Below the pieces are notes generated by a model. The model was not told the DNA's origin and did not search any database. It saw only the letters and a program-made list of their open reading frames with translations. A program made the position numbers and the translations under genes. Shown piece by piece: positions 1 through 64,000 of a stretch of 64,000 nt of DNA. Source of the DNA: Entomortierella parvispora E1425. Taxonomy: Eukaryota > Fungi > Mortierellomycota. Every line of letters starts with the position of its first letter. The stretch's first letter is position 1. The stretch covers positions 1,612,001-1,676,000 of the forward strand of contig BQFW01000012.1 of NCBI GenBank assembly GCA_020891255.1, given 5' to 3'.

Positions 1-792
1 TTTGTTGTTGCGTTGAAGAATTAAGGCCAAGTACGAAAGGAAGGCATCGGTCTTTGAAGAGGATGATGCGGGTGGACGTGCCATTCCGAAGGGCGTTGAT
101 AGCGAAGGGGTATTGTAGGCACCGAAGCCAAAAAATCCAGGGGTAGAACCCACTGAAGCTGCAGGTGCAGAAGGTGTGTCTGATACTCCATTCAAGGCCG
201 AGGTTATCGCTCCAAATCCGGATGTCGTGGTGGTGGTAGACCAAAGACCAGCACCAGTTGACGGAGCCGTTGATCCAAAGGCGGAACCCGATGGTGCTGT
301 TGATCCAGAAGCAGCGCCAGACCCAAACCCAAAGGACGACGGAGCCGTAGACCCAAAGGTGGCACCGGATCCAAATCCAAAGGATGCGCTTGTGGATGAG
401 GGTCCTGGATAGAAGCCGAATGAAGACGTCGAAGTAGCGGACGCCGTCCCTGCGAACCCTGAAAAGTGTAGAGTCTCTCTCGAATCCACCGCGAGTTCAA
501 TGAGGCCAGTGCACGTTTGGCCCAATTTGGCCACCAGCTCGACTGCATCACGGAACCTCAGGTCTAGTGTCCGGATATGATGCCCACTCCTAATTAACGC
601 GCCCTCCATGACCGCGGAGACGAATCGCTCCAAGGCTTCCTGGGTTTTGATATGGATGCTCGACCAGAGAAAGGGCGAAAAGTAGTCATGCCAAGTAGAG
701 CAGACGCGACTCGCCATGGCAAGATCATGCTTGGAGAGACTGGGGATGATCATGTCATTGATCTCTTGTGGTAGCTGTTGCATGGCGTTCAT
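1..792 (-). CDS. F-box protein with FG-repeat insert, 3' part outside the window (first 264 aa)
   Basis: Hand translation from ATG at 792 is stop-free to base 1: MNAMQQLPQEINDMIIPSLSKHDLAMASRVCSTWHDYFSPFLWSSIHI (F-box pattern LP.EI...I...L...DL....RVC..W), then GHHIRTLDL...CTGLIELAV (LRR-like), a Ser/Gly/Thr-rich stretch with 11 FG dipeptides, then FLSYLALILQRNNK. Missing from the ORF track because it has no stop inside the window. Confidence 0.85.
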   Translation of the reverse strand, partial: MNAMQQLPQEINDMIIPSLSKHDLAMASRVCSTWHDYFSPFLWSSIHIKTQEALERFVSAVMEGALIRSGHHIRTLDLRFRDAVELVAKLGQTCTGLIELAVDSRETLHFSGFAGTASATSTSSFGFYPGPSSTSASFGFGSGATFGSTAPSSFGFGSGAASGSTAPSGSAFGSTAPSTGAGLWSTTTTTSGFGAITSALNGVSDTPSAPAASVGSTPGFFGFGAYNTPSLSTPFGMARPPASSSSKTDAFLSYLALILQRNNK

Positions 793-1184
793 GACCGAGA
801 ACCAATGAGGAATGGACGAATGAATGGATGGATGAATGAATGAATGAATGAACGAAAGAGATGAGAAGAGATGAAGAGCCAGGGTCAGTTTGTCGCTCAA
901 TGGTCTTTTTTTTTTTTTTTTTTTTTTTTTTGAAAGCAATTGTTGTGCTGCGCCCACAAGGAACGCCTGTTGGAGTCTTCTGAAATGGCAAGTTTTTTTA
1001 TTTTTATTTTTTAGAAGGCGAGGGTAGCAATGCAATTGAAGGATCTTGTGTATTATAGGAAAGAAAACGGGCAAAGAGTGGAAAGTGTAGAGAGATAGAA
1101 GGAGGGTATAACGGCAAAAACCGAGGACCGTACAGGAAAAGTCGGGGTATATTATTAGCGGCGTGGTGGGGAGGATGCAGGGCA

Positions 1185-3482
1185 CTATGACATCTGCTCC
1201 TGCTTGATGACATGTCCCCAGGAGAGGTTGGATTCCATGCCCGTGCAGGCATTGGCATTGGTGTTGGTATTGGTATTGGTATTGGTATTGGTATTGGTAT
1301 TGGTATTGGCATTGGCCGAGGCATTGGCAGCGGCGGCAGCAGCGGCAGCGGCAGCAGCGGCCTTGGACCGATCAATCTCCTTCCTCAAAGCAGTCGAGAT
1401 CTTTTTGCCCATGCGGCTCATGACCTCGTCCAAGGGCTTGGCGCGGTAGGCACTAATCTCAAAGTGAACCTCGACACCATTCGCCGTCTTGATCTGGCCA
1501 ATGGTACCCACAGACCGGCAAACAGAGTCCATTGGGGACAAGTTGATGTGGCGCGTCACGGCATCGCGTCTTGACAAGTTGGACTTGCAACCCATGCAGT
1601 TCCAAAGAAGCTTGTCGTGGATCGACTCGATGTGGCGGACCAACACCGCGGGACCAGCAAAGCATTGACCGCAGTTGGGGCACTGGTGCGTGGGCGAGGA
1701 CGAGCTGATCACATTGCCATTGTTGTTGGAGGGTGATGTAGGCGAGAGCATGGACGATTCTCGGAGGGTCGACATCCGCCTCTGCGATCCCAAAGAGGAA
1801 TTGGAGGAGATGGAGGAGGTCGAGGACTTGCGAGAGCGGATGATCAGACTTGAGGACATGGATGGAGAAGTCATGGCCATGTTCTCAGAGTATCCGTGCT
1901 GCTGCTGTTGCTGCTGGCGAAGTTTCCGCTCCGTCAGGTAATTGTCGTAGATGCTGTTGCAGGTCTGACCGAACGATGCCGTGGGAGACGTCGCCCTTGA
2001 AGACTCGGAGGGAGAGTGGGTATGGGGCATCTCGGAAGAGCTGGGTGTGTACGAAGACGAAGGCGAAGCAAATTGTGGCGTCGTCGTTCCAGAAGAGAAG
2101 CTGGACTCGACTGGAGAGGACATGCATCCCCATGAGTAACCCTGCTGATGTTGACCTGATCGCACAATTGTGTTTGCGGCAGACATGGAAGGCGACAAGA
2201 CTCCTTGCGATTGGTGTCCCTGGACCATTTGCTGTTGCTGGTGGTGATGTTGACCCTCCCATTGCACCTCGCCGTTGGGGGCTGAGAATCCACGAGACTG
2301 GTTCAGGCCAAAAGTTGGGGGAGCAAACATGGGCGTTGACAAGGAGTGCTGGTTGTCCGAGACCGATGCAGTGGCAATTTGGAGCTGGGGCTTGCGTTGC
2401 TTGGGTCGCTGGATTTGTCCCTGGCGTGGATGGTAGTGCAAGGGCGACAAGAGCGCTTGTGGTGCAGCTGCACTGCCATTTGACGACTGCTGTTGTTGTT
2501 GCTGTGGTCCCATGGCCATTGTCATATGTGATTGTTGTTGTTGGTGCTGGGAAATGTGGATCTGCTCATAGATTGTGCCCATCAGCTCATTGGATGCATA
2601 AAAGCTGCTGTTGTTGTTGTCAGAGGTGGCAGATGCGGATGATGCCGAACTTTGCACAGACGAAGCGCAAGGAACGTGCCAAGAAGCTGCAGTCGTCATC
2701 GTGGCCATGTTTGTCTGCGTGGCAGGGGATTGATTATTTCCAAGGGAGGACAAAGTCGCGGATGACCCCTGAAAAGCGTGCGTGCCAAAGGTCGTCGTGG
2801 ATGCCACGGGATGACTCAACTGCTGCTGTTGTTGTTGTTGTTGTTGTTGCTGCTGCTGGTGGTGCTGTTGCTGCTGAATATACATTCGCTGTTCGTCCGT
2901 TAGCACGTAGTCCATTCCAAAGGACATGGAAGACACGATTGGCGTTGATCCTGTCACTTCTGACATGATGGAGGAAGATGAAGAAGTATGCTGGTGGTGA
3001 GGATATGCAGATTGAGAGGTGTGATACGCGCCCTGTTCTAAGGGAAACGGTATGGTAGTAGCAGAGGAAGTCATCACGCCCTTATAATCTTCACGTCCAG
3101 CCATAATCCCAATCGACAATTCATCCAGGGACGAGTGCGAGAATCCGGAATCCCTCCTGAAGCTGAGCCAACTGCCAGGCACTGCTCCTTCAGGCATCTC
3201 TTGGCAGGACTCGGTAGGTTCGTAGGAAGAGCATGAGGATGGAGATGCGGGTGAGGAAGTTGGGGCAAAGTTCATACCGAGACCATTCAGGTAGTTTTGT
3301 GCTGCTGGAGAGTTATCAGTGGTGGTTGTTGCGGCGTAATTGCTTGAGATGTCCATCATCACTGGGACTTGGTTGTTTGTGTTGTAGTAGTTCATGGCTT
3401 GTTGCTGTTGTTGTTGCTTGTTAGGAAAGTAGGATGGCTGCGAGGTGGATGGCTGTTGTTGGTATTGAGGATATTGTGACAT
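1185..3482 (-). CDS. C2H2 zinc-finger transcription factor with polyQ and Ser-rich regions (765 aa, intronless)
   Basis: HQCPNCGQCFAGPAVLVRHIESIH is a C2H2 finger. WNCMGCKSNLSRRDAVTRHINLSPMDSVC is a second C2H2/C2HC-like finger. Multiple polyQ tracts; polyA and (NT)n near the C-terminus. Confidence 0.85.
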   Translation of the reverse strand: MSQYPQYQQQPSTSQPSYFPNKQQQQQQAMNYYNTNNQVPVMMDISSNYAATTTTDNSPAAQNYLNGLGMNFAPTSSPASPSSCSSYEPTESCQEMPEGAVPGSWLSFRRDSGFSHSSLDELSIGIMAGREDYKGVMTSSATTIPFPLEQGAYHTSQSAYPHHQHTSSSSSIMSEVTGSTPIVSSMSFGMDYVLTDEQRMYIQQQQHHQQQQQQQQQQQQQLSHPVASTTTFGTHAFQGSSATLSSLGNNQSPATQTNMATMTTAASWHVPCASSVQSSASSASATSDNNNSSFYASNELMGTIYEQIHISQHQQQQSHMTMAMGPQQQQQQSSNGSAAAPQALLSPLHYHPRQGQIQRPKQRKPQLQIATASVSDNQHSLSTPMFAPPTFGLNQSRGFSAPNGEVQWEGQHHHQQQQMVQGHQSQGVLSPSMSAANTIVRSGQHQQGYSWGCMSSPVESSFSSGTTTPQFASPSSSYTPSSSEMPHTHSPSESSRATSPTASFGQTCNSIYDNYLTERKLRQQQQQQHGYSENMAMTSPSMSSSLIIRSRKSSTSSISSNSSLGSQRRMSTLRESSMLSPTSPSNNNGNVISSSSPTHQCPNCGQCFAGPAVLVRHIESIHDKLLWNCMGCKSNLSRRDAVTRHINLSPMDSVCRSVGTIGQIKTANGVEVHFEISAYRAKPLDEVMSRMGKKISTALRKEIDRSKAAAAAAAAAAAANASANANTNTNTNTNTNTNTNTNANACTGMESNLSWGHVIKQEQMS
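1255..1325. repeat. (GGTATT)n hexamer repeat encoding (NT)n in the zinc-finger protein
   Basis: Direct tandem ggtatt/ggcatt units in the sequence. Confidence 0.85.
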
Positions 3483-6400
3483 TCTAAGCCAGATGAGGGT
3501 TCAATATCACGGCAGTAGCGCGCAATAGTCAGCAAGGGAGCTGTCGAGTCAAGGTAGGATAGCGGACGAGGATGTGCTCTTGAGCATATACTTACACAGG
3601 GATGGTCAAAGCAGATTAAAGACACAGGCGTGCGGACAACAAAGGAGAGTGAGGTAGTGTTGTGGAAGAGAGAGAGGAAATAACAAATAGATCAATTGCG
3701 TGAAGAGACGAGCAGTGTATTGTACGCAAGGAATGAGGGTATAAGAGTGAAGAGTGGAGGTGAGGGTGTGCGCGTGAGAGGATGTCGTGGGCGGCAGTAG
3801 CGGTCGGTGGTTGCGAGCAATTGAAAGTGCGCAAAGGAAAAAGATGGAGATGAATGGGGTGTGAGTGAAGAAGTAGGGAAGAAAAAAGCAATCTCGAGAG
3901 CAAGTGTGGCCATGGTGACCTTTATACAAGTTCAAACCCCAAGATGGGCCATGGTGGCCCTTGGACAGTGGATCACATCTCAGGGCTTAGTACAACAGGG
4001 TAGAGGCAGCCAGCCGATATCGAGGAACTATAAAGAATTTCTGGTGTAGTTAATCTATCCAATTCAATCAACCGAGCGAGCGTCTGTGCATGCATCTTTT
4101 GCGCCTCGAATGCTCTTTTTCTGCATTGCACGAACACAATCACAAACACAAACAACCATCGACAACAACATAGACACGGCAAGCAATCACATACCATCCG
4201 AATACAAGAGAAAAACATCAAACACGAAAATCGCGTTCAACTCTTTACTGACTCTGCACCCCAACTCTTGCTCGCTCCGATGGGTGATGTTTTTTGACAC
4301 ATCTAGTGCTTTTCTTGACCCTTGCCGCGCCTTGAGAGCAAAAAGACCCCCCAGAGGGACGAGGCTCGACTCTCTCGCATGACTTGGCTGGCCGGTTCAT
4401 TTACATCGGGGGATCAGCATCAATGGTCCCGCTCCGAAATGCAAGCTATCCCTTGCATTGATTGGGCATTGCCTCTGTCTTTGGAGGCACTCGCGGTGCT
4501 CAGATTTACGTTCTCCCCCTCTCCATGTTGGTTTCTGTGGCCTTGACGACAACCCTGCACACTGTTCATCTATTCTCGTCCTACCCCAATTGAGATTCGC
4601 GACACATGCGGCCAACAAGATGATTACACGCGCACCTACCAACGACACATTTGGCCCATGCACCCTTGCACCTTTTCTGTCTGTCGTACATTATTTTTGC
4701 CCTCGCGTGCGTAATTAGTTGGGGAGGAAGGGAGAGACACCCTGAGAGCCGGGTGAACAGAAGGACAGCCGAAAATGTTTTGATTTTCATATCTTTTTGC
4801 TCCAAAGAAGTAATTCCGGTGTTGTCTACCTTGCATGGACAATGAGGCAGGGTTCAAACAGGGCTCAAAAAAAACTTTGATGGCGCATGCCTCAAACACA
4901 GGACACGATGAAAAGAGAGGGAGAAAAAACACACCAAAGCTTCCCCCCCACCCCCAACACCACTTTTTTTTCCTGAGTGCAGCCTGATGCACTGCAACCC
5001 GATCTGAGACGAGGTCCATTTTGTACCTGAGTACAGCTATTTACGCGCATCCCACCATGCTGTGGTTGAAAAAAAAAGACAATTGGTGGATCATGGATCC
5101 CGTCCCACCAGAAATGGTTCACATCGAAGGAATGTCCCAATCCTCTGTCGTCTGGAGTCGTTCTCAAAAAAAAGGGTTCGCCCATTCATGGTTTTTGTTG
5201 TTTTGTTGTGCCCTTGTGGAAAATTAAACCGCGATTGCATAGCGCGTTCCTGGCAAGCGAGCGGCAATGATGAAAGCTCTTGGTTCCACGCGCCAGTCCA
5301 CATTTTTTTTTGTATTGACTCCAAAAACCATCGACCCCTGTCAGGCAATTACTGATCCTCATCCCGCCTATTTGAACCCTCCCCTCTCTCTCCCGTTCTT
5401 TTGACTCCTTTCAAACTCAACCTCGTTCCAACACGATCGTCAGTTTGTTTTGTGCAGTCATCAATGTCAGCATTGGGTGGAGATCAAGATATGTTACGAA
5501 ACAGAGCGACCGAGCTTTGAAAAGTCTCTAAAAAAAACCTTTCCCCACCCCTCCCCTCCTTTGGTCTTGGTGACATTCCTGGATTCACACGCTGGCTCTT
5601 AGGGCAGCCTGGACCAGAACGCACCGTAATGGAATTCAATGACCCATTGCTTCTATTCATTCGTCCTCAATTGATAGACAATGAATCGTGAAAGATAAAG
5701 CGTCGTGGAACGCGCTGTGACACGCTTTTTTTAGAAAACGCGAGATGCTCCTTCTCCCTCTCTCCACCCGAAAATCCCGATAACATAACGGAACGAGGCC
5801 TTGCCCTCGAGCGAACGGAGATACAAGTAATGTTGGTTGGGCCCACTCAAAAGGAACAAGGACGTAAAAAAAAGAGAGAGACAGAGGGAGAGATGAAAAT
5901 GAGGGGGTATTCAATCAAGGCGATCGGTCAATTCAAAAACTGGTGTGGTCGTACAAAAGGAGGTCCTTGCCCTGTCTCCTTGACCCTTTTTTCTCTCTTG
6001 CTGGGTGAATTTGTTTGTTGGTCTATCGTCCTCCTATATCCCATTCGACGTTCTCATTGTCATAGTAGAGCGGCATGATGGAGAACCCCCTTTGCTCTCT
6101 CTCCCCGTCTGTTCGTCCGTCTCCTAATTTGAACTGCACAACGATGAACTGACAAGAGAAGGGAAAAAAAAACAGCCCGCGGGTTTGGGGACTTGAAATT
6201 CTACCTGGCTCTTGCTTTGACCCTGTTATTTTTCCCTCCCTTTCTCTGTTCATTTGTCAGTCAGGACCCCGTCTAGTTCATTTTGTCGCTGGTAAATGGA
6301 GCCATTGTTGAGAGCTTGGTGATATATTGCCGATATCTGCAGGTTCTTGGTAAACGGGATGAAGTTTCTGATCCCCCTGGGCTCTCCCTTGCCTTTGACT

Positions 6401-7885
6401 TTTTTTTTTTTGAAGGCTTTCTTACTGTCAAGGGGCCCAACAGAGCAGGAGGGGAGCAAGGAGTAGGCATGTTGATGATCAATGAAGAGTTTCTCCCCCA
6501 GTTGTTTGTATGGATTTTGTTCATGTCATGGTGAAATGACAATCGACCAATCTTTGAGATGAAAAGGCAAAGAGAGTCGGTCTGTAAGATGACCTAAGGT
6601 GGATCCATAAAAAAAAAAGCGTAAAACGGAGTTTGCGAGACAGAGTGGGGCGAGACCTTCTGGGTTCATAGGACGTCCACTTCTTTCGGTTCATTTTGTC
6701 GTCACAACTGCATCTTTTTCTTGACGTGCATGGGCCGCCTAGTCCGGGAACCCGGAAAAAAAAAGAGAAAGACGTCAACAGAACCGTTCATGATATTCAT
6801 TTGGAGAAAGTCTTTTCGGGCCTGGTCTCCTCAAAGAGGCCCCGAATCTGGCTTTGCTACCTCCATCGCACTATCTCTCTATCGGCTTTTTTTCTCCCCA
6901 AAACAGACACCAAAACGAAAAGAAAAAAAAAGAGATGGAGACCCTCGTTCATCCCCCTGCATCCCTTTTGCCGGATGCGATCGCAAAAAAAAAGAGATAT
7001 GTAGACAAGCAGCGCCAGAGGTACAGCGCCAGAGATAGACAGGACCAGAAAAAGGTAGAGACCCACAGACAGACCAAAGGAGTGCTGTCGACTGGACCGA
7101 CAGAACGCGTTCTGATTGCAGACAAGATTTGGAAGGGGAGACATCACTGTGAACTAGCAGATAGATCACCCTTCCTTTTGTTTTTTTCCATCATGCAAAA
7201 AAATGAATCCAGCAAAAGGTATCCCTTCTTCTTTGGAAGGGATCGATGGGAACATACACGACAGATGAATCTAAGAATAAGATGCGTTCTTCGTGATCCG
7301 TAACCGGGTGAAAGCTGTTAAGTTCGGCAACTGTTTGCACTCTTTGCAACTTTGCTACTGTGACGCGAACAGCTTTAGGTTTTCTCAACCTCTCCTGAAT
7401 GGATCATGGGAGATGACCGCATGTGTTACTACTCCACAAACAAGAAGCCCCTCTCACCTGAAGATGCAAGATGCACTTTTTTTTGTTCGATGCAGCGCGA
7501 CGTGCGCGTTGGTCACAAGAAAGTTGAGGGGGAGGAGAGGAAGATGGAGCAGCGAGAACGCCACAGTTCACAGAACGAAAAGAACAAAGAAAAACAAAAC
7601 AAAAAAAAATGAAAACATGCGTTCCTCAGAAAACCGATGTCACTCTTGGATTGTGGTGTTGTCGCACAGACACAAACTTTGTTGTTGGTGTCTGACACGC
7701 GTTCTTTCGGACCCTGATGGCGATGGGAAGAAGGGGTTGGCGGTAGGGGAAGGAGGGGGGGATTGACCAAATGTTTCCCTGTCGCTCCAACCCCTTCCTT
7801 CCCGTCTTCCCGACTTCATGGACTTCACGTTTTTTTTCCGCCCCTTTGTTTGTGCAAGTCTTCTTTTTTCTTTGTCATACCCCTA

Positions 7886-7960
7886 TGTTCTCTCCATCGG
7901 GTTGTTTTCTCCATCGGGCTGTTCTCTCCATCGGGTTGTTCTCACCATCTCCATCGGGTT
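7886..7960. repeat. 17-bp tandem repeat TGTTCTCTCCATCGGGT, three full copies plus one interrupted copy
   Basis: tgttctctccatcgggt / tgttttctccatcgggc / tgttctctccatcgggt / tgttctcaccatctccatcgggtt. Confidence 0.85.
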
Positions 7961-8780
7961 ACAAACAACTGAAGCTTCACGCGCTCCAATGGACGCTCTC
8001 TCCATGCGACCTTGCAAATCGCGCGAGGGGGAAAGGGAGAAGGGGAGCTACACCGACTTGGAGACTCATCCCTCTTTCCCCCCACCCCCTCCGATTCTCT
8101 TTTCTTTCTTTCTCATACCTTTCCACCTTTTTTTTTTCTTTTTCTACTGGGGCCAAGTGAAAAGGGCTGATCTGGACTTGTCTTGAGCCCCACTCTTTTC
8201 GCAAAGAAAAAACCTAGAAACCAAGAACAGAAACCGGAATCGATACCCCCCGTTCCCAAAGAGTGGGGTCTGCATCTCCAAAAATTTCCCCTTCTGTCTT
8301 TGACGCGTCATATCATGAATTCTTTGGCATCAAACAAAACAACAAAACAAATCAAATAAAAACACGCCAAAGGGGGTTTTCGGAAGATGCAAGACTTTTT
8401 TTTTTTTTTTTTTTTTGGCTCGAGAAACCTCATATCGGCTTATAATGAATAAAAAGACTATTTGACCTTCATTCCTTCCTGTCCATGCTCCATGTTCACA
8501 CTTTTCCAAGAACACACATGACGCTGATTGCTTTTGTTGAGGATGTTGTTTGGTTTGTTTGTTTGACGAGATTTTGTGGGCGGCGAAGAGAAGAGTGTAT
8601 ATATTTGTGAGATCGATTGTGTTGTGTTCGCCACGATTCCAATCCATACTCTTGGGAGAGAGTGTAAAGAAGAAGAGAGGGAGAGTGAGAGAGAGAGGAG
8701 GACAAGAAAAGAGGATGAACTCCAAAAAAACGGTTCCACCAGAACCACAAACTGTGGATGTCATACTGCAGGTGATGTGC

Positions 8781-8840
8781 AACACAACACAACACAACAC
8801 AACACAACACAACACAACACAACACAACACAACACAACAC
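8781..8840. repeat. (AACAC)12 pentanucleotide microsatellite
   Basis: Perfect tandem array, intergenic. Confidence 0.95.
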
Positions 8841-9125
8841 ACGTCGTCGTTCAAAGTGAGCAGGTGCAGACAACAAACGACACCCTAATTTCATTCTCCG
8901 TGGATGCACAATGGCGTACTTGTACTCGATGCACAGACAATGATGACAAAGAGGATCAAAGAGTCCCCCTCGGCTCATCAATATTTTTCTTTTATTTTTC
9001 CCTCCCTCCTATCTCTTTCCTTGTGGTTCAGATACAGCAGCCCTTTCATCCAAACAGCCTTCGGTGCTAGTCTCGGACCTCGCAACAGAGAGGGGGGAAA
9101 GATGAGAATAACATTGGTCACCAGA

Positions 9126-11697
9126 TTATCGATTCTTCTCGATGAATGGAAGAAGCTCCATGGTCCCATGAGAACCTAGCATCTGAAAACATTCAAGAAA
9201 GCAGAAAACTTTCCCCACGAAATTGATCGACCGCCCTTCTTGATTTTTTTTTTTATCGTAATCATTTGAAAGGACTCGAGGGCATTGAGTCAACAACAAA
9301 GAAGTCGCGTGTTCTCGGCTAAGCGTAAATACGTTCGCCTCGCTCTGCTGGTCAAAAAAAAAGATTGAAGCAGCTTCAACTCTCCATCGTGACAATATTC
9401 CAATCGAGCGCCTCTTCTCAAGATCCGATTCTTTAGCGTCTCCAACTCCATGAGCGATAGGTCAAGTATATTCGTGTAACGTCCATAGACCAGAGAATGG
9501 ATGTCGCCGTGAAACGGTCGCGCTGACCCCTGGACAAATAACAAGTCGAGTTGTCCAAAGTCCAAAATCGGCAGAGCCAAGGACGATGACGACGACGACG
9601 ACGACAAGTCCTGCTGATTTACTTTTTCCACCACCACCCCTATCGCATGTCCTTGGTCTCCCTTTTCATCGTCGCCGCTCATCGTCCTTGGCATGGCCTT
9701 GTAGGGCAACCGAAGGAGTTCAAGCCCCATCCGAAAATGTTTTAGCTGAGGCATCACCCGTGCGTTCAATCGCTCCGTCAGCACACGGTCCACATACTTG
9801 GCATGACAAGCACTGTAGAACAGTGGGAATCGATTGATATCCAGGTACTCCAGCGTGCACTGACAGGCCCAAGGACACATCGGTGGCTGCACTTTTGTGA
9901 AACTCTGACCCTGCAGTGACCGCCAGTGTCCACCTGTGCCGTGACAACAGGCCGGGGTTGATCGGTTTCAGTATCGACACTACCATGCAACGACTTTGTC
10001 TCTGCAATCTCGAGCCAGGTCATGGATGAAAAACTGAACATGATAAAATCAAAGAGGTCGCGGTCGAAACAGCAGTTATGAGCATCGAGTTGCGTCTCGG
10101 CCTGATGGACTTGCGCCAGAGACAGCCGTCGGTAGTTCAATCGCAGCCGACGGAGACCCTGAACTGCCTCGAGGGGCATCTTCGTGAAATTGGATTCGTC
10201 AAGACGGACATCCCGCAAAGAAAGAGACGTCAACCTCGTTGGAAAAAAGGCCGACAAGACTTTGAAATCCACCGACCCTCGTGTGTGCCTCACAGAGTCG
10301 CCGGGTCCTGGTCGGCCCACGTCCTCGGGCTGGAATCGAAGAGTGAGCGATTGCTAGTGCTGTCCGGATTGTTGAAGGATCTTGGCCAGAGTGTCCGTTG
10401 CGCTCTGTTGGCAAAAGTCAAAGTTGACGACAGTCAAATCCAAGTCTCGAAGATGAGAGAAAGCCATAAAGAGAGAATGGTACACACTCCCGTCGCTGTC
10501 TGGGCGCCAAGGCATCGGCACGATCAGACGCTTCAGATTGGGGTGGTGATAGACGGTCAAATCTTTCAGGGGCTGGACTTCTGAAAACAAGTGTGTCCAT
10601 GCTCTCTTGGATATCTGTGTCGCCATTGCCGTTCTCACTGTGGCCTCCTCTTGTGTTAGGTGTCCGTTCCTCGATCAACAGCTTTGTTAACCGCAACGTC
10701 TCCAGATCTGGGCATGCGTGGATGACTACATGGAGCAACTCTTCGATCCGGCACTGAATCGTCCTTGGGCCATCAACCCCTCTATCAAGGTCCGTGGCCT
10801 TGTACGAGTACTTGTGCCAATTCACTAACCCACCGATATCAAGGGTGCGCAACGAAGGAAGCATCCTCAGAGACCACAACAGCCTTAGATCTGCTTTCCG
10901 ATGACCGAACTGGATCGACACCGAGGTCAAAGTGCCACTCCCTCCATCATGACCCTGGATGGCAAAGGACGAGAAAAACAAGTCCAGGTTCTGAAGTTGC
11001 TTTACAGGCTCAGAGACCGTTTTTGGGATATAAAGCTCAAGATGCTGCAATAGTCCTCCACCGCAGTTCTGGGCCAAGCGGCCGCAAGCGGCTCGTCCCA
11101 AATATCGATCCCTGCCAAGGATCGGATCAAAGGACCCCGCCCCTTCCACTGCTCAGGGGTCATTCGCCTGTAGACCTTCCACCGCCCACCTCCATCAATG
11201 ACACGTCTCCGCATTTCACTTCCAGCATCCGCTCGGCCCCCTTGATAAGAGGTGGTCAGATGCAGGTCCCAATAGTTCAACTCCTGGGCCACAATGAGGT
11301 TACAGCTTTGACAGATCAGGGTCCCGACATCGGACGAGGCCAAGCGGGCCGTGGAACTGCCCGAGGGTTTGCACCACCAATTCACATGGAGGACTCTTGG
11401 ATTCGTAGGTTCAGATAGAAAGCCCGTGCAGCGATGGTCACCAAATAAGGCAGAATGACGGCATCGTCGAAGAGGACTCTCTGGTAAGGTTGCAGACGGT
11501 TGGGGTGGGAGATAAATGACGTCGGTCCAGAGCTCGAGCTCAAAGACAGCCTTCCAGGCTCGGCAGACTTGAAGACATAGGAGAAGGTGCTCTGGCATCA
11601 GGTAGGACATCAATTGAGTGGTGATTTCGGGCAGACTAAATGCTACTTGAGAATGGCTTGTCTGCACGACTTCATTGTTTTTTTTATGCAAGTACAT
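9126..11697 (-). pseudogene. F-box/LRR-like pseudogene
   Basis: F-box FSLPEITTQLMSYLMPEHLLLCLQVCRAWKAVF followed by LRR-like segments (LQHLELY, LPSLRTLDI, CPDLETLRL, HPNLKRLIV, HLRDLDL, RLTSLSL, PWACQCTLEYLDI) spread over consecutive ORFs in different frames. At least four frameshifts plus an in-frame TAG at 10354-10356 (SGQH*QSLTLRF). Confidence 0.8.
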
Positions 11698-12026
11698 ATG
11701 GATGAGAGAGGAGGTGTGAGGAACGGAAGGAGGGAAAGAAAGAACAGAGAGAGACAAAAGAGGGGAAAAGGGGGGATGAGTTGCACAGATTCATAATAAC
11801 GCAAAGGGCGCAAAAGCATACCCATTTGGAACAAGTCAAGGACAGTCAAGAAATGTCGATATCATCTTTTTGTTTTCTTTCAATGTGCTATGGTACATGA
11901 CTAAGTAGGAAGTGGTATATAGAAGCTGCCTATGCGCAATCGCAAGTCCTAAAACTAAAAGTCGATTTTTCTTTTTTTTTTTTCTTCCTTTCTCCCTTCC
12001 CCTCCTCCACTTTTTTGGCTTGTTCT

Positions 12027-15000
12027 TTATCCAGCATTCACATCGTTTCCCATTCCCAGTTGGACAAAATCGTATACAATCGTCGCTGTAATAGCCAAGG
12101 CCAAAATCACCAATGAGCCCCAAGCAATTTTGATGCTCGAGATCGGAATCCAGCTCGGGATCGCCCGCAGACTCCACATTGCTTCAAACGCCAGACCAGC
12201 TGCTGCACCATACTGCGGCAAGTGGAACTGAGACTCGTGGACCTGACTCTCTGGCCTCTCGGACGTGTGAGAGTAATGAGACTGAGGTCGAAAATGTGAG
12301 TAAAGGGAGGAGCGGCGATACTCTGTCATCTCGGACGCAGGCGAAGGAGGCATAGCCGTTGGAGACGACGGAAGCATAGCCTCATCTCCAAGTCGCCCCA
12401 CCCCTCCACCTGGCTCAGGTACCATTGGAAGAGGTGAAGGTGGAACCGAGATCGTAGTGGGAGGCACCCCTGTGCTTGCCATGGTGGAACGACTCGGGTC
12501 CCGAGAATGTCGCATACGATTGAACCACGATGACCCAAAGCCTGTTGCAGACTGAGGTTGCTCTTGATCAGGACTTGTTGGAGAGTACACTGGACTTGTT
12601 GCCGGGCCATTGTTGTTGTGGCTACTACCAAATCCTGGGATGGCATAGTTGTTACCACCCTGGAATGGGGCCGTCAAGGTCTTGTGGCTCCCACTGCCTC
12701 GAGAGATACGATTCGTAACGCTGACACGGTGGTGCAGAGGCGGTTTTCCAGGTGAGGGTGGCAATGGCGAGACAGAATCGTGCGTTTCTGCCGAGGTTGG
12801 TCCAGGCATCGCTTCAAACTGGGCCTGCTGGGCAACAGAAGGCGATGGTGGCGTGAGATGGATCGAGAGACTGTTAGCTGATCCAGGTCCGGCCTGTGCC
12901 TTCATTTGCTCCTTCAGGGACTGGGTCGACAAGGTCTTGGAAGCATACCGCTGCATCCTTGAAGTCCTCTCCTGAAGTGCCGCAGAAGCTGACACGGTCC
13001 TGCCCCGACTGCCTACCACGTGGCCCTCCGGGAAAGATGGAGGCGCAGAAGGCGACAAGGACAAAGTCATGCCTCCGACGTTACTACCTTCTGGACTCGA
13101 GCTCTCGACAATAGGCTCAGTCAGTGAAGGTGCAAGTCCCGCGAAGGGTGCCACATTGCCCTGAGTAGTACTGCCTGCAGCCTTTGAAGATCTGGGTGGA
13201 CTGACTTGAGTCTGAATGGAGAAAGAGCCTGGCTGGGACACAAATGCAGCTGCCATGCGACCGAGCGAGTTTCTCCTGTCGTCTGATGAAGGCACAAAGG
13301 GCTGCGATGGTCCTCCACGTTTGCCAACGCCTGCAAGACTGAGTTCAGGTCCAATGGTGTCTTCGGCCTCTTCCTCCAAGCTCTGGACATCACCCTGGGT
13401 CTCCTCTTCCTGATCTCGCAACAGCGTCATTTTCCACTCTTGTGAAGGCGAGCGATTGGCTGAAGTCCTGTCGCGATGAGGACTACTACCGCCAGTCAAG
13501 CTCACAACTGCTGCCTTCACAGCCCGCTTGGTTTCACTACTGAACGAGGGCTTTCGCTCCAACTCTTGCGACGGCACCACTGCCAGGCGAGATTCGTCCG
13601 AGAAGGAGACTCTGCGATCCAAAGAATGAATGCTTCCTGCCGAGTCTGGAGTAGAGGGAGAATGATGGACTTGAAAGTTGAAGGGTGTGGCGACACCGCT
13701 GGTAGCCGACCCTGATCCAGAGCTAGGACCCAACCGAGTCGAATCCAAAGCCGTCATCTCTGGCTTAAGAGAGTCTCGGAGAGAGTTGGAGGGATGTGAC
13801 TGAGCTTCATTGACATCCTTGATGCTAGGCAAACCTGGAGAGCCAGTAGGGGATCGTTTGAGGGCTGATCTTTGTGGGCTGGAAGGCGATCTCGGCGGAC
13901 TAAACGTTGGGGAGGGTTCCAGTGTATGCTCTGCTCGTTCCAGCTGTGGTGTACTTGGTCTACCATCGGCTGAACTCGAGCGAAGCTCCGGAAAGGTTGT
14001 ATTGAGCCTTGGTGATGAAAGGTTATGAGGAAGTCCCAGAGTCGACCTACTGTTGCCGCCCCCTGTGAGTATCCCGCTTTGCCGGTTCATCTTTTTGAGC
14101 GCTGACGATAGGTTGCTGTTTGCTTCACTGATCTCCTTGCTCTGGGTATTGACATCCTTCTCGCTCATCTTTTCAGGATCATGCGACCCTTGGTCCTCGT
14201 GCTCATAAAAGCCAAAACTGGGTCTGCTGTGTTCATCGTCCTCATCCGAGTCGCCTCCAAGATCGGCAGTACTCTGACTGAGCAGAATCATGGGTGGCAC
14301 CGGTTTTTCGTTTTGAGCATCCCGTATCTTTGTTTGCTGTTCCATAGCCCGCTTATGTTTGTCAGAGAGCATAGAGAGAAGCTTGTCCTTGTGGGAAACA
14401 CGCCTGGGAAGAGTCGTCTTTCTCTGAGCCATCTCTGTTACAGGGTCGTGCAGCACTACAGTAGATACTCCTGAAGGTCGATGCATGGATGACGTCTGTG
14501 ACCGCGGATGAGATGGATCCACATTGCTGTTCGAAGATTCTCTCTCGAAAAGCTCTCCGTCGCGTGAAAACGAAAAATAAGGTCCATTGACAAGCTCCAC
14601 CGACTGCTCCGAAGCACTGCTGGGTCCAAATATTCCGCTGTGGTGGCTATGGTGTCGACGATGCACTGGACGCGATGACTCTGAGGCCAGGTTCTCCTCG
14701 GATACACTTTGTTGAATCAGACTACTGCTGCCGATGCCGAACGCAACAGGAATCACAGAAGCTGCGGCGATCGCTGTCGGGGGTGCTATGGACAGATCCA
14801 GATAGGACTGAGAACGCGAGTGACCCAATTGCAAGCTGGATCCCGTAAGTCGTCGGCGGATGGATCCAGAGGCGCTGGTGTGGCGCCTCGAGTGTCCCGA
14901 GAACGAGCTTCTGGAAATCTCGCGCGACAGTCTAGCCTGTTGCTCCATCTCGATAATAGGCAGCTTACTGAGCTTCTCCTTGTGCCTCTTTGAGTAGATG

Positions 15001-16774
15001 TAGAGAATGAACGGGATGATAAAGTTGGCAGACGAGACCAGGAACAGAGAACTCCAGTTGATGACAGTGGTCAGTCCTGATCCTGTCATGCAAGGGACAG
15101 CAACGAGCCAGGGAAGCACTCCAGAGAGGATATTGGACCACATCATGTTGCAGGCGCCAGACTGGATCAGGTTGTACCGGATGACAATGATGTTGATGGG
15201 GATAGAGGTGATGAGTGCTGCAATCGGGAAGGTGTATCCGGTAATCTGAGAGAGGATGGTGACATCGGGCGAAGAGCTGATAGCCTGGATCAGAGTCGAG
15301 TTATTGGGGATCTGGAAGGCCATGCCCCCGAGAATGGCGACAAGGAGGTAGAGAACAGTGGTTATCCCGACACCCCAGTTGACAGTCTTGTGGATAGAGA
15401 CACTCGGTTGTTTGGCGTTGGCCCAGGAGGGTACTGTGGTGATGAAGGCGTAGTTGAAGAGAATGGTCCCGAATGTCTGCGATATGTCCGAGCCCACGGC
15501 GGGTACCAGATCAGTGTCGAGACCATGGATGAAGAAGGTGACAATCCACTGGAGGACGATCAGGAGGATCAGGACAAAGGACGCGAGTTGGAGCCAGATG
15601 TTTTCGCTCAGCTTCAGTAGACCCAAGGGCAGAATCATACTAAAAGCTAGCAGAACACCGGCCGTCATGATCATGATCCCTGAGAAGGGGCTAGCAGAGG
15701 CCAATTGCTCAGTAACGCATATAAACGACGGGTGAGGGTATATCTCAAGACCGCACGTGCGATGGAAGATCTTGATCAGGAGGTTGTCAAAGAGTTGGGC
15801 CGAGACAGCGATAGAAGCCACGTTGGTGGTCTGCATCGCCAGGAAGCAGATGATCTGGACCAGCAGATGGTATCGCTTGCCAAAGAAACACAGGACAAGG
15901 TTAGAGAACTCGACCTGAATGTCCGCGTAAACAGGTTCATGTCAACATCCGAGAGGAAGGAAGAGGAAGAAAGAGGACGAAAGAGGAAGAGGAGACGGGT
16001 AGGAACAAAGTTAGGAGTAGATTCATTTCCATTTCTGCACAGGGTAATAACCAACGAGAGCAAGAGCACGACCCAGCGGAGGTAAAGGTTTATGCGACAG
16101 AAGCATTATTGGGTCGGGCTATTGTTGTTGCAACAATTACAACCACAACACGATGACAATAACACCAGTAACACAACAATGATGACAAGTAGCAAAAAAC
16201 TTACGTTCGACTGAAAGTATTCATTTCCTGGGACTTCGGTCATGGCCTCGCAGATAAACAGACTGCTCAACGTACTCAGAATCCCTACAACGGCAAATGC
16301 AATCAGGGTCGGCAGCCATCCCGCGGACTGGGCCACGATCGGCAGGGTGACAATGCCGGGCCCGGTCATGTTGGAGATCAAGAGGGCAAGACCACCCCAG
16401 AAGGAAATGTCCTTGATAGGATCCGGGTCGAATCGCACGTTCTGGAAGCTAGAGATGTGGCTTTTGATCGAGGAGACACTGCGACGAGACGAAACAGAGG
16501 ATCGGTGGGAGTGGCGTGACGGAGTGTGGGAGACAGAGCGGGTGAGGACAGTGAGATGGTCGCGCGAGGAGGAAGGGCCGTTGGGGCCACCACTGGAGGC
16601 GGGGTCATGACTGGCAGAGGCCGACGCAGGGGCACTGAGACCAGGAGCAGGAGCAGGGCCAGAAGCAGTAGCAGTCGAGGATGCGCTCAAGGGAGCTGGG
16701 GGAGAGGATGCACAGAAAGCAGCACCGAGGGGGAGGGGGACTGACAGCCGCTCAAAGGAAGTAGAGGCGGCCAT
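12027..16774 (-). CDS. Aa_trans/AAAP-family amino-acid transporter with a very large disordered loop; exons 16205-16774 and 12027-15914 (~1485 aa)
   Basis: TM1 region ISFWGGLALLISNMTGPGIVTLP...GWLPT, multiple hydrophobic helices, FGTILFNYAFITTVPSWAN. GT-AG intron 15915-16204 joins ...YFQSN|VEF... in frame. Final TM IAWGSLVILALAITATIVYDFVQ. Confidence 0.85.
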
Positions 16775-17229
16775 ACATGAAAGAAAAGAACGAACAGATT
16801 GTGGCAGGAAGAGGAGTGAAACAAAAAAGAACAGGGAAGGGAAGGGAAGGGAAGGGAAGGGAAGGGAAGGGAACGGAAGGAAGGAAGGACAGGAAGATGG
16901 ATGGATGAGCGGGTAAAGAGATGACAAGGGGGTGCCAATGGAGAGAGAGAAAGAGAGAGAGAGAGACAGAAAGAGAGGGAGAGGGAGAGAGAAGGAGGAT
17001 GGGACAGATGTCAAGAACGAGAAGGGGGTGGTGAATGCAAATGCAATTGCAGTCCTCAGCCTTTTGCTATGCGATGAAAGAAAGGAAGAAGGAAAGAAAA
17101 GAAAAGAAAAAGAGAAGAAAAGAAAAGAAAAAAAAATAGAAAAAAAAAAAGGGCCGGCTTGAATGAGAAGAAGGTGAATGGGTGGATGGATGGATGAATG
17201 AATGGCAAGGGGGGCAAGAAGAAGAGGAC

Positions 17230-17373
17230 GAAGACGAAGACGAAGACGAAGACGAAGACGAAGACGAAGACGAAGACGAAGACGAAGACGAAGACGAAGA
17301 CGAAGACGAAGACGAAGACGAAGACGAAGACGAAGACGAAGACGAAGACGAAGACGAAGACGAAGACGAAGAC
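17230..17373. repeat. (GAAGAC)24 perfect hexamer repeat in the probable 5' UTR of the transporter
   Basis: 144 bp of perfect repeat between the TATA-like box (17470-17477) and the ATG at 16774. Confidence 0.95.
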
Positions 17374-17469
17374 CAAACAAACAAACAAACAAAAGGGTCA
17401 AAGGTGTGAGGGTGAGTGAGAGTGTGAGAGTCAGAGTGCGAGAATCAGAAGGAAAAAAAGAGACTCTTT

Positions 17470-17477
17470 TATTTATA
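17470..17477 (-). promoter_or_regulatory. TATA-like box (TATAAATA) of the amino-acid transporter gene
   Basis: Minus strand reads GTATAAATAAAAG, followed by a long CT-rich tract leading to the ATG. Confidence 0.45.
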
Positions 17478-19055
17478 CCACTCGCTCGCTCACTCACTCG
17501 CTCACCTCCCACTCTTCACACACACCACTTCCCCCCCCCACCACTCACTGCTCTCTCTCCATCCCATCTATCCCCCGACTTGCCCAAACAGGGAATTGGA
17601 GTCCACCAGGTGTGTGTCTCTCCTCTCTTAGCCTCTGTGCTCCCGACCGACCGACATTCCTGGGGCGAGCCTGTCCTGTACCGTCCTGTTTGTGTGCCTT
17701 ATTCTCCGCCCTTGCGCCCACCCACCCCCCGTCACTGTTCTGCTGTTCTGTTGTTCTGTTGGCTGCTGTACATACATGAGACTGTATACTGTACATGTCC
17801 TGTACTCTCGTGCTCTCTCTCTCTCTCTCCCGGCTCTCCTTCTCTTCCCACACACCGCACCACTCACACACACTATCTGACTATCTGTGTCTGTCCTCCT
17901 CGGCTGCAGCATGGTATCATGGTGTTTGTCTTGTCTCTCCCTCCTTGTCTATACCTGGCTCGCTGATCAACGCCTTGGCTCTCTTTCTCTTTGCTGATCA
18001 ACTCTCATCCGAAAGTGCGGATCATCATTGATGCCCTGGCTCACCCCCTGTCTGTTCTCAATGGCGTCCCCTAATGTCTTGAAATGGCATGCATTCCTTC
18101 CCCCCCCCCTCTTTCACACATGTCCTACGCCCACGTTGGCGTCTAGCACCTACCTACCCCTTCCTACTTTGTTCCGGCCATTTGCCTTTACGCCAACCTT
18201 CCTAGGCGCCCACGCCTTCCTATCGCGCTTCCTCGGAGACATGGCATCGATCCGACCGGGAAGCATGGAAAAAAAAAGCCAGAACAATGAAAAGATCGCG
18301 CCTGTGTGCCTGCCTTCCTGCCTGTCCACCTGCATTCATTTTTTTGCCACGCTCTTTCCCCTCCTTCTCATTTTGACTCTAACCTCCTCATCCCCCCCTT
18401 TCGATTCACACCCCTTCCCTCTCTTCCTTCCTCCTCCTCGTCTCCTTGTTTCGATCCAATCTCTGATCAACGATCCTCGATACTTTAGCCGTTCAGGCGG
18501 ATCAATACCCCGCCCAGCCGTGCTAAAAACGGTCAGTTGTGCACTTGGTAAATGTCACTCTCACCCAACTTTCTTTCTTTTTTTGTTTGTTTGTTTGCAT
18601 GCTCTCAATCGGCCATGCGACACTCTAATGGGCAAGAAGGATGGACAACACCCGACGTATGCCGTCATAGCTCTGGTGCCTGAGACAAAGCTCTGTAGAT
18701 CGCCTTGTGCAAAGAAAAGTGGGGCTGCTGGACAAAAGTCGACCCATGCACCATGCATGACATTGATCCTTATCGATCATTGGCTCATCCCTCATGATCG
18801 CCCAAGTTGAGTACCCTAGTCCCAGAAACCGTAGACCGTAGGGCACGCGTTCCTGACAAACAGAACGGCGCGAAATAAAATAGACTGGTAGATTTTCATT
18901 GTTGACAAAAAAAACCAAAACTCCAAGCGCCATTCTACTTGACAAGTTGATTTTTTTTAATGGTTTGGCTTCGTTTCCATGAAGGTCGATCCGGTAATAT
19001 ATTGCTGTTGTTTTCTGCTACTCCTCGTAAATGTTGACTCGGTAAAAGACAATAT

Positions 19056-20077
19056 TTAGTGGTGGGCAACGTTCTTGTGGTGCTCTACAATGACGTGGAT
19101 GAAAAGAAAAGAAACAGTAGGCATTAATAATCTATCAAACAGAGTCTACAAGGTCAATTCGTCCACCACGCCCATATTCTCTCAGCGAGTGTTGCGTTGT
19201 CAAAATCAGAAATAACTATCAATTTCCCAGTTAAATCAACATGATTTGTTCTGATGTCCCTAACTATAGTATCATCACTTTGACAACAGCAACAACTCGT
19301 TCGATAATCTCCTTTTCTCGATGGAGAACTGCAACTGATTCGGTCAGTATTAAAACAAAGGGACTTACTCAAGTGGAAGTGGTAGTCAATGGTGTAGGAG
19401 AGAACAAAGACGGCAGCAATGGTCTGGAAGACGGGGGTCATGCTGGAGTTCTTGCCGTCAAAGTAACGGGCCTGGTAACCGGAGGAGCGGGCAGCAGGGG
19501 CAGGGCCGTTGGGGAGACCCTTGTAGAAGTTAACAACCTTGGTCATCTGTGGGGAAAAGACATTCAGAAAGAACAATGATTAATAACCTTGGACTCGAAA
19601 CAGAGTCCCACCCTCTTTCCGACTTTGATCCAATCCATCGGAGCTACGCATTGTCGAGCAATGTCAACAGTCCATCAGTCGAAGCGCTGTAAAATGCTCC
19701 TATTCCTGGTAAAGATTAAAATCCATGCATGAGGCTCAGTTTAAACCATCAGAAACACGTACGCGGGCAGCATCCTTGGGGGAACCAATGGCCTTGGTGG
19801 AGCCAATGGTGGGGGGGATGGCAGCCTAATGGAGAGCAAAGCGGGTAAAAGAAGTGGGAATGGGTCGAATGCAGATGTTAGATTAGTTGCTGGTTCCATG
19901 GGACGTGATCGTGACATATCGGATCAATCGGGATGAAGGGATGATGAATGGGATGATGAATGGAAAAGTCCGTTGGATGCGAGTTCAGAAGAGGCAGTGA
20001 TGAGGCAGTGAATAGAGCAGAGGAGAAAACAAACGTACTCTGGCGGTAGAGTAAGCGCGACGGGCAATGGTGTTCAT
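19056..20077 (-). CDS. ATP17: Mitochondrial ATP synthase subunit f; exons 20039-20077, 19763-19825, 19369-19546, 19056-19084
   Basis: Spliced product MNTIARRAYSTAR-AAIPPTIGSTKAIGSPKDAAR-MTKVVNFYKGLPNGPAP...YQARYFDGKNSSMTPVFQTIAAVFVLSYTIDYHFHL-KHHKNVAHH*. Matches fungal subunit f; all introns GT-AG and phase-consistent. Confidence 0.92.
19196..19287 (-). ncRNA. Box C/D snoRNA in ATP17 intron 3, snR64/SNORD74(U74)-like, predicted to guide LSU Cm2337 (yeast numbering)
   Basis: Box C GTGATGA (19272-19278), D' CAGA (19250-19253), box D CTGA (19206-19209). Terminal stem GTTGTCAAA/TTTGACAAC, extendable by GTTGC/GCAAC. D' guide TAGGGACA-T-CAGA is complementary to LSU UGUCCCUA, and the D'+5 rule lands on C2337. 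Confidence 0.85.
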
Positions 20078-21713
20078 GATGGAGAGAGGAGAGATGGGTG
20101 AAGAAGGATGGAGAATGCATCCCGGCAAAGGCCTTATCGAGCGACCTTTGTTGACCATCACGTGATATGTTGTCCCGATCGAAATGTCTTGTCTTGGTAT
20201 ATTTCAGCATCGCAGGTCTTGCGTCTACATCCGACACGACACCCAATTTTTGGGGACACGGGCCTCCCATCTTGGGCAGGGCGACTCAAAAACGTGAGGT
20301 TTATCCTGTTGTAACCTGCAGGCTCACACATTGACAGTCTATACAGACAACTGGACCTGGGCCGCATCTTCAACCAAATCCATGGCGGCGGGTGTCCTGG
20401 AAGGCTGGAACGCCCTCTTCAATCGATTTGTTGGTCAACAAGTGCAGAGATATGCAGGTACGCTCCAAAACGACCAATTGATGACCAACCAACGGGTCCA
20501 ACGGGTGCTCCCTTCTCACAATAGTCACTTTTTTCTACTTTGTGCCAGCAGCTGTGGTGGCAAAGAACCCCTTGCCCCCCTCGAAGGGGGGGCCAAACGG
20601 CGGCGACAAACGCGTGTCTGTGTGTGCGCGTGTGTTTTTGTGTTTACGAATCCGGGGGGAACATCCGTGTTCGTGTTATGGCACAATCCGTCCTTCCTTT
20701 CTTTTTCTTTCGGCCTAAGCAAATCCAGACTGATGTTCACAGGAAGACTTGCCCGCAAGAGAACCGGAAAATGTTTGAGGGCGTCTCTTTTCTTCTTTCA
20801 CACTTTCACACGAGGGCCAGTGCCCATCATCATCCATCCCTTGAATGCAAAAGCTCATTAACACAGAAAAATAGGCCAGAGAAAACTCTATTTGCTTAGC
20901 GCACAACTGTCCACAGCAGGGTCCAATGTCTGTTGCTGATATCATAAACGGTGGCGTATTTGTGAGTACTATAAAATAGTATGAGCATGCGATGAACCCC
21001 TACAGGCCGTTTGTCTACAATGGCGTAGAGTTGACCATGATGATAAAGCTGGCAAGTGGAACTTCATACGCCTCAATTCGCGAGATGCTGCAGGCCAAAC
21101 CCTCACTGGGGCGTGATTGGAAATGGCAATGATCGTGTCAATGGACCCTTATCGAGTGTTACACGGAATGCTTGCCGTTGTGGCCTCTCCCATCCCTTGC
21201 ATCCCTGACGATGACATGGTGCAATTTGCTCACAAAGAAAACAAAAAGAAAGAGAGAAAAAGCATCAGGTGGGCTTTCTCCTTGGACCCTACATCCAGTA
21301 AGGGTTGTTTGTTCGTGCTACAAACACGCGAGAAAGTCGGCTTTTTCAACCAATGGTTGGATACTTGCCTTCGAGGCTTTTTTCTCTTCACGCCTCGGAT
21401 GATTGGAGCACTTTTTCTCCCACAGAGACGGATTGGCTGACTCGGACCGAGTCCGATCATGACGAAAAGGCGAACAACAAAAGGTTAGACGGATGCCTGT
21501 GCCATTCCAAAAGAAGAGAACTCTATTGAGATTTCGGTTTTCCGCCTTGCCCCTGCGAAAAACAACAAGGGTCCTCATCGCCAGGTCCAGGGAAAGAAAA
21601 ACATGGAGGTATTTAAAGGTGGACCTTTTCTTCTCATTTTCAGGTTCCTAGATCGTCAATCCTCTCAACTCCTTTTCCTCTCTCCTTCCGCCTCCTTTCA
21701 AGTCCTATCCGTC

Positions 21714-23355
21714 ATGACTTTCAAGCGCATCGCGTTCACGATCGCGAGCGCCATGGCATTCGTTGCCATGGTCTCTGCCGCACCCCTCGTTCAAAAGCCC
21801 GAGAAGCGGGCCACGACCAACACGGCTGCATCGTACGTTATCAACACGTCGGCTCTCCCTGGCTTGGACAGCGGTCTCACTGCCCTTCCTCAATGGTCCG
21901 GATTGATGCCCGTCGGCGGCTCGAACACGCTCTTTTTCTGGTACGTTCAGGCCGCGAACGCCTCGAGCGACAACCTGATCTTCTGGCACAACGGTGGACC
22001 CGGATGCTCGTCCATGGAAGGTCTCTTTCAGGAGAACGGACCCTACCACACCGAGGACGGCGGCCAGACCTGGCAGATGAACCCTTACTCGTGGCACAAC
22101 TATGGCCATGTGGTCTACATTGACCAGCCCTTCGGTACTGGCTTCTCGACCGACAACACTCCTGTCCCCAACGAGGATGTCGTGGGTACCACTATGTTGA
22201 ACTTTTATGAGAGTTTCTTTGCGGCCTTCCCCGGAATGCAGTCCAAGAATATGTACATTGCTGGTGAATCCTATGCCGGTCGTTACATCCCTTACATGGC
22301 CAAGTATGTGCAGAGCTACAACACTGCTAACCCCTCGAACCAGTACAACCTCAAGGCCATCGCGATGGGTGATGCTTACGTGGATACCTCAGTCAACAAC
22401 GACTTTGTGTACTATGTTCCTTACCTTGCGCAGAACCCTTGGATCTACGGCAACAGCGAGTCGTGGTTGACCAAGGCCCAGTCCTATGCTTCCAAGGCCG
22501 TGTCCACCTCCGACTGTGTTTCGGCTGAGTCTGAGCCTGCAATCTCCAGCGCCTGCCAGAACTTGGAGAACGAGTTCATGAACAGCATGCCTGCCCCCTC
22601 CAACCCTCCTCTGGATTCTAGCTGCACTGATCCTTATGGCAACCCAATCTATTTTGACCCTTACAAGACCGATGTCACCGACTGCAACTTTGCTCAGATG
22701 GATCTGCTCTACGCCCAGTCTCCTTGGGAGTACTACCTCAACGTAATGATCCAAGAAAGAAGGAGCATCTCCCCAAAGAAGAAAGTGGTATCACTTCACG
22801 CGTCGATATTAACTGTCATTTTTTATCTTTTTTTTTTCTTTTTTTTTTATATAGCTCGCTGCTGTCCAGGCACAGATCCACATCAACCCTCCAGTGTCAT
22901 ACTCTGACTGCAACAACTTGAGCGGCGGTATCTACACTTCGGACCCCTCGACAGTCCCCAAGTACTTTATCGGAAGCTTGATCGATGCCGGTCTTAAGGT
23001 CACACTGTACACTGGTCTTTTGGACACCGTGGTCCCCCATACCTTGACCGAGGCCGCGATCAACTACATGACCTGGGGTGGCACCCAGGGCTTCACCAGC
23101 TCGACCTTCACCCCCTCCACCATGACCCCCATCTCGAACGGAACCGCCCAGACCGGAAGCTACCATGCCGAGCGCGGTTTGACCTATGTCATTGTCAACA
23201 ACGCCGGCCACATGGTGCCCAGAGATGTAAGTTATAAAGACGCCCAGAGCTCATTGTTCACTGACGGATGAAATCCCTCTCTAATCGACTTAGTTTCTTA
23301 TAAATAGGACCCCTTCACCGCCTCCTGGATCATCCAGAACCTCCTCACCCAGTAA
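21714..23355 (+). CDS. Secreted serine carboxypeptidase (peptidase S10); exons 21714-22742, 22855-23226, 23308-23355
   Basis: Signal peptide MTFKRIAFTIASAMAFVAMVSA; WHNGGPGCSSMEGLFQENGP; YIDQPFGTGFS; catalytic GESYAG; NNAGHMVPRD. GT-AG introns restore frame. Confidence 0.93.
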
Positions 23356-23755
23356 AGTCGGCAGGGCCGACGACAAGGAATCCCAGAGTACACTCATTTT
23401 GATTTTTTTTTTTTTTTTGGTCTTTTGTATTGATTGCAAAAGAGCCTTATCTATTTTTTTGTATATACCTTGGCCAACCATGCAAGATTTTGCTGGCGCT
23501 AGGCCATTAACTATCTCCTACCTATGTGTGGGGTCCAGCCCACACAATAAAAAAAAGTTCTCTGTCCTTTCCTTTAAAAAAATATATATGTTTATTACTT
23601 TGTTAGGGGCCAAATGACATGGTAAAGAGGGATGAGAATAGACTATTGCGAACGCGCGCACATTGAGGGCAGGCGATGATGATGACAAGGTATGAGAAAA
23701 GCGAGCAAGATGAACAAGAGTGAGATGGAGAGGTTCCATGAAAGGAATACATAAA

Positions 23756-25221
23756 TTAAATGTACTGGGACATCCAGAGGAAACCATCGCCGTATCCCTG
23801 CTTCATGACAACAGAGCACATGAACACCTCAATAGGGCGCATGTCCTTCAATGGGACCTTGCCCTTTCCAGTGGTTTGGATCAAGCCGAGGGCAGAGCGG
23901 AGCTCTTCCTCAGAGACAGCGCCAGGGGCGTCAATCTTGTTTCCGAGGATCAAGAAAGGAACGCGCTCCAACTGCTGGATGGCAAGAAGAGCCTATAGGA
24001 CAGCACAGAAAGAAAGAAAAGAAAAAAATCAGAAAAACACTCCATGATAGACAACATCAACCATTGACATTGGAAATAACAAATCCATTCTATTTACATC
24101 CAACTCGGCCTTGGACTCGAAGAAACGCTCACGATCCTGAGTGTCGACCAAGAAAACAATTCCGTTGACCTCGGCAAAGTAATCCTTCCAGATGCGGCGA
24201 GCTACCATGGATCAAAGTAAAGGAAAGACAGTAAGTTTCCTCGTTCAAATACGGTATCAAACTTCCATGATCGAATCCGGATCGCGTCAACCCCTATCGA
24301 CCAAGCACATTCTACCGTACCTTGCTGATGTCCACCCAAATCAAATGTCGTGAACTTGACGTTGGCAATGGAAAGCTCCTCAGAGGCTAGAGAAAAAGAG
24401 TCGCAAACAAACACTTCACGTTAATAACAATTACATTGGCATCGTCGGGACCTGGGTACAATCACAACCCGATAACATCAGGGTAAAAAAATACAAGAGG
24501 CGGAGTGTGGCCCCTGCCCACTTGCACATGCTAAAAATTAATCCATCGCCGATGCTCTCACTCGCACACCACACAAGCACACGCACAACATACAGGACAA
24601 ACAACCTGTCCGGCAATCTCTGCGTAAAGCTGGACCGGAACACCAACATCCGTGCATGACAAAAAAATATTACGTACTGGGGTGAAGAGTGGGCTGGAGA
24701 GTCGCCAGGCGGTCGTTCTTCAACATATGAAGCAAAGTCGTCTTTCCGGCGTTGTCGAGTCCGAGAAAGAGGATCTTGGCGTTCTTGTTGAACAGACCTA
24801 TAGATTTACAATAAATAAGAAAAGATGTCAGTCAAGACCCCAAGACAAAAAACAGTTGTATTCATAAGGCTAGGGGGATCTCTCCAATTGATGCGAAAGA
24901 GATTAGCCAGAGAGCAGAAGGTTGATCTCGTAACCAATAGCAGGTCAGTGCGGCTTAATTCGCCAGACCGCGTCTTCATGATCGTCTTCAGATCAATGTC
25001 GACAAGTTGTAGAAAGCCCGACCTCCATCTTATCACAATAACAGCAAGTGGGTGGACGTTCGAGTTGATAGAAGAGTAGAATGTCAAGCAGGCGAATGCA
25101 CCCGGAGCGCAGGCGCAGGGGGTCGAACGCAGTGCAGGAGTGCAAACTAAGAGGCACGGGGTGGGAAGGATCACTCACCGAGGCTGGAAAGCACATCGCG
25201 GAACCAGTCAATGATAAACAT
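23756..25221 (-). CDS. SAR1: COPII small GTPase Sar1 (189 aa); exons 25179-25221, 24678-24797, 24321-24386, 24098-24201, 23756-23992
   Basis: [79 protein letters not shown]. Confidence 0.97.
24940..25040 (-). ncRNA. Putative box C/D snoRNA in SAR1 intron 1 with an 18S rRNA antisense guide
   Basis: Box C variant GTGATAA (25030-25036), D' CTGA (24988-24991), C' ATGAAGA (24973-24979), box D CTGA (24945-24948). The 14 nt before box D (CGAATTAAGCCGCA) pair with conserved 18S UGCGGCUUAAUUUG with one G-U. Box C is imperfect and no clear terminal stem is seen. Confidence 0.65.
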
Positions 25222-25552
25222 AATGGAGGTGATGTGGGGAGTGGAGGAAGAGGGGATGTAGGATGGGATGAAGAGACAAAGGGAACGAAGAAACGGAAAG
25301 GGAAAGGGAAAAGGACCATGCAACCAAAGAGAGGGGCACACAGGGCATGAAGAACAGGGCACATTCTGCGTACGTGAGTGCGGCCCCGTACGTGGGACGC
25401 GAAAAAATGACATGCTGAAATTCATTTCATTTTTTTTGGGTATTCTTTTTTTTTGTGTCTTTCTGTCTGGATGCAGGATGGTGGGGGTGTATGATATAGT
25501 TTCGTTTGGGGGGGACCTGAGCACACCTCGCTCTCTCCTTCTCTTTACTTTT

Positions 25553-28139
25553 TTAGGCATTCATGTTGCGCTTGGTCCAATGGTAGTAGTAGAGCAATGC
25601 ACAGGCGGGCTGGCCCAAGATCGTAAAAGACACCCAAAAGATCATGTTGCCCAGTCCCGACAATGGTCCTCGCCACTTGGCCAACGGCGCCGTGATCGCA
25701 ATCAGGGGGATTTGCAGGAACATTCCTGCAAAGGCGTAGCCGTAAATCATGTGCGTGGGCAGGCCAATCAAGACCTCGTGAAGGACCGCAGAGATGGTGA
25801 AAATCACAATGGAGGCTGTAATGGGCGAGTAACCGGCCGTGATCATGGGAAGGTAGACGTGGCGCTTGAAGAACGTGTACACTGGAATATTCCATGATTT
25901 CCAGTACACCTGCAAGGAGCCAGAGTTCCACCAGGCCAAATAAAATCGGCGATCTCCAAAGTAGAGTAACTAATTGCACGGTGGAAGAGCATGAGAAGAT
26001 ATTAGTTTCGTGGCCAGTGGCGCAACAATGACAGGCATCTGAAGTCCAAACACTGTCCTTACCTCAGAAAGAGCGTTGAAGCACGAATGGAAAAAGGTGT
26101 AAAACATTAAGAGCCAGATAATCACGCTGGTCGTGCTCAGCTTCAGGACACGTTCAAGGATTGTGGCAAACGCAAGCTCATCAAAAGCACGGACAGAATT
26201 CTGGAGGGTGGGTGTGGCATACTGCTCAATCAAAAAGTACTAAGATCAAAGATAAAGCAGGAGACGTTAGGAGGTGTCTCAACGAGTCTTGATCACGCCA
26301 CAAACAAAATGAATTAAACAAGTTACCATCATGCCAAGGCAGGTGACAATCTCAAGAACACGTTTCATAAAGAACGACTTGCGGAACACAGTCGTACGAG
26401 GATAAGAAGGTTGATAGCAGAGTGTGGGCGCGAACCAAAAGTAGCCAATGTTCTTTGGTGTGATGTTGTCCGGGTATTGAATGTCGTATTGATACATCTC
26501 TTTCTTGCTCGTCGTCTTTCCGTCCGCGTCGTGGACTTTGGTCAAATGTTGGAACTGATCCGCAGGGAGGTCAAAAATGTAAGCGGCACGAAGATCCTGG
26601 TTCACGAGCGCAAAGGAGGTCAACTTGAGGAAGAGAATGCAGCCGTTCAAAAGACAAGACATGGCCATGAAAGGATGGAAGATCATGTAGTAGGACATGA
26701 ATGATGGCCAAGAGATCACCGTGAGCAAATTGAAGAAATGGAGCCAGCCAACAGTCTTCTGAGTTGCCCTCGCAATAGCCTCTGTGCTGCGAGCGGCTTT
26801 GAGTTGAGCCTTGGGGTCCTTGTCTTCTCCGGCGGCAACAGCCTTGGATGGGGTGTTGATGTCCTCATCCCGACGCTTTCTGAACCCAATCGAGCGCTTC
26901 ATAGCCCATTTCTCCAGCTGATAAGCAACGATGACGTTTAGCGGGAGGAGTGCGTGGGTAAGAGCAGTCAAGATCCAATCCTCCTTTGAGACTTTTGATC
27001 CTGGGAATGACAGCAAAAAGCCGTACTTTAGGTAGTTTTCGATGATGAGGCGAACATTGTTGCCAAACAACAAGAGCACTAAGAAGTACGAGAAACGGGA
27101 AAATATCATTGTCAAAACATGCCGGGCATGGCGATCACACACATGCAGACAAGATAAAGAAAAAGATGACACCCGGTCGGCTCGAGGCTCGACCACACCG
27201 CACCGATGATTGTGATTCGCTTCGATTTGAGGTAATGTGCGCACAAGCCATGTCCAGTCGGGCGAATGTGCTTCCCCTCACTGCCCCCGCCCGCTCTGCC
27301 AGTCTGGAGAAGGAGAGATAAGCGCGACTCCGACATTCTCTCTTTAGTCATGCCAAATACCCCTCATCTCCGCCGCCGCCACATGCACATGCTGCCAGCC
27401 TGGGAACGGCGTGCGCACATGTTTGCTTTTCTGGGAGCTCTGACACGGGCCACAACCGCGCTCCCTCGTTCATTCACTTTTGCGGATGCATTCTCAAGCC
27501 AATCACAAGGAGCACGTTTATCATCACCACCAGCCCTTTCTTTCTTGCTTCAGAGAAGCGGGTCTCACTGAGAATCTCTTGCTTGCAAGGTTCTTTGCTC
27601 CCTTTGAAGAAGAAAGTCAAGTCTTGTGTTTTGGGGGAGTAAAGAGAACACCACCCCCTTGCACGACGGTGAGATGCATCCTCTGATCAGGTCAGTTGAG
27701 TGGTCACTGTTATTGTTGTTGTTGTTGCTGTCGTTGTGTTGTTGTTGTGATGTGGGCTGTCCAACCGCGGTTGTCCTTGGCCATTGTTCTCTCTGACTTT
27801 CTCAAGGACCGAAAGCAATTGCACCCTCCTCCCCTCTCTTCTTCTCAACATACGGCTCCCAAGCAACACACGTTCCTCTTAATGTCGGAAAAAAACACGA
27901 TAAAACTTACTGCCCAAGTTTACGAATCCTCGGTAGCTCTCTGGGGGGGCCTCCTTGGAGAGCGGGCTGGGTACGGTCCGGGTGTGGACAGGGAACGTGT
28001 GACTATAGGAGGATCCGGTCTTTTTGGAACTCTGGAGATCCTCCATGGTGGGAGCAATGTCGGGTAGGGCATTGGCAGCACTTGCGTTGATGCCCTCCTG
28101 CTCATTCGATCGAGTCGTCGAAGTTGCCGACGCTGTCAT
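25553..28139 (-). CDS. DGAT1: Diacylglycerol O-acyltransferase, DGAT1-type MBOAT; exons 27911-28139, 26327-27078, 26063-26239, 25553-25969
   Basis: HTRTVPSPLSKEAPPESYRGFVNLG-MLLLFGNNVRLIIENYLKYG, YFWFAPTLCYQPSYPRT, FGDRRFYLAWWN, WNIPVYTFFKRHVY, SAVLHE (MBOAT His). Separation from the sterol acyltransferase (ARE/ACAT) subfamily rests on motif recall. Confidence 0.85.
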
Positions 28140-29414
28140 GGTGGTGTCTGTAGGTTTTTTTTTTTTTTGTTCTTTTCGAGTTCTTGATGAATTTGTTTGT
28201 GGGTTTCGAATCTAGGAGAAATGTGTCAATGAATCAATGAATGTGCGTGAGAAACGAATTTGGAGAAAACAAATGGTAAAGATGGATGGATGGATGAGTT
28301 TGTGATTCCATAAAACGACAAAAAAAAACATCGAGAGACGGTCAAACGCCTTGTCGAGATAGATGAAGTCCGGATAGAGCAAGGAGAACTCGATCGACCA
28401 GTACCTGGAGGAGAAGGCGTCCAGGAGGAAGGTATCTTTTGGCAAACAGACGCGAGGGAAATGGGCAATTGAAGGGAGGTGGTAGAAGAAGAAGAATGAT
28501 GGAGAAAGAAGAAAGAAAGAAAGAAAAAGAAGAGGCAACTTCGATGCTCCTCCTGCTCAATCAACCTCCTCCACAGAGACACATGGGCCGCGACTGCGAT
28601 CCCATGTCTGGGCCTTGTCAAAAATTCCGCTCAGACCTTCTTTCTGCTTGATTCATTCTTAGGCTTGCTGAATCCTGAACGTTCTTTGTCAGACTCAAGT
28701 GGACGGGCTTGCGTTTGCATGCCCTGAGTTGGCGGTGGCTATTTTTCACCATCTTTTGCTCTCTTTGATTTTTGCTCTGAATGAGTTGATGGCATTCTCA
28801 TAATTCCAGAGGCAAGGTAGGCACATGAGAACTACATACAGGCCTCCAGAAGAGCAAAACGTAAAACAAATATCAACATCCATGGAGAGCAAAAAAGTAA
28901 AATAAAAAAAAGGGATTGAGCGAGTCTGATCCGTCAGCGACCGGTGAGCAAATACAAAAATTCATGAACCAGGCGAAGCAACCGAGAGAGCAACTGGTTT
29001 TTTGATAATGATTCAAACAGGGCAAAGAGAGAAAAACGGGGAAGGAAAAGCATGTGAGGACATGATTTTCTTTCAACCCTCTCCATCTTGAAGGACATAA
29101 TTAAACTGCTGTGGCACGTTCAAGGAAATTGTTCTTTGACTGGCATGTGCGAGAGCCTGAAGGAATTCCCAAGATCTACATCTTCATGCGCTGACACTAT
29201 CCAAACATGGAAGGTCCCGACATATCGTTTCAGAGATATCGCCTTTTTTTCACTTGAACATTTTCTTTAATCCGTGCATGAAGGTGAGGTGAATATTGTG
29301 GTGAATGTCCAAGGGCAGAAACAATTAGCAATGAAAGATTAGACTGAAGTAGACAAGAGTAGAAGTTGACGCGTCTTGCAGATACGAGCAAAAGTTAGGG
29401 ATAGAGATCGTTCC

Positions 29415-30521
29415 TCAATCAATAACCGTCCATCCGATTGCGTAGGCTGCAATCAGCATCGCCAACAGCAGTAGCATCTCGATCGAGCCGAGAACCATGT
29501 CAATGATGCGATTCTCAATCAGCATCATCAGACTCGCCCAGAACACTGCGACGGAGAGCTAAATTTGTCATCATGACCAAAAATAAAGGCATATATGAGA
29601 TTTTACAGCTCCCATTGTAGAAAAGTCCGAGATTCAGGAAGACGGGTCAGCACTTACGTAGACCCAAACAAGGATAAGCATAGCGATACCAGATCCAAGG
29701 CCTAACAGAGATGAAGCAAAAGCATCGCGTTTGTCAACAGCCATCGTTCGCGAAAGCAAGACGTGTCGTGCGTCGCAACAAGGAGGACCAGGCTTACCAA
29801 AGGTGTTCACGGTCACAACCAGCAGTAACATCAAAGTCAGGTCGCGAACCAAATCGTAGGCTCTGTCAACACGCTCGCGCTATATCATGAACAGAACGTT
29901 TGCGTTCCCGCTTTCGTTGGTCAACATAAGACTCCAAGGAGAACAACCACTCGATCTCTATCCGCCGACTTACAACGTTCTCCACAGCCCGATCAAAGGA
30001 TCCCTGTCTAGGCGGAGCGGCGGGAGTGGTGGTGGGAACTGGCTGTGCAATGTTGATATCTTCACTTCCTGCTCCTTGATTTCCATCCAAGACAGGAGGA
30101 GGCAGAGCGAAGCCGAAGGGACCGTTGACAGTTGCTGCAGCAGTACCGCTGTCGTGCACACTTTGCACGTCGCTCATATTGTTTGCAACCGTAACAGACG
30201 CGGTTTGTCGAGCTCCCGCCACTCGGGCAGCACCAAAGGTCTGTTTGACAAAACTTTGGTTTGGATGTTAATAAGCGGTGCGCGATGACACCAACAAATG
30301 AACAGGGTTGCCCTTCATGGCTCTCCGTGTGATACTTACAACAGAAGGGCCCAGAGGAGCCAAAGAACCCAGAGTGCGATCCAGGTGTCGCGGACAGACT
30401 GACGGCCAAAGTATCGAGTAGCAAGGTCGACGTGACCAGCAGTAGGGATACCATGGGGGATACCGCTGATGAAAGGAGAACCACCGGCGCTGGGGACAGG
30501 GTTCAGAGGAGGGCCGACCAT
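29415..30521 (-). CDS. Uncharacterised multi-pass membrane protein (243 aa); exons 30340-30521, 29974-30253, 29798-29879, 29658-29701, 29415-29558
   Basis: All four introns have GTAAG donors and phase-consistent AG acceptors. Spliced product has hydrophobic segments DTWIALWVLWLLWALLFFV, LVRDLTLMLLLVVTVNTFG, GIAMLILVWVYLSVAVFWASLMML, IIDMVLGSIEMLLLLAMLIAAYAIGW. Confidence 0.8.
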
Positions 30522-30762
30522 GGTTTGTAGCTGGCGGTGCAGATGATGATGGAGGTGGAAAGGAATACCGAGGAGAGAAGAGGAGAGAAGAGAAGAGAAA
30601 GAAGGAAGAGAATACACAAGGCCATGACATACTCACACACATCCACATGCACATCTCCCATCCCATCAGCGACACCCAGCTGGCAACGGACAGGCGGCCT
30701 CTTTGATCAGTCAAATGGTGTGTCTGGGAGATAGTTTATTTTGGTTCGCAGTGACAAGGGGC

Positions 30763-33700
30763 TCAGTACCTTGTGCGCTTCGATCTACGTCGTGATCCTC
30801 TGCCGAGTCGCTCCTCCCCGTCATCCTCGTCATTCTCTTCTTCCACCACCGCATCTTCATCCTCGTCGTCGTCCTCGCCGTCGTCCTCCATCGCCTTCAG
30901 ATCATCCTTGTATGAGATTGGCTGCGATCCTCTGGCTCGAAGAGATCGGCCTCCGACGTTACTAAACTGCATCTCAGTCTGTGGATTACAAAGAAAGGGC
31001 TGTTAGCGACATCTGTCATCCGTCATGGTCAACAGAGATAAAACAAATACATGGAGGGATCGAGCTGCTTACCTCTTGGTGCGGTTTGCGATGACGGCTG
31101 CGATTCTTTGCGTCGGATTCATTGGCGCGGTGCTGGGCCTTTTTATAGTGCTGAGTCTTGTGGCCTCCCGCTTCCTCTGCTTCATCATCATCATGCTCCT
31201 GCTCGTCCTCTTCATCCTCGTCCTCATCTTCATCATCATGTTCGTCCTGGTCCGCGTCATCGTCCTCGTGCTCCTTCTCCCGATCAGAACGGTTCTCGTC
31301 TTCGTCGTCGTCTTCATCGTCTTCTGGCTCGTCGACCTTGTTTGCAATCACCGTCAGACAGTCGTCAAGCCAAGCATGGAGGGCACCATAAGTCCTGACG
31401 CTCTTCAACATGGTCTCAATATGACATGCCCGCAACCAAGCTAAGAGTCGAGCGTTCACAGTCACAGGCACTGAGCAAGGGACACGGCCGAGACCATCCA
31501 CCTCTGCAGGCATCTCCTCGACCACATCCACGTCCATTGCGGCATCTGTAGTCTCTGCAGTGGCAAGTGGAGTCTCAACGACGACTGCTTCAGTCATTTC
31601 TTTCTCCTCTGGTTCATCCATGGCCAACAGGCATTGTTGCAAAACTCGGACAGTGGCGTCAAGTCGACTTTCTGGGGTATGCACCAGGGACGCATGGATG
31701 GCCTTTAAGATCACGTTGTCCTCGGTGTCGCAGATGGTTTTCGAAAGCTCGTGAAGCCGCTCCTCCGCTGCCTGGACCAAGCTGCTGTAGTATTCTGAAC
31801 GCGTAGGGCCGGATTCTTCGTCACGAACCGCGCGCAGGAAGGTCGCGAGAGTGCTGTCGTCCTCTTCAATGGACTCTTCCGCCTCATGACCGTCTGATCG
31901 ACCATCCTCCATGGGCTCGTCCTGATCTCCAGAGGTCGATTCCGTTGTCGTAGGCAAGTCAAAGTCCATACCATGTCTATCGTCGCCTGTGGAAAGGACC
32001 ATTTCAGTAGCTGCAATATTGGCCATCTCTTGGCGGCTTTTTCTTCCCCTCTTCTTCTTTAGCGCTATCAAATCGTGTTCACTAAGGAGCTGACCGACTG
32101 TTGCCGAGGATGTCGTCGACTTTTCGCGGCGAACAACAACCTCGCGTCCAACCCAAGAAGGAACCTGTTTAAAGCTGGCCTCGATCTCCTTTCTCATGGT
32201 GACCAGAGACGCCTTGAGATATTTCTCACGAACACCCTTCGAGTTTAGAGCACGAATCAGCGATGCGAGCTCTTTGCTGGTGGAAATCAACCCCCAGGTA
32301 TGTGCCTGCCCATAGTCGAGCAGGTCTTTTGGTGGGGAGGGCTTTTCGGGCTCTGAAAATGGCGATGATTCTTCGGCAGGGGGTGTGTTACTCGAGAGCA
32401 AATTGTTGATAGACATTATCTCCTTTGTCGATTGAGTCTTTTGTCCAGTCAGCTCTGGCTTTGCCATGGATTTCATACGCTCCGTGACATCCGCCATGGT
32501 GGCATCGTTGGATTCCTCGGACTTTGGTTTCGTCTCATCCGATGTATCGGTCTCGTCCACGACAGTGTCCTCGATCTTGGGTCCAAGCTGCTTTCTGTCT
32601 TCGACGATAATGCCGCCAAATTGTCTCCAGAACCAATACTTGCGACCCCAGCGATCGTTGCCTAGACAAATCACCCGCAACTTTTCGTCGCCGTTCACCG
32701 CTTGACCGCCTCTCAACTGGGACAATGGGATATTGTGTTCCTTCTGAAGTTCATTGTCGTCCAAGGAAATGTTATCAAGCTCCTCCTTCTTGATTTCCCA
32801 GGCAGACTCCTTTATCTTGAGATCATTCGCCAAAGCCTTCTGTTGATTCAAGAGATCGTTTGCCTTGTTCCGCGCGTCCTTGGCAAGAGCAAGTCTCTGC
32901 AGCCGCGATGATGAAGAGATGCGGCTCCCTGCAACATCCTCCTCTGGATTGTTACCCTCTCTTTCGGTGGTCAAGATTGCTTGCCGTTGAGTCTCGAGCT
33001 GAGCTGCCTCGTACTCGATCGTACGCATCTCCCTCTCCAAGTCATGAGTCTGAGTTTCCAGCTCCTTGCGCACCTCGGCACGTTTTCGCTTGTGCCGCTT
33101 CAGAGACGTGATGTTCTCCTCAACCTCATTCCGCATGAACCTATGGAACCGATCCGAGGATGTGATATCGTGCAGGGCCTTCACGAGCGCCTCAATCCTG
33201 TCTGAAACCGTAAACACAGAGTACTCTGTGGTAGCCAAGCGAACTTGAGGCACAATCTTCCTTTTGGCAGAAACGCTGGACAGCTTGTTTTTCTTTTCCT
33301 CCTTCTTGTCTTCCAGAGTAGCAGGTCCAACAGCGAGGAAGTAAGGAAAGTTGAAGTAGTTGATCGCTGGAGATTTTCCTTCCTCATAGGCGGCGGTGAT
33401 CATTTTGCAATTGAGATCCAAAAGTCGATTGTCCACACGAGGATTCCTGATCATTCCGAGCAGAGCATCTATATCAAAAAATTATTAAAAATAAATGTGA
33501 GATTACTGCATGACAACTGGTGACAGGCAAAAGGCCGGGTCATAACCAACAGATGGTCACATACCATAGGTAATCCACTCTCCAGAATCTTTTGTCAATC
33601 CCAATGGAGATCCGAACGTATTGATGAATTCATGGACCATCTTGACGTCGGCCAGCATATCCATGTCCAAATCCTGACGATGAAGATCGAGTTTGCTGAC

Positions 33701-34941
33701 GGAGGGCAATTTGGAACTCCTCATGATCAGACCCTCCAAGAGATCTTCGTAAGGAGCGCGACCCGTCAACTTTGGCAACTCCTTCAAAAGGTTGCCGAAC
33801 CGCTTATCCTCTTCGACAGATGCTGCCGCCATATTTGCAAAATAGCTGTCAGCCTTGGATGGGTCCAGCTTGTCGAATTGGAGACACGATTGTTTGAAGG
33901 GCTAAAGTGAGCATTCGCCAGGCGCATAAAATGGTTAGTTACGATGAAAAGCAGTGCCTGAATCTTGGAAATATACAAAAAAATGTCTCCCGATTCTTAC
34001 AGTCTTGGCTGAGGCGTTGGTAGATGCCACGGCATTCTCCTCAAGTGGCTGCTCCTGTTTTCAGAATAGAGACAAGTAATACAATGGTCAGCGATGAAAC
34101 ATCTATTCTTCTACTAATCGCCTCTGGAAGGAAGTCATTTCTTTACCTCGACATGTTGACCCAATGCACCTTTAGGGGTTGACACAGTTGATCTGTCAAA
34201 GAAACTAAGAATAGATCGATCCGATTTGTTGCTAGGCGCTGCTGCTGCTGCAGACGATGTTGGTGCCGTTGACGGGTTACCGGGAGATGAAGCATCCTCA
34301 TTGTTCTTATCAGCTGTCTTCTTTTGCTTTGTTTCCTTCGGCTGCTTGGGCTGCTTGGATGGCTTGGGCTGCTTAGACTCGTTGGCAGTCTTCTCCTTTG
34401 GCACTTTGGGTGTCTTTGACTTCATGCTACCGGTATCTGATTCGCCTGCATCGGGCTTGGCCTTGGGTTTACGTCCTCTCTTTCCTTTGGTAGGAGCGTC
34501 CTCGACGGGCTGTTCTGGCGAAGGATCCCCGTCTTTGTCGCCAATGGATGTTGCTGGATCCTGATGCGGCTTATCTATGTCCATCCCTTCGAGTTCTGCG
34601 TTCGAGCTCACTTCAGAACCCTCCCGAGGGGATGGTTCGTCCTTGGTATCGATCTGATGATGCGACACATCCAAACCAGTGCCAGTCTGATCCCCAGCAG
34701 TTGAGGAAGAAGAAGAAGGGTCTATACGATTGGAACCGTGGGCGTTCGAGAGCCAAGAGGAAAGGAGAGAATTTTGGGCACCACCCGAAGGAACTTTGCC
34801 CGAGGCACGGGGGTTTCTCTGGGTGGGGTGACTGGGGTTGCTGCCTTTGAGGGGATGGTCCGATGCCAAGGTGGGCATGGGATGTCGCACCTTGCCACCA
34901 GAAGGGCCATGGCTAGAGAGCGAGTCCGTAGGCACAGTCAT
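30763..34941 (-). CDS. DDT-WHIM1-WSD(WHIM2/3) chromatin-remodelling accessory protein (ISWI partner, Itc1/Ioc3/BAZ-like); exons ~34147-34941, 34001-34054, 33565-33901, 31073-33468, 30763-30978
   Basis: DDT-like MLADVKMVHEFINTFGSPLGL; WHIM1-like YSVFTVSDRIEALVKALHD; WHIM2 CLGNDRWGRKYWFW; WHIM3 WGLISTSKELASLIRALNSKGVREKYL; KRGRK AT-hook-like motifs; acidic C-terminal tract. Start codon uncertain. Confidence 0.78.
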
Positions 34942-35425
34942 GGAAGGTGCGCCTAGTTTTTGTCGAGGGGGTGGGGCCACTTTGGTCGTGTGGAATCAGA
35001 GACTCGAGGTGACAAAAAGATGGCACGATGACACAATCGGAAAGCGGGGGTGATGGCAAGATGTGGATTTGCAGGAAATGCAGAGGGATGGGATGGAAAG
35101 AAGAGGGGGGAAAGAAAATAAAAACAAGTGGCGATAGAAGAAAGTCATTTTTATTGAATTTCGAGACTCTCGACGCGTCGTGTTCATGGAAAAAAAAGAC
35201 GGTCACGATGTGTTATTAAATAGTATACAGGGGAGTGGGGAGGCAGTGGCAATTCGATCATTCAGTCTATGGTCTGCCGGTCTAGAGTGGAGGAGGATGT
35301 GGGCGGAAACTGTGTATCAAGAAATGCAAATGCAGAGAGATGACCAAGGAACTAGGAAGGGGGTCAAGGGGAATAGAAAACAGGCAAGGGCAAAAAAGAA
35401 ATGAAGAACAGACATCCTGCTTGCT

Positions 35426-36916
35426 CTAGCACAACGCTTCCTTGGTCGACACTGGGATCTGAGAACGAGTGTTGGGGAGTGGTGGCTCCTTGATGATACT
35501 GACGGAACGGACAAAATCAAAGATGACAAAGTTCAAAGCTCCTCCAGGGACGGCAAGGATCGCCCTGGCTTTGGTGCCTGCAAAGAACTTCATAAAGCCC
35601 TCCTTGCGCCAAATCTCAACAAACACATCCATCCACCTCAATGGCGGCAGTGGCGCCTTGGACAAAGTGCTGCCCGGTAGCTGCAGCCTCTGCTCAGTCT
35701 GGATTCTTGTCTTGACCATGTCACTTGGTGATGAGATCAGAACACCAGTAAGAGACGCAATACTACCAGCGATCGACGAGATAAGCAATTGATCCAATTC
35801 TGGTGGTGGGAAAGGTGCTGAACTTGACGGTTGCTGAGCCCTCACCCATTGGATACCATTTTTGACCCAGACCTTGGACGTCTCATACGCGGGGAAATAG
35901 GCGGCAAAGAATGGAACCGTTGACATCAAAGTGGCAACATAGCCCCTGAACAAGAATCGAACGCCCTCCTGCTTGTATTGGAGCTTAAGGGACTCTGAAA
36001 TAGGCATGGGTTGTGTTGGCGTCAAGGTTGGCAGTTTGGCGGTTAAAGAGGTTGGGCCGGGAACAAGGGGTGTAGCCACAGTGGCGGCAGTAGCGGCGGC
36101 AGCCGCGGGGACAATATTTCCTTGAGCACCTGCCTTTGCGATGGTGATCTGTTGCGAAACCTATGGGCAAAGTGAGAAAAAGTAGAGAGTGTTAGCCCAT
36201 ACATAGACTAGCTAGGGAGCCCTTGTGAAGCCGGGAGGAGAGGCAGTCGACCGTTCAATTGTTGATGCCCAATGCGCACAATTGCGCTTTGCCCTGCAGC
36301 GAGCCAAATATGGCTCATCTTCCGCGATGACATGATCTTCGCCTGGACTGAGCACTGTGTTTATTCGTTTTGGATCGGATGGACACTCTGTCCTCCCGTG
36401 TTCTTCCACGACCCTGCCAGTCCAAACACTTGCTTGATCCCGCACCCCAAACTCGGACAAGTCCACATGAGTGACTCGACGCTGAGAACAGTAAAGCCCT
36501 CTTACCATGTCAAAGGGAACCACAAAGAACGTAGTTACGACTGCGGAGAACATTCCAATGGCACTGCTGAGGACACTAGGGTTCTTGAGGACCTGGAGTC
36601 CAAAGTGATCGTGCTGCTTGACTTGTTGAAGAGTGTAGTCGTAGGTCGCAAACTGGAGGATCTTTGTCGTTGTGAGACCCAAACTGAAGACGGTGACGCC
36701 AGCAAAGAGGGCACGGAAGCCGTTCTTTTGCTGCACATCCTTGATGACTGTAAAGATGGAGGACGAGACGGGGACTGATGATTTGCGCTGCTGCAGGATT
36801 CTGACAGTGCGCATGGGGTAGAAGGCGAGGATTGGAGGGACATTGAGGATGGTGCCGTAGAAGTAGTATTTTTGAAAGTCGATCTTTGCCGGATCGAGCC
36901 CGGCGGTTGGGGGCAT
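35426..36916 (-). CDS. Mitochondrial carrier (SLC25), SLC25A44-like (381 aa); exons 36506-36916 and 35426-36160
   Basis: Three carrier repeats with signatures YPMRTVRILQQ, VPFDM|VSQQ and SPSDMVKTRIQ; GFRALFAG, EGVRFLFRGY, EGFMKFFAG. The degenerate first and second signatures resemble SLC25A44. Confidence 0.85.
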
Positions 36917-37529
36917 GATGGCAGTGAGAGAGAGATGAAAAGATGAAAGAGTGGAGAGGATGCGGAAGCTGATCAGGAGAGAAGAGGAAGAGAGGAATGG
37001 GGGAGAAAGAGAAAAAGGCGAGAGCGATAAGGTTGAAGACTCGAGGCAAAAAAGTTTCGAGCGCAGCCAGGAACGAGGGTGGGGTGGAGGGGGGGCCGGT
37101 CGGTCCGTAAGTCCCTCAACACAGCCATTCAGTCACCCTGAGCCATCAAGCGGATGTGAGTAATCGAGAACAAGGGGGGGCGAGAGGGAGAGAAGAGGAA
37201 AGAGCAATCTCCATCCATCACGTTGTCCAATGCGTCAAATGCGTCGGGATGCCTTCTTTTGGGCGATCGCTTCTTTTTTTTCTCGTGCCTGAAGAACCGA
37301 TTTATCCGCTCGTCGTCACGTTTTTTATTCAGAATACTTTTATTCAATAACAAGATAACAAACCTCCAATACTTTATTCAAGATTTTCGATCTCGCCAAC
37401 AAAGGAACTGCTTCATCTTCGCCCTCTTCGCGCTTTTGACATTGTCATCACCATTATCGTCACCATCATTCCTCCATCCAACTAAGCCAGACTCAGGAGG
37501 CTCATTGACCACAGGAAGAACTTTCTAGA

Positions 37530-40500
37530 ATGGCATCGCAGGCGAGGCCATCCACACATCGCACCCTAGACTGGGATGCAATCACGCCGCTCTCGGAACG
37601 ACAACGACAAGGCGTGCTCGAACTCAAGGATGCATGCGCAGACCTGCCCTTGCCTTCTAATGCAAGTTTCGTTCCCTTCATCAATGTCGCTACTCGCCGT
37701 CTTGAAGATTACAGCGAATAGCATGTCGTGGCCTTGGACTTACATATACCCCCTTTGGTGCGTTCACTATTATTAGTTGGCTGCAGAGTTCAGTTCTCCT
37801 CTGCCTTTCAGCAAGTCAGGAAGTACAGCCGGGGACTCGCCGCAGCCCAATTCATCATTGGGAGTCAAGCAACCTGGACAGTCTCAGCACCTTATGCCTT
37901 CACCATCATTGTCTCCGAGATCCATCCCAGGAAAGGAACCGAGCACCCTTCCACGCTCCAGGCTAGGAAGCATTGCTCCGATCGACGGGGTCACAGTGGA
38001 AGATCACGAAGCAGAGCAGATTAAGCCCATTGAGACAACACAACAGTTTTTGGATTGGTTTTCGGGAATCGAAGGCAAGATGGAACGTGATCAGGAGGAC
38101 GTTTACAGGAACTACCTGGCCGTTGTCATCATGTACAAAGAAGCATGCGACGGATTCTTGGCCCAGATTGACGAAACGTCTGGATGCTTCAAAAGCCTCG
38201 AAGGTCACTATGCCTTTGTGGAGGAAAAGACGCGTGCACTTCAAGTCGCTTGTGAAAACTTGCTGTTGGAGCAGGTAAAAGACGAGCCTATATGAACTCG
38301 ATCTCGATGACGATTCTTTCTTGAAGACTAACTGTTACTTTGGTCTTGTTGATATCTTTCAGACCAATTTGCAAACCCTTGCAGATCTCATGGCCTCGAA
38401 ACTCTCTTACTTTCACCAGCTGGAGGCGGTTACCCGTCTGTTCAACGCTCCAGGAGATGATGTGTGCCTTCGCCCTGAATTTGCTCCGATGCTCAAAAAA
38501 CTTGACGAATGCCTGACCTACGTTCAAGAAAACGTAGGATATATATGTCCATGATGCTAGCTTGCCAGGGCAGAGTACCGACGTACTAATTCATTGACCT
38601 CACTCTCGGTACTATAGCTCAAATATAAGGACTCGGAACTCTATCAGATGCGTTTCCGGCAATGCATGACGCGTGGAATGACCCTCATCAAGATGCACCT
38701 GATCACGAAATTGCGGGCATTGAGTCTTGAAGTCAACTCAAAGAAGCCTGTTCTCGCAAAGGGAGAGTCTCTGAAGCCCGCCATGGTAACGGCGCTATTC
38801 TACGTCAAGTTTAGGACGATTGCGCCACCTTTGAAGACCTTGGTTGCAGAGCTGGAAAGCAGATGTGTCTCTCATAAGGAGTAAGCCTTGTGCTGGGAAC
38901 AAAAACCTCAATGTGCCGTCTTGCTGCCCTTATTAACTGCTTCTTTAATTCAATTCTAGGTACAACTCGCTTTTAAACGACTGCTATAATTGCTACTTTT
39001 CGGTTCGCCAACAACACCTCGCACCCATGATTGTTTCCAAAATTCAAGAGATGGGACCCAGTCAAAAGGATAAGCTCATGTTTGTAAGTGCAGTAGCTAG
39101 ACTTTTATCGCTCAGCAGGTCGAGATCTCTTTTTTATTTAACTTCGTCATGTTGCGTTTGTTCAAATACTCGACTAGGCTCGTAATGGACTGGCATATCT
39201 GACTTCAGTCTGCATGGACGAGTACTCGCTCTTCTACAACTTTTTCAACACCGGAGAGAACGAGCTATAGTAAGGATTTTGCTATGGAAAATTTGGAATT
39301 GTTCATCACTGCAGCTGGACTAACGGCGTTTACAATTAATACTTTGTAGTGGTTATTTGGATACTCTCATTGGATACCTGTACGACTACCTGCGACCAAG
39401 GATCATTCACGAGAACAAGATCGATATCCTGTCGGAATTGTGCGTGGTCATGAATATTCAACAATCCGACATTCCCAGTAAGTGATACACGAATGGTCTC
39501 GTGAGTTTACCTCCTTGAATGAACTTGGACTAACCCTGTTCAATGATAACATAGTTGATGAGAATTCGCACCTGGCGTTTGGATATCTGATCCGAAATAT
39601 GTTGCAGGACACTCAGCAGCGTCTAGTATACCGTGCCCAGGCGTTCATTCGATCTGAAATCCAAAACTTCAAGCCTACCCCAAAGATGCTCGATTATCCA
39701 GCAAACCTTCAAGGTAAAATCTTTTCCTCATATACCGCATTTTTCTCGCGTGCGAGTCACTAACATTATCATCATGTAGCCCCTCCCCCCCTTCCTTCAG
39801 GTTCCGAGGTGCCTTCGAGATCAGTCTCCTCGCAACACATACAAAGGCCGTCCGATGCGGAAAGTATTGCAGAATCCATTCCCGAAGTCTCGTCACCGAC
39901 ACCGTCTCTTGCGGGAAGCATCAACGGCGGCTACTTCTCTTCACCCACGTTACAGCAGTTTGATGAGTCTGCAGAGATGTATCACGGATGGTTCCCGACA
40001 TTACAACGGACTCTTTGGCTGTTAACAAAGATTTACAAGTGTGTGGACCAAACTATCTTTGACGATCTCTCTCAAGAAGCGCTCTCCAAATGTCTGTTGT
40101 CTTTGACCCAAGCGTCGACCCTTATCCGCGAGACGAAAGATCAAGTCGATGGACGTCTGTTTTTGATCAAGCATCTATTGATCCTGAAGGAGCAGATTGC
40201 ACCTTTTGAAGGCAACTTTGTTCATTCGACCAAAGAAGTTGACTTTACGAGGATGACGGATGCCATTACGACATTATTCCGCGACCGGACCAACCTACTT
40301 AGTCTTGGATCCTGGTTTGGAGCCGTTTCCCAGACGATCACGCCCACTCTTGTGGACAGCCATTTGGACGCCAGACAGGAGATTGACCGTGATTTGAAGC
40401 TTGTCTGCGAAACATTTATTCTCGAGATGGGCAAATCTGCAGTACACTGTCTAGCGGAATTCATGAACAAGGTCGCAGGATTCCGGATTCGGGCTGGCGT

Positions 40501-41030
40501 GGAGGCCCAACGAGAGCAAGACCCCTCAGCAAACAGCGGACTGATGCGACGACCCCCCATGCTTCTAAAGGACAAGCCATTTGCAAGACCAGAAGAACTC
40601 CAGAGGATTATGGTCGACTTCAAGGATACGGTACCTCCCCGGATTCAGTGGACCGTGCGAAAGTTGTCAACATACTTGAAGGACCCGAATACAGAGATGA
40701 TCCTGATGCGACCCATCCAGGTATAGTTGTTGTGCTATATGGATTCTTCATTGCTGCCGATGCTGAATCGAATGATCAAGTCTAATCTGTGTCTCGTGCA
40801 TCCCATAGTCCTTCATCCTCGAGTCGTACCAATCATTCTATGATACGATCCTGTATGAATATGACCCTGCTTTGACGCACAAGGCTTCCCAAACTCCCGA
40901 AGGCCATCGCAGTATCAAGCATGCTGGGATGCAATGTCTTGAGCCGACTGAAAAGATTGCGGCCTGGGTTACAGGCCTAGTCCGCAGCGAACTTAAGAAG
41001 AATAATCCCGATTTTGACATGGATGCATAG
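37530..41030 (+). CDS. COG3: Conserved oligomeric Golgi complex subunit 3 (Sec34), about 10 exons
   Basis: IETTQQFLDWF, YFHQLEAVTRLFNAPG, KLDECLTYV, YKDSELYQMRFRQCMTRGMTLIK, LFYVKFR, QRLVYRAQAFIRSEI, WFPTLQRTLWLLTKIY, DGRLFLIKHLLILKEQIAPF. Confidence 0.92.
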
Positions 41031-41331
41031 ACTGATGACTATCCGCCTCCAATAAAGATCCGTGTCATCCCTCCCAGTTTGAAGAGTGCGCCCTTCTGCG
41101 CCCAGTCCCAAAACCATTTAGATCGTCCACGGAAAGCAAAAACAGGCCCGTGAGCGGCGCAGCCCCTAACGGCGCAATGACCCATTTTTCAGAACACATT
41201 TTTTTTCCTCCCGTTGTGTTTTCCCTTGCCCTTTCTCGTTCTTTCTTTCTTTCTCTCTCCATCTTGCAGACTTGTCCCCTCTTCCCAACCTTTTCTTTCT
41301 ACTTTCCCCCTCTTCCTCCCTCCCGTTTCTG

Positions 41332-43509
41332 ATGGAAGACATGGAACGTACTAGCGTCATTGACATTCCGGAGCTGGTGTCCATCATCGCCTCATATCTC
41401 TCCCCTCATGATTTGACGTTCTGTGTGCGTGTGAACTCGACTTGGGCCAACAACCTTCGACCGTTTCTGTACGAAAACATCAAGGTTGTCGACTTTGACC
41501 TCTACTCGCACAGGACTCGACGGGCGATGCGGTTCCCTCTGCCAGACCTCTGGTCCAATACGTGCGCTGCTGGGGAGACACGGTCAAAGGAAATGAACTT
41601 GTTAAACTTCAAGATGTTCCACGGCCAAGACAATGATGAGCCGACTCGAGAAGATGCAGCAAAGGACATAGGGGGGAATACAAAGCCACAGCTACACTCA
41701 CATCCATCACGAGAACAGGGAAGGTCGCAAGAGTGGGCGAGGGTACAAACGCGGGCACAGGAGCTGCCAAAAGATGATGCGGATTCAGCTACACAGACAA
41801 GGACGACGACGACGATGGAAAGCAAAGATGAAAAGGATACCCCTATGCTGCTCTTCCCGAATCTACTGCAGTCACCTCTGACCCTCGATGCTGATTTGAC
41901 GAGGCCGACTGGGAGCTACTCCAAGGCTGCAGAGATGTTTCAACGACCTGTTGGCTATGGAGGCCACTACGTACAAAAGTATGGACAATTCATTCGCACC
42001 TTGACAGTCGCCCACCCTCACTCCCTGATCTATGTTGGCAAGCACTGCAGAAACCTCGTAGAACTCTCAGTCTACAACTGGATGTCACTCGACAAGCTCT
42101 GTCGCTTGCAACTCGAACCAAAATTGGCTGAACGCTGGCACAATTTTTGGATATCGAGGAACCAAGAAAAGATGCTTCAGATATGGATCCAGGTCCTGGA
42201 GAGGAACCCCTGCCTGAAAGTGGTGAGACTGGAGCTGAGTTTGGTGCCCATCGGAGGATTGACGCGGCTGGCGATGGTGTTGTCGAAACTTGAACATCTT
42301 CAGGAAATTGAGGTCTTTGATTCAGGAGTGGACCGCAGGGTTGAAGTCATCTTGGATCATTGCCCCTCTATCAAAAAGTTGACATGGACAAAGATTGAGG
42401 GCAAGAGCAAGGTGGCGCTCGGCAGGACATATGGCGAGCGACAAAAACAGAATGCATCTCTCTTTGGAAGGACACGGATCTGGAGGGGCTACCTGAACGA
42501 ACAACCTCAGGGCGAAGAAGAACTCGGGGGCAACAGTCGACCTACTGGGATCCAAGATCTAGACCTGCATGGACTCTCGCTGATGCCTGAAGCCAACATT
42601 AGGCGGCTCATGGCCCGGATGCCACAGTTGAAAAGTCTGCGGGGACCCAAGTGCTATCGGACTTTACGCGCTTTGGCGCACGCAGTAAGCTCTCTAACGA
42701 CTGAAGCAGGGGCCCCCCTCTGTCCTTTACTGGAACGTCTGGAGTTGACATGCACTCAAAGACTAGAAACCGTCCCTGTGTCAGACCTCATTTCGCAATT
42801 CAGGAAGTGCATCAATTTCACTCGTCTTCGATTTTTCAATATGCCAGGTGAGTGTGAGGATCTAGTTTACTTTCATGAAGTGGAAGTGAAGCAGCGATTG
42901 CTAGAATATGAGGAGCATACGGGGGTAGTATCATTCCCCAGTCAACGGATGCAGTTGTCTGTGGCGAGAGAATGTAAGAACCTTCGGATCCTCGATCTCG
43001 CATCACGTCCCATGTCTGTTCAGGACTATCTGTCCATACAATGGTCCTGTCAAGGTTCTCTGGTCAAACTTCGGATTAGCGTCTGCTACGATGCTCAAAT
43101 TGCTTATTCTTTAAGGCTATTGCTGTCACCGTCTCCTTCTCCTTCTTCCCCCACTTGCTCTTCTCCTTCCTCTTCCCCTTCCTCTTCTTCTTCAGAGTCA
43201 GAGTCAGAATTGCCAGCAACAGGATGGCCTGTTGTCGAATTCGGATCGGCCTCGGTGGTCAAGGGAAGGGAGCCAGTCTTGGACAGGATCGGAATCACCG
43301 AGGAGGAACGGGCTGCGATACAGATGCATATTTTCAATCACTTGATGCCCCTTGTCCGACTCGAGAAGCTTCATTTGTGCAAGGGTATGTGGAATGAGAA
43401 GCAACCCAACTTTTCTTTTGTCATGGATCCAGAGGCAGCCAAGCAACTCCAAAGACTGAGATGGTTGAATGAATTGCTGGTTCACAATGTGCGCCATGCG
43501 CTTGGCTAA
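41332..43509 (+). CDS. F-box/LRR-like protein, intronless (tandem copy 1)
   Basis: SVIDIPELVSIIASYLSPHDLTFCVRVNSTW (F-box); YGQFIRTL, CRNLVEL, ERNPCLKVVRL, LEHLQEIEV, CPLLERLEL, CKNLRILDL, WSCQGSLVKLRI. First plausible ATG at 41332. Confidence 0.85.
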   Translation: MEDMERTSVIDIPELVSIIASYLSPHDLTFCVRVNSTWANNLRPFLYENIKVVDFDLYSHRTRRAMRFPLPDLWSNTCAAGETRSKEMNLLNFKMFHGQDNDEPTREDAAKDIGGNTKPQLHSHPSREQGRSQEWARVQTRAQELPKDDADSATQTRTTTTMESKDEKDTPMLLFPNLLQSPLTLDADLTRPTGSYSKAAEMFQRPVGYGGHYVQKYGQFIRTLTVAHPHSLIYVGKHCRNLVELSVYNWMSLDKLCRLQLEPKLAERWHNFWISRNQEKMLQIWIQVLERNPCLKVVRLELSLVPIGGLTRLAMVLSKLEHLQEIEVFDSGVDRRVEVILDHCPSIKKLTWTKIEGKSKVALGRTYGERQKQNASLFGRTRIWRGYLNEQPQGEEELGGNSRPTGIQDLDLHGLSLMPEANIRRLMARMPQLKSLRGPKCYRTLRALAHAVSSLTTEAGAPLCPLLERLELTCTQRLETVPVSDLISQFRKCINFTRLRFFNMPGECEDLVYFHEVEVKQRLLEYEEHTGVVSFPSQRMQLSVARECKNLRILDLASRPMSVQDYLSIQWSCQGSLVKLRISVCYDAQIAYSLRLLLSPSPSPSSPTCSSPSSSPSSSSSESESELPATGWPVVEFGSASVVKGREPVLDRIGITEEERAAIQMHIFNHLMPLVRLEKLHLCKGMWNEKQPNFSFVMDPEAAKQLQRLRWLNELLVHNVRHALG

Positions 43510-43798
43510 GAAGAGAAAGAGGAACTGCGTCCGCCTCCCTCTTCTCAACACGAAACAAAACAACAATAAAAACAATGGGCCACTTTGCCACCAATGACCA
43601 AATGATAAAAGGAATCGGTGGCAATGCGGCACTACCACTTTGACCATTCGATTACCGTACAACTGCCCTTTCACTCTTTTCTTTTCTATTCTTCTTCAAC
43701 CCATGCACTCATCCACTCTTGAATCACCTCTTGCTCTCTCAATATCACTCCCTGCCATCTTTGTATTTTTGACTCGCTTTTTTTTTTTACTTTTGAAC

Positions 43799-45943
43799 AT
43801 GCACTGCGTCAGTGTGGTTGATATTCCAGAACTGGCCTCTGTGGTAGCCTCCTGGCTTTCGTCTCACGACCTTACAGTCTGTGTCCGCGTCAACAAGAAC
43901 TGGTCTGAAGGTTTTCTGCCTTTTCTCTACCAAGACATCAAGGTGTATGATTTTGACCTTTATTCACATCGGTCATGTCGGGTCCCCCGACTCCCACTAT
44001 TGGATCTCTGGTCTGTTGATCGCGATCCGCAAAACATTAGTGAATCTCGTCTAGCCGAGATGAACATGCTGGATTTCAAGGTCTTTCAAGTCGACAAGAG
44101 AACGGCACCAGAGCAGGACAGCGTCAGGCCTCAGTCTCCACAGGAAGATCAAGAACAGTCGGGATCAGGACAGTCTATCCACCCAAAGGAAAACCTGGAG
44201 AAGGCAACAAGAGTTGTTTCGAGTATAGATGACGCCGCCAATCCTTCCAGGAAGATCAGTGGATCCAAACGTTTGGACACGGAGGACGCAAACACAGACC
44301 ACACTTCTCCACAACTATTGTTTCCAAACTTGAAGCTCTCTCCATTGTCCCTTGGGTTCGATATGACGCCCCCGGTCGGGAGCTTCTCCAGGGCTTTGGA
44401 ACAATACAAACGACCCGTTGGCTACGGTGGGCAGTTTGTGCACAAGTACGGGCGGTTCATCCAAACACTGACAGTGGCTCAACCGCATTCGCTTCAATAC
44501 CTTGGCCCCCATTGCAGGAACCTCCGAGAACTGTCTGTCTACAACTGGTGCTCGCCAGAACTGGTGTTCCAGAACGGCAGGTTTCCTTCTTTCCTTGAGA
44601 TGCCCAACAACAATTTGTTCCAGAACGGCAGGTTTCCTTCTTTCCTTGGGATACCCAACAATATCAATTGGGACATTTTCCGAGTTTCCAAAGGCCAAAG
44701 GCGCATGCTTCGTGTTTGGATAGGAGTCTTGAAGAGGAACCCTCATTTGCGCGTCGTACGGTTCGAGTTGAATCTTATCCCTGTCGGGGGTTTGGCCAAG
44801 TTTGCCTCGGCTCTTTCGAAACTGAAGTACTTGGAAGAGATTGAAGTCTTTGACCCGAACGTGGACAGAAGGATTGAGGTGCTCTTGGACCATTGTCCTG
44901 ACGTCCCCAAACTCACTTGGTCTTTTTCTGGACACCGTGACAAGACATCCATAAGGAGGAGAGACGATGCTAGCGGTCGTCAACGCAAAGCGCCCATCCA
45001 TGGCAGGAGTAGAATTAGGAGACCATTGAGCGAGAAACTGACTAGCGAGGAGCTTGGTGGGAGCAGGCGGCCGACTCGGATTCAAACCTTGGACTTGCGG
45101 GACCTACCAAGAACCATCAGTGAATTGGATCTCCGTCGTGTTCTGACTCGAATGCCTCTGCTGAAATGTCTTTGGGTTCCTATCCGGCACTTGACTCGCC
45201 GTCGACTGGCGTCGGCCATGGAAGGGGTCTCTGGTGTGACATCCGAGATCAACTGTCCTTTGTTGACGCGGCTCGAGATCTCTTTCAACGAGCACTCCAG
45301 CAACATGAATTTCCAACCAATGGACCAGCTCTTGAACGTCTGCCCGCAACTGACCAGCCTTGGACTCTACAACATGCAGTGTGAGTTTGACCCTGGCGAG
45401 CACTTTCGGCGGACAAGTCTCCGTCTCCACAATCAAATACTAGAATATGAGGAACGTTTGCCGTCGGCCTGTCTGATCACCCGAGGACATCAACTGTACC
45501 TGACAATGTTGTTTCCGAACCTGAGGGTCCTCGACTTGGGAACACGCCCTGTTCATCTGAACGACTTTTTCCGGATGGGATGGCATTGCAAGGATACATT
45601 GGTCCAACTGACCCTGAGTCTCTGTTGCGACCAGAGCGATGCCCAAGCATACAAGCGAACCATTACCTCTACCTCTGGCGCCCTAGTGTCGAATGAGGTC
45701 CTACCCGAGTCCTCTGCAACACAGCCGATCCGCAATGACGATCGAGGTGTTTTACAAACCCGTATTTTTGAAAGCCTCCTGCCCCTGGCTCGACTCGAAA
45801 AGCTTCGCCTGCCTAAAGGACTCTGGAATGAAAAGACGACCAGCTTCCCTTTTGTGATCAACACAGAAGCTATCATTCAGATCCGGAAACTCAGACGTTT
45901 GACCGAGCTGGTTGTTCATTCTGTTCAGTACCCTCTTCATTGA
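43799..45943 (+). CDS. F-box/LRR-like protein, intronless (tandem copy 2)
   Basis: SVVDIPELASVVASWLSSHDLTVCVRVNKNW (F-box); colinear with copy 1 (DFDLYSHR, PQLLFPNL..SPL, RPVGYGG..V.KYG.FI.TLTVA.PHSL, FDPNVDRRIEVLLDHCP, WHCKDTLVQL, RLEKL.L.KG.WNEK). Confidence 0.85.
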   Translation: MHCVSVVDIPELASVVASWLSSHDLTVCVRVNKNWSEGFLPFLYQDIKVYDFDLYSHRSCRVPRLPLLDLWSVDRDPQNISESRLAEMNMLDFKVFQVDKRTAPEQDSVRPQSPQEDQEQSGSGQSIHPKENLEKATRVVSSIDDAANPSRKISGSKRLDTEDANTDHTSPQLLFPNLKLSPLSLGFDMTPPVGSFSRALEQYKRPVGYGGQFVHKYGRFIQTLTVAQPHSLQYLGPHCRNLRELSVYNWCSPELVFQNGRFPSFLEMPNNNLFQNGRFPSFLGIPNNINWDIFRVSKGQRRMLRVWIGVLKRNPHLRVVRFELNLIPVGGLAKFASALSKLKYLEEIEVFDPNVDRRIEVLLDHCPDVPKLTWSFSGHRDKTSIRRRDDASGRQRKAPIHGRSRIRRPLSEKLTSEELGGSRRPTRIQTLDLRDLPRTISELDLRRVLTRMPLLKCLWVPIRHLTRRRLASAMEGVSGVTSEINCPLLTRLEISFNEHSSNMNFQPMDQLLNVCPQLTSLGLYNMQCEFDPGEHFRRTSLRLHNQILEYEERLPSACLITRGHQLYLTMLFPNLRVLDLGTRPVHLNDFFRMGWHCKDTLVQLTLSLCCDQSDAQAYKRTITSTSGALVSNEVLPESSATQPIRNDDRGVLQTRIFESLLPLARLEKLRLPKGLWNEKTTSFPFVINTEAIIQIRKLRRLTELVVHSVQYPLH
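44567..44668 (+). repeat. 51-bp in-frame tandem duplication (17 aa) in F-box copy 2
   Basis: FQNGRFPSFLEMPNNNL / FQNGRFPSFLGIPNNIN; the DNA units are nearly identical. Confidence 0.9.
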
Positions 45944-46108
45944 AATCAACCATTGACGATCAAAGGAGAAAGAGTTTTGTAGAGAGGGTATCATGATACC
46001 ACAAGAGCATCATTTTTTTTATTTTCATTTGCAAAGAAATGGATCAAAAACAAAAGGACATTGAACGGAAAAAAATAGTAAGAAAAGAAAACGAATAAAA
46101 AAAGGAAT

Positions 46109-47311
46109 TTAAAGCGAGTTCTTGACAGCAGAAGCACGCTTGGCCATCTTCATGTTGGACTTGAAGCCCATCAATCCACCACCCCAAGCCTTACGAGCAG
46201 TCTCGTTCTTCTCGGTGTAGTTAGACTTGATAGCAGAGATCAAGGAAGCGAGCTCGGCCTTGTCCTCAGCCTTGGTCTCGGTGAAGGCCAAAGCAGTGGC
46301 GGTCTTCTTGTGAACAACAGTTCCAAGACGAGCCTTGCCCTTGACAATGCAGTAAGGGATGCCCATCTTGCGGCAAAGAGCGGGCAACCAGACAACAACC
46401 TCAATGGGGTCCACATCGTCAGCAATGACGACGAGGGAGGCCTTCTTGGCCTCCACCAAAGCGGTGATGTGGTTGATACCGTACTTGACTACGAAGGGCT
46501 TCTTGGACTCGGCCTTCTCACCCTTTTCAACCTGAGCAGCAGCAGCAGCGGTCAAACGCTCCTTCTTCTCCACACGGGTCTCGGGGCGGTACTTGTTGAC
46601 GAGCTTGAACAACTGGGTGGCAGTGTTCTTGTCCAAGACCTGGGTGAACTGGTTCAAAGCTGGGGGGACCTTGAGACGCTGGTTCAAGATCTTGCGCTGA
46701 CGCTGGAGGCGAACGTATTCGGGCCACTTGACATAGCGGGAAAGATCCTTGATGGGCTGGACATCCTGACCGACACCGAAGTTCTTGGGGGTCTTCTCGA
46801 TCAAGGGGTTAACAGGAGCCTTGGCAGCACCCTTCTTGGCAGCGGGGTAAGGGGCAGGGGCAACCTTCTTGGATGCGGACTTCTTTGCAGGGGCCTGCAT
46901 TGAATGATCCAACAAATCCAATTGAAAGAAAAAGAACAAGAACAAAAAAAAAAAAACGGTCAGGGTCAAAATCTGGTAAAAGGTCATTGAGAATAGAAAA
47001 TATGAAGTAAAGGGAAAAAAGCACTTGAGAAGGTGCAATATCCCTAGCTTCAGTCATTTCCAGGGCTCTAAGGAAAAGCTAGAGGAGCTTCTGATCAACT
47101 GTGAAAAAGACAGAGATCAAGAAAACTCGTAGCTATTCCACCAGGAACATGAACAGGCAGGAGGTCATGGGACAGGGTCAGAGAGATTGGAATCCAGATG
47201 AGATTCATCTGGATCCTAGGTCTGCAGAACAAAGTCGACGCTCGAGATTGCCGTCATGGAGAAAGAAAAGAAAAGACAACAAAGTGTCGCAGACAGGGTG
47301 CTTCATACCAT
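46109..47311 (-). CDS. RPL8: 60S ribosomal protein eL8 (L7a); exon 1 = ATG only (47309-47311), exon 2 46109-46894
   Basis: [95 protein letters not shown]|GTATGA donor and TGCAG acceptor. Confidence 0.96.
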
Positions 47312-49325
47312 TGTATTAGATTGGGAGATGTTGGGAGAGAGGGATTGGGTGAAAGGATGAAAAAGATGATCAGAATTTTTTCAAGGCAAACAAAAAAACA
47401 ATAACATCACGTGAATGCACTAGAAATCGCAAATGTTAAATACGCCACCAATTTTTATTTTTTTAACGCCACCGAAAAAAAAAGGTGCTCTTCATGCTTC
47501 GCCTCCAGGATACAAAGGCTCGACCAAAAAAAACCATCCATGGATGTGTTAGCCACTTCGTCATTGACATTTCCAATTCAAACGACCTCCATTGTCTGAA
47601 TCAAATGAAGGGGGTTCGACCCTTTCCGCATCCTTTTTTATTTTTTTTATTTTTATTTTTTCTTTTTTGACTCTGTCAACATACTATAGCGTAGCCTCAG
47701 CCAGTTCATGTCTCCGATCGACTCATTTTTATACGCCTTGTACTCTGTTTATTGCCCCTCTTTATTTCCAGGAGATCATGCTTGGACGCTATAGCAGTAC
47801 ACGTCTCATTCACCGGTCTCACAACAGAATATAACCCAAAGACCTGCCCGCGAGAAGGTTGCGAATTCTCTCTTGCCATTAGAGGGCAAGGTCAGAATTT
47901 GACCCAAATCGCAAATCGCCTCATGTTTTTGAAATCTAAACACTGTGCAGGTTCTTCTAGTCGAATGGCACAGCAGATTCTATGAACTCAAAATAATCGC
48001 ACACATCGAGCGATTTGCAGAGGTGAAGATTAGTTTAGGGTCGAACACCCTCCATTGCCTTTGGCGCAGGTCGCTGTGTCAGAAGTTGCTATCCACATCC
48101 CATATGGAAGTAGAATCAGCTATTTGTTATGAACTCACTTTATCAGACTTACGCGATATCTGCACATCCATCATCACGAGACTGCCCAAACGGGGATCAG
48201 GTGGCATTACAAACATCGGCCTTGGATGGCTTGGTCCGCCAACAGCCCAAAAATCGACATGATATCTGATGCCTCCAGGAACTCAAATTCCTGCGAGCGA
48301 AAACCAATGGGTCCTTTTCATCCAGCATCAAGCTGGCATTCTCAACAATGCACTGGTAGTGACTTTTGAGCAGGCTTTATTGTCACTGAGACCAATTCAA
48401 AAATAGTCGTCATACTAACGCGTAGTTTTTACTTCATGGGACTTATAAGGATGAGAAGCTTATCCAAGGCGGGCAAGTTAGCGGCCGAGAGAAACACCTG
48501 GATCCTTCGAATGATAGTCTTGATGCCGACTTAACGACAACGCCTTAGACAAGACAGCGTGCGACTTTGAAGCAGGCGATCGGCCTGCTGATGATGATTT
48601 TGTGGAAGAGGACGAGAAAAGTCGCATGCTCAAGCTTTGAACCCCCTCTCCTTCACACCCCACCAAAAAAAAAAAAAATCTGTGAAGGGGCGACTCATGA
48701 TCATTTCCAACAAAATAAGGATGCCACACTGTTCGCCAAAAAAACCTATTCAATGACGATGACATAGCTGGCCAACAAGAAGTTTGACCAACCAAGCCCG
48801 AACACGTCTTCATTGGAACTTGGAGTGATGTTTTTAATGCACCTTTCCAAAGTCCTTGACCTAAGGACCCTAGGATAATACCGTAAGTGACCATTATCCG
48901 TCCTTGCATGTACTCTTTAATCAGGAGGCTTCAAATAACAATGGCATTTTTGATTTGAAAATAGGGGAGAGCCCTCATCTCTGGTCTCCAGAAAGAGCCA
49001 GCAATCGAGAGTCCACGAGTTTGAAGTCTCGGACAAGAACTTGTCAGGACCAGCAACAGAAACCTGTACCGCTAAATGCCATTCTTGATGACCTTGAGGA
49101 CTTTGACCTGGACACATACCGCGCGCACTTGTCGTTCTCTTGCGGTTTACCATAACAAAAAAGGTTGTCACAGCGAGAGACATCAATGCAAGAAAAGAGA
49201 AGAGGAAAGATCGATCCATTACGATGAGTTCACTTCTAAATATATGTTGATTTTTTTTTTTTTTTTTTTCAGAGGCGACATTCACTACATATCATTCGGG
49301 TTGAGCGATAGATAACCCGCTGTCT

Positions 49326-51914
49326 CTATGCTTGGGTCAACAGACCGTTGTGGCGGAGGAGTGCCTCCACTTCCACACCAGGTCTGCCCCGGAACTCCTC
49401 CCAGACAAGCTTGGGGTCCGTGGCACCACCGTAGGCCAAGACCGTTTCCCTGTACTTTCGTCCTATCCGCTTGCGAGATTCCTCTGAGGACTGCTCCTCG
49501 AGGGCCGCATACGCATCGGCCGAAAAGAGCTCGCTATACTTGTAGGAGTAGTAGCCTGCTGCGTACCCTCCTCCAAAAATATGACTGAATCCACAAAGGA
49601 ACTTGTCTTCGGGAATAGGCGCAACGAGAAGAGTCTTCTTGCCCATGCGTTTGTCCACATCGAAAATCGACTCTTGGCTCGACTTGGGGTCGAATTGAGT
49701 GTGAAGTTCCAGATCCAGTGTCGCAAAGTGAAGCTGGCGCATCATGGCCATTCCTGCCAAGCATTCGCGGCTCGACATGATAGACTCCTTCATATCCTTG
49801 GGCAAAGGCTCCTGAGTCTTGTAGTGGCGAGCCATACGGTCGAGCCATTGAGATTCGTATGTAAAGTTTTCCATAAACTGTGAGGCGACCTCAACAAAGT
49901 CCCACTCAACTCCCTTGATACCGGATGCCTGAGGGTAGTCGACAGTGGTGAGCATGTGTTGAAGGCAGTGTCCAAACTCGTGGAAGAGTGTAACCACATC
50001 ATTGAACTTCATACGCGATGGCTCCGAGTCGGACTCTGGTGGAGGTTGGTTGCAAATCATATAGGCGACAGGAACGCGGACATTGCCAGTTACAGGGTCC
50101 TTCATCCTCGTCACCAAGAGGTCCATCCAAGCGCCAGACTTTTTCTCCTCGCTGCGGCTGTAAAAATCGCCATAAAAGTATGCAAGCAGCTTCTTTCCAG
50201 GGCCAGCGTCCTGAACCTTGTACATCTTCACCTCCTTGTTCCATGTAGTGATTCCAGCCTGGGCCTGCTCCTCTGCCTTCATCTCTGAAACTTCGATCCC
50301 GAAATTCTCCCGAGCAACCTCAAAGAGAGTATCCATCACTCTGGGAAAGACCAGGTACTCTGAAATTTGATCCGCCGAGTACTTGAACCTGTTCTTGCGG
50401 TATTCTTCACCAACGTATCCTGTATCCCAAGGCTGGAGTGCGCCGGCGAGACCCAGCTTCTGGTGCGCGAAATCAGTGAGCATATCCAACTCTTTCTTGG
50501 CCGCGGGCAAGGTTGCCTTGTAGAGTCGGTCGAGAACCTCGGTGGCGGTCTCTACCTTGGAAGCCATCTTCTTGGACAGGGACATGGCGCCATACGATTC
50601 AAAACCAAGCATGTTCGCCTCTTCCTTGCGCAAAGCCAAAATTTCGTTGATAATGGGTTCGTTGTCCTGGCTACCCTCGGATGCCTTCTTCACGTTGGCA
50701 CGGTAAACCTATAAAACACAACCATGAATGAGAACTTTGCAATTGGATGTACCATTCATAATATGTTAACAGGTAGAATTTCGACTTACAGTCTCACGAA
50801 GGTCACGGTTTTTGCAGTTCATCATGAATGGCACCAAAGTGGGTCCATCCAAGGTAACGGCCCAAGGTCCAGTCTCTGCATTGCCTTCACCATGTCCTCG
50901 GCTTTGGGCGTGCTTGGCCATAGCCTGGAGCAAACTCTTGGGGCACCCTTCCAGATCGCTTGGGTCTGTCACGATTTTGGCATACGCCTTAGTGGAATCC
51001 AGTACGTTGTTGCTAAAGCTGAGGCTCAATTTTGCCAGTCTCTCCTGAATCTCATTGAAACGCTTCTGTTTTTCGGCATTGCCTTCACCCTTCAAGCCAA
51101 AGGCCACACCGCTCAGCTTCATTCCCTGAATGGTTTTCTCCACGATCCGCTTTTGTTCCTTGTCAAGAGAGTTCCAAGTGGCTGGGTCCTGCTGCATCTT
51201 TGTCAAGGCATCATAAAGCTCCAGTGACTGGCCCATCTTGAGGGCGATCTGGACCATCATAGGCTGGACAGCTTCAACAGCAGCGCGCAGTTCCGGTGAA
51301 TCTTTGACGTTACCAAGATGATGGATCACACCAGCTCGCTCAAGATCGTCCTCGAGGTCCTGGGCTATTATTTGTTGGTGGGGATCAGGTTAGAAATCGA
51401 TCGACTGCACAAAACCCGCTTTACATTATACACGGAGCAGAACGAAAGGAAGGCAGGTCATACTCAGTCCCATAGTGCCCTCCCAGGTGGGCGAAAAGCT
51501 CTTTGAACGCTCCGTGAATTCCTTCTCGATGTACTGAACTAGAGCGGTCATGGCTGGAACGACTTGTTCGGGCTGGATCGAAGCAAAATCAGGAAACTCT
51601 TTCCAGTTCAAGACGGGGTTTGTCCTGAACTCGGCAATATCCTTTTTCTTATCCTGCGAGATCCCGGTTGAAGTGGCGCTTTGAGCATTGGATTCTCGGG
51701 CTGGGACATTGCCTGTGATTGTGGCCAGTGCCCTGCGGATTGTCAATGGTCCTCCTGAAGCAAAGAAAGGGCGAAGTCGGGTGTTGGCGGAAGCAGAGTG
51801 GAGTCGGCCAGTTGCCTTGCTGGTGGTGCGATTGGCACCAGCCAGGGAGGAATGGGCCCTGGCGGCAGCATGACGGGCCAGTCGGGAGGAGGAGGTGGTG
51901 ATGGATCGCAGCAT
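49326..51914 (-). CDS. Oligopeptidase A-type metallopeptidase (M3A) with mitochondrial presequence (802 aa); exons 51464-51914, 50790-51364, 49326-50708
   Basis: HEXXH in VTLFHEFGHCLQH; GVEWDFVEVASQFMEN; GFSHIFGGGYAAGYYSYKY; KSGAWMD; NPVL...PDFASI.PE. The N-terminal ~65 aa are Arg/Ser/Ala-rich with no acidic residues. Confidence 0.9.
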
Positions 51915-52169
51915 GAGAGATGGTTGTGAGAGAAAGAGAGAAAGAGAGGAGAGAAGTGAGATTCATGCGCATGGCATTGTCCGTGCACTGCGCGCGGAAT
52001 GTGCAATGGATCCATCTGTGGCTTTGCCCATTTCCGCGTTCACTGCACGAGTTTCTTTAAAGTGCATGCAACGCGGTGTTCTCTCTCTCTTTTCTCTCTC
52101 TTTGTTTCTCATGTCCCTCGCTCTTCTCATCTCCAAGAGAAACACCAGACAACCTTGGCCGCTGTAGAC

Positions 52170-53448
52170 ATGGCAACAGGAACAGAAGCAGGAGCAGATG
52201 CTGGCAATGCTGCATTGCTACTCACCCTCGAAGAGGAGGTCCTTCAGCTTGCTGATCATGAGGTCTGGCTGGATGCTCAGATTCGGGACATGGAGTTTGC
52301 ACTCGGTCAAGGTAATGGAAACGCACAGTCTGTCAATGAAAGGAAACCCAACTCTTACTGGGATCAGCAAAGTAGAGAGGATTCGATCTCCCAACAGAAT
52401 GGAGGCTCATCCTGCAGCTCGCTCGATAGAATCCGACTATACGCCACCAGACAACGAGCCTGCTGAGGTTACAAGAAGTCACCTTGAGCAAAGCATCGAT
52501 ATTCTCAAGCAAGAACTTTCGGCCGCCGTAACAATGGACAGCGTTCGGACCAAAGTTATTGAAAGGTAGTTGTCAATGATGAGGCCGTTGATGAATATCT
52601 AAAGGAGGTTAAAACAACATTTGACAATATCCATGGCCCTCTAACTGATAGTGCACAAGGGTACCAACTTGTGCTGAAGAGTCTATTCAAGAGCGGCGAG
52701 GATGCGCAGAGGTAAGTGGAGTCCTACCAGAAGATATTTGAGAACAAGCGCTCCCTGTTACTCATCATTTTGTTTGGTGTAGTCCTTTGGCAAGGGCGAT
52801 TGAGGGACGCGACAAGGCCGTTACAGAGTATCTCCACGTACATCGAGATCTTCAAAAGACTCGAAGGGAGCTGTCTGCGGTCCAGATGCAAGTGCTAGGT
52901 ATGTTGAGCGGAGAAAACGATTGAAGCGATGACCGTGCTACCGAAGAGAAAATAACAGGACTATATTTTCCTCGAACCGTAGACTCTCAAGATGAAAACA
53001 GAAAGTTGGCACAGTCCCTGGCTGAGGAAGCAGAGGCTATGAAGGAGGCTCTAGCATCTCAAGATACAAGCAGCAACCGACGCATGATGCAAAGGTACAG
53101 GAGGGCGATACTTCAAAAAAAAAAAAAAAAAAAAAAAAGAGTATGGACTTTTCCCACAAAACAGAGAATGATCCGGCTAACTCTTTACTCTGACTCTTTG
53201 ACCCGATTGTGTAGAACTGAGGAAGAACTCAAGACTGTCAGAATGAAGCACAGTGTCGTTTCCAACGTGCTACAGGTAACCCAGGATGCACCTGCGAGCT
53301 TGCCGAAAACAAATCTTTTTACAACAGAACTAACTGATGATTCCACAACATACTCTCCATTTAGGGGCTTCTATTGGAGAGTGATATTGATTGGGCCAAC
53401 GACCCTCACTACCTGGATGTCATGCTGAAACTGAAGAGTCCTGAATAA
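52170..53448 (+). CDS. Centromere protein H (CENP-H/Fta3/Mcm16-like), 7 exons
   Basis: Phase-consistent GT-AG exons giving a coiled-coil protein with DENRKLAQSL and the C-terminus VVSNVLQ|GLLLESDIDWANDPHYLDVMLKL, matching the CENP-H GL..ES..DWA.DP motif. Confidence 0.8.
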
Positions 53449-55220
53449 GCGAGTCTTTTAGAGGCAACCGTCATGATCGATACTTCGATATACGCGTCCT
53501 TGAGGCAGTTACCGCCTGCATGTGCACACCATTGGGCTATCTTTGCATTGGGAAACCCGTCCCTCCTAGGGCTGTTTGTTGTAATCTGGCCAGCCCCATT
53601 TGAGGACCTGCGGGCTGCCACACACGCCTGCAGTGTCAACCTCGCCCTGACTTTCATTTTTAGCACAGGACAACAATAAATCACATCGCTCACCCTATGT
53701 TTTTAAAGAAACACTGTGCCACCTTTCGGCAGCATCCAAGGAACAATGCATTTGTGAAGTGGAGATAGGAGACGCGTGTGCACTTCTGTGTCCGCTCGCC
53801 CCCCTTTGGATGAGAGAGGAATTGGGGTCGTCCTGTCCAAGCTTGGGGTCGCTCTCTTTTGACTGATAAAAGAAGACAGAGTCATACCCTACTTCCCACA
53901 CCATCTCCCCCGACCTTGCCTGCTTGCTTCCCGTCCATTCCCTTCACAATTCTGTGGTTTACCGTCCTTTGAGCTGCAGAAAAGAAATCAGGAAAACACT
54001 AGAAAGAAGAAAAAAGCATATGCGAGCCCGTGAATGCCCTCCAAAGATCTGGTAAGCAGCCCGTTTCGTTTTTAACTTCAGATTTGCATGTGCGACAATG
54101 GCCGTTCCTGGTCAGGGTCCCTAGGCTCTGTGGCTGCCATGACTTGTGTGGGGTCTTTTTCACGAGATGTTTGTGTCGAGGTGTTCCCCTTCTTCCCGTG
54201 CGTTATGCGTTATCCAAAGCCGATTTTGAGTGGACCGAAGCCACGGGAGAAAGAGAGAAGAGAGAAGAGAGAAGAGAGAGAGGAGAGAGGAGAGAGTCTA
54301 CAGGAGGAAGGATGTGCATTCACCATCTCGCGAACGGTGTGTGCCTGGGCCGTGCCTGAACGGTTTTTTTTTTCTGTTCTTTTTGATCTGCCCCTGCAAA
54401 TGTCCTTGGCCCACCCCATCCCATCCCCATGTGCCTAAGATAACGACCAAGGGCAAGGTCCCTCTTTTGTTGCGCACCCTCCCCTTCCCCCCACCGTTGG
54501 CTGTGCCCAAATGAATGAATGGATGAATGAGAACGAAAGGAAGGAAAGAGAAGAAAAAAAAAAAAAAGAGATATATTGCTCTCCACCTCGATGCTCTCAC
54601 CCACTCACCACCCTCTCTCTTTCCCTCATCCCATCCCGTCTTCCTCTTCCTCTTCCTCTGGACCCCTGTCCTTCTTGCTTTGTTCTGTTCACTCTGCCAT
54701 CCATCGCCGATACTTACCTCTGTCCTTGGCGCTGTTTGCCTCTTTGTTCCTTTTTTCCATTCCCCATCCTGAATTCAAAAAAGACAACCAACCCCTTCGC
54801 TGCTCTCATCCATCCACCCCTTCCCTCATCCGCAAGAGTCATCTCTTCAGTCTGCCTACTTTTGTCTGTACCCTTCCCCTCCCTTCCCCTTTGCCCTTAT
54901 TATCTTTGTTCCCCCCCACCGCCTGCACCCTTCGATTAGTACCCCTTTCTTAAAATATCCGATAACGACCAAAAAAAAAACCTCTCTTCCTTTCGCTTTT
55001 TGTCAATACCCCTTCCAGAATCCCTATCTGCCCCTTCAGACGCACCCTCCTCGTCACCTTGGCAGACTAACCGCCAGAGAATCTCGATTATTTCGATCCT
55101 TTGTTTTGTTCAGCTCGGTTCGCCCATAAATATCGCCCAAAATCGACCGTTCCCCCACCCAAACAATCGCTCTGTCTCCCACCCCCTCCCAACAAACAAC
55201 CACCCACTGCTCCAACGACT

Positions 55221-56465
55221 ATGCCGCAGCTGTTAGAGTCCACCCGTACTTACCTCAGGTCTTCGACCAAGCTGGGTCGGCGGCTGAGCGGTTATAGGGA
55301 TGATTCAAGTGCGAGTGAGGCGAGTCTATCGGAAGCAATTGTCCCTTCGACTCCAGAAGGAACTCAACCACAACAGCAACACCGTCCCTCGCCCCAGAAT
55401 CGCCTTTCGGCCCTGTTCACTCTTGACGGTTGGAACAAGAACTCGGTGTCGACCGAGGATCGCACCTCAAGCAAAGTCAGACCTGAGGCATTTGAACAAC
55501 TAGAGTCGGTGCCTAGGTTGAGCGAGGACGACTCCAAGAAGAAGAAGCGCAAGAGCAACAGCAGTCGCAAGTCCACCAGCAACAGTGACATGTCGAGCTC
55601 ATCGATGACCAAAGACTTGACCCCGCTAGCTCTGCCAGTTGCGCCAGCACAGACCCCACGGTCCTCAAAGCGCAACTCCGAAGTGGGTATGCCACGAGGC
55701 AGGTCGCCAACGCTCTCACCTCCCGCCACTGTGTCTGCTTCATCTTCGCTCGGTTCCAACACTAGTGAGCACCAATCGAATGCTTGGCGACGCCAGCTGC
55801 TAGAAGAGAGCATCATGCATTCTCTTCAACTTGGCTACGGCGCTGCCTCTTCGCCTCGTCCCTCTTCTTCCAGACAACGATCCAGATCCAGATCTCGCTC
55901 CAGATCCCTAAAGCGCAACGCCCTCGGCCGCAGTCGCAAGGTGCGCGAACAACAAGCCTCCAGAATGTCTGCCGCCATGTCGAAGGATCTGCCACCGTGC
56001 CCCACTGGTGCCGACTCTATGCATCTTCATGGCCTGGGAGAAAAGGTCGTTGACAGAGGTCTTATTGTTCCCACCGGATCGGGTCGTGTCCTTCAAGAAC
56101 ACAAGGCGGTCAACAAGAACAGCCCGTACCAAATGTTCTTGAACCCGTCTTCGACCAACATCACCCATTCGTTTGCCAGCTTCACATTGGAGCTACCTGA
56201 ACACCAGGCCTCTCATGTGATGTCCGCTTCGGTGGTGCCGAATCTCTTCAAAATCAAGCAAGGCTCCAATCCATCCCCTGCAGATGGCCTTGCTGTTCGA
56301 CGAGGAAGAAGAGACTCGGCTTCGTCCAACTTCAAATTTGGGGGCAATGGCAGCAACTACTCACCCAGAGTCTTGACTGGAAAGCTAAGCTCTACTGTGA
56401 ATGATGATGCCAAAGAAAATAGACTGCCCATCCTGCCTACCAGCGCCTCTGTGGTAGTTGTTTAA
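55221..56465 (+). CDS. Hypothetical Ser/Arg-rich, probably disordered protein (~414 aa, intronless)
   Basis: Long ORF from ATG 55221 after a CT-rich leader, flanked by low-complexity intergenic DNA. No domain recognised. Confidence 0.65.
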   Translation: MPQLLESTRTYLRSSTKLGRRLSGYRDDSSASEASLSEAIVPSTPEGTQPQQQHRPSPQNRLSALFTLDGWNKNSVSTEDRTSSKVRPEAFEQLESVPRLSEDDSKKKKRKSNSSRKSTSNSDMSSSSMTKDLTPLALPVAPAQTPRSSKRNSEVGMPRGRSPTLSPPATVSASSSLGSNTSEHQSNAWRRQLLEESIMHSLQLGYGAASSPRPSSSRQRSRSRSRSRSLKRNALGRSRKVREQQASRMSAAMSKDLPPCPTGADSMHLHGLGEKVVDRGLIVPTGSGRVLQEHKAVNKNSPYQMFLNPSSTNITHSFASFTLELPEHQASHVMSASVVPNLFKIKQGSNPSPADGLAVRRGRRDSASSNFKFGGNGSNYSPRVLTGKLSSTVNDDAKENRLPILPTSASVVVV

Positions 56466-59400
56466 CCCCTTTTTCTACATACCTTGCTTCTACTACAAAC
56501 CAATTAATACTCTCATTACCTTCGTTACCTTCATTACCTTTCATTGCCTTCATTTTATATACAAAAAAGTACGACAGTTTTCTATAGTTTCTCTTGACCC
56601 TTCCCAAAGGTCCTCCTTGGCGACCTTTCCTATATACCAAAAAGCCAGGTTTTTTCTTTCTTTTTCTTTCTTTTTTTTTTTTCTTTTTTTTATTCTTCTT
56701 TCGTAGAAAAGTATAGTATGGTCTACAACTCCGTCCTTGAGTTGGCTTTACCATCTCTACCCCTTTCTTCTTTTTTTTTTTTTTCTTTTTTTCTTTTACA
56801 GGACCCCGCTTCGACATCTCTGTATCCATCAAAAGGTGGCGGCGACAGTCTTTTTGCCGCCACCAAACCACATTTTTCTTTTTTTTCTTTGCTCCGCGTC
56901 CCAATAAATCGCGTTCAAAGCGCGTTCAAAGGTCATTCAGCGATGGACCGCAGTATCGTGGATCATCATGGCGTTATTGTCTTCCGTTATCCCTGTTAGA
57001 CTCTCCTCCGGGTCCTACAACATCTCCGTTTTGCGTGACAAATCCTCTTTAAGGTGCTCGATCTTCTACGCAAGTCTACTGCCTTAGCTCTTGTGCTCAC
57101 ACATTGCCGACCCTGTTCATTTGTCTGTGGGTTGTTTTTTTTTTTTTTTTTTTTTGTTAGTATCAGTTTCGGCATGCAGGAAGTCATGCACCCCTTCCCT
57201 CTCCATGGAGCAATCATAGGAGGTGCCTGGAGAACAGCAGACGAGATGAACCGTGGCAAGCATTGAAATGAATGGCGTCGGTGCTGTGTCTGCTGGTCCT
57301 TGATCCGTCTCTTTTCTGCTGATATTCTTTTGGGCAATTGGACGCATGAATCTAAGAGAGCAAAGCACCGACCCAAACAAGCATGTTGACCCACCCCCTT
57401 CCCCTCTCCGTGAGTGAAAAACAAACGGAATCGACCTTCCTTCCTTTCCTTCCCTTCTCCTCCCAGTGCGTTGCGACGGGATGTGGTTTGAAGAGAGGGG
57501 GAGTACGTTGCGGCAGTCCTGCTGTCCTTTTTTAGTCGCGACTTTGGAAGGGCAGCAAAAAAGATAACAAACTCTCGGCAAACACACCCAGCGGTGGGGA
57601 TCCAACGAATAAACGTGTCCTGGTGTTCGTCACAGATGGAGTCATGGTGCAGGTCGCCCGACTGGGCCAAAGGTGGACACCGTTGTCCGTGGGACTCGAT
57701 TTTTGAGTGACAAAGCGTTGCGTCCGTGCATCATCGTGGGCTGAACAAAGGATGGCTGCAGCTGAAAGTTTTTAGACGTGGATGCTTTGTTCTCTTTCCC
57801 ATTTTTTTTTTTCTTTTTCTTCAACTCCCAACTCTTTGCAAACCTGCATTGGCACTTCACCTTTTTGTCCCCTTCATTCCTCCATCGCCAATCACTCCTT
57901 CTCCTTTATCCCTTCCCTTCTCTTTTCTTGTTTTTTTTTTCGTGGTCCTCCAAGATCAGATCAGATCAAGAGATCCCTTTTTTTTTCTTGTCAGAAGGAT
58001 CCCAGCGCCTCCCCTTTTGCTTTTCTCATCAGGTCTCTTTGTCCCTTTCTTTTTCTGGCTACGTCTCTCATCGTTGCATTCCCCTCTTCTAGTGCTCACT
58101 CTCTCCTCCTCTTCATCCTCCTCCGTCTACTACGACATCTATCGCAAACGTTTCATCTCCTAAAGAAAAACCACAACCGTCTGTATCGATTGCAGTTGCG
58201 CCCTGAGCATCCTTTGGACCTGCTCTCTGATCTTCGCCGATCTACTTCAAGGATACACACACTCGGCACATTTTATTTTTTATTTTGCTCTCGTGCAGTT
58301 GAATTGATATTCGCCCGTCCGAAGGTCTGTCTGCTACGCCCAACAAGTAAGTAAACTTTGCTCATTTCTTTCGGTCCCCCTGTTATGACAAGCACAGGCA
58401 CATACTACAATATACGGCAGGAACGGTTGGTGGCATCGAGGGGACAGGTTCCAAAGAGAGAGGAAACAAAAATCTCTTGCTTTCTTTTTCTTTCCTAAAC
58501 ATTGTCAAGCATCATCGAACGCAACAGTCAATACTGGCATGTCTCTTATGGCCGTCCAACCATCGCACCCTCTCGCCCAGCTGACCAGTTAAACTCTCTT
58601 CTAGTCCACGAACAGCTTAGTTCAACCATACTTTCTTACGAGGTAAAGAATACTTGACATCCACATTCGTGTGCATGTACTTTGCGGGGATACCATCTCT
58701 CTTCCCTCCAAGTCGTCTTCTTCAACGTGTAGCACTCATGGGCCATGGGCCATCCACAGGGCACAGAACCCTAGCGTCCCGTTCCTCGCAGTGTATTCTC
58801 TTGGAACATTACTCTCCCGTGGCTGCTGTTGTTATTCTTTCCTTCCCACTCTCCCTCTCCTTTTCGATCTGTTTTCATTTTTTTTTTTTTTTTTTTTTTG
58901 TGTATGGTTGGGCCGTGATCTGGCTGTGCTGTCAATTGTTCGTTTTCTACCCATCCCATCCACATCCTCATGACCTGACCAATAGATCAGTCAGTGCTTC
59001 CTCCACCCCTTTTGTACTCCCAATTCCCTTTCCCTTCCCCTGCCTTTTGGGTTTGTCCCGCACATCTCCTCGTTTTTCCCCTGGTTTGTGCCTTGGGGGA
59101 TCTCTCTGAAGAAGAATCAGTGTCTGTGCATCGACAATCGGCCGCCTATGTCTCAAGTCACTTCATTCAATTTGGAGTTGCGCTGGGGCGTTCATGCAGG
59201 TTGTGGAGACAAGACATTTTGTTTCCAGCATCCGCGTCGCGAAAGAAGGCAAGAAGACAAGAAGAAAAGAAAGAAAAAAAAAGTTTGAGTCCAGGCTCAG
59301 AAGAGTGGGTGACCTTTTTTTTCAATTGGGCTTTTTCCCTTTCTTCTTATTTCACATCGAATTTGACATTGAGTCTCCTTCTTCTTCTGGGAGTAGGACC

Positions 59401-61053
59401 TTTTTGAATGTATCGATACCATGTCAGGCTGCATGGTGCAGCTGATGCTCGTCGCGCTCATGGGCAGCTACTGCTCCCATTTTTTTTTTTTTTTTTTTTT
59501 TTTTCATTTCCAAAATCATTGGGTTCATTCGAACGTATTGCACTTTGCTAGAAAAGTGTGTTTGTGTGTATGTGTATGTGTGTGTTTGTGTCTGTGTGTG
59601 TGTGTGAGCAATTGGTCAGCACCCATCATGTCTGTAGACACACACAATCTTCCAACTCTCTGACTCTGAAAAAGAGTGCGTGTGTGTGCATGCAGCAAAT
59701 GCATGCATGAGAACCCAAAGAGAAAAGCTGTTTCTGTTCATTCTCCAGATGTTTTATTTCGGGGTCGATATCTGTTCGGCCACTTTCTCTTGTTTTCACT
59801 GTTTTCCGCACATCTCTTTTACGGATCCAAGGATATGAGGTGGGTGAGGGGAAAAGGGTGCATGCGTGCATCTCCCCTCCCTCCTTCCCTCTCTCCTTCG
59901 TGTGTATATTATGTGAATGGTTTGTGCGTGGCGTGTGGTCTGGTTTGATCTGGTCTGGCCTTACAAAGGCGTCGCTGATTCCCTTTGCGCAATTCAAAGG
60001 GCAGACGTGGCCAAAGGTGTGTGACCAGTTGGCCAAACTCGACCCCACCCATGACTCTTTTTTTTTTGCTCGTTCCTCTTCATCCTTTCTGTTCCCCTCT
60101 TGACCCTTTTCGTTCCCTCTCTTCCCCTGGTGCAAAGGTAGGAGGATGAGAAGGAGATGGGCCAAACCCAGTGGTTGTTTGTTGATGTCGGCTAGTTGAT
60201 AAAGTGCAGAAAGTGCGGTGCGCCGTGACCCTTTTGCTCTGAAGGAGTCGAACCAAGCGCTTGGATCGGTGTGGTGTTCATTTCTGTACATGCACTTGCT
60301 CTGGCGGGATGACACACGCCCACACGCCCGCCCCGCCCTTTTGCTCTTTGAGCAAGCAAGAACATGCCACACGTCCCTAGCCAGTGTGCCATGACCATGG
60401 CCATGTTTTTGCCGCGATAAGAGCGCGGCAATGTCCAGTGAATTGCGTGGTGATCATGTTCCTTTTTTTTTTTTCGTCCCTCCCTCCCTTCTTTTTTTTT
60501 TCTCTCCCATCTTTTTTTTTTTTTTTCGTTCTTTCTTGTAATGGATATATGTTTTTGTTCTCTCCTCACTGTCTCCTGTCTCGAGGATATTCCGATGGTG
60601 ACGCCGCCTCTTTCTGGCTGCGCGTCTCTCCAGCCTGCGCTTCCTGTTGCTTCCTAGACAGGAAGACAGGACAGACGGAAAGAAGGGCGGCAGGAAAGGG
60701 AAGGGAAAGAAGGCCGGCAAGGGTGCGCCTGGGAAGGCAGTCTCCCAGACGCGAATGCATATCTCTCCACGAAGACGATTATCCTTGCGGACCATGGGCC
60801 AAGCCCTGTGTCCTGAGTGCGTCGTTTTGCATGGGTGTCTGTGTCCACTGCCTCGCCAGCCCCCCCCTTTTCCCCTCTGTCGGTGCTTGTCCTCCGTCTC
60901 TGTGCTCACTCGTTATTTTTTTCTCTCTTCATTTTATTCCTCTCTCTCTTTCTCTTTTTCTCTCTCTCTTCTCTCGTCTCTTGACCATTGCTCATCTCAT
61001 CCACATACACATACACAGACACAACACAATACAATACACACACACGTCGCTCT

Positions 61054-61060
<7 letters not shown>

Positions 61061-61120
<60 letters not shown>
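61061..61120. repeat. (TC)n dinucleotide microsatellite, about 30 units
   Basis: Continuous tc repeat; (TG)n near 59557-59605 and (CA)n near 61459-61488 also present. Confidence 0.9.
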
Positions 61121-61130
<10 letters not shown>

Positions 61131-61514
61131 TCTCTCTCTCTATCTCTTTCATTGTTGCACATACTCTTCCTCTCCTCTTTTTCTTCTCCCTTCTCTCTTC
61201 CCTTCTCTCCCTTTCCAAGAATCAGCTGCTGACCTTCCTTTCTTCTTCTTCTCCCGCCCACCCTCTCTCTCCTCTTCTCCTTCTCTCTCTCTCTGCCTCG
61301 ACAGGACTCGGCAACACACAGGACCTCTTCTTCAGACACTCATCCTCGCTCAGCTTTCATTTCCTCCCCTCACTCTCTCTTCTTCACCCGCTCTTCTCCA
61401 CACGCAAACACTTCTCCCCCTCCCCCCGGTCTGCTGTTTGTCTGCCTCTCTTGTCTGCAACACACACACACACACGCACACACACACACGATACCCGCCT
61501 GCATCCTTGCCCCA

Positions 61515-64000
61515 ATGGTTGCCCTGCCGCCTTCCTCGCCAACGCACGTCTCTTCCGCCTCGCCCCTCTATCCCACTTACGGCAACACACACTCTAGAGC
61601 ATCCTCCTGTGCTTCCTCTGCACGCAACCTCTCCCCTGGCCCTTCTGCTCCTTCTTCACCCTCCTCGTCCTCGAGTTCCTCGCCGCGCTTTCCAGGGATG
61701 GATCCGGGTTCGGGCCGCACCATGCACTCTCCATCATCCGCTGTTTTCCCTCTGCCGAAATCACATCCATACTCCAAACTACACAAGTCATCTCCATCCC
61801 TCCCCTTGCAACCAGAACATCACTACGGCCGCACCAAGAACAACATCAACGGTACCACCAGTCTGGATCAGGCCCTGGCCCCTAACCGCTCGACCATGGC
61901 AAAGATTCAAGGCCCGGTCGATTTTGCTCAGGACCTGCACGAACACGATGGGGCATCTGCAAACGGCGCTAGTCGCCATCACAGCCATCAGCAACATCAA
62001 CAACGGATACACGACGATTCCTCATCGATGGAGCATTCTTCCATGGGAGGTAAGCACCGGTCCCGCATCGACATCGCGAACCTCCTCAACCGGGCTTCGT
62101 CCGTCGAGGCCCCGAACGCGACTGACGCGTCCACACCGAACCATCTGCGCGCCATCACCGAGGAAGCAGATGATCTCGACAGTCGGCATCCCTCCGTTTC
62201 CTCCTCGTCCTCGTCCTCACTCGTCCCTGGTCACAACGAGTACAGACACGACGATGGCCATGTCCGCTCTTTTGTACCCTCGGCTCCGTCGGACCACCGA
62301 TACCCCTATGGCGCCCGCCCTGCGTCATTCTCTGCCAGCTCTTCTGCCCAGCCCTCGACCTCGGCGCCCATGTACGCATCCTCAACGGCCTCACAACCAC
62401 CCAGGCTCGCCTCCACGGGATCATTGCAGCGCTCTGCATCTGTTCACATGGACCGCAACCAGGACTACGACTACACTGGCCCGTACGAGGAGGACCGGCA
62501 ACACCGGACTGATCGATCAAAGAGCGATTATGCACTCCACCAACGGAACTATGGGCCATTCATCGCCGGGTCGTCACCTCCACCCACCGCGGCCACGTTG
62601 CCTAAAGGTACAAGCGGTGCCCCTGTGGCATCTTCCGGTGGTCTTGTAGGAGAAAGGGGGAACACAGGCGCCCATCTGTACTATGAGCAAGCCCCGCGTC
62701 CATACCCACCACATTCGTATCACTCGACCTCATCGTCGTCCTATCCACCTCCTCCTCTCACAAAGCACCCCAGTGGTTCAGCAGGGCCTGTGTCCAACAG
62801 CACTATTGGAACCATCAACAACAGCGGCTCTCATGGCCAACATCACTCTCAAACCCATGCGGTCTCGTCCGCTCGGCTTCCAAACTATGCACAAGCCCAG
62901 GCGGAAATGGACAAGAGCGAGCAACTCAGACGGCCAAGCCATGGCCCCATCGTGCCCATCCTCCCCCCACCTGCAGTACGTTACATCTTTTTTCTTTTTG
63001 TTTGTTGTCAATTTTTTTTTTTTTTTTTGTTTATCCGCCAAACCGCCCTTCCGTCTGGTCGCTCTCGTCCCTGCAAATGCTTATCCAATTCCCACCGCTG
63101 AGTGGCCAGCAGGAGTGCTGCTCTCGGAACTGCATCATCATTGTGCTCAAGCGCAGCTATTCAATGCTGTCCCTTGGGTTTTTTTTGTTGTCACGCTTGC
63201 ATGAAATTAACCTACTGGAACCCGATTTTCTTTATTTTATTTTTTCAGGCAATGCTCTCTGGAGCAACTGCAGCTGGCGAGAGCAAACCACCTCGGATTT
63301 ATGGAAGGGACTCGACTGCCGATGATATTTGGCCACCCATTCCACGCAAGACGAGGGTCGTGCCCGTGGATGCACCCAACGAGGGGAGACCGTATCCATA
63401 TACCAACTCGGCCATGTTGCCCCCTCCACCCCCATCCTACCCACCCGTGTCATCTGCGTCATCGTACAACTCTTCCTCATCCTCTGCATTACCTTACTCT
63501 TCCAACTATTCAGAGAAGAAGCCCCCACGGAGAATTTACGGTATCGATGCAGCCGACATCCCCGCGCGACAGGCACCACCTGCCCCCTACGGCTCCAACC
63601 AATTCTCGAAACCAATGCAAGAGGGGCGAGAAGACCATGGACACGCGGCCTACCCTCGACAGTTCAATGGACCCAACGTGGCGCCATCCACCCCCACACA
63701 CGGTTCACAAGGCTATGGATACAATGCATCATCTGGTCACCATCACTCTGTTCAAGAGAAGAGCCGATATGACTATGAACAGCAGCAGCAGCAACGTGGA
63801 AACTGGAATGCTTCTCAACAGCAGCGCCATGGATCCAATACTTCATCGATCCCCTCTGTCTCCTCTTTTGCGCAGGCTCGACCTTACTCTCGGCCTCCAT
63901 CACCTACAATGGACATCAAACCACCCACCTGGTACCAGAATTACGCCCACAGTGTTCCACCAAAACCTCAACCCAGACCTTCTTATGGACATCAAGATTC
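61515..64000 (+). CDS. Long Ser/Pro/His/Gln-rich protein, probable transcription regulator, 3' end outside the window; exon 61515-62975, intron 62976-63248, exon 63249->64000
   Basis: 487-codon first exon, GTACGT donor and TTTCAG acceptor, then an open frame to the window end (AMLSGATAAGESKPPRIYG...QQQQQRG...). No folded domain visible, so the function is inference. Confidence 0.65.

Follow-up and report, generated by a model that had tools for sequence, protein, structure and literature searches.

An intact gene of Entomortierella parvispora encodes a predicted 657-aa F-box/leucine-rich repeat (LRR) protein that carries a nucleoporin-like phenylalanine-glycine (FG) loop within its LRR domain, and, as judged by comparison with its relatives, this arrangement defines a subfamily in the Mortierellaceae. 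At the sequence level it is established that the FG pattern is not random, that it is under constraint and that it recurs at a single site of the protein family. A full-text literature search returned no description of an F-box protein with FG repeats, and the pairing of an F-box/LRR protein with an FG loop appears to be undescribed.

The window, meaning the whole 64,000-nucleotide stretch of DNA that was analysed, corresponds to G000:C12:1612001-1676000. The first 792 bases contain, on the minus strand, 264 stop-free codons starting from an ATG at position 792. The initial annotation had noticed this open frame as absent from the ORF list, and it is missing there because it crosses the window edge. 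When the contig was followed leftwards, neither a stop nor a frameshift was found past the edge, and the frame stays open until a stop codon just past G000:C12:1610822, giving a single-exon, intronless gene with an uninterrupted frame of 1,971 bases (Table 1). The ESM Atlas has an entry that is letter-for-letter identical to the translated protein; therefore, an independent gene call arrived at the same model. In the 5' region of the gene, (GAAT)n repeats cover window positions 810-856 and an unbroken A26 tract (in the gene orientation) covers 906-931. The upstream neighbour (window 1186-1500, minus strand) has at its 3' end 10.8 copies of the hexanucleotide ATTGGT (1251-1315), which code for alternating Asn-Thr and are preceded by an Ala run at 1326-1361. 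Its C-terminal peptide, SNLSWGHVIKQEQMS, is also kept at the orthologous locus L016.

Table 1. Coordinates of the F-box/LRR gene with the FG loop and of its parts (window positions unless a contig is named; aa, residues of the predicted protein).
Feature	Position	Strand	Basis
First 264 codons of the 657-aa gene	1..792	-	Translation of window and flanking DNA
Remaining 393 codons and stop, left of the window	G000:C12:1610822-1612000 (L002:3822-5000)	-	Flanking DNA translated
F-box-like domain, aa 5-48 (LPQEINDMIIPSLSKHDLAMASRVCSTWHDYFSPFLW)	649..780	-	Pfam PF12937, E 2e-8 and 1e-7
First LRR units, aa 49-106 (strands 45-48, 75-80, 99-106)	475..648	-	AlphaFold2 model, pLDDT 90-95
Disordered insert, aa 111-244 (134 residues)	61..462	-	AlphaFold2 pLDDT ~33; flanks >90
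FG-repeat run, aa 125-236, 11 FG, median spacing 10 residues	85..420	-	Composition and shuffle test
Internal protein repeats, aa 137-152 and 153-168 (SFGFGSGA.FGSTAPS), with partial unit 169-178	259..384	-	Codon comparison
LRR scaffold resumes, aa 247-264 (helix AFLSYLALILQRNNK)	1..54	-	Model helix 247-261, pLDDT 94-96
5' intergenic or leader region, from the gene to the upstream neighbour's stop codon	793..1185	-	Sequence, Tandem Repeats Finder

The N-terminal F-box read at first from the translation alone was confirmed by Pfam, with PF12937 matching at 34.3 bits in the 264-aa piece and 31.9 bits in the full protein, both above the curated cut-off of 24.3 bits. On the full protein, Pfam gave this F-box-like domain and a weak LRR match and nothing else. 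The AlphaFold2 model, built on alignment/profile A1 of 30 family members (pTM 0.73), has the F-box as helices in aa 3-43 (pLDDT 87-91). A single LRR-like unit had been proposed ahead of the insert; the model has three LRR strands there instead, and these first units are kept across the family in alignment A1 (GALIRNGHHIRTLD and C..L.EL). Past the insert, the scaffold resumes at LALILQRN as originally described, the motif L..LL.RN..LR.L is conserved in the same alignment, and a regular strand-helix solenoid begins with helix 247-261 and ends near residue 640, with pLDDT >85 over most of it. According to the model, the FG stretch is a loop within the LRR, placed after the third strand, and not a separate terminal domain.

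Against PDB sequences, profile A1 matched FBXL2 (E 3.9e-17), FBXL17 (E 3e-13), TIR1 (E 5e-11) and Skp2 (E 2e-10), and the family profile also matches the F-boxes of KDM2B, FBXL5 and Skp2. Similarly, the best Foldseek matches were TIR1, FBXL17, FBXL2 and COI1, with a probability of 1.00. The genome has three matches to Skp1 (PF01466) above the cut-off, on contigs C9, C2 and C6. Because of these profile matches, the Foldseek ranking and the Skp1 copies, the protein is classified as an FBXL-class (F-box plus RNI-type LRR) predicted SCF substrate receptor. The structural part of the SCF adaptor identity suggested by the initial annotation is in this way supported by Pfam, by the FBXL profile matches and by Foldseek. 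Additionally, the C-terminal LRR body (L002:3822-4400, minus strand; aa ~489-520) has a family-wide element, W..C..LE.L...I..VPRP(D/E)...RTNGRP, in which 30 diverse members all share W489 and R507 and nearly all share P506, P508 and D509. This element is probably the specific ligand or substrate site of the family.

In the AlphaFold2 model, the disordered insert protrudes as a loop that joins LRR strand 99-106 to helix 247-261; it is rich in S, G, A, T, F and P and nearly uncharged. The count of FG dipeptides given earlier for the run was exact, and the motifs SFGFGSG, TFGSTAP and AFGSTAP are all present in it. When the segment was shuffled, a mean of 2.48 FG was obtained and none of 20,000 shuffles reached the observed number; of the 15 Phe in the shuffled segment, 11 precede Gly.

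The two complete repeat units of the loop are identical at 14 of 16 residues, and their DNA has 13 base differences, of which 11 are at third codon positions. Counted by codon, there are 10 synonymous versus 2 non-synonymous differences, where the expected synonymous share of random single-base changes in the repeat sequence is 29%, and the binomial probability of the observed synonymous excess is about 1e-4 (arithmetic from the codon counts). The units are nearly saturated at synonymous sites, and no DNA-level repeat array was found by Tandem Repeats Finder in bases 1-792. The third-position pattern indicates that the loop is translated and under protein-level constraint, and the synonymous excess together with the lack of a DNA-level repeat shows that the duplication is old and that purifying selection has held the peptide in this frame. 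A microsatellite-like expansion was considered and rejected, both for the absence of an array from this region and for the near saturation of the units. Also considered was an unspliced intron or non-coding filler, which is argued against by the third-position pattern, by the identical Atlas gene call and by the existence of annotated homologues with FG inserts.

For comparison with the loop, the FG nucleoporins of the same genome were located by Pfam profiles and verified by their non-FG domains. The set includes a Nup98-type protein with the autopeptidase domain (E 1e-52), an Nsp1 with Nsp1_C and a RanBP2-type zinc-finger protein, as well as two proteins above the Nucleoporin_FG cut-off; the verified nucleoporins thus compared are of Nup98, Nsp1, zinc-finger and GLFG type, and the ranges given here for them omit one FG-poor zinc-finger segment. 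The loop has 9.0 FG per 100 aa (7.9-10.4 in the true FG nucleoporins), a median FG spacing of 10 aa (10-12.5), 1.6% charged residues (0-1.7%) and 10.7% Phe (9.4-11.1%), and the fraction of its Phe that sits in FG matches that of the verified nucleoporins. The S/T/A/G/P content, at 78%, is just below the nucleoporin range of 80-85%, and the length of about 120 aa is shorter than the 139-389 aa of the nucleoporins. The original description of a nucleoporin-like FG domain holds in this way for FG density, spacing, charge and composition, the last with S/T/A/G/P slightly under the range. By these measures the loop is physically a short, cohesive, low-charge FG domain.

The F-box/LRR protein itself, judged by its domain content, is not a nucleoporin. 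A pore-anchoring domain (Nsp1_C, Nup98 autopeptidase or coiled coil) was absent in the Pfam and fold searches of the protein. The Pfam profile Nucleoporin_FG (PF13634) had no match to the protein at E <= 10 and none at the locus in the genome scan at E <= 1, and matched the paralogue on contig C9 with an E of 0.11 only. The verified Nup98-type protein and Nsp1 are also below the cut-off of this profile (27.8 and 30.9 vs 32.2 bits), so PF13634 is a weak test of membership in this genome.

In blastp comparisons (uncorrected), the loop scored about 2-3 SD above shuffled inserts against nucleoporin FG domains, and therefore the likeness is one of composition and motif, not of homology. No second copy of the insert DNA was found in the genome, where it is unique, and blastn of the insert against six nucleoporin loci gave short codon-word matches only. 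The recent capture of a nucleoporin exon was rejected on these three results, and the loop is read as having converged on the nucleoporins in its composition and motif pattern. When the insert protein by itself was searched against the genome, only the match to itself was returned, and as a low-complexity query it was uninformative; in the protein atlas, the insert by itself had no feature match that could be used, and its structure rows, with TM <0.3, were meaningless. On contig C13 of the same genome there are two near-identical FG-nucleoporin-like stretches about 30 kb apart, L018 (G000:C13:2163431-2166676) and L019 (G000:C13:2132443-2135691), the open frame around one measuring 289 aa and that around the other just 134 aa. 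They may have arisen by segmental duplication, one copy having decayed since.

The F-box/LRR family has at least 59 matches in this genome, several of which are clustered in tandem, and at E <= 0.001 it comprises 772 cluster representatives; all family members that could be traced to a source are from Mortierellaceae. Tandem paralogue clusters are found at G000:C12:2558885-2575913 and G000:C1:2472823-2481750, with several further loci on G000:C5, where several open frames of about 701 aa are nearly identical. The near-identical frames and the tandem clusters point to recent local amplification.

Relatives with an F-box and FG-rich sequence, which the initial annotation had proposed to look for in Mortierellaceae proteomes, were found in Linnemannia, Mortierella and Gryganskiella with the FG run at the same site. 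FG-dense segments are present in about 10 of the 155 retrieved relatives, and in every FG-dense relative that has both anchors, the run lies between the block of F-box and LRR1-3 and the C-terminal body. The paralogue on contig C9, 39% identical to this protein, has 11 FG where 1.72 are expected (0 of 20,000 shuffles), and the Gryganskiella protein P0002 has 4 where 0.54 are expected (p ~5e-4). The enrichment was initially taken as something that orthologues should share, and this was upheld in part: it is present in the syntenic orthologue, in the C9 paralogue and in homologues of three other genera, and it is weak in some relatives, such as P0008, with 3 FG, and the soil metagenome relative L048, with 2 FG.

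The tree of the family was made with 98 rows from the C-terminal body (quick LG+G4), and in it all FG-dense rows fall in one starred clade of 55. A six-row subclade with a support of 92 contains this gene, the C9 paralogue, two Gryganskiella proteins, Linnemannia zychae P0103 and Mortierella sp. P0078, five of the six being FG-dense; the four-member clade of the gene itself has a support of 100*. Three further FG-dense proteins are outside the six-row subclade, and therefore at least four gains or losses are needed (starred branches). A single origin of all FG inserts was rejected, since this quick tree requires at least four changes. Based on the tree and the insert sequences, FG-type loops are the mark of a subclade with members in four genera, and they also turn up in a small number of other branches. 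The Gryganskiella proteins P0002 and P0008 (Gryganskiella cystojenkinii BGZ83_007512 and BGZ83_007514) are encoded two gene numbers apart on one 31-kb contig, unlike the two FG copies of this genome, which are on separate contigs (C12 and C9).

The same site is hypervariable in the family, with 8-25 residues in most paralogues, strongly acidic loops in Linnemannia and Mortierella homologues, and an S/T/A/P-rich loop with few FG and without significant enrichment (p 0.09) in the C6 paralogue. Such variation fits a neutral or flexible spacer at a permissive site, in which the FG pattern would be a by-product of the old duplication of an FG-containing unit, as do the uneven FG density among relatives, the fast divergence of the insert with its many indels, and the fact that part of the FG count comes from the repeated 16-aa units. 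This reading has to account, however, for the divergence of those units at third positions, which indicates protein-level constraint in the loop, and for the absence of a repeat at the DNA level. It also has to account for FG enrichment over composition that recurs in the C9 paralogue and in other genera, in inserts that are not alignable to one another. Furthermore, other paralogues have long disordered inserts without FG, and only 2 of the 36 paralogous frames of this genome are FG-dense (this gene and the C9 copy); therefore, FG is no default by-product of long disordered inserts. Taken with this evidence, a spacer is considered rather unlikely.

Some close relatives of the gene are broken. 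The syntenic orthologue (L016:300-2800, on a Logan contig from ERR15945747) has the same upstream neighbour and retains FG-rich sequence; its frame is disrupted, with 1 bp missing from the F-box, 32 bp inserted, a stop codon in frame and a deletion of 5 bp. Nucleotide identity to this orthologue is 57% in the loop vs 72% in the folded parts, the loop diverging faster and with many indels. A scan of soil metagenomes gave one relative (L048:58-2407, contig Ga0302182_10029470), where the tail of one family member is followed by a second member with two frame shifts and an S/T-rich loop with only two FG. With two relatives having broken frames, the gene is therefore dispensable in at least some relatives, and these broken copies, together with the faster divergence of the loop, show birth-and-death evolution.

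In such a family, the gene of E. parvispora could itself be silent or decaying, an intact-looking member in which the FG loop is a relic. The frame disruptions of the orthologue and of the metagenome relative are in agreement with this, as is the GC3 of 0.42 in the insert vs 0.56-0.65 in the rest of the gene. However, the whole frame is open and its product is modelled with confidence as an F-box/LRR fold, the repeat units are under purifying selection by the codon comparison, and the sister of this gene in the tree, P0002 in another genus (Gryganskiella), is intact and FG-bearing at 45% identity. A relic is very unlikely in view of these observations.

Here it is proposed that the FG loop would be a selected, multivalent module of weak interactions with the mode of action of FG domains. 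That the loop acts in this way, binding transport receptors or partitioning into the FG phase or into condensates, is an evenly balanced proposition. In the proposed mechanism, the loop would allow the receptor to bind nuclear transport receptors, to enter the FG phase of pores or of other FG-type condensates, or both, with the conserved LRR body binding the substrate specifically and Skp1 docking on the F-box. The outcome could be recruitment of substrates, ubiquitylation aimed at the pore or at transport factors or, alternatively, the receptor-independent passage of this ~70-kDa protein through the pore. The fuller claim, that a Mortierellaceae subfamily of SCF receptors uses its FG domain to enter the pore barrier or condensates, or to capture FG-binding proteins for ubiquitylation, is unlikely; the captured proteins could then be transport receptors, stalled cargo complexes or parasite factors.

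Fast-expanding birth-and-death F-box families are linked to non-self recognition in nematodes and plants. By analogy, the loop may be a bait or integrated decoy that captures, for ubiquitylation, the FG-binding factors of viruses, endobacteria or parasites, or the transport receptors of the fungus itself. Consistent with a decoy are the large and tandemly clustered family, its traced members all being from Mortierellaceae, the hypervariable site of the insert, the pseudogenised close relatives and the physical mimicry of the FG nucleoporins of the same genome. However, the link between F-box expansion and immunity is drawn from other lineages, and purifying selection inside the loop speaks against an arms race there, which leaves the decoy highly improbable. 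Should the loop work instead as the FG module proposed above, the protein would represent a naturally evolved means of directing a ubiquitin ligase to the FG phase or to transport receptors.

The barrier of the nuclear pore is made of FG domains, and very few proteins outside the pore are known to carry them. A functional loop in an F-box/LRR protein would bear on the surveillance and turnover of pores and of cargo that is stuck in them, and also on how disordered domains target enzymes to condensates. The gene offers a naturally occurring FG module that is compact (~120 residues) and sits on a soluble scaffold able to fold, and the paralogues with acidic, neutral or no loop at the same site are a ready series for comparison. 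If the loop is only a spacer, it still documents the repeated rise of FG-type sequence at one hypervariable loop of an expanding family.

Among known systems, the FBXL receptors (human FBXL2, FBXL17 and SKP2; plant TIR1 and COI1) have the same N-terminal F-box directly followed by an RNI-type LRR solenoid, with an identity to this protein of ~11-16% in structural alignments. The protein described here differs from them in the FG-repeat loop of 134 residues in the LRR and in the family-specific VPRP..RTNGRP element, and none of the solved FBXL2, FBXL17, SKP2, TIR1 and COI1 proteins is known to carry FG repeats. The cohesive low-charge FG domains of Nup98/Nup100/Nup116, of Nup49/Nup57 and of the N-terminal part of Nsp1/Nup62 match the loop in density, spacer length and charge; they are attached to a pore-anchoring domain, whereas the F-box/LRR protein is without one and its loop is shorter.

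RanBP2/Nup358 combines FG repeats with E3 (SUMO) ligase activity and is a stable component of the pore with Ran-binding and zinc-finger domains. Like it, the protein of E. parvispora would have FG repeats and a ubiquitin-like-modifier ligase function in one polypeptide, the latter being a prediction here, but as a soluble-type SCF adaptor it lacks the Ran-binding and zinc-finger domains, as seen by Pfam. Roadkill/HIB, a substrate adaptor of Cul3, is reported at nuclear pores, where it is found together with nucleoporins and acts on cargo during its transport (PMC3002282). It is likewise a cullin-RING substrate adaptor, using BTB-MATH for Cul3 and not an F-box for Cul1; FG repeats are not ascribed to Roadkill itself in that paper (PMC3002282). 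In the peroxisomal membrane, the YG domain of PEX13 forms a selective phase that resembles that of the nuclear pore, a precedent for a disordered, FG-like domain of aromatic-Gly type that works outside the nuclear pore (PMC9795577). PEX13 differs in having Tyr-Gly in place of Phe-Gly and in being a conduit-forming membrane protein with no ligase substrate receptor attached to it.
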